Part shown: one piece after another, positions 1 through 64,000 of the stretch
Layout of the letters: every line of letters begins with the position of its first letter
How positions within the stretch are numbered: the stretch's first letter is position 1
Assembly (NCBI GenBank): GCA_030390025.1
Contig: CM059432.1
Location: 53,198,001 to 53,262,000 of the forward strand
DNA from: Squalus acanthias
Taxonomy: Eukaryota
Length of the DNA: 64,000 bases
Direction of reading: 5' to 3'
Made by a program: the position numbers and the translations under genes
Notes under the pieces: model-generated
What the model was told of the DNA's origin: nothing
Databases searched by the model: none
The model's input: only the letters and a program-made list of their open reading frames with translations

Positions 1-955
1 GCCCCGGGGGCTAATGCATTAGTGATTAAGGTGAAAGGAGGGAATAATGGTAAAAAGTTAAAATTGAAGTCTCTTTATCTGAATGCATGTAGCATTCATA
101 ACAAGATAGATCAATTAGATGCACAAATAGAAATAAATGGGTTTGATCTAATAGCCATTACAGAGACGTGGTTGCAAAGTGACCAAGGTTGGGAATTAAA
201 TATACTGGGGTACTTGACGTTTCAAAAAGACAGGCAGAATGGAAAAGGAGGGGTTAGTCCTGATAATAAAGGATGACATAAGGACAATAGTGAGAAAGGA
301 TATTGGCTCAGAAGATCAGCAAGTAGAATCAGCATGGGTGGAGATAAGAAATAACAAGGGGCAGAAAACATTGGTGGGAGTAGTTTATAGGCCCCAAACA
401 GTAGCTATACCATTAGACAGAGTATTAATCAACCAATAATAGGAGCTTGTAACAAAATAATACAATAATCATGAGGGACTTAATGCATTCAAGACAGTTT
501 CCTAGAACAATACGTCATGGAACCAACCAGGGAATATGTTATTTTAGATCTTGTATTGTGTAATGAGACAGGGTTAATTAGTAATCTCATAGCAAAGGAT
601 CCTCTGGGGAAGAGTGATCATAATATGATAGAATTTCACATTGAGTTTGAGAGTGAAATACTTAATTATGAAATGAATGTCTTAAACTTAAAAAAAAGCC
701 AATTCCATAGGTATGAGGGGTGAGTTGGCTAAGGTAGATTGGGAATTAGATTAAAAGGTATGATGGTAGATAAACAATGGGAAAAATTTAAAGAAACATT
801 CCAAAATTCACAACGAATTTACATTCCATTGAGAAATAAAAACTCCACAGGAAAGTGATCCATCTGTGGCTAACTAAATAAGTTAATGATAGTATTATAT
901 TAAAAGAAGAGGCTTATAATGTTGTGAAGAATAGTAGTAAGCCTAAGGATTGGCA
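1..955 (+). mobile_element. CR1 LINE fragment (degraded ORF2 endonuclease region)
   Basis: Frameshifted APE motifs (YLNA.SI.NK, IAITETWL, GVVYRP, SDHNMIEF). Same subfamily as about 14050-15030 on the minus strand. Confidence 0.9.
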
Positions 956-959
956 CCCA

Positions 960-2617
960 AAGGCACCCAATTTTGCCCCCTTATTTTCCAATGAGTATGT
1001 GGCTTCCTTACTCCACTTATCAATATTGAAATTCATTTTCCATTTATACGCCCATTCTGCAAGGTTATTAACATCTTCTTGCATTTTGTTGTAATCTTCT
1101 TCAGTATTAACTATAGCTCCCAATTTGGTGTCCACCACAAATTTTGAAATTGTATTTCTGACTCCCGAGTGCACTCCCAAATTGCTTACATAAATAGTGT
1201 ACAAAAATGGTCCCAGCACTGATCCCTGTGGAACACAACTTTCCACCTTCCACCAGTCTGTGTAAATACCTTTAACCCCTATTCTCTGTTTTCTGTTTTG
1301 TAGCCAGATTGCTAGCCATTCTGCTACTTGTCCCCTTACTCCACATGGTCAGACCTTAGTCATGAGTCTATTATGCGATACCTTATTAAAGGCCTTTTGA
1401 AAATCCAAGTATATTACATCTCCTACATTACCCTTATCTACTCTTTCTGTTACTACCTCAAAGAAATAAATAAGGTTGGTCAAGCATGACCTTCTCTTTT
1501 GGAATCTGTGCTGACTGCTCTTTATTTTATTATTAGTTTCTCTATTATATCTTTGAGTAAAGATTTCTTTATCTTTCCTACCATTGATGTTAAACTAATT
1601 GGTTTATAGTTCCCTGGACTTGTTCGATCTTCCTTTTTAACTATATGAATAGCATTTGCTGTCCGCCAGTCCTCTGGCACTATTCCCTTTTATAATTAAT
1701 TTTTATACATATATATAATAGTGCCTCTGGGATATCTTTGCTTGCTTCTTTTAATGCGCAGATGCAATCCATCTGGACCAAGGGTCTTATCCTCTCTATG
1801 TTTGATTAGATTATCAATTATCTCCCCCATTTCTATCTTAAATATCTTGATATTTTCTTTGATTTCTTCTTCTAATGCCATGCCAACCCTATTAATCGCC
1901 GTGGTAAATATTGAGGCAAAGTAATTATTCAATATTTCTGCCATTTTGCTGTCATTACCTGTGAGTTTCTCATGTGTATCCCTTAGTGGCCCTATCCCTA
2001 TCCTGATTTTCCTTTTGTTATTTATGTGTCTGTAGAATACTTTATTATTTATTTTTATACACTTTGATAATTTAATTTTGTAGTTCCTCTTTACCTTCCT
2101 AATTGTTTTTTGACTTCTTTCCTAACCTCTTTACATTCCCTTTTGTCATCTTCTCCTATAGTCAATTTTACCCATATCTCTTTAAACATCCACAGTGTTT
2201 CATTATTGCTTGTCCCTGTTTTGTAGTGGGATATATTTTTCCTGAACTCTATTGATCACCTTCTTAAATATTCCCCATTGCTGTTCCAGCTCTGTCAATA
2301 TTTTTTCCCAGTTCATGTTCCCTAGTTCCATTCTCATCCTTTCAAAATTTGCTTTTTACCAATCTATTACTTTGGTCTTTGTCTTAATTATGTATTTCTC
2401 AATCTTTATCTTAAACCTCATTATGTTGTGATCACTATTGCACTTCTCTTATCTGCTCTGGTTCATTTCCCATTACTAGATTCAGCAGTGCTGTTGGGCT
2501 TCCTACGTACTGGGTAAGAAAGGAATCCTGAACACACTGTCCATTCCCTTTTCTCCTTTCCCTATCTCTTCTTGCCAGTTTATTTTGGGGTAGTTAAAAT
2601 CTTCCATGATTATTATT
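960..2617 (-). mobile_element. Old AT-rich CR1 LINE, RT/linker part (continues at 8386-9000)
   Basis: Degenerate [21 protein letters not shown] and IIM.DFNYP motifs. The reading continues into 8386-9000 once the nested insert is removed. Confidence 0.85.
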
Positions 2618-2770
2618 AGAAACATAGAAACATAGAAAATAGGTGCAGGAGTAGACCATTCGGTCCTTCGAGCCTGCACCGCCATTCAATGCGTTCATGG
2701 CTGAACATGCTACCTCAGTACCCCATTCCTGCTTTCTCGCCATACCCCTTGATCCCCCTAGTTGTGAGTA

Positions 2771-4082
2771 TAAGAACATAAGAACATAAGAAATAGGAGC
2801 AGGAGTAGGCCAATCGGCCCCTCGAGCCTGCTCCGCCATTCAATAAGATCATGGCTGATCTGATCCTAACCGCCAATCTACTATCTATCACAGAACCATC
2901 TCCTGCATCTAACAGAATTGCACACACGAAATAGGAGCAGAATCAGGCTACACAGTCCCTGGGCCCGCTCCACTACCCACAGGGCCATGACCGATCCGAA
3001 CCTAGACTCATGTCCAAATTCCTGCCCGCTCCCCGTAACCCTTAATGCCCTTTACTTCTAGGAAACTGTCTATTTCTGTTTTAAATTTAATTAATGTTGT
3101 AGCTTCTACAGCTTTTTGTGGCAGCATATTCCATGGACCTACCACCCTCTGAGTGAAGTAGTTCCTCCTCATCTCAGTTTTGAAAGAGCAGCCCCTTATT
3201 CTAAGACTATGTCCCCTAGTTCTCGTCTCACCCGTCATCGGGAACATCCTCCCCGCATCCACCCGATCCAACCCCTTCACAATCTTATATGTTTCAATAA
3301 GATCGCCTCTCATTCTTCTGAACTCCAATGAGTAGAGTCCCAATCTACCCAACCTCTCCTCATATGACCACCCCCTCATCCCCGGGATTAACCGAGTGAA
3401 CCTTTTTTGCACTGCCTCGAGAGCAAGGATGTCTTTCCTTAAGTAAGGACACCAAAACTGTATGCAGTATTCCAGGTGCGGTCTCACCAATACCTTGTAC
3501 AACTGAAGCAATACCTCCCTATTTTTATATTCTATCCCCCTAGCAATGAAAGCCAACATTCCATTTGCCTTCTTAATCACTTGCTGCACCTGCATACTAA
3601 CCTTTTGAGTTTCGTGCACCAGGACCCCCAGATCCCTTTGCACTTCAGTACTCTCCAGTTTCTTGCCATTAAGATAATAAATTGCTCTAGGATTTTTCCT
3701 GCCAAAGTGCATCACCTCACACTTTCCAGTGTTGTATTCCATCTGCCAAATCTCTGCCCACTTACTTAGCCTGTCTATGTCCCCTTGCAGGTTTTTTATG
3801 TCCTCCTCACTCACTACTTTCCCTCCCATCTTTGTATCATCTGCAAATTTTGATATGTTACACTTGGTCCCTTCCTCCAAATCGTTAATATAGATTGTGA
3901 AGAGTTGGGGACCCAGCACTGACCCCTGTGGAACACCACTAGTTACTGATTGCCAGTCTGAGAATGAACCATTTATCCCAACTCTTTGCTTTCTGTTAGA
4001 TAGCCAATCCTCTATCCATGCCAGAATATTACCCCCAATCCCGTGATTTTTTACCTTAAGCAATAATCTTTTGTGTGGCACC
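2771..4082 (-). mobile_element. 5'-truncated young CR1 LINE (subfamily B, duplicated 3'UTR)
   Basis: Tail aagaacataagaacataag at 2771. Open RT C-terminal ORF 3008-4081 ([23 protein letters not shown]). Confidence 0.95.
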
Positions 4083-6810
4083 CCTTTTGAATATATTTAG
4101 CGAACTGGCCTCAACAACCTTCTGTGGTAGAGAATTCCACAGATTCACCACTCTCTGGGTGAAGAAGTTCCTCCTCATCTCAGTCTTAAATGGCTTCCCC
4201 TTTATCCTTAGACTGTGACCCCTGGTTTTAGTTTTCCCTAACATTGGAAACATTCTGCCCGCATCTAATTTGTCTAAACCAGTCAGGATTTTAAACGTCT
4301 CTATAAGATCCCCCCTCATTCTTCTGAATTCCAGAGGATACAAGTTCAGTTGATCCAGTCTTTCTTGATATGTCAGTCTGGCCATCCCAGGAATCAATCT
4401 AGTGAACCTTCGTTGCACTCCCTCAATAGCAATAATGTCCTTCCTCAAGTTAGGAGACCAAAACTGCACACAATACTCCAGGTGTGGCCTCACCAAGGCC
4501 CTGTACAACTGTAGCATCACCTCCCTACTCCTGTACTCAAATCCCCTTGCTATGAAGGCCATCATGCCATTTGCTTTCTTGACTGCCTGCTGCACTTGCC
4601 TTCCCACCTTCAGTGTCTGATGTACCATGATGCCCAGGTCTCGTTGCACCTCCCCTTTCCCTAATCTGCCACCATTCAGGTAATAGTCTGCCTCCCTATT
4701 TTTACCACCAAAGTGGATAACCTCACATTTATCCACATTGTACTTCATCTGCCATACATTTGCCCATTCACCCAACCTGTCCAAGTCACTCTGTAGCCTC
4801 CTAGCATCCTCCTCATTGTTCACACTGCCTCCCAATTTAGTGTCATCCGCAAATTTGGAGATATTACAATTAATCCCTTCGTCCAAATCATTAATATATA
4901 ATGTAAACAGCTGGGGCCCCAGCACCGAACCCTGCGGTACCCCGCTGGTCACTGCCTGCCATTCTGAAAAGTACCCATTTACTCCTACTCTTTGTTTCCT
5001 GTGTGCCAACCAGTTCTTAATCCACATCAACACATTACCCCCAATCCCATGTGCTTTAACTTTGCACACCAATCTCTTGTGTGGGACCTTGTCGAAGGCC
5101 TTCTGAAAGTCCAAATACACCACATCTACTGGTTCCCCCCCCCCGTCCACCCTATTGGAAACATCCTCAAAAAATTCCAGAAGATTTGTCAAGCATGATT
5201 TCCCTTTCACAAATCCATGCTGACTTGGACCTATCATGTCGCCATTTTCCAAATGGTCTGTTATGACATCTTTAATAATTGATTCCATCATTTTACCCAC
5301 CACCGATGTCAGGCTGACCGGTCTATAATGCCCTGCTTTCTCCCTCCCTCCTTTTTTAAAAAGCGGGGTTACATTAGCCACCCTCCACTCCTTCGGAACT
5401 GATCCAGAGTCTAAGGAATGTTGGAAAATGATCGTCAATGCATCCACTATTTCCAAGGCCACCTCCTTAAGTACTCTGGGATGCAGACCATCAGGCCCTG
5501 GGGATTTATCAGCCTTCAGTCCCATCAATTTCCCCAACACCTTTTCCCGACTGATAAGGATTTCCCTCAGCTCCTCCCTCTTACCAGATCCTTTGATCTC
5601 TTTTATTTCCGGAAGGTTGTTTGTGTCCTCCACAGTAAACACCGAACCAAAGTACTTGTTCAATTGATCTGCCATTTCTTTGTTCCCCATTATGACTTCC
5701 CCTGTTTCTGACTGCAGGGGACCTACATTTGTTTTTACTAACCTCTTTCTTTTTACATATTTACAGAAGCTTTTGCAGTCCGTTTTAATGTTCTCCGCAA
5801 GCTTCCTTTCATATTTTATTTTCCCTGCCCTAATGAAACCCTTCGTCCTCCTCTGCTGAGTTTTAAAGTTCTCCCAGTCCCCGGGTTTGCTGCTACTTCT
5901 GGCCAATTTGTATGCCACTTCCTTGCTTTTAATACTATCCCTGATTTCCCTTGTTAGCCATGGTTGAGCCACTTTCCCTTTTTTATTTTTACGCCAGACA
6001 GGGATGTACAATTGCTGTAGTTCATCCATGCGATCTCTAAATGTCTGCCATTGCCCTTCCACTGATAACCCCTTAAATATCGCTTGCCAATCTAACCTCG
6101 CCAATTCACGCCTCATACCCTCAAAGTTGCCCTTATTTAAGTTCTGGACCATGGTCTCTGAATTAACTGTTTCCTTCTCCATCCTAATGTAGAACTCCAC
6201 CATACTATGGTCACTCTTCCCCAAGGGGCCTCGCACCACAAGATTGCTGATTAGTCCTTCCTCATTACACAACACCCAGTCCAGGATGGCCTCCCCTCTA
6301 GTTGGTTCCTCAACATATTGGTTTAGGAAACCATCCCTTAAACACTCCAGGAAATCCTCCTCCACCGTATTGCTTCCAGTTTGAGTAGCCCAATCTATAT
6401 GCATATTAAAGTCACCCATGATAACTGCTGCGCCTTTTTTGCATGCACCTCTGATTTCCTGTTTCATACCCTCCCCCACCTCACTACTACTGTTTGGAGG
6501 TCTGTACACAACCCCCACTAACTTTTTCTGCCCTTTGGTGTTCTGCAGCTCAACCCATATTGATTCCACATCCTCCAAGCTAATGTCCTTCCTAGCTATT
6601 GCATTAATCTCCTTTTTAATCAGCAATGCTACCCCACCCCCTTTTCCTTTTATTCTATCCTTCCTGAATGTTGAATACCCCTGGATATTCAGTTCCCAGC
6701 CTTGATTGTTCTGGAGCCACGTCTCTGTAATCCCAATCACATCATATCCGTTAACATCAATTTGCACAGTCAATTCATCCACCTTATTACGGATACTCCT
6801 TGCATTAAGA
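4083..6810 (-). pseudogene. CR1 ORF2 (APE endonuclease + reverse transcriptase), about 900 codons open
   Basis: ORF 4056-6782 has GITETWL, GDFN, SDH, GPDG, QHGF, YLDFQKAFD, QGSVLGP and FADD. Apparent frameshift near 6810. The last ~20 codons are displaced by the nested insertion. Confidence 0.93.
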
Positions 6811-6995
6811 CACAGTTAGGCTTGCTTTATTAATACCCTTTGTCCTTTTAGACTTATGATTTAGTATGGCCCTTTGTGTTTCTTGCCTTTGTTTACTCGG
6901 ATTTCCCTTATTGTTTCTCACGCTTCTAACATTTGTTTCTGACTGCATATTACTTCCCCCTGTTTCGCTACATAGGTTCCCATTCCCCTGCCATA

Positions 6996-7938
6996 TTAGT
7001 TTAAATCCTCCCAAACTGCCTTAGCAAATATTACCCCGAGGACATCGGTTCCAGTCCTGCCCAAGTGCAGACCGTCCCTTTTGTACAGGTTCCACTTCCC
7101 CCAGAACTGGTTCCAAAGCCTCAGGTATTTGAATCCCTCCCTCCTGCACCACTGCTCAAGCCACGTATTTAATCTCGCTATCCTGTTAATGCTACTCTGA
7201 TTAGCACGTGGCACTGGTAGCCACCCAGAGATTACTACCTTTGAGGTCCTACTTTTCAATTTAGCTCCTAGCTCCCTAAATTCTGCTTGTAGGACCTCTT
7301 CCCGCTTTTTACCTATATTGTTGGTACCTACATGCACCACGACAGCTGGCTCTTCACCCTCCCTTTCCAGATTGTTCTGCAGCCGCTCCGAGACATCCTT
7401 GACCCTTGCACCAGGGAGGCAACATACCATCCTGGAATCTCGGTTGCGGCCACAGAAACTCCTGTCTATTCCCCTTACAATTGAGTCCCCTATCACTATA
7501 GCTCTACCACTCTTTTTCCCGCCCTGCTGTGCAGCAGAGCCAGCCATGGTGCCATGAACCTGGCTGCTGGTGCCTTCCCCTGGTAGGTCATTTCCCCCAA
7601 CAGTATCCAAAACGGTATATCTGTTTTGGAGGGAGACGACTGCAGGGGACTCCTGCACTACCTTCCTGATATTGCCCTGCCTCTTGGTCACCCATTTACT
7701 GTCTGACCTAGCCTTTACCCGCGGTGTGTTCACTCACTAATGAGTAATCCACAAAGTTCTCGGCATCATGGATGCTCCAGAGTGAGTCCATCCACAGCTC
7801 CAGTGCTGCCATGTGGTCCATCAGGAGCTGCAGCTGGACGCACTTCCTGCACACATAGTTGTCAGGGACACTGGAAGTGTCCCTGATTTCCCACATAGCA
7901 CAGGAGGTGCACGACACGGTTCCGAGATTTCCTGCCAT
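6996..7938 (-). pseudogene. CR1 ORF1 (N-terminal CxxC..CxxC zinc finger + SGNH esterase domain), frameshifted near 7735
   Basis: MAGNLGTVSCTSC...CRKC in one frame. SGNH blocks VIGDSIVR, PGA, VHVGTNN and DGLH in ORF 6996-7733. Confidence 0.9.
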
Positions 7939-8385
7939 GACTTAACCCTTATATTACTTTATTAAGTTAAGTCCCTGAAAACAAAATATAAATCGAACCT
8001 ACCTTTTAAATTCCCTCTACCCTTTAAAGGTTAGAGGAGGTGGGAGGGTGGGAGACACTACTAGTGTAGTGTCTCGGGTTTAGCAACAGCTCCACCTATA
8101 TACGGGTACCAATGAATTGGCCCCGCCCTCTGACTTTGACCCCTGCTGATTGATTAGAAAACTGGTTTCCACTGCCTGCTGTGCCAATTTACTGCTACTG
8201 CAGTGTAACCTTGTTTTACTCTTCTTAAACCAACAGAATCCCAAATAGTTAACTTTTCCCCTTCACTTAAACTGCTTAAGTACTCTTATCAAGAATGATT
8301 TAAAGAGAACTAACAATTAAAGAACTACTCCCACTTACCCAAACTCACAGCACTCTCTGCTGACTTGCACTTGCAGACTATTCTA

Positions 8386-9000
8386 TGTCTTTTATTCATT
8401 TCATAGACTTGAATACATATTTCTTCCTCCATTTCCCTTCCACTATTAGGTGGTCTGTAGAATACCCCTATTAATGTGATCGACCCCTTCTTATCCTTAT
8501 CTCAATCCATATGGATTCCATTTCTATCTTAATGTTACTTATGTCCCTTTTTTCTGCTGCTGTTGTGTTGTCTCTAATTAATACAACTCCCCCAACCCCC
8601 TTCTTCCTTCTCTAACCTTTCTAAATACATTATATCCTGCAATAGTTAACTGGCAGTCATGTTCTTTATGTAGCCATGTTTCAGTTATCCCTACTACATC
8701 TGGCTCCTCACCACAAATTATTGTCTCCAGTTCCCCAGTTAAGTTTCAGATGCTGTGCATATTGCTGTACAGGCAATTTAATTTGTTCTTAATAATTGTT
8801 CCCCTCACTTTATTTTTAACAGTTATTTTATACGTATGTTCCATAACTGTATTTGTTCCCTGACCATTTATGTTAACCTTATTCCTTACCTTGGTCTGAC
8901 CTTTACTCTCATCTCCTCTTACTTTTATCTTCAGGCTTATTTTATTTTCACCCGATCCCTCCCCCCATCTTACTAGTTTAAAGTCTTATCCACGGCCCTG
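8386..9000 (-). mobile_element. Old AT-rich CR1 LINE, endonuclease part (5' portion of 960-2617)
   Basis: Minus strand reads VVGITETWL, GYNVFRK, LIGVFYRPPNSG and joins to IIMEDFNYP at 2617. Confidence 0.85.
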
Positions 9001-9653
9001 TTTATTATCCACAGCGCTATTTCATTGCATTTAATTGCATTGCTCTTCAGCAACCAGCAGCCATAACATAAGTTTTCTGCAACCAGTGGCCACATCAAGG
9101 TAAACCTGCTGGAATTTATTTAGGTTGGTGGTGTGGAAGACCCATTTTTCATGGGTTCTCATGGCTGCCAGTGATCTTATTGGGATTATTAAATATGCGC
9201 TGCAGCAGCAAGAGCGTGCCTCAGTGGTGGTATAATGACGTGTGTCATAATGTGGTCACACGCATATATTTCCCATTAGAGACAATGTCATGCTGCCACT
9301 AGTCCATCCATGCGTGTTAGCCAAAATGTCACAGCCAGTCCTGCACATGTGTGGAAAGCTAGTCCTCCACATTGCTACCAGTTTATAGGAAAACCGGCTG
9401 CACATTACAAGATGAACGTGGGAGACTGGCTCAGTTAGTGCACTCCCCTGTGACGAAGGTTGCAATGTAAAAAAGCAACGAAAGAAAGGGGAGAGAGAAG
9501 AAGCTCAGGATCTGAGAAATCAGAGAAAAAGAAAGAGTGAAGAGTGAAAAAAGGTTGGATCTGGATTTGTACCTCAGGTGCAGGGCTTTTAAAATTTACT
9601 ATACACATTATCAAAGTATCACTACAATTGACAAGATAACCCATGCGTGATAA

Positions 9654-9860
9654 GGACAGATTTTCCTCTTCAGCACCCAGGCAAAAGAGCTTGGTCATGT
9701 GGAAGTGCTTATCATAAATTTGGGCAAAAGTTGCTCATGATTTTATATTCATTCATTTTGATAGATGGAAAATCATGAGCAGCTTGTGCTCGAATTAACG
9801 ATAAGCGCTTCTGTCCCGTTAACCTCTTACGCCCGGATGATGAAGAAAGAATTCTGCTTC
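9654..9860. mobile_element. Old fold-back MITE (imperfect ~90-bp inverted arms)
   Basis: ggacagattttcctcttcagcacccaggcaaaagag...gaagtgcttatc...ctcatgatttt is mirrored by aaaatcatgag...gataagcgcttc...ctcttacgcccggatgatgaagaaagaattctgc. Confidence 0.6.
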
Positions 9861-11159
9861 CTGATGTCATGACTGGGCTTTAGCAGGTTTTACGAATACA
9901 AATATTTTACGTCATTTGACCTAATTTATTCACATTTACCGTAATATTTTTTCAACTACAAATATAGTATTCTTTTTGTAAAGTAAGAAAATCAGTTGAA
10001 GCTGCTTTATGATGTTACTGTGCCATCTTATACCTTTGAATATCAGCCTAAAAATTACTGTTGCTGATATTAGCAGATAAATGCTTGACACACTCATAAA
10101 ACATTCTTCACCTTGCTATTTTAAAATAATTTAAAATAATTGGGTTATGCTTGCAAAGTAATGCACAATGGGATGTTAAAGGTTGTCCACCAATATTGCC
10201 AAATTATTTTCTGAGCAATGTCTTCATGTGTTGCAGTTGGTAGATTTCTGATTATCAAACAGTCTGCAAGCAACATTTCTATTGTTAACTGCAGCTTCTA
10301 TACGCAACTGGAAGAAAATTTAAAAAAATCAAGGAAAATATGAAGGTAAAATAAAGACGCGTGAAAGAGAACGGATTGCAAGAGCTGATTGTGTGCGTGA
10401 ACTAAAGGACTTAAAGGGCTGATTGATTTTTTTTCTATTAAAAGGTTGCAACACTGAGTCCATCTGTGAACCATGTTTCCTCCACAGCTGGACTCTACTG
10501 TGGCCCTATTCACATTCTATTTTCAACACCGGGAGCTGCAGGGCCACAAGGGATCTGTGAATTTTACACAGTTGAGAGTAATATAAAGGAAAATTAATTA
10601 TTTTGAACTCCATTATAGTTTATCAGCTTGCAGAATTACCAGGTGCTCATTGTAATACAGGGGTGAGGGCTGCCTGCAGTGGGTGTTGGTTGACTCTCGT
10701 GGTGTTTGCTCAGCTTGTCCTCTCTCCATTGCTCTTTCTCATCCTTCTCTTCTTCCTCTATATAGCACAAATAGAGGGGAATTGTTTCGAACTTTAGTAT
10801 ATAAGAGGTGTTCAGGCAGATCAGGATTTAACAAGAGTCTTAATAAGATACTGTTATTTGCTGACTGTGCTTTAGTGTAATTTCTGGAAGTAATTTTGTT
10901 TTGCTTCTTCATTTAAACCTTTGATAGGATCAGCATTGCCCCTTGTGCTCGGGGGGTTTCTTTTTTTGAAACTTGAGGCCCTCACCATAGGCTTTTCCTT
11001 AGGCTTTCCCTTCTACTTGTATTATGAATAGGAAGAAGAGGAGGTTTAGAAAGATCAGTGGAGGGTGGACAAACTGATTAGCACAGGAGACATCTGACAC
11101 CCCCACACCTATATATTGCATAGTAAGTTGTTAGTTTCTAACCCTGAACAATGATCAAT

Positions 11160-11760
11160 GTATAAGGAGGTTTGCTTGCTTCACAAGCCTGTACAGGAGT
11201 TGTGCCATATGGCTTGCCCCAGACCTGGACTCCACCTCCACCAGAGGCTTACCAGTGTCAGTGAAAGTAAAAGCTACCCTCAACTTCTATGCCACTTCAA
11301 CCTTTCAGGCTGCGTCAGGGAGCATATCTAACATCAGCCAATTCGCTGTCCACCACTGCATTAAATAAGTGACTGATATATTGCTTGCTCAACCCAGCAA
11401 ATTCATAACATCCCCTATAGACATTGCTTATCAGTCAAATTTTATAGAGTGGCAGGATTTCCCCAGTCATCAACTGCACAGACGTTGCCATACGTGCACC
11501 TCTCCAGAATGTTATCAACTTTCTCAACAGGAAAGGTTTTCACTCAATGACTGTTCAGCTGATTTATGATCATAGCCAACTTACAATGTACTGAATGCTT
11601 GTTATTCAGGCAGCTGACAAATTATTTTATTTTAAGGCAGTCTACCATAGCACCACTGTTGGCAACTGAAAGGCTGATGTCGGATAGTTGCTCTGGAGAG
11701 CAGTGGCTGATGACCCCAGCTACATTCAATCACCTATTCAGGCATCTGAGGAGCTAGTGG
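11160..11760 (+). pseudogene. Degraded Harbinger DDE transposase remnant
   Basis: Fragments LPVSVKVKATLNFYAT..FQ, ISQFAVHHCI, NRKGFHSMTVQL..DH and WLMTP match the ORF at 39350. Confidence 0.75.
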
Positions 11761-11800
11761 GAAGTTACACATATGGTACTGTCCTGAGAGACAGCATTAT

Positions 11801-14800
11801 AAGAACATAAGAACAGAAGAATTAGGAGCAGGAGTAGGCCATATGGGCCCTCGAGCCTGCTCCCCCATTCGATAAGATCATGGCTGATCTTCGACCTCAA
11901 CTCCACTTTCCCGCCCGATCTCCATATCCCTTGATTCCCCTAGAGTTGAAAAATGTATCTATCTCAACCATGAATATACTCAACGACTGAGCATCCACAA
12001 ACCCTTGGGGTAGAGAATTCCAAAGATTCACAACCCTCTGACTGAACAAATTCCTCCTCATCTCAGTGTTAAATTGCCGACACCTTATGCTGAGACTATG
12101 CCCCCAAGTTCTAGACTCTCCAGCCGGGGAAACAACCTCTCAGCATCTACCCTGTCAATCCCCTTCAGAATCTTTTATGCTTCAATGAGATCTCCTCTCA
12201 TTCTTCTAAACTCCAGAGAGTATAGGCCCAATGCAGTCAATTTCTCCTCAAAGGACAACCCTCTCATCCCAGGGATCAATCTAGTGAACCTTCGTTGCAC
12301 CGCCTCTAAGGCAAGTATGTCCTTCCTCAGATAAGGAGACCAAAACTGTGCACAGTACTTGAGGTGTGGTCTCACAAAAGCCCTGTACAATTGTAGTAAG
12401 ACTTCCTTACTCTTACACTCCAACCCCCTTGCAATAAAGGACAACCTGCCATTAGCCTTCCTAATTGCTTACTGTACCTGCATGCTAATTTTCTATGTTT
12501 TTTGAACGAGGACACCAAAATCTCTCTGAACACCAACATTTAATTGTTTCTCACCATTTAAAAAATATTCATTTTTTCCTACTCTTCCTACCAAAGTGAA
12601 TAACCTCACATTTCCCTACATTATACTCCATCTGCCAGCTTATCGTCCACTCACTTAACCTGTCTATATCCCTTTGCAGGCTCTTTGTGTCCTCACAGCT
12701 TACTTTCCCACCTAGCTTTGTATCATCAGCAAACTTGGATACCTTGCACTTCTAGGTCCCTTCATCTAAGTCATTAATATAGATTGTAAATAACTGAGGC
12801 CCAAGCACTGATCCTTGCGGCACTCCACTAGTTACAGCCTGCCAACTGGAAAATGACCCGTTTATCCCTACTCTCTGTTTTCTGTCCATTAACCAATCCT
12901 CTATCCATGTTAATATATTAATCCCAACCCCATGAGCCCTTATCTTGCATAGCAACGTTTTATGTGGCACCTTATCGAATGCTTGTTGGAAACCCAAATA
13001 TACTACGTCCCTTTATCTCCCCTGCCAGTTACATCCTCAAAAAACTCAAATAAATTTGTTAAACATGATTTTCCTTTCATAAAACCATGTTGACTCTGCC
13101 TAATCATATTATGATTTTCTAAGTGCCCTGTTACTACTTCCTTAATAATGATTCCATCATTTTGCCGATGATTGATGTCAGGCTAACTGGCCTGTAGTTC
13201 CCTGTTTTCTCTCTCCCTCCTTCCTTGAATAGTGGGGCTACATTTGCTTCTTTCCAATCCACTGGGACCGTTCTAGAATCTAGGGCATTTTTGAAGATCA
13301 CAACCCAACTCACCCCTCATACCTATGTGATTGGCTTTATTCAAGTTTAAGACACTTGTTTCTAACCTAAGTATTTCACTCTGAAACTCAACATGAAATT
13401 CTATCATATTATGATCACTCTTCCCCAGAATATCCTTTGCTATGAGATTACTAATTAGCCCAGTCTCATTACACAATACAAGATCTAAAATTGTCTGTTC
13501 CCTGGTTGGTTCCATGACACATTATGCTAGGAAACTGTCTTGAATGCATTCCATGAACTTGTCCTCCAGACTACCTTTGCCAATTTGATTTGCTCCAGCC
13601 ACCTCTTTTAAAACACTTGGATGTCGGCCATCGGGTCCAGGGGATTTGTGAGCTTTTAGTCCCATTAGTTTCTCAAGTACTTTTTCTCTACTGATGTTAA
13701 TTACTTTAAGTTCCTCACTCTTATTAGCTCCTTGGTTCCCCACAATTTTTGGTATTTTTGTGTCTTCGACTGTTCCCCACTATTTTTGGTATTTTTATGT
13801 CTCCGACTGTGAAGACAGATACAAAATATTTGTTTAAAGTCTCTGCCATTTCCTTATTCCCCATCATAATTTCACCTGTCTCAGCCTCTAAGGGCCCAAC
13901 GTTTACTTTTGCTACTCTCTTCCTTTTTACATACTTGTAGAAGCTCTTACAATCTGTTTTTATTTTTCTTGCTAGTTTACTCTCATTTTATTTTCTCCCT
14001 TTTTATAAATTTTTCGTTCATCCTTTGCTGGTTTCTAAAGCTCTCCCAATCCTTAAGCTTACTATTATTCTTCACAACATTATAAGCCTCTTATTTTAAT
14101 CTAATACTATCCTTAACTTCTTTTGTTAGCTACGGATGGATCACTTTCCTGTGGATTTTTTATTTCTCAATGGAATGTAAATTCATTGAGAATTTTGGAA
14201 TATTTATTTAAATTTTTGCCACTGCTTATCTACCATCATAGCTTTTAATCTAATTTTGAATCTACCTTAGCCAACTCGCCCCTCATGCATATGTGATTGA
14301 CTTTATTTAAGTTTAAGGCTCTTGTTTCGAACTTAAGTATTTTACACTCAAACTCAATGTGAAATTTTATCTTATTATGATCACTCCTCCCCAGAGAATC
14401 CTTTGCTATGAAATTACTAATTAGCCCTGTCTCATTACACAATGCAAGATCTAAAATTGCCTGTTCCCTGGTTGGTTCCATGATGTATTGTTCTAGGAAA
14501 CTGCCTTGAATGCATTCCTCCAGACTACCTTTGCCAATTTGATTTGCCCAGTCTCTATGAAGATTAAAGTTCCCCATGATTATTGTATTACCTTTGTTAC
14601 AAGCTACTATTATTTGTTGATTAATACTCCGTCTAATGGTATAGCTACTGTTTGGGGTCCTATAAACTAGTCTCACCAGTGTTTTCTGCCCCATTTTATT
14701 TCTTATCTCTACCCATACTGATCCTACTTCCTGATCTTCCGAGCCAAGATCCTTTTTTATTACTGTCCTTATGTCATCCTTTATTATCAAGTCTACCCCT

Positions 14801-15852
14801 GTCCTTTTCCATTCTGCCTGTCTTTTTGAAAGGTCAAGTGCCCCAGTATATTTAATTCCCAACCTTGGTCACCTTGCAACCATGTCTCTGTAATGGCTAT
14901 TAGATCAAACCCATTTATTTCTATTTGTGCATCTAATTTGTCTATCTTGTTACGAATTCTTTGTGCATTCAGATAAAGAGACTTTAATTTTAACTTTTTA
15001 CCATTATTCCTTGCTTTCACCTTATTCGCTGATGCAGTATTACCATTAAACTCTCTGACCGTTCCTCTCACACTCCGCTTATCTTTACCCAAATTGCTAC
15101 ACTGCTCCATTGCTGTGACTTTTCTCTTTAGATTTTTAAATTTCCCCTCACCTGACCCCCTCCCCCCACTTTTTAGTTTAAAGCCCTATCTACAGCCCGA
15201 GTTATTTGATTCTCCAGGACACTGGTCCCAGCCCGTTTTAAGTGGAGCCCATCCCAGGGGAACAGCTCCTTCTTTCCCCGGTACTGGTGCCAGTGCCCCA
15301 TGAATCGAAACCCTTTCCTCCCACACCACTCTTTGAACCAAAAATTGAACTCTCCGATCTGTTTGGCCCTATACCGATTTGCGCATGGCTCAGGTAACAA
15401 TCCAGAGATTATTACCTTTGAGGTTCTGGTTTTTTACTTTGGACCCTAGCTCCTCAATATCCCTCAGCAGAACCTCATTCTTAATTCTACCTATGTTGTT
15501 GTTTCCTCCGTGGACCACGACAACTGGATCCTCGACCTCTCAGTCCAAATTCTTCATCAGCCGCACCGGGCAGGCAACACAGCCTGCGGAACTCCCGATC
15601 ATGGCTGCAGAGAACAGTATCTATCCCCCTGACTATATTGTCTCCTACCACTACAACATTGCTTTTCACTCCCCCCACTTGAATGACCTCCTGTACCATG
15701 ATGCCATGGTCAGTTTGCTCATCCACCCTGCAGACCTTGCCCTCATCCACACAGGCAGAATGAACCTCATACCTGTTGGATAAGGGCAAAGGCCGAGGCT
15801 CCTCCAGCACTGTAGCTGGGTCCCCTTACCTGCCTGAGTTGCCGTCACACCC
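11801..15852 (-). mobile_element. CR1 LINE, 5'-truncated within ORF1, degraded
   Basis: Tail aagaacataagaac at 11801. RT, EN and SGNH (VVGDNIVRG, DGLHL) fragments in ORFs from 12175 to 15810. Confidence 0.92.
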
Positions 15853-15896
15853 TCCTATATATCTTTGTTTTATTTATTTAGTTAATTAAAGTTTAT

Positions 15897-16243
15897 GGGG
15901 GGAAAATTTGTGCGCACCAACAAAATTGCCGGTGTCACAGGCAACTCGAGTTAACGGCCGCCGAAAATGGCCGCAGCGCTAACGTTGAAAAATTGGCTCT
16001 GGAGGTTGGCGATGTGGAGAGCAGCGCTAATTTACCGTGCAACGCTGTCCTGCTGGCATTAATGGACGCCTCCGACCCGAAGCTCCCGTCCAGTGTCAGC
16101 GTTGCTGCTTCTTACAGCCTCTGGGAGCGAGGCTGTGGAGTTCGCAAGGCATTGTGGGCAATTAAAGGGGCTGTGAATTAAAGAGGCAATGCATTCAAAA
16201 CTAATAAAAATTAAAATCAAGTGAAAAAATTCATTTTCAGCCC
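15897..16243. mobile_element. Harbinger-type terminal/MITE fragment
   Basis: GGGGGGAAAATT start and CpG-rich subterminal sequence resembling 48409 and 54955. No TSD found. Confidence 0.4.
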
Positions 16244-16261
16244 TTGACTGGACCAACCACA

Positions 16262-16948
16262 TAAATACTGTGGCTACAAGAGCAAGTCAGAGGCTGTGTA
16301 TTTTGCCACGAGTGTCTCACCTCCTGACTCCCCAAAAGCTTTCCACCACCTACATGGCACAGTCAGCAGTGTGATAGAATGCTCTCCATTTTCCTGGATG
16401 AGTGCAGCTCCAACAACACTCAAGAAGCTAGACACCATCCAGAACAAATCAGTCTGCTTGATTGGCACCTCATCCATCACCTTAAACATTCACTCCCTCC
16501 GCTACTGGCGCACCGTGGCTGCAGTGTGTACCATCTACAAGATGCACTGCATCAACTCGCCAAGGCTTCTTCGACAGCACCTCTCAAACCCGCGACCTCT
16601 ACCACCTAGAAGGACAAGGGCAGCAGGTGCCTGGGAACACCATCACCTTCAAGTTCCCCTCCAAGTCACACACCATCCTGACTTGGACATATATCACCAT
16701 TCCTTCATTGTATCTGGGTAAAAATGCTGGAACTCCCTACTTAGTAGCACTGTGGGAGTATCTTCACCACACGGATGGGAAGTGGTTCAAGAAGACGGTT
16801 CACCACCACCTTCTCAAAGGCAACTATAGATGGGTAATAAATGCTGGCATTGCCAGCAACACTCACATCCCCAGCAACACTCACATCCCCAGCAACACTC
16901 AAATCCCCAGCAACATTCACATCCCATGAATGAATAAATAAAAAAAAC
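16262..16948 (+). mobile_element. 3' fragment of a CR1-superfamily LINE of a different clade
   Basis: C-terminal RT-like ORF (TTLKKLDTIQNKSVCLIG, WRTVAAVCTIYKMHC). Ends ataaatgctggc...catcccatgaatgaataaataaaa. Clade uncertain. Confidence 0.7.
16853..16926 (+). repeat. 18-bp tandem repeat x4 (cagcaacactcacatccc) in LINE 3'UTR
   Basis: Directly visible in sequence. Confidence 0.9.
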
Positions 16949-16951
16949 ATA

Positions 16952-17400
16952 GGGCTGGATTTTCATAGGGCCGTGGAGACGGGTTTGGAGGCGTGTGGGG
17001 GGTTAAAATTGCGAAAAGTGGCGTGCAGACCTAATCCCACCTACATTCCGCCTCCACGCAATTTTGATAAAATCGTGTGCGGTGTTCCCGACTCCGTCCC
17101 GCCTCCAAGAGGTGGGAGAGGCCATTAAAGCCCTTAACAAGCCCTAAATTGGCTCTGTAATGCCATTTTAAAATGTTTTAGCTAGTTTAACCCTTTTCCG
17201 ACGTGAAGCACGCCTGATGTGAAACACGCCAGTGAAACCTGGCGGGAGCACAAGTGGATAGCTGACTATCAGCTGCAGGTCCACTATTACAACGGAGATG
17301 TGATGAAGGTAGTAGTAGTATTAGGTCTGAAAGTCGCCTCTGATGCTGCTGCATTGAATGCCTGGCCTTTGCTGTGAGAGGACCTGGATGCAAAAAAAAT

Positions 17401-17437
<37 letters not shown>

Positions 17438-17698
17438 CTGCTCATTTTGCATCCAGGTCCACTCACAGCAAAGGCCAGGCAGTCTCTGAAGACCTTCAAT
17501 GCAGCAGCAATGATGACATCATCAGAGGTGACTTTCAGACTGAAAACACTAATTGGTTCATGGGTTCCCACATGCTGGAACTCAATTGCCCAATTAGGTG
17601 AAAATTGCATCAATCTCCCACATCCAATTGCAGTCGGGTGGATAACACGAAATGCGGATGACACGACCCCAACCCACCCCAGTATCAAAATCCAGCCC
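16952..17698 (+). mobile_element. Harbinger-type MITE family M1, copy 1
   Basis: TIR GGGCTGGATTTT/AAAATCCAGCCC. 3-bp TSD ATA. Internal inverted repeat around (CT)n. Confidence 0.92.
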
Positions 17699-18244
17699 AT
17701 AGTCTGTAGTATAGCACGCAAATCCATCATAAAGGTGCAAATATTGTTAGTGATCTCCTCCAGTTAAGCCACCATAAGTTGGACAATCTGAGACATCATC
17801 CCTAGTACCTGTGAATATGTGCGATGCTGTACAAGATTCCTTCTTGTAACTGCAGGATCAATGAGAGCTGGCTTCTGAGGCTCTTCAGCCAAGGGCAAAT
17901 ATCTTCTGACGCTCCAATCTGTAACAACTGCTTTCTCATCTTCCATTTTCAGCTCTTCTGGGCCATTTGTGCTCAGGGCATCACCCTGTGAACTTCCCTC
18001 AGGCTTATTAACTACACTTCCCTGGGCGGGTGGATTTGGGCTGGTGCTTGTGGCGGTGAGGGGGGGGGTGGGGTGAGGGAGGGAGTGAAGAGGGACTGGG
18101 CATTACTGAAGCAGAGAGACCATAGTCCTCCTGCTGTCCTTCTTCTTGTTGCTGTGGAGGACAGAAAAAGAAGAGGCCAACTTCATTAAAAGAGGAGCAC
18201 AATGGCCATATGTCTTTCAGAACAAAGTTTGAGCTTAAGCATAT

Positions 18245-18307
18245 TGGCGCAGACTTGATGGGCCGAATGGCCTCCTTCTGTGCTTTACTATTCTATGATT
18301 CTATGAT
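18245..18307 (+). mobile_element. Tiny CR1-type 3' end
   Basis: gatgggccgaatggcctccttctgtgc...ttctatgattctatga tail. Confidence 0.7.
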
Positions 18308-18744
18308 AAGCATTCACCATGTATTGTGATAACAGGTAACGGATGTGCTTCAAGATCTGAAAATAAATGAGGAGATGAATTTTATACCCAATCTGCAGTT
18401 GACACCTCTACTCCTACTTCTCCATCTCCCACAGCATCTATTGCAACTCCTCCCAAGATTTCCTTGTACGGGGTGAGAGGCTAGAGACTTGGGGTTCCAT
18501 TAACTGTGGCTTCTCTCTGGCATTGGTGATCGGCGATTTTATCTTTTAAGAAGAAAGCAGAAGTGTGAAGGTCCTCTGCTTACCAGAATGTGGAATGCAA
18601 CCCAGGTGTAAGCATTCCTTAATAGGGTGGTAACACTTTCAGAAAATAAGGAGCTACATATCTGAATACCTGAAAGAAGGAACACTTGCCGGGGAAGGCA
18701 GAGAATGTGAATGGTATCATGGTACCTTGCAGACATTTCAAGTA

Positions 18745-18778
18745 GCCACCCCAGTCCAACACCGGCATCTCCGCATCA
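18745..18778 (+). mobile_element. Ultra-short Penelope-like family A 3'-tail insertion
   Basis: ccaccccagtccaacaccggcatctccgcatca is identical to the 3' ends at 23891-23923 and 63356-63388. Flanked by direct repeat (a)catttcaagta. Confidence 0.85.
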
Positions 18779-20029
18779 CATTTCAAGTAAGTAGTAATGG
18801 TGTTCAACACAGGAGGAGGAAGGCATGTGGATATGTGAAACATCTTTATCACATTGCATTGGTACAAGGTATGATCTTCTCCTGCTATCTTGGCTAGCCT
18901 GATAAGATCATTGAACTGCTTCAGGCACTGAATTGCCATGTGTAGATTGGTGGAGGTGACAGTAAGTGATCTGTAATACTTTTTTCTGTTGGACCCATTC
19001 CCTCAGTTCCCAAAGATTGTCTGCCTCTGTTCCCTTTTTTTGGGCCAGCAAAACATCTACGGAGGACTATAAATACTTGGAGCTGCTGTCCCCTGCTGTG
19101 GCACCTTCAAACATGCTTCTTCTGGTTTTGTTAGCTGTTGCTGCCAGTTTTGAGATTGCTGGTCTTTCTTTTTAAGTAGCTGCAGCAGATTAAATGCTGC
19201 AGCAGCATTGGTTCCCCCCCCAGAGACAAGCTCCCAATAGAGACTACATAATAATACTGGTTGCCCATCCTAAATATGATAATAAACCTGAGAAAGGAAA
19301 ATATAATCGGGTCAGAGCAGAGTGACACTAGAGGGTGGAATTCCCGCCCTGACACACTTTTGCATGGAACACCACCATGGAGGAAAATGTAGACGACAGA
19401 GTAGGATTGGACTTAAGTCAATGATTAATGAGACAACATGGTGTAGGGGAAGACACTGTAGTCTGCACAGTTGTTGTTAATGTAAGATCAAATTGCTGTT
19501 CTAACCATCTTCAGCTTTTGGCAAAATAGAGTTGATTTAATCAGATTTCCACTAAATGAGAAGTATTGGTACTGAAATATGGAATATTTACTGATTGTAT
19601 TATATAATTACCTAGAGATACTCACGTGGACAATTTGGAATAGTTGAATGCTGCTAATCAGTATAATACAGTATATTGCCACATTGTTCTAAGACATTTC
19701 TCAAAAACTGTTCATGAAATCATTGTTTCCCATTGTCTTAAACACTTCCATTAAACAAAATGTTTATCACTTTCTCCCCTTCTCTTGGATTAACTCTAGT
19801 CTCAAAGGATGCAGCAGGTTTGGTTGCCAGTGGCCACATCTGTAGATAATTACTTCAGAATTTACTTTTTAATGACTATTCAGAGAACAAAGTGTTCTAT
19901 GGAATTATCATCACTGAAATAATGAAGATCTGAAGAAATAAATCTGGTTAGAGATTTCTCTCCTTGAATAAATTAAATTGTATTAGTTACTATTCCTAAA
20001 ATTAACTTTGGCTTCAGATTCCAGTATAC

Positions 20030-20300
20030 AGCAACAACAGAAACATCTTGCACTGATACAGCTCTTTTAATGTAGCAAAACATCCCAAGGTGCTTCCCAA
20101 AGGGGTGGCAGGGTAGACATTGAGCAGGAAGTGACTAAAGGCATGGTTGAAGAGCTATGTTTTGAGGAGGTTTTGTAGCTTGAGAGGGATGTAGCTAGGT
20201 GGAGGGACTTAGGAAGAGAATTCCAAAGTGCAGGGCTATGATGGCTCCAGGATCTGGCACCAATGGTGGAAAGGAGGGAGGTGGGATGGACAATAAACTA
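20030..20300 (-). mobile_element. Old L2 LINE 3' fragment
   Basis: Degenerate match to the L2 end at 23431-23700 (aaaacatcccaaggtgcttc, gaattccaaag, caccaatggtgga). Confidence 0.6.
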
Positions 20301-21129
20301 GAGTTGAAAGGCTGCACATGTACAGGTGAATTCAGGTTAGGTTAGGTGGAGTGCACTTTGAGTTGTGACAGAAAGAGGAACATCTGTCCAATTAGGTCCG
20401 ATGATTGAGTTTCTTGGTTTACTAATTAATTAAATGAGCTGATCCCACAAAATTGGGCACAGTCATTTCAGTGTTCTGTGATTTTGCTGGTGTCACAAAA
20501 TTGGTGCTTTTATTTCAACTTTGTCCAGAGAATTTAGTACTGCTGGGGTGGAATTATGCAAGAAAAGATCAAAGAATGGGCATGCAAGGTAGTTGAGATA
20601 TTGCAGAGGTCAATGTTAGCGATGGGTATATTGGGGCATTGTATTGTGCAGATATGGACAGGACTGTTAGTGAATTGGAAGAATCAGGCACTTAGCTCAA
20701 GGTCCAATCTTTGAGAACCTGGCAAATGATTCTTCCTGGCTGCAAAGGTATTTCAGCAGGACTACCTTCTGGGCTACTGCCAGTGTCATTGGGCCTACTT
20801 TTCCACCTGCTTCACGGTAAAGTGTCTCTTGATGGCAAAGTTGTGCAACATGCAGCAATGATAATCTTGTAAACCCTGTACTGCAATACACCTCTTCACC
20901 TGTCCGAGCATCTAAAGTACTGCTTCAAGATGCTTATAGTACGATCATTATTGAATCTGCTTTCACCTGTGTTGTGGCTGTGGAAACAGGGTCACGAGCC
21001 AGGGCTGAAGCAGTTACCCTTGGCCACCTATCAGCCATCCTTCCAGTTTCCATAACCCAGGCACAGTGATTGTCTTAAAATAACTGAATTATGACTAGTG
21101 CTTAGGAAAACAAAATTGACTTACATTAT

Positions 21130-21370
21130 CTTGTGGCCTTTCATTCTGCTTCTGGTTTTCCATCGGGAAACTAATGAATGAGTCTGCCCTGATGAACAAA
21201 GTAACTTGCTTCATACATCAGTGCACTGCAGATTGATTGATATTGTAAATTTCCCCAGATGTCTCTTGGATAGATTTGGTGATGACATTCACTGCCACAG
21301 GCACTGCCATCCTTGGGAATTATGTTTTCTGCAGGATATAGCATAAATCAGTTAATGCCTCCCAGTGAAG
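21130..21370 (-). pseudogene. Harbinger transposase remnant
   Basis: Minus strand gives AVPVAVNV and NQSAVH..MKQVT...RADSFISFP, similar to the N-terminal half of the 39350 ORF. Confidence 0.5.
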
Positions 21371-21625
21371 TGGAGCTTGGTGGGGTTCACAACTGTTACT
21401 TCTGGCTCGTATTGGAATTACAGTGGGAGTACACCAGAATGCCTGAGCAATTTGGGGACCAGACTGACTGGCAGATTGCAATATATGTTTCTTCCCAATG
21501 TGTTTCTGTTTGGGTGGCTGAGAAACCCCAAGTTGCAGGGCCTAGGGTTACAGGCCCCAACATTGCTCACTCCAACTCCAGCAAGCATCAGCAAAGGAAT
21601 ATCCATTCTGGAGAAACACATAGTA

Positions 21626-21838
21626 GATGAAATTTATCCTGGGTGGTAGCGCAAAATGGGCGACAGCGAATCAGCCGCGTATTTTACACAGATTTTCATT
21701 TCCATTGACTTTAATATCAAACAACGTGGTCCTATTAAATGCAGTGCATCCAGAATGGAATCAACGTACATTAAACAATGCAATGGTCATGGTTGGTATC
21801 AGCCCATTTTGCGCTGCAGCCCAAGACAAATTTCTCCT
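21626..21838. mobile_element. Short MITE with ~35-bp imperfect TIRs
   Basis: gaaatttatcctgggtggtagcgcaaaatgggc versus the reverse complement of gcccattttgcgctgcagcccaagacaaatttc. Confidence 0.7.
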
Positions 21839-22054
21839 CATATAGTTGGCATTAGAGCGCGGAGCACAGGGTGAAACACACAGTCCAAGTGAGGAAGACC
21901 AAGTGTATGTAACAACAGAATAGGAAGAAGGTCCACTTCAGGCCATCCTTAGATATTGAGTTCTGGAATTAATGGCACCTAGGACCTGCCTCTTAAAGAA
22001 CGATACTTGCTAAGCATCATTAATGCATTGAGTCCTTTGAAATAGTAAAAGGGT

Positions 22055-23430
22055 AGTCAAAGGAAGGAACAAAAAGGAGATCTTCTTATGGAGGCAGAGG
22101 GCATGGCTGAGGTACTAAATGAGTACTTTGCATCTGTCTTCACTAGAGAAGAGCATGCTGCCAATGTAGCAGTAAAGGAGGAGGCAGTAGTGATATTGGA
22201 TAGGATAAAAATAGAAAAAGAGGAGGTCCTTAATAGGTTGGCAGGCCTTAAAGTAGAAAAGTCACCCGGTCCGGATGGGATGCATCCTAGGTTACTGAGG
22301 GAAGTAAGGGTGGAAATTGTGGAGGCTCTGGCCACAATCTTCCAATCTTTCGTGAATATGGGGATGGTACTAGAGGACTGGAGGATTGCAAATGTTACAC
22401 CCCTGTTTAAAAAATGGGAGAGGGATAAACCCGGCAACTGCAAGCCAGTCAGCCTAATGTCGGTGGTGGGAAACTTTTAGAGATATAAACCGGGACAAAA
22501 TTAATTGGCATTTGGAAAAGTATGAACTAATAAGTGAAAGTCAGTATGGATTTGTTAAAGGCAAATCGTGTTTGACTAATTTGATTGAGTTCTTTGATGA
22601 AGTAATGGAGAGGGTTGATGAAGGTAGTGCGGTTGATGTTGTGTATATGGAATTTCAAAAGGCATTTGATAAAGTACCACATAATAGACTTGTTAGCAAA
22701 ATTAAAGCCCATGGGATTAAAGGGGCAGTGGCTACATGGATACAAAATTGGCTAAGGGACAGAAAGCAGTGTAGTGGTGAACAGTTGTATTTCAGATTGG
22801 AGGGAGGTATACAGTGGTGTCCCCCAGGGGTCAGTATTAGGACCACCCCTCTTTTTGATATATATTAATGACCTGGAATTGGGTATACAGGGCATAATTT
22901 CAAAGTTTGCAGATGATACAAAATTTGGAAATATAGTAATCAATGAGGAGGATAGTAGCAGACTTCAGGAGGACATGTATAGACTGTTAAAATGGGCAGA
23001 TACTTGGCAGATGAAATGTAACACAGATAAATGTGAAGTGATACATTTTGGTAGGAAGAATGAGGAGAGGCAGTATAAATGAAATGGTACAACTTTAAAA
23101 GGGGTGTAGGAATAGAGAGAGCTGGGCGTGTGTGTATAAAAATCTTTGAAGGTGGCAGGACAAGTTGAGAAGACTGTTAAAAATGCATATGGGATCCTTG
23201 GCTTTATTAATAGAGGCATAGAGTACAAAAACAAGGAAGTTATGCTAAGCCTTTATAAAACACTGGTTAGGCCTCAGCTGGAGTATTATGTTCAATTCTG
23301 GGCACCACACTTTTGGAAAGATGTCAAAGCCTTGGAAAGGGTGCAGAAGAGATTTACTAGAATTGTACCAGGGATGAAGGACTTCAGTTATGTGGAGAGA
23401 CTGGAGAAGCTGGGGTTGTTCTCCTTAAAG
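22055..23430 (+). mobile_element. CR1 LINE RT fragment, frameshifted
   Basis: ORFs 22088-23463 carry GPDG, QYGF, QKAFDK, QGSVLGP, FADDTK and RPQLEY. Cut at the 3' side by an L2. Confidence 0.92.
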
Positions 23431-23708
23431 CAACAACAACAACAACAACTTGTATTTATATAGCGCCTTTAACGTAGTAAAACGTCCCAAGGCACTTCAC
23501 TGGAGTATTATAAGACGAAAAATTTGACACCGAGCCACAGAAGGAGAAATTAGGGCAGGTGACCAAAAGCTTGGTCAAAGAGGTAGGTTTTAAGGAGCAT
23601 CTTAAAGGAGGAAAGAGAGGTAGCGAGGCGGAGAGGTTTAGGCAGGGAATTCCAGAGCTTAGGGCCTAGGCAACAGAAGGCACGGCCACCAATGGTTGAG
23701 TGATTATA

Positions 23709-23923
23709 TTGAGAGGTCGCACAACACCAGGTTATAGTCCAACAGTTTTATTTGAAATCACAAGCTTTCGGAGCTATCGATTTGCTCCTTCCTCAGGTGA
23801 GGAAGGAGCAAATCGATAGCTCCGAAAGCTTGTGATTTCAAATAAAACTGTTGGACTATAACCTGGTGTTGTGCGACCTCTCAATTTTGTCCACCCCAGT
23901 CCAACACCGGCATCTCCGCATCA
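23709..23923 (+). mobile_element. Penelope-like family A palindromic insert, copy 1
   Basis: Perfect 88-bp inverted arms (23708-23795 and 23798-23885) plus 3' tail. 12-bp TSD tgagtgattata (23697-23708 and 23924-23935). Confidence 0.9.
23758..23800 (-). ncRNA. Predicted minimal type-I hammerhead ribozyme
   Basis: UCAC-CUGAGGA-A-GGAGC(loop)GCUCC-GAAA-G-CUU^-GUGA: core boxes, 5-bp stem II, 4-bp stem I, palindromic AAGCUU stem III. Confidence 0.7.
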
Positions 23924-24193
23924 TGAGTGATTATAATCAGTGATGCTCAAGAGGGCAGAATTAGAGGAGCGCAGATATCTCAGGGGGTTGTGGGTCTGGA
24001 GGCGATTACAGAGATAGGGAGGGGCGAGGTCATGGAGGGATTTGAAAACAAGGATGAGAATTTTGAAATCGAAGCGTTGCTTAACTGGGAGCAAATGTAC
24101 GTCTGCGAGCACAGGGGTGATGGGCGAACGGGACTTAGTGCGAGTTAGGACATGGGCCGCCGAGTTTTGGATGACCTCAAGTTTATGTAGGGT

Positions 24194-27100
24194 AGAACAT
24201 AAGAACATAAGAACATAAGAATATAAGAAATAGGAGCAGGAGCAGGCCATTCTGCCCCTCGAGCCTGCTCCGCCATTTAATGAGATCTTGGCTGATCCGA
24301 TTTTGGCCTCAACTCCAATTTCCTGCCTGTTCCCTATAACCCTTGACTCCCCTGTTGCTCAAAAATCTGTCTATCTCAGCCTTGAATATATTCAATGACT
24401 CAGCTTCCACAGCTCTCTGGGGAAAAGAATTCCAAAGATTCACAACCCTCTGAGAGAAGAAATTCCTCCTCATCTCCGTCTTAAATGGGCAACCCCTTAT
24501 TCTGAGACTATGCCCCCTCGTTCTAGATTCCCCCACGAGGGGAAATATCCTCTCAGCTTCTACTCCAATGAGTATAGGCCCAACCTGCTCAACCTTTCCT
24601 CATAAGGCAACCCTTCCATCCCAGGAATCAACCTAGGGAACCTTCTCTGAACTGCCTCCAATGCAAGTATATCCCTTCTTAAATAAGGGGACTAAAACTG
24701 TACGCAGTGTGGTCTCACCAGCGCCCTGTACAGCTGTGGCAAGACATCCTTACTTTTATACTCTATCCCCCTTGAAATAAAGACCAACATTCCTTTTGCC
24801 TTCCTAATTACTTGCTGCACCTGCATGTTAACTTCTTGTGTTTCATGTATGAGGACACCCAAATCCCTCTGTACCGTCGCATTCTGTAGTCTTTCTCCAT
24901 TTAAATACTATTTTTCTTTTCTATTTTTCCTACCAAAGTGGATAACTTCACATTTTCCCACATTATACTCCATCTGCCAAATTCTTGCCCACTCACTTAA
25001 CCTATCTATATCCCTTTGCAGACTCTTTGGGCTGAATTTTCATTGACCCGTGGAGGTGGGTTTGGAGGCGTGTGGGGGGTTAAAATTGCGAAAACTGGCG
25101 GGTGGGCACAAGCCCGCCTCCATCCCGCCTCCACGCAATTTTCATCAAATCGTGTCTGCTGGTCCCGACTCCGTCCCGTCTCTAAGAGGCGGGATAGGCT
25201 GTTAAGGCCCTTAACAAGCACTAAATTGCCTCTATAATGCCATTTTGAAAGGCCTTTGTGATTTTAACTCTTTTTCTACGTGAAGCACGCCTGTTCTGAA
25301 TCACGAATGTGAAACCTGGCGGGAGCACATTTGGATAGCTGACTATGGCTGGCTGGCTGGCTGGCTGGCTGGGAGTGGTGGTGAATGGGAGACATATCTG
25401 GGAGTGGTGGTGCAAAAATATCTGGGAGCAGACTTAGGGCTGCTGCTGCTCATTTTGCATCCAGGTCCTCTCACAGCAAAGGCCAGGCAGTCTTTGCAGA
25501 CCTTCAATGCAGCAGCAATGATGACATCAACAGAGGCGACTTTCAGACTGAAAACACTAATTGGGTCATGGGTTCCCACATGCTGGAACTCAATTGCCCA
25601 ATTAGGTGAAAATCGCATCAATCTCCCACATCCAATTGCAGTTGGGTGGATAACACGAAAAGTGGATGACATGACCCCAACCCGCCCCGTATCAAAATCC
25701 AGCCCTTTATGTCCTCCTCATAACTTGCTTTCCCAGCTATCTTTGTATCATCAGCAAATTTGGCAACAGTACACTCGGTCCCTTCATTCAAGTCATTAAT
25801 ATAGATTGAAAATAGTTGAGGCCCCTGCACTGATCCCTGTGGCACCCCACTAGTTACAGATTGCCATCCTGAAAATGACCCATTTATCCCAACTCTCTGT
25901 TTTCTGTTAGTTAGCCAATCCTCTATCCATGCTAATATATTACCCCCAACACCATGAGCTCTTGTCTTATGCAGTAACCTTTTATGTGGCACCTTGTCGA
26001 ATGCCTTTTGGAAATCCAAGTACACTACATCAACTGGTTCCCCTTTATCCACCCTGCTCATTACCTCCTCAAAGAACTCTAATAAATTTGTCAAACACGA
26101 TTTCCCTTTCATAAAACCATGCTGACTCTGTTTGATTGTATTTTGATTTTCTAAATGCCCTGCTACTACTTCCTTAATAATGGATTCGAGCATTTTACCA
26201 ATGGCAGATGTTAGGCTAACTGGCCTATAGTTTCCTGCTTTCTGTCTCCCTCCTTTTTTGAATAAGGCCATTACATTTGCGGTTTTCCAATCCGCTGGGA
26301 CTTTTCCAGAATCAAGGAACGTTTGGAAGATTACAACCAATGCATCCACTATCTCTGTAGCCACTTCTTTTAAGACCCTAGGATGCAGGCCATCAGGTCC
26401 AGGGGAATTGTCAGCCTTTAGACCCATAAGTTTGCCTAGCACTTTTTCTCTAGTGATAGTGATTGTTTTAAGTTCCTCCCTCCCTTTTGTCCCTTGATTT
26501 TCTACTATTACTGGGATGTTTTTAGTGTCCTCTACTGTGAAGACAGATAACAAATAATTGTTCAATGCCTCTGCCATTTCCTTGTTTCCCATTATTATTT
26601 CCCCAGTCTCATCCTCTAAGGGACCAATGTTTACCATAGCAAGTCTCTTCCTTTTTATATACTTGTAGAAGCTCTTACTGTCAGTTTTTATATTTCTTGC
26701 TAGTTTACTCTCATAAGCTATTTTCTCCCTCTTTATTTTTTTTTTAGTCATCCTTTGCTGGTTTCTAAAATTTTCCCAATCTTCTGGCCTACCACTAATC
26801 TTTGCAACATTGTATGCCTTTTCTTTCAATTTGATACTGTCCTTAACTTCCTTGGTTAGCCATGGTTGGTTCATCCTTCTCTTCGAGTCTTTCTTTCTCA
26901 CTGAAATATATCTTTGTTGAGAGTCATGAATATCTCTTTAAATGTCTGCCACTGCTTTTCTACTGTCTTACCTTCTAATCTATTTTCCCAGTCCACTTTA
27001 GCCAAATCTCTCCTCATACCTTTGTAATTGCCTTTATTTAAGTTTAATACTCTAGTTTCAGACCCACGTTTCTTACCTTCAAACTGAATGTGGAATTCTA

Positions 27101-27703
27101 TCATGTTATGATTACTCTTCCCTAGAGGATCCTTTACTATGAGATCATTAATTAATCCTGTTTCATTACACATTACCAGATCTAAAATAGCCTGTTCCCT
27201 GGTCGGTTCCACAATGTATTGTTCCAAGAAACTGTCCCGAATACACTCTGTGAACTCCTCCTCAAGGCTGCTTTTGCCAATTTGATTTGTCTAATCTATA
27301 TGAAGATTAAGATTGCTCACGATTATCACAGTACCTTTCTTACAAGCCCCCATTATTTCTTGATTTATACTCTGTCCTATAGTGTAGCTACTGTTAGGGG
27401 GCCTATAGACTACTCCCACCAGTGCCTTCTTTCCCTTACTATTTCTTACCTCCACCCAAATTGATTCTACATCTGGAACTTCCGAGCCAAGATCATTTCT
27501 CACTCTTGTACTGATCTCATTCTTTATTAACAGAGCTACCCCACCTCCTTGTCCTTTCTGTCTACCCTTCTGAAATGTCATATACCCCTGAATATTCAGT
27601 TCCCAGCCATGGTCACATTGCAACCATGCCTCTGTGATGGCCATTAGATCATACCCATTTATTTCTATTTGTGCCATCAATTCATCTATCTTGTTACGAA
27701 TGC
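24194..27703 (-). mobile_element. CR1 LINE (most of ORF2 + 3'UTR) inserted in L2; itself interrupted by MITE M1
   Basis: (AGAACATA)n tail at 24194. ORFs 24309, 25618, 26898 and 27291 carry EN and RT motifs. Confidence 0.93.
25029..25705 (+). mobile_element. Harbinger-type MITE family M1, copy 2 (variant interior)
   Basis: TIR GGGCTGAATTTT/AAAATCCAGCCC. TSD TTT. Splits CR1 RT at gactcttt|atgtcc. Confidence 0.92.
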
Positions 27704-30217
27704 TGTGTGGGAGGCCAGCCAGGAATGCGTTGGAATAGTCAAGTCTAGAGGTAACAAAGGCATGTATGAGGGTTTCAGCAGCGGATAAGCTGGGGCAAAG
27801 GCGGAGACGGGCGATGTTGCGGAGGTGGAAATAGGCGGTCTTAGTTATGCCACGGATATGTGGTTGGAAGCTCATTTCAGGGTCAAATATGACACCAAGG
27901 TTGTGAACAGTGTGGTTCAGCCTCAGGCAGATGTTAGGGACAGGGATGGAATCAATGGCTAGGGAATGGAGTTTGTGGTGGGGACTGAAAACAATGGCTT
28001 CGGTCTTCCCAATATTTAACTGGAGAAAATTTCTGCTCATCCAGAACTGGATGTCGGACAATCAGTCTAACAATTTAGAGACTGTGGAGGGGTCGAGAGA
28101 AGTGGTAGTGAGGTAGAGCTGGGTGTCTTCAGCATACATGTGGAAACTGACGCTGTGTTTTCGGATGATGTTGCCAAGGGGCAACATGTAGATGAGAAAT
28201 AGGAGGGGGCCAAGGATAGATCCTTGGGGGACACCAGAGGTAATGATGCGGAAGCGGGAAGCGAAGCCGTTGTGGGTGATTCTCTGGCTACAATTAGATA
28301 GATAAGAATGGAACCAGGCGAGTGCAGTCCCACCCAGCTGGACAATGGTGGAGAGGTGTTGGAGAAGGATGGAGTGGTCAACTGTGTCAAAGGCAGCAGA
28401 CAAGTCAACAAGGACAAGGAGGGATAGTTTACCTTTGTCACAGTCATTTGTGACTTTGATGAGAGCCGTTTCGGTACTGTGGTAGGTGCGGAAACCTGAT
28501 TGGAGGAATTCAAACATGGAGTTGCAGGAAAGATGGGCACGGATTTGGGAGGCGACAACACGTTCAAGGACTTTGGAGAGGAAAAGGAGGTTGGAGTAGG
28601 GATGGTAGACTGCAAAGACGGAGGGGTCAAGGGTTGTTTTTTTGAGGAGGGGTGATGATGGCAGATTTGAGGGAGAGGGGGACAGTACCTGAGGAGAGAG
28701 AACTATTAACAATGTCAGCTAACATGGGAGCCAGAAAAGGAAGTTGGGTGGTCAGCAGTTTGGTGGGAATAGGGTCAAGGGAGCAGGAGGTGGGTCTCAT
28801 CGACAAGATGAGCGCAGAGAGGTCATGAGAGGAGATCAGAGAGAAACTGGAGAAAGATGTGAATTCAGGGCTAGGGCAGGGGGGAACCTTAGAGGAAGTT
28901 TGGCCCGGTGGACTAGGGGAAGGAAGGGAAGTGGCAGAGGCTGCTGAACGGATGGTCTCAATCTTACAGACAAAGAAATCCGTGAGCTCCTCCCACTTGT
29001 TGTCGAAGGTGAGGGTGGAGGAGACAGGGGAGAGGGATTTTTAGAAGACGGTTAGCAGTGGAGAATAGAAGCTGGGGTTTATCTTTGCATCTGGACAGGA
29101 CCTCTTTGTAGTCTGTCCCCATGCAGATGGCTGAACTTGCTGAGGGAATTCTTTGCAGGTGAGGCATGGCAGGAACTAGCATGCTCGAGCGAGTTGTGTC
29201 TCAGGGTGATTCACCCTTAATACCACCTAGCCAGCCCACTCAAATGATCTATTCAGAGAATGAAAGTGAGCAGAGCCCAAGCAGCCATCTCATCATTGCA
29301 CAAGTAGGAAGTTAGCGTTGTCACGCGCATCATTAAATGGCGTATTAGAAATATCTGCATATCTAATTTACTAGCGCCCAAAATGCCTCTTGCTTCTGTT
29401 TATTTGGCATGGTAAGGCCTGTTATGATAACTGTGGTGGTGTTCTCTGTGTATGAATAACATTAAAGGTTCAGGTGAGGGAGAACAGTCAGTAAATGAGG
29501 GTCTCGAATATATGCACAGTTTCATGTAGCTTTTGTTATTTTCTGTTAAAATGCCACATATTACAGTTTGTTCTATTGTATTTGAGGTTTAATTAAGAAT
29601 GTAAACAAATACTTCATTAGCAACTGACAAAAGAGCTTCAACTTATACCATCTCTTTCCACAGTTGGCAAACCGTTGTGTGCGAGTCAATTTGAAATGTG
29701 TGTTTTGTTTTTTATAGTTCAAATGAAAATGCTTTGATGTGGTGAGCTTAGCAAACCATTAATGCCAGCGGGCTTTACAAGGTCTGTGTGAACCACAATC
29801 AGCATTTTAGATGATCAGTACCAGGATTTATCAAAGAAAACTTGACAGTTGCTCGTTAGTATTTGTAGCTATCTACCAAGGCATTTATGTCATTTGGGAT
29901 TAATTTGGATCATCTAATTTTTCATCCAGATGAGACATTAATTATTGGCCGATGTAGTGCATTTTTAAAACACACTGAAGTGAAATTGTGGCCGGAATTT
30001 TTGCTTGAAGACAGGTAGGGAGCAGGGGTGGAGGGGGCTGGAATGCGGACGGGAAACCCGGGAGAACGAGGTTTCGCGAATTTAATGGCAAGGCCTGATA
30101 TAATTTTTTTAATCTGTTTCCCGCCAGACAGCCAGATTGAGAGGCTGGCTGTCGGGCAGAAAGGCCTGGGGAGCAGAGAGGAGGAAGACCGGGACCGTCG
30201 GCGGTGGTTGGGGCCAG

Positions 30218-33200
30218 CATTGTCGGAGGGGGTCGGGGCCAGGGATTGTCGGAGGGGGTCGGGGCCAGGAATTGTCGGAGGGGGTTGTGGCCAGGATTGT
30301 CGGAGGGGGTCGGGCTCAGGATTGTCGGAGGGGGTCGGGAGTCAGGGATTGTTGGAGGAGGGGGGCGAAGGATTGTCGGAGGGGATCGGGGTCAAGGATT
30401 GTCGGGGGGGCGAAGGATTGTCGGAGGGGGTCGTGGTCAGGATTGACGCGGGGGTCGGGGTGAATGATTGTCGGAGGAGGGAGGGGCCAGGGATTGTCTA
30501 GTGGGGAGGGGCCAGGGATTGTCAGAGCGGGTCGGGGTCAGGGATTGTCGGAGGTGGTCGGGGTCAGGGATTGTCGGAGGTGGTTGGGGTCAGGGATTGT
30601 TGGGGGGGGGGCGAAGGATTGTCGATGGGGGTCGGGGTCAGGATTGTCACAGGGGGTCGGGGTCAGGATTGTCACAGGGGGTCGGGGTCAGGGTTGACAG
30701 AGGGGGAGGGGCCAGGGATTGTCGGAGGGGGTCGGGGCCAGGGATTGTCGGAGGGGGTCGGGGCCAGGATTGTCGGAGGGGGTCGGAGTCAGGGATTGTC
30801 GGAGGGGGAGGGCTCAGGATTGTCAGAGGGGGTCGATGTCAGGATTGACGGAGGGGATCGGGGTGAAGGATTGTCGGAGGGGGTCGGGGCCAGGATTGTC
30901 GGAAGGGGTCGGGGTCAGGATTGACGGAGGGGGTCGGGGTAAAGGATTGTCGGAGGGGGTCGGGGCCAGGATTGTCGGAGGGGGTCGGGGTGAAGGAATG
31001 TTGGAAGGGGTCGGGGCCAGGATTGTCGGAAGGGGTCAGAGCCAGGATTGTTGGAGGGGGGAGGGGCCAGGGATTGTCGGAGAGGGTCAGGGTCAGGAAT
31101 TGTTGGGGTCAGGGATTGTCGGATGGGGTCGGGGTCAGGAATTGTTGGAGGGGGTCGGGGTCAGGATTGTCGGAGGGTGTCGGGGTCAGGATTGACGGAG
31201 GGGGTCGGGGTGAAGGATTGTTGGAGGGGGTCAGAGCCAGGATTGTCGGAAGGGGTCAGAGCCAGGATTGTCGGAGGGGGTAGGGATCAGGGTTTGTCAG
31301 AGGGGGTCAAGTTCAGGATTGTCGGAGGGGGTCGGGATCAGGGATTGTCGGAGGGGGTCGGGGTCAGGATTGTCGGAGGGGGTCAGGGCCAGGATTGTCA
31401 GAGGGGGTCAGGGCCAGGATTGTCGGAGGGGGTTGGGGTCAGGATTGTCGGAGGGGGTCGGGATCAGGGATTGTCGGAGGGGGTCGGGGTCAGGATTGTC
31501 GGAGGGGGTCAGGGCCAGGATTGTCGGAGGGGGTTGGGGTCAGGATTGTCGGAGGTGGTCGGGGTCAGGGATTTTCGGAGGAGGTCGGGGTCAGGATTGT
31601 CGGAGGGGGGCGGGGCGAAGGATTTTTGGACGGGGTCAGGGCGAAGGATTGTCAGAGGGTGTCGGGGTCAGCGATTGTCGGAGGGGGTCGGGGTCAGGGA
31701 TTGTTGGAGGGGGTCGGGGTCAAGGATTGTTGGAGGGGGGGCGGGAAGGATTGTCGGTGGGGGTCGGGATCAGGATTGTCGGAGGGGGTCGGAGTCAGGA
31801 TTGACGGAGGGGGTCAGGGTGAAGGATTGTCGGAGGGGGGAGGGGCCAGGGATTGTCGGAGGGGAGGGGCCTGGGATTGTCGGTGGGGGTCGGGGTCAGG
31901 GATTAAGAACATAAGAACATAAGAAATAGGAGCAGGAGTAGGCCAATCGACCCCTCGAGCCTGCTCCGCCATTCAATAAGATCATGGCTGATCTGATCCT
32001 AACCTCAAATCTAAAGAACACAAGAAGTAGGAGCAGGACCCTTCCACTCAGCCCCTGGGCCCGCTCCGCCACCCACAGAGCCTTGACCGATCCGAACTCA
32101 GACTCATGTCCAATTTTCTGCCCGCTCCCCGTAACCCCTAATTCCCTTTACTTCTAGGAAACTGTCTATTTCTGTTTTAAATTTATTTAATGATGTAGCT
32201 TCCACAGCTTCCTGAGGCAGCAAATTCTACAGACCTACTACCCTCTGAGTGAAGAAGTTTCTCCTCATCTCAGTTTTGAAAGAGCAGCCCCTTATTCTAA
32301 GATTATGCCCCCTAGTTCTAGTTTCACCCATCCTTGGGAACATCCTTACCGCATCCACACGATCAAGCCCCTTCACAATCTTATATGTTTCAATAAGTTC
32401 GCCTCTCATTCTTCTGAACTCCAATGAGTAGAGTCCCAATCTACTCAACCTCTTCTCATATGTCCACCCCCTCATCCCCGGGATTAACCAAGTGAACCTT
32501 CTTTGTACTGCCTCAAGAGCAAGTATGTCTTTTCTTAAGTATGGACACCAAAACTGTATGCAGTATTCCAGGTGCGGTCTCACCAATACCTTATATAACT
32601 GCAGCAATACCTCCCTGTTTTTATAATCTATCCCCCTAGCAATAAAAGCCAACATTCCGTTGGCCTTCTTGATCACCTGCTGCACCTGCATACTAACTTT
32701 TTGATTTTCTTGCACTAGGACCCCCAGATCCCTTTGTACTGCAGTACTTTCCAGTTTCTCGCCATTAAGATAATAACTTGCTCTCTGATTTTTCCTGCCA
32801 AAGTGCATAACCTCACATTTTCCAATATTGTATTGCATCTGCCAAATCTCCGCCCACTCACCCAGCCTGTCTATATCCCCTTGTAGATTTTTTATGTCCT
32901 CCTCACTTTCTACTTTCCCTCCCATCTTTGTATCATCTGCAAACTTTGATATGTTACACTCGGTCCCCTCCTCCAAATCGTTAATATAGATTGTAAAGAG
33001 TTGGGGACCCAGCACCGACCCCTGCGGAACACCACTGGCTACTGGTTGCCAGTCCGAGAATGAACCATTTATCCCAACTCTCTGCTTCCTGTTAGATAAC
33101 CAATCCTCCACCCATGCCAGAATATTCCCCCCAATCCAGTGATTTTTTATCTTGAGCAATAATCTTTTATGTGGCACCTTGTCGAATGCCTTCTGGAAGT

Positions 33201-36066
33201 CTAAATACACTACGTCCACTGGTTCCCCTTTATCCACCCTGTACGTTATGTCCTCAAAGAACTCAAGCAAATTTGTCAGACATGACTTCCCCTTCATAAA
33301 GCCATGCTGACTTTGTCCTATTAAATTATGTTTATCTAAATGTTCCGTTTCTGTCTCCTTAATAATAGACTCCAAAATTTTACCCACCACAGATGTTAGG
33401 CTAACTGGTCTATAATTTCCAGCCTTCTGCCTACTACCCTTTTTAAATAAGGGTGTTACATTAACAGTTTTCCAATCTGCCGGGACCTTTGCTGAGTCCA
33501 GGGAATTTTGGAAAATTATTACCAAAGCATCCGACATTGTCGGTGGGGGTCTGGGTCTGGGATTGTCAGAGGGGGTCTGGGCCAGGGATTGTTGGAGGGG
33601 GTCAGAGTCAGGGATTGTCGGAGGGGGTCGGGGCCAGGATTGTCAGAGGGGGTCGGAGTCAGGGATTGTCGGAGGGGGTCGGGGTGAAGGATTGTCTGAG
33701 GGGGTGGGGCCAGGGATTGTCGGAGGGGGGAGGGGCCAGGGATTGTCGGAGAGGGTCGGGGTCAGGTATTGTTGGGGTCAGGGATTGTCAGAGGGAGTCG
33801 GAGTCAGGCTTGTCGGAGGGGGTTGAGATCAGGATTGTCGGAGGGGGTGAGGGTGAAGGATTGTCGGGGGGGAGAGGCCAGGGATTGTCGGGGGGGAGGG
33901 GCCAGGGATTGTTGGAGGGGGTCGGGGTCAGGGATTGTCGGGGTCAGGGATTGTCGGAGGGAGTCAGGGCCAGGGATTGTCGGACGGGTTCGAGGTCAGG
34001 ATTGTCACAGGGGGTCGGGGTCAGGGATTGTCAGAGGGGGAGGAGTCAGGGATTGTCGGAGGGGGTCGGGGTCAGGATTGTCGGAGGGGGTCGGGGCCAG
34101 GGATTGTCAGAGGGGGTCGGGGTCAGGATTGTCGGAGGGGGGCGGGGCGAAGGATTTTTGGACGGGATCAGGGCGAAGGATTGTCAGAGCAGGTCGGGGC
34201 CAGGGATTGTCAGAGTGTGTCGGGGGCAGCAATTGTCGGAGGGGGTCGGGTCCTGGGATTGTCAGAGGCGGTCGGGGATCAGGGATTGTTGGAGGAGGGG
34301 GGGGCGAAGGATTGTCGGAGAGGGTCGGGGCCAGGGATTGTCAGAGGGTGTCGGGGTCGGGGATTGTCGGAGGGTGTCGGGGTCAGGGATTGTCGGAGGG
34401 AGTCGGGGTCAGTGATTGTCAGAGGGGGTCGGGGTCAGGATTGTCGGAGAGGGTCGGGGCCAGGGATTGTCAGACGGTGTCGGGGTCGGGGATTGTCGGA
34501 GGGTGTCGGGGTCAGGGATTGTCGGAGGGAGTCGGGGTCAGTGATTGTCAGAGGGGGTCGGGGTCAGGATTGTCGGAGAGGGTCGGGGCCAGGGATTGTC
34601 AGACGGTGTCGGGGTCAGCGATTGTCGGAGGGGGTCAGGGCCTGGGATTGTCAGAGGGGGTCGGGGATCAGGGATTGTTGGAGGAGGGGGGGCGAAGGAT
34701 TGTCGGAGTGGGGGGGGGGGTCAGGATTGTCGGAGGGGGTTGGGGTCAGGGATTGTCGGAGGGGGTCGGGGCCAGGGATTGTCGGACGGGGTTGGGGCCA
34801 GGATTTTCGGAGGGGGTCGGGGTCAGGGATTGTCGGAGGGGGAGGGGTCAGGATTGTCGGAGGGGGGAGGGGTCAGGATTGTCGGAGGGGGTCGGGGGGA
34901 AGGATTTTCGGAGGGGGTCTGGGCGGAGGATTGTCGGAGGGGGAGGGGTCAGGATTGTCGGAGGTAGAGGGGTCAGGATTGTCGGGGGGGTCGGGGTCAG
35001 GATTGTCGGAGGGGGTGGTGTCAGAGATTGTCAGAGGGGGAGGGGTCAGATATTGTCGGAGAGGGTCGTGGTCAGGATTGTCGGAGTCAGGGATTGTCGG
35101 AGGCGGTCGGGATCAGGATTGTCGGAGGTGGTCGGGATCAGGATTGTCCGAGGCGGTCGGGATCAGGGATTGTCGGAGGGTGTCGGGGTTAGGGATTGTC
35201 GGAGGGGGTCGGGATCAGGGATTGTCTGAGGAGGTCGGGGTTAGGGATTGTCGGAGGAGGTCGGGGTCAGGGATTGTCGGAGGAGGTCGGGGTCAGGATT
35301 GTCGGAGGGGGGCGGTGCGAAGGATTTTTGGAGGGGGTCCGGGCGAAGTATTGTCGGAGGGGGTCGGGGCGAAGCATTGTCGGAGGAGGTCGGGGCCAGG
35401 ATTGTCGTAGAGGGTTGGGGCCAGGGATTGTCGGAGGGTGTCGGGGCCAGGGATTGTTGGAGGACGGGGGGCGAAGGATTGTCGGAGGGGGTCGGGGTCA
35501 GGGATTGTCGGGGGGTTGAAGGATTGTCGGAGTGGGGGGGGACGAAGGATTGTCGGAGGGGGAGGGGCCAGGGATTGTCGGAGGGGGTTGAAATCAGGAT
35601 TGTCAGAGGGGGTCGGGGTGAAGGATTCTTGGAGGGGGGAGGGGCCAGGGATTGTCAGGGGGAGGGGCCAGGGAATGTCGGAGGGGGTCGGGGCCAGGAT
35701 TGTCGGAGGGGGTCGGAGTCAGGGATTGTCGGAGGGGGGAGGGGCCAAGGATTGTCAGAGGGGGAGGGGCCAAAGATTGTTGGAGGGGGAAGGGCCAAGA
35801 TTGTCGGAGGGGGAGGAGCCAAGGATTTGCAGAGGGGGAAGGGGCCAAGGGTTGTCGGAGGGGGGTGGGACCAAGGATTGTTGGGGGGGCCGGGCCAAGG
35901 ATTGTCGGGGGGAGGGGCCAAGGATTGTTGGGGGGTGGGGGGCCAAGGATTGTCGGAGAGGGGAGGGGCCAAAGATTGTCGGAGAGGGAAGGGGCCAAAG
36001 AATGTCGGAGAGGGGATGGGCCAAAGATTGTCGGAGAGGGGATGGGCCAAAGATTGTCGGAGGGGG
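30218..36066 (+). repeat. G-rich minisatellite, ~25-26-bp unit GGATTGTCGGAGGGGGTCGGGGTCA(G), about 4.2 kb net, split by a CR1
   Basis: Directly visible in sequence. It causes the many Gly/Ser/Arg ORFs in this interval. Confidence 0.97.
31905..33532 (-). mobile_element. 5'-truncated young CR1 (subfamily B) inserted in the minisatellite
   Basis: Tail at 31905. 436-aa RT ORF 32227-33537. Highly similar to 2771-4082. Probable att TSD. Confidence 0.95.
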
Positions 36067-36904
36067 TCCGGAAGTTTAGGCTCAAACTCATTTGCATATC
36101 ACCGACCGTAAAATCTGCCATGAACCAGTGCAATCGGGGAGCGCTTTACAATGTAATTTAAAAAAATTGCTTTCAAAAATATTTCTTGATATATTTAAGG
36201 GTGGTAACCTGGTGCAGTTTTATTAATGTAGATGAAAATGGGTTTATTAAAAAAATAAGATTTTTACTCAGTGTCTAGTGCACCAGCAGTGAGCAACCCA
36301 GTTTTAAATAACTGAAAATTACTTAAAAAAACTATACAGAACCATTTACTAGTTATATTGGTGTACAGTAGTCAGTTTCTTAGTAAATTAAAAAAAAATT
36401 ATACTTAAAAGCTTTTAAAACCTGCCATTTAGTGTCCTTGCACCCAAAAGTACCAGTTTAATTTTAAGAGCCTCCTAGAAGGCCTGCAAAGGCATGGAAT
36501 TAGCCCAAACTCACCATGGTGATGAATTCAATCTGGGGGCATGGCCAGTTTCATGGGGGGGGCCTGCTTCGAGCGCAAAGTTTTTTAAACTAGCGTTTGA
36601 TATTCCGCGATCTTTTGCGCTGGTTTAGTTGATTTCGGGCGAATTGCGTTGAAAAAAGCAGCGCAACCTGGCGGAAACTCCAGGCCCTGATGTACACTCC
36701 TAGTGCATGAAACTCCATTCTGGGAGTGCCAATTTGTAAAATATACCCTCCCTTAAGTACAACCCAATATAAGTTTGGTATAACAGCAAATGCTCACTGC
36801 TAGTGACCTAAAGAATGCAATTTAACCAATTTAGAGGGTATGGAAGTCAAAAGGACAGAGAATACCAATGTTACAGCCCTGATTTTGCCCTCCCAGTAAA
36901 ATAT

Positions 36905-37022
36905 ATGCTGGAAATGGCGGAAATCAAAAAACAAAAATTCTGGAACTACACAGAAAGTCAGTCAGCATCTGTAAAGTCAAAAGACAAGTTACCATTTCAG
37001 ATGTGTACCCTTCATCAGAATT
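36905..37022 (-). mobile_element. Degenerate Penelope-like family B fragment
   Basis: Minus strand ctgatgaagggtacacatctgaaatggtaac...cagatgctgactgac resembles 50523-50627. Confidence 0.55.
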
Positions 37023-37229
37023 CAAAAAGGGTTGTTGCCAGCACAAAGTCAGCCCACAGCATGCTGAGCTGAGCAGATCATTTGAATGATTAATATAACC
37101 AGCACAGTTCTGGCCTTACTCTGATAGCTAGCCTAATGGGTCACGCAAAATCTGGATAGCAGTTCAAATTTATAGGGATGAGTCCACTTAAATGTAGGAG
37201 TTAACTGCAGTGTCTCAGATGGTTGGAAG

Positions 37230-37465
37230 TAGGTAGCAGTATTCTGAAGGTATCTACTCTGGGATCACTTCTTCTCATTGTGTACAATGATTTGGATATA
37301 GGGCCAAAGGGAGTGGTGTCCAAATTTCCAGATGATAATAAAATGGGAGGCATAATGAATAATTCTGAGGATCAAAGGAAGCTGGAAGGGGATATGGATA
37401 AGTTGGTGGACCAGGCAAAAAAGTGGCAAATGGGATTTAATGTCACAAAGTGTGAGGTGGTATAT
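37230..37465 (+). mobile_element. Old CR1 RT fragment
   Basis: YNDLD.G.KGVVSKFPDDNKMGG...KWQMGFNVTKCEV. Confidence 0.75.
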
Positions 37466-37475
37466 ATGCTATCTT

Positions 37476-37820
37476 TGTAATCTTCTCCAACTCTACAACC
37501 CTCTGAGATCTCTGCACTCCTCCAATCCTGGCCACTTGCGCATGCCCAATTTTAATTGGTCCTCCTTTGGCAGCCGTGCCTTCAGCTACCTAGACCCTAA
37601 GTTCTGGAATTCCCTCCCTAAACCTCTCCGCCTCTCTACCTCTCTCTCCTCCTTTAAGACACTCCTTAAAACCTACCTCTTTCACCAAACATTTGGTCAG
37701 CTGCCCTAATATCTCTTTAGGTCACTCGGTGTCAAATTTTGTTTGATAACGCTCCTGTGAAGCGCCTTGGGATGTTTTATTACGTTATAGGCACTATATA
37801 AATGCAAGTTGTTGTTGTTG
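37476..37820 (+). mobile_element. L2 LINE 3' fragment
   Basis: GSRAFSYL.PK.WNSLP...FKTLLKTYLF, followed by the tail ggcactatataaatgcaagttgttgttg. Confidence 0.9.
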
Positions 37821-39349
37821 GATCAGTAAATAGCCAACTGATTCAGTTGGCATATGGCACTGCTGGTGGCTGGGAAAGATCGGATAGTGGAAATGTTTAA
37901 TGCAGTGTTGGTGTTCGCAGCCATGGGAAGAGCTGCCCCTGTGATAGAAGTTGTCTGATAGGTGGGTGGTATCCCCTCACTGCCCACAGAGCAGGCAACC
38001 CCCATTGCATTTTACTATCTCCCCTTACTGGCGAGTGTGCCCTTATTGGTGCGGGCGTCTGTCAGTGATATTTCTCCTTGATCCCGAATGTTTTGGATGA
38101 GGTTCCCTGCAGCCACATCCCGGCATGTATGCTGGCTGTCAGCCTGGTGGATTTTCAGGGCCATGATCTTCACCTTTAAGAAGCATACTCCTAAAGGCCC
38201 AGTCTTCCACACACTGCTGCGCCCTGGAAGTAGTGAGAAAGCCGTTGAATCTGTTGAGGCACCAATATAAATAAGTTTTGATGGTTTAAAATTGAGCATG
38301 TTAGAAATACACCTGATTTTGTAGCGTATTTACCCCTAGCGAACCTCACAAAATCGAGGCTTATATATGTCATAGTAGGTTTTGTTGCTGTCACCAAAGT
38401 TATCAAAGTAAGACAAAGGGGGGAATTTTAACCCCCAAAAAAAGGGTGGGTTTGGGTCGGGTGGGAGGTTAAAGTGTTAAAAATCTTAATCCCGACTCCA
38501 ACCCGCCTACTTCCGCTTTTAACGGAAGTGGGACGAGGGGTGGGCAACCAACCCGCTCGCAGGAGGTGGGTTGGCAATTTAAATATTATAATGAGGTTGC
38601 TCGCCTCATTATAATCCACAATTTCAAATTTAACTCTGGCCAGCCAAGTTTCCCAGGCCTTGGAAACCCAGCAGCTAAAGGAAGGCGAGGACTGCTGGAT
38701 CCAGGAGGTAAGTGCCTTTCCACTTACCTGCTGAATCCAGTGTACCTGCCTTGGCAACAACCCCACGATTGGACAACCCCCAACCCTTCCGATCTCCCAC
38801 CGAACTTCCTCACAAGAATTTTCTGCCGTCCGTGCGGGCAGGATTGAAGGTGCGTCAGGAGTGAAAGTTGAAATAACTTGGAGCGGGTCGGGAACCCACC
38901 GTCATCCCGCCTCCACGTGCCTTTCCCTCGGGTGCATTGGCCAGTGCAGCACCGACCCAAATGGCAGAGGCGGCCGAGCTAATTTAGATGATTATTAGGT
39001 ACTAGTCAGACCCTTAAGTATCTTTTTAACCCTGCCTTTCCAATTTCACTGGATGACCATGGGAATCACGTAGCTCGGGAACCACGTCTGTGAACCTGAG
39101 GCGGAAGTTCAGTGGCCATTGATGGAACTCATTAGTGCACAGCATGGAAAGCACAATAAATACTCCCACCTGACACCTGGTTACTTTGCTAAGGCAGATG
39201 CTGTTGCTAAGTGCATTGTCAGCACAGATTTAGCTTTCTGGAGGTTGCAGCAAAGTCGGGATCCACTGTCACCTTATTGATAGAACCTATCACACAATTG
39301 ACAGATTGCTTCTGTCAACTCTACTTGACCTGCCATCTATTATGTAAGC

Positions 39350-40450
39350 ATGGGTGCCATTTATACTGTCTCACTTTGGTCTTCAGAATCAGACCACGAT
39401 CAGCCCCAACACCAACAGCACCAGGCACAGCAGCAGCACCAACAACAACACCACCAACCTTCTCCTCAACCACCTGATGCTGCACAGGACAGAGAGCATC
39501 AGCGCAGGGCTGCACCGCCCCGGAGGCGATACCCCCAACAGAGGGTATACAGGCAGAGGATGAGCTTCCTCAACATGACGGAGCAGCAGAGCCAAAGGAG
39601 GCTCAGGCTATCGCGCCAGGTCGTTACAGACATTTGCAGATTGCTGGAGCAAGACCTGGAGTCCAGAGGAGCGGGTGGCCACGCCTTACCAGTGGCTGTC
39701 AAAGTCACCAACGCCCTCAACTTCTTCGCCTCAGATTCCTTCCAGGGATCTGCAGCAGACATTTGCGGCATCTCGCAGTCAGCCGCCCACAGATGCATCA
39801 CACAGGTCACCGATGCCCTCTTTGACAAGTCAGCCAATTATATCAATTTTGCCACTGATGAAGCCAGTGTTACTGAGCGGGAGCTTGGCTTTGCCACTCT
39901 GGCTGGCTTCCCACAGCTGCAGGGTGTCATCGACTGCACACATGTGGCCATCAGGGCACCCCGTCAGCACCCAGGTGTCTTTGTCAACTGCAAGGGCTTC
40001 CACTCCCTCAATGTGCAGCTGGTCTGCAACCATAGGAAGATCATCATGCATGTGTGCGCCAAATTCCCTGGCAGCTGCCATAACTCTTTCGTCCTGCACC
40101 AGTCCACCCTCCCTCAGCTCTTCGCTCCTCCAAACAAACTTTCCAGCTGGCTGCTTGGAGACAAGGGCTATCCACTGAAGACGTGGCTCATGACACCCTT
40201 GAGGAGGCCAAGTACTGAGGCTGAGGAGAGATATAATGAAAGCCACATTTCCACCAGATGTGTCATAGAGCAGACAATAGACATGCTGAAAATGCACTTC
40301 AGATGCCTTGACAGATCTGGAGGAGCCCTTCAGTACGCACTAGCCAGAGTCTCCAGAATTGTCGTAGCCTGCTGTGCCCTGCACAACATAGAGCAGTCGC
40401 GAGGATTAGCACTGCATGAGGAGCAAAGCTCTGAGTGCACAGCTTCTTGA
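39350..40450 (+). CDS. Harbinger (HARBI1-like, DDE_Tnp_4) transposase; acidic C-tail frameshifted to 40588
   Basis: 366 aa open. GVIDCTHV (D), LLGDKGYP (D), RCVIEQ (E), [12 protein letters not shown] and ACCALHN. N-terminal Q/H tract. Confidence 0.9.
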
Positions 40451-40886
40451 GAGGAGGAGGCGGAGCATCAGCTGGAAGATGAGGAGGAAGAGGAGCAGGA
40501 GGAACCTCCGGTCCAGATCCCACCAGCACCCGAGCACATTGCTGCCCGGGTGGCCAGGGATGGGCTCATCATGGCCAGATTTACTTAACTTCAGGCTTTA
40601 CATCCATATGGCTGCCATATTCTGCACCAGGTTTGCACCACCCCACAGCAACACCATAAAGCATCCCTACAATGACCAGGCCACTCCTTTCACACTGACC
40701 ACCATTGCTGGAGGTAACGTTATGTCTCCCCATTCATTCCAACTCACTAAGCCACTTCCAAAGTTGCGCACAGAATTGGCCATGACTGGAAAGTGGTGAA
40801 AATAATGATTTTTATCTGTGACATCAGATTAACGGAAGCTTCACACAAATAGTTATTAAAACACCCAAGTGCTTAACCTTGTGCAT

Positions 40887-42310
40887 CTACTTGTGTTTCA
40901 TCATTATCTTACACGTGCTTCTACGAGGTGCTACCCCTGTGGCTTCAGCAGAGGTAGAGGCAGCCTGCTCACTTCCCTGATGCGACTGCATAGACACTCT
41001 TGACGGATGTCCTCTGGGTTTTGGAGCCTGTGATGGCCCCGCCAAAGTCTGCTCCTCCTGCATCTGTGCAGGGGCAGACTCAGCCATCGTGACCCCAGAA
41101 GGCCATCCTTTCCATGGAAGAGCCTACAGTCTCCATTGCCTGCGACACGGTGGTGCTCATGTTGGAGATGGACTCCGCCATTCTCTGCACATTTGAAACC
41201 TGTCAGAGTCTCCTGCACTTCTTTCTGCACTTCCAGGATCGCCCTCTTTCTGGATGGCCCCCGAGGCTCAGCGTCTGCATGCAGCTGAGCAGAGCTGGGA
41301 GTGTCCTGCGCCCTCCAGCGAGTAGTCTCCACTGCTGTCCCTGTCTCCACCACCTCCTCTTGCTCACTTGTGACTTGTGAGACACCAGGTGACACCACTC
41401 TATCTCGCGTGGGACCCACCGAGGTGTAAGTATCTGCGCTGGTGCTGGATACGCTTATGTCTGGTGACGGTGCACCCTCAGAGGCTGGAGACTCCTCTGA
41501 GGAGTCATTTTCCTCTTCCTCCTGGACAATGGGAGGGGGGCTCTTGATGGACCTGTGGGAGAGTAAAATAATGATTTAGAAATGTCATATCAAGAATCGG
41601 TAACGATACCATTATGCACATGATGAACATTCACTGGCTGCTGACATCAGTCCCCATATGAGTGACTGCTGTATACCATGTGGCTATATGAGATGTAATT
41701 CTGTCACCAGGTTGCTGAGATGTCCCCCTCTCTCCGTCTCCCACTGCCAGCTGCTCTGCGACTCCTGATACTTCCAGGGCGATCTCCTCTGCTGCAGTTA
41801 AGGTAGCCACTGATGGAGGGCCACCTCCAATTCTCTCCCTCTCCTTATTGTGGGCTCTCTTCTCCTGCAAGGCGGGCAAGTAGAGAAGTTTGAGTGAGAG
41901 TGATGGAATGAGTGTAAGAAATGGATGGGTTATATCTTTAGAGGGTGACTATGATGGAGTGGGGTGTCAATGCCAAGTGGCCTCCTTGTGTGTTGTTAGT
42001 TGGTATGATTACTCTAGGATGAGGGTGAGTGTGAGGGGTGGTTATTCAGATGGGGATGTGATAATGTAGATAGAGAGAGAGGGATGGGTGGACGTGCAAG
42101 GTATGTTGGTGTGAGTAAGGATATGCAGGAGCAGGCTTGTGAAGGCAGAGTAATGGGGATGTGGTGAGAGGCACAGCAGGATGAAGTTGAGTGTGGCTTT
42201 GCACTCACCTTTCCTGATCTAATGAGATAATTGAAACATTTCTGGCACTGCACCCAGGTCCTCCTAACAACAAAGAAACTGCGTGCAGCCCTCTGCCTCT
42301 GTGCAGTCAT
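40887..42310 (-). pseudogene. Harbinger Myb/SANT-like partner gene, spliced (exons ~42310-42209, 41864-41708, 41552-40887), internally deleted and frameshifted
   Basis: RTWVQCQKCFN.L.RSGK|gtgagt; ttgcag|EKRAHNK...GGGPP..LT.AEE; second intron gtgaca...cccacag. Confidence 0.75.
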
Positions 42311-43306
42311 GTTTCCAAGTCATTCCAAAACTCCAATGCTCCAGCACAGTGCCTGTACAATTCTAGATGAACCTTCAAATGCAATGTGGCCATGGCTCCT
42401 TTAAATATCCTGGCTGAAAACGCGTCATCGATGACATCATCAGACCCGCACCATTTAATAGGGCCGGGTAACGTGCAGAGCTGCCTTAATAGGCGCCATT
42501 AAGGGAAAGTCGATCTCAGCAGCGGAATGAAATGAGGAATGGGGTCGCACGGCCACCATGGCGACTACCCGCACCTGTCCCGCCCAGGTACAGAAAATTC
42601 CGGCCGAGGCCTCCGACCTCCCCACGTGGTCTCCAATCTCACCCCCGAGGCCTCTGATCTCCCCTCCGAGGCCTCCAATCTCAGAACCCCCACCCCCTCC
42701 CGCAGTGGCCTCTGATCTCCCAACCCCACCTCAGGCCTCTGATCTCTGACCCACCCCCGGGCTCCGACCCACCCTCTGGCCTTTGATCCCTCAGGCCACC
42801 GATCTCCAACCGCCACCCCCCTCCGGCCTCCGACCCCTCCCTCCCTCCCTCCCTCCCTCCCTCCCTCCTCTCTGCTCCTTGGCTGCGGCCTTGTGCTAAA
42901 TCCTACCTGCCTGACAGCCAGTCAGCCTCTCAATCTGGCTGGCTGTGGCTGGGAAACGGAGAAAAACAATATTAATCAGGTTCTGCTGTTAAATTCGGCA
43001 GGACATGAGGGAAACCCATTCTTCTGGGTTTCCCAACCTCAATCCAGCCCCCCTCCCCCGCTCCCTTCTCGCCTCCGAGTAAAAATCCAGTCCAAACTAT
43101 GAGTAATATGTTATACATGCTGTTACATCAGGCTTTGTGCTGCTTGAGGAGGAACAACAAAAAGAGAGATAAGGACACACAGGAGGAAAACAGTAAGGAG
43201 AATGTCTTATCCACATGAATCGCTGTACAGTCCTCAAACATATTGCTTAGATTTATTGGAAGAACAGTATTTAGATCATTTAGGGTCACCAGGGAGGTAA
43301 TCACAG

Positions 43307-43647
43307 TAATAAAAAACAGAAAATGTTGAAAATACTCAGCAGGTCAGGCAGCATCTGTGGAGAGAGAAACAGAGTTAACGGGCTGGATTTTGATACTGGG
43401 GCGGGTTGGGGTCGTGTCATCCGCATTTCGTGTTATCCACCCGACTGCAATTGGATGTGGGAGATTGATGCAATTTTCACCTAATTGGGCAATTGAGTTC
43501 CAGCATGTGGGAACCCATGAACCAATTAGTGTTTTCAGTCTGAAAGTCGCCTCTGATGATGTCATCATTGCTGCTGCATTGAATGTCTTCAGAGACTGCC
43601 TGGCCTTTGCTGTGAATGGACCTGGATGCAAAATGAGCAGCAGCAAC

Positions 43648-43684
<37 letters not shown>

Positions 43685-44174
43685 ATTTTTTTTCATCCAG
43701 GTCCTCTCACAGCAAAGGCCAGGCAGTCTCTGAAGACATTCAATGCAGCAGCATCAGAGGCGACTTTCAGACCTAATACTACTACTACCTTCATCACATC
43801 TCCGTTGTAATAGTGGACCTGCAGCTGATAGTCAGCTATCCACTTGTGTTCCCGCCAGGTTTCACTGGCGTGTTTCACATCAGGCATGCTTCACATTGGA
43901 AAAGGGTTAAACTAGCTAAAACATTTCAAAATGGCATTACAGAGCCAATTTAGGGCTTGTTAAGGGCTTTAATGGTCTCTCCCACCTCTTGGAGGTGGGA
44001 CGGAGTCGGGAACACCGCACACGATTTAATCAAAATTGCGTGGAGTCGGAATGGAGGCGGGATCAGGTCTGCCCGCCACTTTTCGCAATTTTAACCCCCC
44101 ACACGCCTCCAAACCCGCCTCCACGGCCCTATGAAAATCCAGCCCAACGTTTCAGGTCGATGACCTTTCGTCAT
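43307..44174 (-). mobile_element. Penelope-like family B insert (split by MITE M1)
   Basis: Minus strand tgacgaaaggtcatcgacctgaaacgtt|aactctgtttctctctccacagatgctgcctgacc. Flanked by gtaatcacag and gtaatcccag (10-bp TSD, 1 mismatch). Confidence 0.85.
43380..44145 (-). mobile_element. Harbinger-type MITE family M1, copy 3
   Basis: TIR GGGCTGGATTTT/AAAATCCAGCCC. TSD AAC. Close reverse complement of 16952-17698. Confidence 0.93.
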
Positions 44175-44303
44175 GTAATCCCAGAGCTGTGTGAAGTTTT
44201 GACTGGATCCATAGTGACGCCAGCTGTTCTACCTGTGGCTATTAGTGATACCATGGCTACCTGAAGTGATGGTGCACTGTTGCAGAAGACTGGCAGATTC
44301 ATT

Positions 44304-44952
44304 GGGGGGAATTTTAATCTAAAAGAATGGGTAGGTTTGGAGCGTGTGGGTAGTTAAATTGTTAAAAATGGGATTTCCGACCTGATCCCGCCTTCAACCC
44401 GCCCACTTCCGGTCTTAACGGGGGGCAGGCGACCAACCCGCTCCCGGGGGTGGAACGTCAATTTAAATATTATAATGAGGTTGCAAGCCTCTTTTTTAAC
44501 ATCCATTTTGTTTTTAACTGCATGTGGATGGGTTTCACACAATTTGTGAAACCCAGCAGTTAAAGCAAGGCAGGGACTGCTGGATCCAGGAGGTAAGTGC
44601 CTTTATACCTACCTCTTGGATCCAGGGTCCCTGCCTAACCACCCCCCCCCCAACCCCCCCCACGCTTGGAGACCCCCCATGAGGCCTCCGATCCCCTGTC
44701 CTCTTTCCCCCCACCCCCCCCCCATCCTTTTAATGGCCTGGCCCTCACACGAACCCTCCCTCCCTCGTCTGTCCAGTAGAAGGCCTACCCCCCTGCAGCC
44801 AGCCAGTCTCTCAATCTGGCTGGCTGCAGGCGGGAAACTGAGGCCTCACATGCAAATCAGGCCCTGCCATTAAAGTTGGCAGGGCCTAGGGAAACCCGAC
44901 CGCATCGGAGCACCCCCGCCTCCAACCCACCTTCCTCCAGAAAATTCCGGCC
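44304..44952. mobile_element. Harbinger-type MITE family M2
   Basis: Ends GGGGGGAATTTT and AAAATTCCGGCC. TSD ATT. Confidence 0.85.
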
Positions 44953-46639
44953 ATTAATTTCTCCAAAAGTGTCGAGAAACAGTCGGAGGGACAGCAATAA
45001 TTTTATATTATTACCAGTTTTCATAAAGTTTTTGTTGTGGTACCTAGAGGTGGTACCTAGAAACATTGTCAATTATTCTGATAAAGTACATAACCATAAT
45101 GGTTTCTATTCTCTAGATGTACAGGAGTAGAAAATGATCCCCTGATGATTTGCAAACATTCAAGCCCTTTCATCCCTAATCAGTCTTATTTGCCCGTTTT
45201 ATTTGAACAGCATAACAGATTGCAAAGATAACTTTTGGACAGGTCAGGCTTTTTAGAAAAATGGCACTGGACCCCAATACACTACTCATGAAGATTAGCT
45301 GAGTGTGGGTACCACCAGCACACAGCACAAAATGCAGCTCAGTACAAAGCAATGATTTGGTTTACACAAACAGTAATTCAACTGCCTTTATTGCTTTGGG
45401 AATACCTTACAATATGAGTCATCCAAAGTGGCTGCATAATTTCACCATTAAGAGGGACAGATTCTGGAGCCTGTAACAAGGGAGTAACGTGCCTCGGTGA
45501 TATGATGCTGTGAACCATGAAACTGATGCTTGAGTGGATTATTAACCGCAGCTCAATGCTCAGCGTATGACTGCTTTCGAACACAAGGCAGAATCTGTGC
45601 TACATAATATTCTCTCGGATTAATTAAGCTGCACATTTTGTAATGTCAGTCCTGACTTCTTTGGAAAGATTCACTTGAGAAAAAATATTAATGATTGCAG
45701 AATTCCAATGTATCACTATCGCAAACAACTTTATTTAAATTCAAGATCTTATAGCAAATGTTAGAAAATTTGAGAATGTTGACAAGACTTTTGATTAAGT
45801 GCCACCAGTAAAAAGCATTTTCTACAGCTACTGTAACATATCTCTTTTTTCAGCTGCATTAATAATTGTATTTACCTACTATTCGTCTGTTAGCTATAGG
45901 ATCGTTCTTTTCATGGATAAGAGCTATCAAACATTTTAATTCCAAAAAAGGAAAATCTTATTATCGCAGAGATCTGAAGATGTGCATCACCACATAGAGA
46001 CTCTCATATAAAAACAACAAGCTGATTCAAATCTTCCTTCTAAAATGCACAATTCATTATATTTCTAGTTAAAAATGCATTCTACTTTTAATACGCTACT
46101 TAATTTTTTTTTACATTTTTACGTGTGCCATGCACGATTTTCCAAACATTTAAATGAATGGTTGAAAAACCATGCACACAGGATTTCCCAAAGTCCGAGG
46201 CATTTTTGATGGCTCTCATGGAGCTATGTTTTCGGGGTCTGGGAAAGAGTACATGTGTAAATGGGGCAGGAGACGACAGGTGGGGAATTGGGCGGGACCT
46301 CAAATGCCATATCTCCACTCTGAAGATCCCAGGCTAATAATGCCCACTGGAAATAATAATGCCCGTCTGCCCCATTAATGGCCTGATGTCACAATTGAGT
46401 TCGGGCTGGTGGGATGGCTGGAATTCCCATTATTTCCACCTCCATTGTCCTCAGCGACCTGGACACTGGCAAGATTTGTTGGCTAGGTCAATGGAAGCCC
46501 ATTCTTGCATCTGCTGCTATCATATTCTGCAGCAGCTGAAAGAAATTTTCTGGACATGCTTGAAACAAAATTCAGCCAATTTGTCTCAAATGATAAATGG
46601 ATATTTGCGCAGTGTTTTTTCCACTGATCTTTCGCCTTA

Positions 46640-48400
46640 GTAATGGTGTATGGTATCTTTCTCCTGGAACTCATCAGAACTGATCCTTAACATCTGCAGT
46701 AGGGATTCCACTGCCCTCGACTTTTATGCCTCCAGCTCCCTTCGGTCTAGCAAATCTGCTGTATGAGTCAATTTGTTCTCCAGAGAAGTATCTCACATTT
46801 CTGGGCTTTTGACTATGCCATCATGGGAGAACCCTAATGTAATATATGTAAAAAAATATCACTAGTAAGTTAAACTTAGTTCTCAAAGGGTTAATTCACA
46901 GGACAGTAGGGATGTGAGATGTAGATTAAGATTCAGACAGGGTATGGCCGATTTTGACCCCACCCACCTGGCAGAAACCTGTCAAGTGCGCTGTTGTCCC
47001 ACAGGTTTTTTGATTTTAACCTGCTCCTCTGAGCAGGTGAAGGGGACAACCACCGGGAGCTGTTGGACATGTCCACTGATCGGCATGGAAGAAGCTGCAA
47101 GGATAGCAATGAGCTCCACGAAACCTGACTTGAGCTTAGGATCTGTGCTAATGGGGGTTCTGCTGCAGATGTCACTGAAAATGACACATGTTCCGTGATA
47201 GATTACAGGGTCCAGAGGTTCATCTGCATTGTTGCAGAGATGCCGCTCATGGACTTCTCTGCACTCCTAGCCAGATCCTGTGTGGTACTTTGGACAGACT
47301 CCTGTAGAAAATCCAGTAATCTCCTTTATATTCGTTTCCTGTGAAGTCCAGATCCTTAGGTAATGCAGCTAAGGAAGGAACCAATCTGGTCCTCTGAGTT
47401 TCCTGCTTCTACTCTTCCACTGCTATTTGAGTGACAGCCATGGCTCAGTTGGTAGCACCCTTGCCTCTGAGGTCAAGAAGGTTGTGGGTTCAAGTCCCAC
47501 TCTAGAGACTTGAGCATAAGAAATCTAGGCTGACACTCAAATGGGGTACCAAGGGAGTGCTGCACTGTCGGAGGTGCCGTCTTTCAGATGAGATGTTAAA
47601 CCGAGGCCCCGTCTGCTCTCTCAGGTGGACGTAAAAGATCCCATGGCACTATTTCAAAGAAGAGCAGGGAAATTATCCCTGGTGTCCTGGTCAATACTTA
47701 TCCCTCAAACAACATCACTTAAACAGATTATCTTGTCATTATCACACTGCTGTTTGTGGGAGCTTGCTGTGTGCAAATTGGTTGCTGTGTTTCCTACAGT
47801 GACAACACTTCAAAAAGTACTTCATTGGCTGTAAAGCACTTTCGGATGTCCAGTGGTTGTGAAAGGTGCTATATAAATGCAAATCTTTCTTTTTTGCTCT
47901 TCCTTACTTGTGTACTGTGACTCACCTGGTGCTACAAGCTCACTATCTACATTCTTCCATGGTGATGCTGGTAAATGTTGATGAGTGACGTAGGATGCTG
48001 TGAGCTGCTAGCCTACTTAGGAGGCTACTGGCATTACTGGGAGGCTGTCCTTCCAAGCTGACAAAAACATAAGATGAACATATGTCACAATGCTGGCTGA
48101 AGGAGACACCTTCAAACAGTGCTTACATTGCACTATATTGTGGGTGATGTTTTTGTGGTTGAGTGATGGCTGTGTGTCAGTGAGTGAATTGAGGAGAAAA
48201 GTATGACAAGAGCAGGATAATACTAGTCCTGAGTTTGCAGGTGGCCCCGGTTTCATCCTTCCCTACAGCTTTAATGCTTTCATGGTCAACAATGTGGAGC
48301 TAATAATGACACCTCAAAGAGAGTGAAGAGCTTGTCATTTCTGAGCTCTTCTCAAGTTTGGGTCTGTTCCCTTGTATTTTGTGCCATCTTGTCCAGCAAG
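46640..48400. pseudogene. Highly degraded two-gene Harbinger remnant (transposase +, Myb partner -)
   Basis: ALDFYASSS on the plus strand near 46710. KMAQNTREQTQT (~48390) and DLDF..YKRRL-like (~47340) pieces on the minus strand resemble 57600-57790. Confidence 0.4.
47432..47895 (+). mobile_element. tRNA-derived Deu-domain SINE (SacSINE1/AmnSINE-like)
   Basis: A box tggctcagttgg, B box ggttcaagtcc. Deu-like core ggtgccgtctttcagatgagatgttaaaccgagg...gatcccatggcact. L2-like tail gctatataaatgcaa. Confidence 0.88.
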
Positions 48401-48408
48401 AGAAGTAG

Positions 48409-49309
48409 GGGGAAAAATTCAGTTGGTTTGCGCCTCCCATTAGCACCTTAAGAGGGCGCTAATGGGGCGCAAAGCAACTAGCGCCCATGCGCGGCGATGT
48501 TTGCGCCGCTCACGAAATTAACCAGACATTTTGTGGCGACGCTAAACACTACCACCACGATCTCCTGCACCAGCAGATCGTGACGTCAGTCGAGTGCGCA
48601 ATGCCCCGGTAGCACCCTGGACCGGATATTGAGTGGCGCCCCCTGCCTTACCGCCTGCCGCTAGCAACGACAGGTTGAGGGGAGCGTTTTGCAGTCAGGA
48701 AGGGACTGGGGGAGCGCTATTTAAAGGTGACCGCTTCCTGCCTTTTTTTGTTGGTGACATTTTTGCACCACGCATTCTGAGAGAGTGAGAGAGAGAGAGA
48801 GACTTCTTGGAGAGATTCAACGCTGTGTGAAGGAGTTTTGTGTACTGAGCAGCACTTTGCAGGTTCATTTTGATTTGCCATTCCTTGTATCGATTTAGAA
48901 GAGTCTGTGGGGGCTGCACTCTAAGCTCTTTCCCTGGTACTCTCCATTGTTCTTTCCAGCAGATTTGATGTACAGGTCTCTCCAGGCTGAGATTCAAGGC
49001 TGCAATGAGCAGGATGTGGATGGAGAGCAAGATCAACCCTCCCCTTTAAGAACTGGCCGGCACCATTGTGTCTGTGTTCCATTGCTGACTGACATCACAT
49101 GAGCTTCGCCAGCGCTCTGAGGTAGCGCCTCACTCCTCGGCCTTTGCGCCTTAAGACAGGTGTGAAGCGCCTGATTTAGCGATGCAATCACCTCCAGGGG
49201 CGATAAAAGTCAAGTTTGCAGTCGGAGGCGATAATTAGCGCCAGGCGCTAATCTTTGCGCCCGGCCGATAATTGCGCCCCAAACGGGGCGATACTGAATT
49301 TCTCCCCCC
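48409..49309. mobile_element. Harbinger-type MITE family M3
   Basis: TIR ggggaaaaattcagt / actgaatttctcccccc. TAG on both flanks. CpG-rich subterminal regions. Confidence 0.8.
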
Positions 49310-50329
49310 TAGTCTTCAAAAACCGTAAGTTTAAGGAGTGCATGCAAGGAGTAATTTTACAAATTTGCGCTCCTGGTTTGGAGTTTTGCCTGCCATTAGG
49401 TGGGAAATCACCGGCTGTAAGCCCACAAAGGGTGCAAATTCCCCTCATCGGGAATGCCCTATCAGAATTTAGGTGCATACTTCCCATGATTTCTGCCCAT
49501 TTAAATCTGCCTCAGTTGTTCAATTCATGTGCAAGCCCAATTAGAAAGCCTGCTGTACGAATGGGAGCTCGCACAAAATTCACAAGACATGCAAGTCTCA
49601 AATGTTGTGGGTAAACTGCATCAGGAGTGTACTGACAAGCATACCACGGATTAGTACAGAAACAAGAACTTCCATACTCCAAACTTATCGCACAGTCTTC
49701 TATTCTAATTCTTTCGCAGCACCTCTAAACCGTGGGACCTTTCCTTTCTCCTACGATCTTCAAGTTTTGAAAACCTGTGCCAGGCTTCATCTCATCACTG
49801 CTTCCTTTTGAATTTTTTTGTCTGCCCTTTTTAAGTCTACAGCTTCCAATTAGTGAAGTTCACGTTCAACAATAACAACAGCTTGCATTTAAATGTAGTA
49901 AAACGTCCCAAGGCGCTTCACAGGAGCGTTATCAAACAAAATTTGACACCGAGCCACATAGGGAAATATTAGGAGGGGTGACGGTCAAAGAGGTAGATTT
50001 TAAGCAGCGTCTTAAAGGAAGAGAGAGAGATAGAGAAGTGAAAGGGTTAGGGAGGGAATTTCAGAGCTTAGGGCCCAGGCAGCTGAAGGCACGGCCGCCA
50101 ATGGTGAAGCGATTAAAATCGGGGAGGTTCAATAGGCCAGAATTGGAGGAGCGCAGAGATCTCTTAGGATTGTAGGGCTGGAGGAGGTTACAGAGATAGG
50201 GAGGGGCAAAGCTATGGATGGATTTGAAAACAAGGATGAGAATTTTAAAATCAAGGCGGTGTCGGACTGGGAGACAATGTAGTTCAGCAGGGTGATGGGT
50301 GAACGGGACTTGATGCGAGTTAGGATACT

Positions 50330-50627
50330 TCATCTAGAGCCATCCTTTGTTTCTTAACCTGTCCCATTACCATCTTCTTTTGCCTTGAATATCTCTTAAT
50401 GTCTCTTAACTTCTCCTGCCTTCTATCCTATCACAGACCTTCCCTTTTGTTCTTTCATCCCCTCCCCCATTTCCCAGCTCCTACACTTGCTTAAAAATCT
50501 GTTCCATTTCCTGCTTTTTTCCAGTTCTGACGAAAGGTCATCAACCTGAAACGTTAACTCTGCTTCTCTCTTCACAGATGCTGCCTGACCTGCTGAGTAT
50601 CTCCAGCATTTTCTGTTTTTATTTCAG
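50330..50627 (+). mobile_element. Penelope-like family B insert with pyrimidine-rich leader
   Basis: Contains a hammerhead core followed by cacagatgctgcctgacctgctgag, shared with 43307 and 60540. Confidence 0.8.
50523..50559 (+). ncRNA. Predicted minimal type-I hammerhead ribozyme
   Basis: AGUU-CUGACGA-A-AGGU(CAUCA)ACCU-GAAA-C-GUU^-AACU, with palindromic AACGUU stem III. Confidence 0.7.
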
Positions 50628-52029
50628 AGTTTTGGATGAGTTCAAGTTAATGGAGGCGGAAGGCCGGCCCGGAGAGCATTCGAATAGTCAAGCCTAGAGG
50701 AAACAAAAGCATGGATACAGGTTTCAGCAGCAGATGAGCAAATGCTTAATGTGATTGTATTCCATTCCTGTGTGTGCTTTGTTTATGCAGTGTTAACTCA
50801 TTTAAAACCAACGGGTTGACGCCTGTGTAAAAATAGTGAATGCAGGAATGTATTACCAGCGAGTTAATTGTTTGTTTATGAATTCGCCGATTGGAATTTC
50901 TACCCTTTAATCTTTTCAACCTTGAGTCTTGCTTTCACAAATTAAATAAAACTGTTTCTGTCAGATACTGTTGTGAAACTATAAAACAAATCACAGGCAA
51001 TTGAATATAAATGTTATTACCATATTAAAGAAATAAAACAATGCAGGTAGTCATACTCCAATGTTATTAATGAGCTCAAAGATGTTCGTCTCACATGTCG
51101 GGGTCAGTTTCAATATGCACTTCACCTTATGGCAAGACTCGTCCTAGTGTGATAAGTGCTAAATTTTCCTTTATGATTGCTTGGTAGATAATGTAAAATG
51201 GTGTTGGGAGGGGAGGTAGGTGCCAATCATTTTATCTAACTCAAACTAAAACAAATTCTAAAGGGACAAGTCAATACCCTGACAGTCCCACTGTGTAAAT
51301 AAGATGCACAAGCCTTAACCTTCTACGTATGTCTGGTGAGAATCATTTCCTAACATTTACAAACCTAAGAAAAGGTCACTGCACAAGTATAAATCACAGA
51401 CTAATAAAAATATTGTCAAGACAAGAATGATTTTTGAGTTCTCTCTATTAGACCCAAATCTCAAACCAAATTTCTAAATAGGGCTCAAGAACTGACCTTT
51501 TCACTTTAAGTCTTTGCAGGTTTGTGAGGAAGCTCATCAACAGCTGTAACTTCCTTTGTATTGCTGCAGCTAATGTAAAATCCAGGCTTTAAATTGCACT
51601 GTGTATTAGTTGTTCACCACATTTTACAGTTGCTGCTTCAAAACACAAACCTTGTATTTTGTATTAGTGGAAAGAAGGCCTCACCACAGTCTTTATTTCC
51701 AGGTCCTTGGTACAATAACCTTAATTATCATTTCTATGTTCTTTTCTCACGGTGATCTTTCACTCTAGAATCTTCAGCCTGTTGTTCTATCGGTGCTGCT
51801 TTCAGTTATTGGCCCAGCACTGACTCTCTCACTCCACTCCTGCCACAACCAATTGAAATGCAGCAGATATAGGAACAGTGATGTGCAGTGCAGCAGATGC
51901 AGGAATGGAGGGTTCAAACCACACTGTCTTTCACTGCTCTGGTTAGAGAGTAAGCCTCACAATGGGCACGTATCTTTACCAAAACAATTTACACCGGACC
52001 TGGTTGATTGGTTGTTGATGATGATTGAT

Positions 52030-53208
52030 GATATTTTCAGAAGGCATTCAATAAAGTGCCACACAATAGGTTACACAAGGTTAGGGCTCATGGGATTGGG
52101 GGTAATATATTAGCATGGATTGAGGATTGGTTAACGGACAGAAAACAAAGAGAAGGGATAAACGGATCATTTTCAGGATGGCAGGGTGTAATGAGTGGAA
52201 TGCCGCAAGGATCAGTGCTTGGGCCTCACCCATTTACAATCTATATCAATGACTTAGATGAGGGGATCGAGTGCAATGTATCCAAGTTTGCTGATGATAC
52301 AAAGCTAGGTGGGAAAGTAAGCTGTGAGGAGGACATAAAAAGGCTGCAATGGGATATAGACTGGTTAAGTGATTAGGCAAGAAGGTGGCAGATGGAGTAT
52401 AACGTGGGGAAGTTTGAAATTATCCATTTTGGTAGGAAGAATGGAAAAGCAAAACATTTTTTAAAAGCTGAGAGATTAGTAAATGTTGGGATTCAGAGGG
52501 ATTTGGGCATCCTTGTACACGATTCACAGAAAGTTAACATGCAGCTACAACAAGCAATTAGGAAGGCAAATGGTATGTTAGCCTTTATTGCAAGGAGGTT
52601 GTGGTATAGGAGTCAGGAAGTCTTGCTGCAATTATATAGGTTTTTGGTGAGACCACACCTGGAGTACTGTGTACAGTTTTGGTCTCCTTACTTAAGGAAG
52701 GATATACTTAACTTAGACGGGTGCGCAATGAAGATTCCCTAGATTGATTCCAGAGATTAGAGGGCTGTCCTTTGAGGAGAGATTGAGTAGAATGGGTCTA
52801 CATTCTCTGGAGTTTAGAAGAATGAGAGGTGATCTCATTGAAACCTATAACATTTTTAGAGGGCTTGAGCTGGTAGATGCGGAGAGGCTGTTTCCCTGGC
52901 TGGAGAGTCTAGAACTAGGGGTCATAGTCTCAGGTTAAGAACTGAGATGAGGAGAAATTTCTTCACACAGAGAGTTGTGAATCTTTGGAATTCTCTATCC
53001 CAGAGGGCTGTGGATACTCAGTTGTTGAGCATATTCAAGACTGAGATCGATAGATTTTTGGACACTAAGTCAATCAAGGAATTTGGGGATAGGGCGGGGA
53101 AGTGGAGTTCATGTAAAGGTTCAGCCATGATCTTATTGAATGGCGGAGCAGGCTCGAGCACCCATATGGCCTACTCCTGCTCCTATTTCTAATGTTCTTA
53201 TGTTCTTA
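52030..53208 (+). mobile_element. 5'-truncated CR1 LINE, degraded
   Basis: RT motifs in ORFs 52056-53192. 3' stem-loop and atgttcttatgttctt tail. Confidence 0.93.
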
Positions 53209-55446
53209 TTAAGTCCAGTATGGGGCAACAGCTGCTGGATGGCATTACCTGGGGGCCAGATAGAAGAAGCACTCATATATCCAGGGATTTGGCACCTACA
53301 ATTGTTTGATTGCACAGAGGCAAGCAGATGATGCTGAAGCTCCAAAACTCCAAGCAGTGAAGCCTCAGTCTAATAGTATATGGTGTGTTTCATGCATTCA
53401 GCAGCAGGATGGTGGAAATGCACTATACATTTTATAGTGCGTTATGGTGCTCGCCCTGCCACTTGTGCGGAGTTCCTGGTACCTATTGTTCACCTAGTAA
53501 TGACTCAAACGCACACTTATTAATTTTTTAATTGACAAAATAGTTGCTATTTTCCTTGGGGAGGAGGTTTGCAGGACGTCTTGGCAGCTGATTCGCGACA
53601 CCAGTTTTATATCTGGCAGCAAGCTGGAAATCTTTGCCTTTGTACTCGGTACAGATGGATTTAGGACTTTAGGAGCTGCTTACCAAATAGAATTACAAAC
53701 CAATTCACCCATAACACATGCTAGAGTTGAAGAATTGTATTTAATTTAAAATCAGCATCCACCATGTTTTGTCTCTTTCACAGTAAAGCACTGCTATACA
53801 AAGTTCAAGCTACTGATGGTGATGCAAGATAGCAGAATTGAAATTATTGATATATATATATGTAATAAAAAGTGTATGTAACATGGAATTTCAACCTTAG
53901 GGTACAATACCATTAATAGAGATGAAAAGTCAAAAATGATGTATTACTTTGATAATATACAAAAGTTGCTGCATAATACTGTCTACAATACATTATCCCT
54001 GATGATGCAGTGTAGTGACATTGTTAAAAATTTCAGTCACAAAATGCAGCTCCTTAACTCTCCCTCTGTGCTAGTGCAGTAAAAATTCAACCATCTCTGT
54101 GTTTGTAAAACTGTCCTTTATATCAGTTTTGCTGTGACATGTTAATATATTTCAGTTTAAATACAATATAAAGCACCGACAAAGGGATAAAAGTCCTGGT
54201 GCTCATTTTAAAACTCGTCAGAACTCCAAAATGTGGACTTATTTGCTGGTTTTCAGATTTGTATGTGTTAGAAGATTATCCACTGTTGATTTAAAGGGCC
54301 TGAATCCCTCCATTTTCTCCCCAGTTTCCCCAGGCCACAAACTGAATATGTCCAAGAGGTGATCTTCTCCCAAGTGCCACCAATGCTCCTCCAAGCCAAT
54401 AGTAGAGAAGTTCCTGAAAGTGTCTAGGTGACGATTCTCTTTGGTCTTCTCTTGGTGATCTCTCAAACAGTATGGGAGAGTTTGGGAAGTGAGAACAGAG
54501 GAGGCTAAACCTGTATGTCGTTATACTTTGGAATTGTGCATTGCTGCATCAACACACAGATTCATCAAGATTTCCTACTATCCTCACAGCGCTTATTGTA
54601 TAATGATTTACACATTTACTATTTATTATCAACTTATTCCATTTCAGGGAAATAATAATGCATTGAAAGTCTGAACTGTTTTTGAGCATACCCACACTCC
54701 ACAAAATATGAACTTCTCTACATTTCAGATCATCTGCTTAGGCCTGATATTCCCCTGGCACAGGCCTGCCTCTTGGTAGGGGCTTCAGTTTTGAAATAGG
54801 AAGACTAATGTTGAAGAATAGCAGCCAGAAGATTTCCAGCCCCAATGGTCATCCTACTGGCCCTGTAAAAAAAAGGTTCTCACTTTTTTGGATCATCTGT
54901 GTGCTTGCTGCCTGTCTCTATGATTAGAGGTGGCTGGCTGCTTGGCCGCAAAACTCGAGGATTTAGCGCTGGTCGTTAAGGCCGGTTTTGCTGAAAAAAT
55001 GGCGGCCGCCTCGCTTCCACTCACTTCTGGTGGGTCCCGCGACGGCCGCCATTTTGGGGAGGTCGGTAGCGCTGCCGTTGCCTGCGCCCCCTTCACATAT
55101 TTAGATAAGGCAGATCGTGACGTCAATGAGTGTGCAGTGCTGATTTGATGCACAATTTGCCATTGTGGACGTCGCCACTCCATTTAACGCCCTCTCCTAA
55201 CCACGACCAGCTGACCATGCCTTCTGCAGCAGGAAGGACCCCCCCAGCAGTGCTATTTAAAGAGATCATCAACAACTTGCAGCTGACTTGCTTTTTCATT
55301 TCTACTAGCTCTGTCTAAGTTTATGCAACTGTTTGGAGCTTTCTAGAGTTGTTTAAAGTTGCTGAGGTGACAGGGAGTGTTGCTGCAAGTGAAGAACGCC
55401 TTGATTCTCATTTAAAGGCTTCTACTCATACCACTTGCTCACAGTC

Positions 55447-56660
55447 ATGGAGCTCTACTTGCAGTCCCCCTCGCGCTTCGAGTATGAAAGGGAGGTGGAG
55501 CGAAGGCAGTGAAGAAGAGGACAAGTTGGTTGTAGAGAGAGGAGAGGGGGCAGGAGGGCTCTCAGCAGGAGGCCTTACACACCTAGGGTGCTGCGAGAGC
55601 ACTTTTCCTACCTGCACAATCCAGGAGCAGTGTATTAGGAGGCTCTGCTTCACCAAGGAGGTGATCACAGAACTCTGCCACCTCCTAAAACCAGACCTGC
55701 AGCCTGAGAGCAGGGTGACCACGACTCTCCCAGTGGCCTGTCAAGGTCACCGTAGCCCTGAATTTCTTCGCCAGCGGATCCTTCCAGTCTGTAGCAGGAG
55801 ACATAGCTAACATCTCCCAGTTCACCGTCCATCGCTGCATCCGGGAGTTCACAGAGGCTCTCTACTCCAGGAAAAGGGACTCAGTGTCTTCTCTCTGAAC
55901 AGAGAGAAGCAGGGCGAGCACGCATGTGGCTTTGCCAGGATAGCGTGCTCCCCCATGGTGCAGGGCGCCATCGACTGCACGCACATGGCTTTGCGTTCAC
56001 TGTATACCAATCCTGAGATGTTCTGTAACCGCAAAGGCTACTACTCACTTAATGTACAGTTGTTGTGCGACCACGCCCACCGCATCCTAATGGTCAATGC
56101 CCGCTATCCTGGCAGCAGTCATGATCCCTTCATCCTGCGCCAGTCGGTTGTGCCAGCAATCATCCAGCCACCACGTCAAACTCGAGGATGGTAGCTTGGA
56201 GACAAGGGCTTTCCATTCTGCACCTGGCTGATGACCCCCCTCCCCAACCCCACCACTTGTGGCCAGCACTCATATAATGACAACCATACTGCCACGAGAA
56301 AAGTAATTGAACAGACTATCAGGGTGCTCAAGCAACGGTTCCGCTGCCTTGATCGCTTGGGAGGAGCCCTCTAGTACACACTAGAGTGGGTGTCGCATTT
56401 CGTGGTGGCCTGCTGCATGCTCCACAACTTGGCCATCATGAACGCGCAGTCCTCGCCACCATGGGTTCTGGGACCACCTCAGGAGGAGGAGGAGGAGGAG
56501 GAGGAGGAGGAGGAAAAGGAAGAGGAAGAGGAAAAGGAAGAGGAGGAGGAAGAGGAGGAGGAAGAAGAGGAGGAGGAAGAGGAAGGGAGGAGGCAGGCAG
56601 CACATCCCTGTTCTGGATGGGCTGTCCGTGAGTGCCTCATCAGACTCCGGTTCCAGCGAA
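55447..56660 (+). pseudogene. Harbinger DDE transposase pseudogene
   Basis: GAIDCTHMA, NRKGYYSLNVQL.CDH, YPGSSHD, *LGDKG and ACCMLHN. Several stops and frameshifts. Long poly-Glu tail. Confidence 0.9.
56482..56584 (+). repeat. (GAG/GAA)n purine tract encoding poly-Glu
   Basis: Directly visible in sequence. Confidence 0.9.
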
Positions 56661-56865
56661 CCAAACCTCAGATCCCCATTGCTCACCACTTCCCCATCTT
56701 ACCACCCCTCTGTCACGAAACATCACAGCGTCCTCCTGGGCACAAAGCTGAATTGAGAGCCACCACAAAGCACACGTTCCAAACATAATTTATAAATTTT
56801 TCAAATTCAAATTAAAAGAATAAAGTCAACTAATCACCCTTGTGCATTCCCTTGGTGTCTGTCTT

Positions 56866-58304
56866 TTATGTGCCTTTTCCGACTCTAATGCTCCAACAAA
56901 GTGCTCCCCCAGTGGCTGCAGCATGGCTGCTGGAAGGCTGCTGACTTTCAGTGTGGGTGACTACAAATGGCCTTGCAGGACGCCCTCAACCAGCTCTGGA
57001 CCTAGAAGGCCCGGCTGTAGACTGCACCACCTCGGCATAGGTGGCAGCAGTCTGGGCTGGCTGGATGACAGGCAGCAGCAAGGGCACTGGCGGAGTGGCA
57101 GTAGTGGGAGTAGGAATGCTGTCATCCTGAGAGAGGACAGCAGATTCTTGCTCCACGGAGCCACTCCTACTCCCCAGGCGGTGCCCCAGTATTTTTAACC
57201 ATCTGTTGGAGCACAGATTACTGGACTGCTGTGACACCCTGCAAGCTCCTTTCGACACTCATGAACCCAGCCACGATAGCAGCAGTCTGAGCTTCGTGGC
57301 AGCATGCTGAGCCTGCAGGAGAGCAGTCTGCGCTTCCACTGCAGCACTGAGACATTAGGTCATTTCCGCCGGTGCTGCAATGGAAGCAGCGAGATTGCCC
57401 ATCACACTCAGCATCAGAGTTGGGTCCACAAGGTCTCTCATGGAGTTGCCCATCATTTCCATCCTGGAAGTCATGGGCTCCAAGCTCCGCACAAAGCCCG
57501 TGCAATGTTGGAGCCGGACTCCTCCAAGCTCCTTGACAGTGACAAGAGGCTCTCTGGCAGGCTTGCCTTTGCACCAAACATTTCTGTGTGCATGCCCATC
57601 ACTCTTCTTCTGAAGGCCGCTCAATTGAAATCATCATCTGAGACCTGTGGAGCAGAACTCGTGTGTGAACTCGCACTCCGGGGAGCCCCTTCAATGATGT
57701 CACTGTTTTCTCCAGGTCTGTCAAGTTGTCAAGTCTTGCTTGACCGTCTCCCGTCCGCTGGAGCCCTCTCCAGTTGGGAGCCACCTTGGCCTGCAAGAGA
57801 AAGGGAAGTGTGTCCGTGAGTGTGGTGCAATAATGTTTGGGTGATGTACCTGCCATGGTTGAATAGCTGGCAGTGTGTGCAAGGTGTGAGATGTGGGTGT
57901 GTGTGTTGCAGCAGTGGTAAGTGTGTGAAGGTGAAGTGAAGCTATGATTGTGAGGTATGAGTAGTGATAGCTATAGATTGTTGGTAGATGAGTGATGGGG
58001 GTGGTGCATTAAGCATTGTTATGTAGATGGTGGGATATGGCATTTGCTGATGCATTCACTCACCTTGACCACTCGTGTGAGGTCATTAAACCTTCTGTGG
58101 CACGGGATCCAGGTCATGGGGACAACACTTGTCACAGTGACGGATTAAGTGATCTCCTCCCAGATCCTTCTTGTAGTCATCCTTGATGGCCTCATTGCCC
58201 CCCTGCGGGTAGAGAACGTCCCGGCATCATTGGACCCCCCGGAAGAAAGCCTCCAGTGCTGCATCAGAAAATCATTTCACCCTTTCTCTCGACTGTAGGG
58301 CCAT
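56866..58304 (-). pseudogene. Harbinger Myb/SANT-like partner pseudogene (exon ~58304-58064, intron, then from 57790)
   Basis: MALQSRERVK*FSDAALEAF...TWIPCHRRFNDLTRVVK|gtgagt; cttgcag|AKVAPNWR. Confidence 0.75.
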
Positions 58305-59314
58305 GGTTTCCTTTCAACTTGACAATGAGGTGCTTCTGCAACAAATCACCTCGCCTTTAAGTAGTGGAGACAGCCTAGGACAAACTTTATTGGCCAGTAG
58401 ACTGCACCCAATATTGCCCCCCCGCCCCCGCCCCCTATGAGCGCAAAGCTAATCAGCAGCGTGTTTAGCACTGAAATCAGAGCTACAATCATGTAAATAA
58501 GCAGGCAGCATGAATTTTGCATTTTGCCTGCACCACTTAAAATGGGCACAGGCAAATAGTGTCAGGCGATGCTCCCGCCCATTTTCAGGCCTTATCCAAT
58601 TACTAGGCCAAGACCCAGAGGCAAGGGTTCCATTCAGCAGACATCCAGCGTGTCTGCAAAGCAAACCAGGCCACGTCCTCACTGAACTCTGATAGATGCA
58701 TCAGAGGGCAGATGCTGCAGGACACCTTCATTGACTGATCAACTGCAGCAGTACCTCAGCCTTAGCTTCTTCTACGCATCCTATCAGATGACACCACAGC
58801 AGACCTTTTTAGACAAGCAAGGACCTTGCCAGGAATCTTCACCTGTGCAAAGAAGTCTGAATGTACTGCATTGCTTATTTCCCGTGCATAAGTGGGCATA
58901 ATGGTGCCAATTTGGACTGATGCCATTAAGTGATTTGGTGGAAATTGCCAGCAAAACCACTTCTTGGCTGCTTACCACTTGTTGAAAAGTGTTCTGCTAC
59001 TTCCAGGAGTCTGTAGAGTGTTTTAAAAGACTATTGGATGGAAATTTCCTGGAGGTGGGTGTATCAGCAATTTACACAGTTTCTACACTCAAGTTACACC
59101 AGAGTTGCACCCAGAATATTTAAATTAACGTACCCAAGGAAATTTGCATGTTGCTTGCTCCGCTGGTCAGCTTTTTGACGCAAGTACAGCGTAATTGAGG
59201 AAATTCAGTGTCGTTGTCTTAGTTTGGGCAATTTCAACCAAACACATCTTTAATTTAATTGACCTTCTGATCAGAAACAAGAGGTTTTTTTTTACCTTCA
59301 GCCCAATAGACTAC

Positions 59315-59902
59315 CTCAAAGCACTGGAGAGGTACCACCAAGGCTGCCTCCGCAAGATCCTGCAAATCCATTGGCAGGATAGGCGCACCAACGTCAGTGT
59401 TCTCGCTCAGGCCAACATCCCCAGCATCGAAGCTTTGACCACGCTCGATCAGCTCCGATGGACGGGTCACATTGTCCGCATGCCCGATACGAGACTCCCA
59501 AAACAAGCGGTCTACTCGGAGCTCCGACACGGCAAGAGAGCCCCAGGTGGGCAGAGGAAATGCTTCAAGGACACCCTCAAAGTCTCCTTGAAAAAGTGCA
59601 ACATCCCCACCGACACCTGGGAATCCCTGGCCCAAGACCGTACAAAGTGGAGGAGAAGCATCCGGGAAGGCGCCGAATACCTCGAGTTTCTTCGCCGGGA
59701 GCAAGCGGAAGCCAAGCGCAAACAGCAGAAGGAGCGCACGTCAACCCAAGCACCCCACCCACCCGCCCCTTCAACCACCATCTGCTCCACCTGTGACAGA
59801 GACTGTAGGTCCCGCATTGGACTCATCAGTCACCTGAGAACTCATTTTTAATGTGGAAGCAAGTCATCCTCGGTTCCGAGGGACTGCCTAAGAAGAAGAA
59901 GA
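59315..59902 (+). mobile_element. RTE-clade LINE 3' fragment
   Basis: LRKILQIHWQD, LRWTGHIVRM...PKQ..YSEL..GKR..G, C2H2 finger CSTC...HLRTH. (AAG)n tail. TSD agactac. Confidence 0.92.
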
Positions 59903-59992
59903 AGACTACAGGAAATGTTTTATGGTATATTGGAGTATAAGTTCATCTTGGACCGTAGCACAAAATGGGCCATAGTGAATTAGCAACCAGTT

Positions 59993-60068
59993 TTATAATG
60001 CTCCTGTGAAGTGCCTTGGGACGGTTTACTATGTTAAAGGTGCTATATAAATACAAGTTGTTGTTTTT
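59993..60068 (+). mobile_element. L2 3' tip
   Basis: gctcctgtgaagtgccttgggacg...gctatataaatacaagttgttg. Confidence 0.8.
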
Positions 60069-60539
60069 GATGTTGTGCATATAACTGCTATTTAAGACAA
60101 AGCAAGCAACAATAGAAAACAAAGGAAACATTTTTTTAAATCAAATTATAATGCAATAATGGCGTTATGACTTTAATGACGTCAAGGTGTTGTGCACTGA
60201 TCAACAATAGTAAAAAGCTCTGCTATCAACGCTGGTGATGATGTCTCTCTGAAATATCCAAAGCTCCATCGGTCACTCTCTGCAGAGAGCAAGCGATTAT
60301 ATCCTCTGATTATTCTGTGAAAAATCCATCAGCTGTTTAATTGTACCCACAAGCTACAATATTCTATTTTGATTCATAGAGTGCAGTGAAATTATAAATT
60401 TTGTAGCAACTGAATCCTAATTTTGTGGCACGAAAAAGTAATTATCACTGCGGTGTCATCCTTTGTCCTCATTTCAAGTTCTCGTGCTTTGGAAATAAGG
60501 CCAGAGAGCAAACAAAATAACTTTTCTTCTATATAAACT

Positions 60540-60674
60540 CTGATGAAAGGTCATCGACCTGAAACGTCAACTCTCTTTCTCTCTCCACGGATGCTGCCTG
60601 ACCTGCTGAGTTTTTCCAGCGTTTTCTGTTGTTATTTCGGATTTCCAGCATCCGCAGTATTTTGCTATCGTATT
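60540..60674 (+). mobile_element. Penelope-like family B insert starting at the hammerhead core
   Basis: CTGATGA-A-AGGTC(ATC)GACCT-GAAA-C-GTC-AACT followed by the shared downstream sequence. The 5' strand of stem I is missing. Confidence 0.8.
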
Positions 60675-62041
60675 AGTGTCTAGGAAGTCATGTTTTAGAT
60701 TTGCTCAAAAACCTGTGTGATACTTGGCCTGCAGCCTAACAATTATTTCAGTCAAAAGGTGGCCAATAAATTTGACAATGTTGTAGTAAATGGGAATGTG
60801 GCTGTAGGTAAAAACTAGCCAGTACAGAAGATCAAACACCCTGGCAGCTTGTATGCATTCTGCCTAGACGGTAACTACATTACACAGACCCTCTGGTCTT
60901 TGAAACATAGTTGGCATTCATTTAAACTTCCAAATACAAAAGATATATATTTAATTTGAAATGTATTTTTCATTTAATTATATTCCAGACCATGTCTATT
61001 ATTTTTTTAAAATCCTATGCCATTTGTTCTTGTTCAGATTGTCATTGTCTTGTTCCACAGAAGAAAAAAAACAGACACTGAAGTTGTTTAAGGATCTGAA
61101 AAATATTGCAGAGAAAAAAATAAAACAAAATACAATTTTTGTCTGCTTTGTTCCTTATTCTTTCACTTGTATGTTTTCCCTTTCTTTGCCTATCATAACA
61201 GTAACAATAACAGGTATCCACATATTTTCCAGCAGTTTTTCTGTGCCTGAATCTAACTGGTGATAACAGATCAAATTCAGTGCCCTTATTTCTAGCCCAA
61301 AGGATTGTACAGCTCAATGATATACCCTTGGAGGCCAATATATCCTTCCTGCGGTTTGGTGCCCAAAATGATGGGGTCTGACCAAGGCTCTGTACAACTT
61401 ACATGTCCCTTCCTCACTTTTGCTTTCCACTCCTGCTCCTCCTGGTCCCATAAGGAAAGTAAAAAAAAAAGTAAAAATTAGCTTTTTGGGTCTCTCCTGG
61501 CCCATATCTTCTTCCCACTAAGTTGGCCTGGTGAGAAACTCACTGCAGCTTCCCACTCAGCCTACAAAATTAAAATTGCGGTTGGTTCCCAATATGTCAT
61601 TGTGACCAGACGTGCCCCTGTAAAGAATGACCCCGCAAGCTTCGGGTGGGTGTCCTTGCCACCTGCTCAGTTGAGCAGGTTAACTTTACGACCGGTGAAC
61701 TCCCTGCGGCTCCAGAGTGGTTAAGTAGCCTGGGTGATTTTAACTTCACATCCACCTGGTTTCCACCAGGTGGGTAGGGTTAAACTTGCCCTTATATTTC
61801 CCAGCAATTAATAAGAAGTTCTGCAGCAAAAAATAGGCGCCTAGTTGTAAACTGTACAGGTTGTGTATGGCTGGCAACCTGTCAACTCCTGGTTTCTGCT
61901 TGATGATGAATTCTGGAGCACTATGAGGGTCGGGTCACCTCTTTTAATCATCAGTGGCTCAAATTTCACAAGATCTGGCAAAAGTGACATTTATTTGAAT
62001 ATTCAATAAGGTTTGCAGCAAATGTAGATGACCACTGAGTC

Positions 62042-62505
62042 AGAATCATAGAATCATAGAATGATACCGCACAGAAGGAGGCCATTTGGCCCATCATGTT
62101 TGTGCCGGATCTTTGAAAGAGCTATCCAGCTAGTCCCATTTCCCTGCCCTTTCCCTATAACCATGCAAACTTTCCCCTTCATGTATTTATCCAATTCCCT
62201 TTTGAAAGTTATTATTGAATCTGTTTCCACCACCCTTTCAGGCAGTGGATTCCAGATCATAACAACTTAATGCATAAAAAAGTTTCTCCTCATCTCGCCT
62301 CTGATTCTTTTGCCAATTACCTTGAATCTATGTCCTCTGGTTACCAACCCTTGTGACACTGGAAACAGTTTCTCCTTATTTACGCTATCAAAATCCTTCA
62401 ACATTTTAAACACCTCTATTAAATTGCCCTTAACATTCTCTGCTCTGAGAAGAACAATCTCAATTTCTCTAGTCTGTCCACGTAACTGAAGTCCTGGATC
62501 CCTGT
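62042..62505 (-). mobile_element. CR1 LINE 3' fragment
   Basis: (AGAATCAT)n tail. IWNPLPERVVETDSI.TFKRELD. Confidence 0.88.
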
Positions 62506-63184
62506 ATTAATTAAAATACCCAAAAATATGATTCTGATGTGAATGTCCTTTTGAACAACATTGCCTTCTGTACAAGGAGACATGTAACTGACTTGTATCC
62601 ATTGGCTAACAGGTTTGGAGTCAATGTAAATATGAATCTCTACAATGAATAGAATGTGTTAACAACAGTCAATTATATGTGGGAAATGCCATGCTATACT
62701 TTTCCTTTTTGTCTGTGACTGTTAACAAATCAAAAGACAACATAGTTGGGTAGTCCAGATTACCTATTAAACTGACAATTGGACTGTCGAGGAGTTGGAA
62801 TTTAAAACAGCTTTATATTCTTGGAAGTTTTACCAATAGTAAGTCATCTTCAAGAAGTGAAATAAGTTGCGTGGGTTATATATGATTTGATGGACAGAGT
62901 GGACTCAATAAACTGAATGGCCTTTTTTTGTTCCATACTTTCTTTTGCCTCCATCGCTGCCTCCATGGCTTGTTACAATGGCACTTGAAAGCAAGTGACA
63001 GGTAGGCTTAATATATATATCTCAAATCAACTTGGTTGTTTATCAGGTATTAATAGATCCAATTTCCCTGCTCATCTAGTAGGGTGTAAGTGTCCAGTGT
63101 CTATAGTGAGCCAAGGATTCATTGGCTGATCTCTATGGAAGTCTAACCCATTCATCTAACTCAGTCTTGACTGGTCTAATGGTT

Positions 63185-63388
63185 AGTCGCACAACACCAG
63201 GTTATAGTCCAACAGTTTTATTTAAAATTACGAGCTTTCGGAGCTGTTGCCCCTTCGTCAGGTAACCTGACGAAGGGGCAACAGCTCTGAAAGCTCGTAA
63301 TTTTAAATAAAACTGTTGGACTATAACCTGGTGTTATGCGACTTCTCATTTTTGTCCACCCCAGTCCAACACCGGCATCTCCGCATCA
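63185..63388 (+). mobile_element. Penelope-like family A palindromic insert, copy 2
   Basis: 79-bp inverted arms (63185-63263 and 63265-63343, 2 mismatches) plus the same 3' tail. 12-bp TSD ggtctaatggtt (63173-63184 and 63389-63400). Confidence 0.9.
63228..63265 (-). ncRNA. Predicted minimal type-I hammerhead ribozyme
   Basis: UUAC-CUGACGA-A-GGGGC(AACA)GCUCC-GAAA-G-CUC^-GUAA. A near-complete mirror copy lies on the plus strand at 63263-63300. Confidence 0.72.
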
Positions 63389-64000
63389 GGTCTAATGGTT
63401 GTTCTCTGTGCATGTTTCTGTTACAATGGTTTACAGAAAGGACATAATCAAACTGGTACATAAAATCAGATGAATAATACATAATTTTTCTTTAAAGTAA
63501 AGGGACATGCTTGCACATATGTACTATGTTTTTCTATGTTTTTTTTGGCCCCAAGCCTTCTCCTACATCTGATGTATAGCTATACAGGAGGCTGAGCTGA
63601 CTTTGCGTGAGTGAGGTTGGTCCAGGCAGTGATGGCCAATTTTTATTCCTACCTGACCCATTGTATAACCACTTCTGCTATAAACAACATCATTTTATGA
63701 ATCAGGAAGTGCATGGGTGCCAGATTCACCCAGTGAATCCACTTCCATCCTAAGTAATGATCTCTGGCTTGTCCTTGCTTTAATAAGGAAAGTGGTAACA
63801 GGGTATCATGTTAACTGCACAGCCAAGGAAATAATTGAATTTTCATAGATGTGCAAACACTAATGCATCTAAACATCTCGCCTGAAATAGCTAAATTGAT
63901 TGTCCACGGAAATATCATGAATTTTCATGATTCACTTGACATGAATTTGTAAATAGTCCACTAAATAGTTCATTGTCATTGGTACATATTTATGAACACA

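Follow-up and report, generated by a model that had tools for sequence, protein, structure and literature searches.

The hairpin inserts in the window (the whole 64,000-nt stretch of DNA analysed here) are very probably short dead-end insertions of an abundant, protein-coding, autonomous Penelope-like element (PLE), formed by double priming at two sites at insertion. In each subfamily, the arms of the hairpins are the last about 90–130 nt of the pseudo-LTR of this element.

Hairpin stubs in the window and their parent element

The insert at 23709-23923 was bounded by a 12-bp direct repeat, TGAGTGATTATA, at 23697-23708 and 23924-23935. An inverted-repeat search placed its arms at 23708-23795 and 23798-23885 (88 nt each, 100% complementary, 2-nt spacer). 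The insert at 63185-63388 lay between copies of a 12-nt direct repeat, GGTCTAATGGTT, at 63173-63184 and 63389-63400, and its arms were found by the same search at 63178-63263 and 63265-63350 (86 nt, 94% complementary, 1-nt spacer). It had the same build as the first hairpin and represented a different sequence variant. The insert at 18746-18778 was the final 33 nt of the element alone, bounded by CATTTCAAGTA at 18734-18744 and 18779-18789. These terminal 33 nt were identical across all three copies and had no match in any of 100 shuffled versions of the window. The features of the three stubs, with window coordinates and strand, were as follows.

23697..23708, no strand: left target-site duplication of stub 1 (TGAGTGATTATA), from direct-repeat match
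23709..23796, minus strand: inverted arm of stub 1, element sense strand, ending ...CTCTCAA without a tail, from inverted-repeat search and self-comparison
23800 down to 23758, minus strand: complete minimal hammerhead motif of stub 1, in the arm plus 23797-23800, by eye against PLE-type features
between 23762 and 23761, minus strand: predicted hammerhead cleavage in the inverted arm of stub 1, by-eye motif reading
23797..23884, plus strand: direct arm of stub 1, core without C3 (G at 23797) and without the helix I 5′ strand
23885..23923, plus strand: tail of stub 1, 39 nt (38 nt when counted from the paired arm end), on the direct arm only, ending ...CCGGCATCTCCGCATCA
23924..23935, no strand: right target-site duplication of stub 1
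63173..63184, no strand: left target-site duplication of stub 2 (GGTCTAATGGTT)
63185..63264, minus strand: inverted arm of stub 2, other subfamily, no tail, outer end 45 nt short of the element 3′ end
63265-63343, plus strand: direct arm of stub 2, core CUGACGA present, helix I reduced
63344-63388, plus strand: unpaired 3′ part of stub 2, including the tail
63389..63400, no strand: right target-site duplication of stub 2
18734..18789, plus strand: stub 3, made of CATTTCAAGTA (18734-18744), one extra G, the element end (18746-18778) and CATTTCAAGTA (18779-18789), without an inverted arm

The initial annotation had described inserts of about 215 bp with 12-bp target-site duplications and a perfect 88-bp hairpin with a 2-nt loop, all of which were recovered by the repeat search. 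Its third copy, with an 11-bp duplication, corresponds to the 33-nt stub between the CATTTCAAGTA repeats, where the element starts at 18746 after the extra G. The positions that vary between the two hairpins were mirrored on both arms of each, as became clear on reading both and as had been noted before. In both window hairpins, the fold-back point borders a CUGANGA...GAAA motif on its 5′ side. The earlier statement that the fold-back lies at the 5′ edge of a hammerhead therefore held for both copies, but it needed correction for the 23709 copy, whose plus-strand motif is without C3 and whose complete motif is on the minus strand. In a folding computation, the RNA of the 23709 insert formed a single 86-bp hairpin (−166.4 kcal/mol, z = −25). 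No PLE ORF was present inside the window, which held the three stubs only.

The 23709 hairpin is nested in another repeat (window 23567-24000). At another genomic locus, L036 (G000:C1:5143022-5144854), the hairpin and its duplication recurred with one mismatch, and roughly 130 nt to the left and 70 nt to the right of the insert were shared with the window copy as well. These shared flanks indicate that the composite was duplicated after the insertion, as part of the other repeat.

The terminal 33 nt were counted across the 3.7-Gb genome by exact-pattern matching. They occurred in 20,165 exact copies, and the reversed control sequence in none. We examined 93 copies, namely the first 90 exact matches, which all lie within 13 Mb from the start of a single contig, together with the three window copies; the sample thus represents copies with the exact 33-nt end. 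Many of these were not hairpins but were continuous, over hundreds of upstream bases, with an ORF that contains YIDD and a GIY-YIG-like motif. At L017 and L109, the element end read GCATC/ATG, and this ATG starts an ORF of 848 aa (L109:120-2663) that matched Pfam RVT_1 with an E-value of 2.2e-9 and 37.8 bits (cut-off 29.6). The GIY-YIG match in the ORF of L013 (E 7.3e-4, 20.2 bits) was under its cut-off of 22.6, and the VVY...YIG spacing was visible by eye in the element ORF. A protein-collection search returned 28 relatives. According to precomputed domains, most of them carried PF00078 and 7 of the 28 carried PF01541. The best named relative was an uncharacterised shark protein with 90% identity, and a PDB sequence search with the ORF gave no match.

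The junction between the element end and the ORF was found 349 times in the genome, with several runs at a spacing of 3137-3142 bp. Head-to-tail arrays of the full element with this period were observed, for example at G000:C2:211213568-211223010. The untranslated part of such tandem units is the pseudo-LTR, and this organisation corresponds to that of an endonuclease-bearing PLE. These data uphold the previous assignment of the inserts to a PLE. In tandem units, the 3′ end of the pseudo-LTR adjoins the start codon of the RT ORF. The RT/GIY-YIG-type ORF that had been suggested upstream of non-palindromic copies was also present, with the RVT_1 match above and the GIY-YIG match below the respective cut-off.

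Some further features of the coding copies were noted. The Penelope ORF of L109 stops early compared with that of L013, and just 3′ of it lies a second, unrelated RT ORF of 414 aa (L109:3204-4448), which is LINE-like and contains a ...FADDTK... motif. Three shark host-gene models (P0012, P0016 and P0022, including an XRCC5 isoform and a PPP1R12A-like isoform) matched the Penelope ORF with 68-82% identity over 20-26% of the query. Fragments of the element seem to have been built into these public gene models.

One-sided tails, fold-back junctions and the hammerhead

Self-comparison revealed an inverted arm in 68 of the 93 copies. Fifty-three of these were simple hairpins and 15 had a large unpaired middle, and at least six of the remaining 25 copies (L003, L011, L015, L017, L035 and L045) had inverted parts farther upstream. 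In the 68 copies, the partner of the inverted arm stopped 26-59 nt before the element end, mostly at 32-42 nt. Direct repeats of 6 nt or more flanked 66 of the 68, measuring 12 nt in 37 copies and between 11 and 14 nt in 57. At its 3′ end, the element was ragged by a few letters (GCATCA, +T, +TG, +TGA, +TGAC...), the additional letters being those that lead on through the ATG into the ORF.

In one subfamily, the word at the arm end occurred 20,054 times in the genome and was followed by the tail start in 8,591 instances. Among the first 100 arm-end matches listed, there were 27 head-to-head arm pairs. The exact tail start was present on one member only in 26 of the 27, the remaining pair had a tail with one substitution, and no pair (0/27) had two tails. 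When unpaired arm ends were fetched, 20 out of 20 were tail-less copies stopping 0-9 nt after CTCTCA, indicating that this proximal site is a real 3′ end. There are thus two real 3′ ends about 40 nt apart, and every hairpin pairs an end of one kind with an end of the other. A continuous series linked the hairpins to direct-only, tail-less and kilobase-long copies, and the left arm was cut on its outer side in one copy only (L088).

Structurally different insertions had repeatedly hit the same target words, as seen in the flanks of loci L001-L131. TATCTCATAGAAGGCAGAGG was the target at L002, L003, L011, L112 and L092/L096; TAGAATACAAGAGCAGG at L030, L078, L115, L116, L118 and L130; ATCAAACACTCCCAGGGCAGG at L013, L020, L037, L040, L114, L122, L126 and L128; and GAGTATATTCAA at L023 and L075. 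Several of these recurrent targets lie within ORFs of LINE-like RT, which suggests preferred AT-rich landing sites inside other repeats. The word ATCAAACACTCCCAGG, found after the element end, was considered as the ORF start of another subfamily and rejected, being a repeatedly hit target in another repeat.

The distance of the fold-back point from the element end differed between the 53 simple hairpins and spanned 94-465 nt. The centres of 30 of the 53 fell immediately 5′ of CUGANGA, at 116-135 nt from that end. Since the stem II loops differ in length, we measured arm ends from C3 of the core, in copies that contain it. Direct arms ended 0-17 nt upstream of C3 in 31 of 61 cases (mode 7), the interval of 18-23 nt was empty, four arms fell at 24-37 nt and the other 26 lay at least 40 nt away; inverted arms ended 0-15 nt upstream of C3 in 32 of 54 cases. 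Direct-only copies, such as L033, L040, L054, L057 and L088, begin in the same zone. Folding back at the 5′ edge of the hammerhead is a family-wide tendency and not a rule.

The exact junction of the 23709 copy was found 86 times in the genome and that of the 63185 copy eight times. We read 18 same-junction loci; most had other flanks and other duplications, and the central letters occurred in either orientation relative to the tail. In the set of 53 simple hairpins, the 23709 copy and L036 were the only two with a common junction, and their flanks were common as well. The 86 same-junction copies are read here as recurrence in a hot zone, although some hairpins could instead have been copied. 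A single fixed junction in all copies, named at the outset as a pattern that would argue against this kind of element, was not seen; the junctions occupied dozens of positions, with a hot zone for fold-back. The proposal of a single template for each palindrome, copied during insertion, is supported by the mirrored subfamily differences and by junctions that vary between copies.

No hammerhead was reported by Rfam at the gathering threshold across the whole window. When the two hairpins were searched with E-values up to 10, Rfam again gave no hammerhead, just generic microRNA-type matches far under their thresholds. By hand, the direct-arm order was read as the helix I 5′ strand (UCAC/UUAC), CUGANGA, an extra A, GGAGC-loop-GCUCC, GAAA-GCU-Y and GUGA/GUAA. 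Over 29 distinct aligned sequences, 98.5% of the cells were paired, compared with 23-49% in controls with slid partners. One pair changed from C-G to U-A in helix I in six of the 29 sequences, and one pair changed likewise in helix II in five. The 29 sequences are related, and this covariation is modest evidence.

PLE minimal hammerheads of metazoans have been described, in the part of the report drawn on here (Cervera and de la Pena 2014, PMC4209133), as type I motifs with a 4-bp helix I, a nucleotide between A9 and 10.1 and a G10.1-C11.1 pair, the palindromic AGCU replacing helix III. The core, helices, extra nucleotide, G10.1-C11.1 and AGCU of the inserts match the published type, in line with the initial annotation. 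Judged from the hand alignment and limited covariation, a minimal hammerhead of the PLE type is present.

The predicted cleavage position follows GAAAGCUY and lies at 92 nt from the element end; one of the 53 simple hairpins was centred on it. This low number indicates that cleaved RNA is not the usual template. The 86-bp hairpin fold of the 23709 RNA would compete with the ribozyme fold. In our reading, the hammerhead is a passenger, and inside the 88-bp duplex of the stubs cleavage would not be expected. It would also follow from the predicted fold that transcripts of the stubs form long dsRNA.

Rfam microRNA-precursor models matched both hairpins (23739-23854 and 63184-63357) with E-values down to 1e-17, far under the gathering scores. 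Such stubs should be masked as Penelope fragments and not called microRNA-like hairpins, as they are a trap for hairpin-based microRNA prediction.

Formation of the palindromes

We propose that insertion would start with a staggered 12-bp double nick at the target. Reverse transcription would be primed by the top-strand end at the proximal site, around ...CTCTCA, and by the bottom-strand end at ...GCATCA, the distal site located at the ATG. From these start sites, about 40 nt apart, both cDNAs would copy the same stretch of RNA toward its 5′ end, and joining of the two cDNA 3′ ends by template jump or repair would leave a near-perfect palindrome. Equal arms at arbitrary positions would arise if both cDNAs were made on one RNA molecule and stopped at its end.

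Several properties of a lizard PLE are pertinent here. The purified protein, which is predicted to be dimeric, nicks and extends both target strands (Frangieh et al. 2024, PMC11167929). Reverse transcription starts at two adjacent internal sites, and the interval between them is the tail; hammerhead cleavage is dispensable in vitro, and the element RNA must include ORF sequence 3′ of the start sites (PMC11167929). In vitro, the use of the start sites is the same on both strands (PMC11167929), so the strict one-tail rule is not predicted by that work alone.

Both arm ends could be measured in 34 copies. They were within 3 nt of each other in 20, the inverted arm was longer in 10 and the direct arm was longer in four. 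In addition, the core was reached by the inverted arm alone in 20 more copies and by the direct arm alone in eight. These numbers bear on a simpler scheme, in which the stubs are also PLE-derived but a single bottom-strand cDNA primes itself and is copied back to a stop about 40 nt before its own 5′ end, where RNA and protein cover the tail. Self-priming was inferred for rotifer PLEs from palindromes at inverted junctions, in the part of Arkhipova et al. (2013, PMC3846280) cited here. The arm ends within 3 nt in 20 of 34 copies, at many positions, and the loops of 0-2 nt in several copies fit snap-back, which explains the equal arms of these 20 copies equally well. However, an arm copied back from the tailed cDNA cannot exceed its template, whereas the inverted arm was the longer one in 10 of the 34, with a difference of up to more than 1 kb seen in L001, and was alone in reaching the core in 20 others; a substantial fraction of the copies is thus not explained by simple snap-back. 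It also needs an extra assumption for its fixed proximal stop, while the same site is a real 3′ end in all 20 tail-less copies. We consider snap-back rather unlikely as the origin of the stubs. Two cDNAs, one per nicked strand, starting at the proximal and distal sites fit all copy classes, a reading drawn from the arm asymmetry.

The hairpins had also been interpreted as a separate non-autonomous, retrozyme-like family, transcribed as a hairpin unit and mobilised in trans by a PLE. The 86 and eight copies of the exact 23709 and 63185 junctions, most of them with different flanks and duplications at the 18 loci read, speak in favour of such a family. Nevertheless, just the 23709 copy and L036 share a junction among the 53 simple hairpins, and these two share flanks too, with the junctions in general spread over dozens of positions. 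The central two letters of the 23709 junction, found in either orientation with respect to the tail, fit many joining events in the hot zone. The proximal start site invariably forms the left end, L088 being the single copy with an outer-cut left arm, and each hairpin matches a subfamily of full-length copies. Furthermore, the stubs lack the downstream ORF sequence that the lizard element RNA needs (PMC11167929). The interpretation as a separate family was not sustained, because the arms are the autonomous element's own pseudo-LTR end and the copies form a continuous series; we regard it as very improbable. An ordinary DNA-transposon MITE with terminal inverted repeats would share the inverted arms and the short duplication, but it is hardly conceivable given an unpaired tail of 39-45 nt at one end, a centre and an arm length that vary between copies without any fixed length, and a series that reaches from the 33-nt stub to copies entering the RT ORF. 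A non-LTR retrozyme was rejected as a candidate, since it requires a head-to-tail array of hammerhead monomers and the window copies are single head-to-head pairs or the 33-nt stub.

Returning to double priming by two cDNAs, the hot zone of arm ends could reflect the RNA template. In all subfamilies read, a conserved TATATATG preceded the modal arm end by about 31-38 nt, and a similar TATA plus initiator is described for the pLTR of rotifer PLEs in the cited part of PMC3846280. The hot zone could be the 5′ end of the element mRNA and the stubs leader run-off copies. Start positions were also read at 30 loci whose element end runs into the ORF. The core motif was found in 25, and five were without a core at the expected place. 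Among the 25, three start 4-19 nt upstream of the core, two start at 29 and 44 nt, and 20 match 52-400 nt upstream; several of the apparent ends at 52 and 160 nt are indels relative to the reference copies. These positions neither support nor refute the transcription-start reading, and partial tandems would give the same pattern.

Taken jointly, these observations allow a more tentative and still doubtful reading. The 10,000-plus stubs (approximately) may record coordinated double priming by a dimeric enzyme on one RNA, with the DNA ends 40 nt apart, the tail-less cDNA leading and the tailed one trailing, and the shared inner ends, clustered 0-17 nt 5′ of the core and about 30 nt 3′ of TATATATG, may mark the mRNA 5′ end. 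If true, the lead of the tail-less cDNA would account for a tail-less arm that, in most copies, equals or exceeds the tailed one in length. Most insertions of the family would then be abortive copies of the mRNA leader, begun at the 5′ set of start sites and not at the 3′ set. Young stubs with exact junctions, which number in the thousands, offer natural data on the transposition cycle: they could reveal how the two cDNAs of a Penelope insertion are initiated and joined, and whether the arm ends mark the transcription start of the element.

Comparison with known elements

The layout of the stubs is already in print for endonuclease-bearing PLEs and is not new. An inverted 5′-truncated copy, a one-sided tail of 30-40 bp and a target-site duplication are given for PLE insertions of rotifers, flies and fish, and in the class scheme, in the parts of two sources used here (PMC3846280; Craig et al. 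2021, PMC8557442 Fig. 2). The family described here is a clean and very abundant example of this known insertion pattern, which gives it little weight in itself. As far as those parts of PMC3846280 and PMC8557442 go, Adineta vaga Pen2a and the class scheme have in common with the shark element the inverted copy on the 5′ side, the one-armed tail and the short target-site duplication, as well as a TATA motif in the pLTR upstream of the hammerhead region, tandem units and heavy 5′ truncation. In contrast to Pen2a as presented there, both arms are here down to about 90-130 nt, leaving the hairpin only, the copies number about 20,000 and the element end coincides with the start codon. The target-site duplication is a regular 12 bp here, compared with 8-10 bp in the rotifer examples quoted from PMC3846280.

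The hammerhead shares with metazoan PLE minimal hammerheads, as characterised in the cited part of PMC4209133, the type I arrangement, the 4-bp helix I, the extra nucleotide between A9 and 10.1, the G10.1-C11.1 pair and AGCU. It differs from them in that the motif of the stubs sits within a long perfect duplex and that the plus strand of the 23709 copy is without C3.

Animal non-LTR retrozymes have a hammerhead, a PLE pLTR origin and the absence of an ORF in common with the stubs, according to the portion of a preprint consulted here (Li et al. 2026, 10.64898/2026.07.22.740005). In that portion they are head-to-tail tandem monomers thought to act via circular RNA, whereas the stubs are single head-to-head pairs with a target-site duplication.

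The Poseidon-type element PAc of Anolis carolinensis (PMC11167929) has the same order of hammerhead, about 90 nt and RT start sites. The two start sites with an interval equal to the tail, the AC-rich start region and the use of both strands as primers are also common to PAc and the shark element. Cleavage is not needed in PAc, which fits the finding that one of 53 arms starts at the predicted cleavage site here. The PAc start sites are 111-118 nt inside the ORF (PMC11167929), whereas the distal site of the shark element coincides with the ATG. Both the strict one-tail rule and the bias toward a longer tail-less arm come from the genomic copies analysed here, not from PMC11167929.
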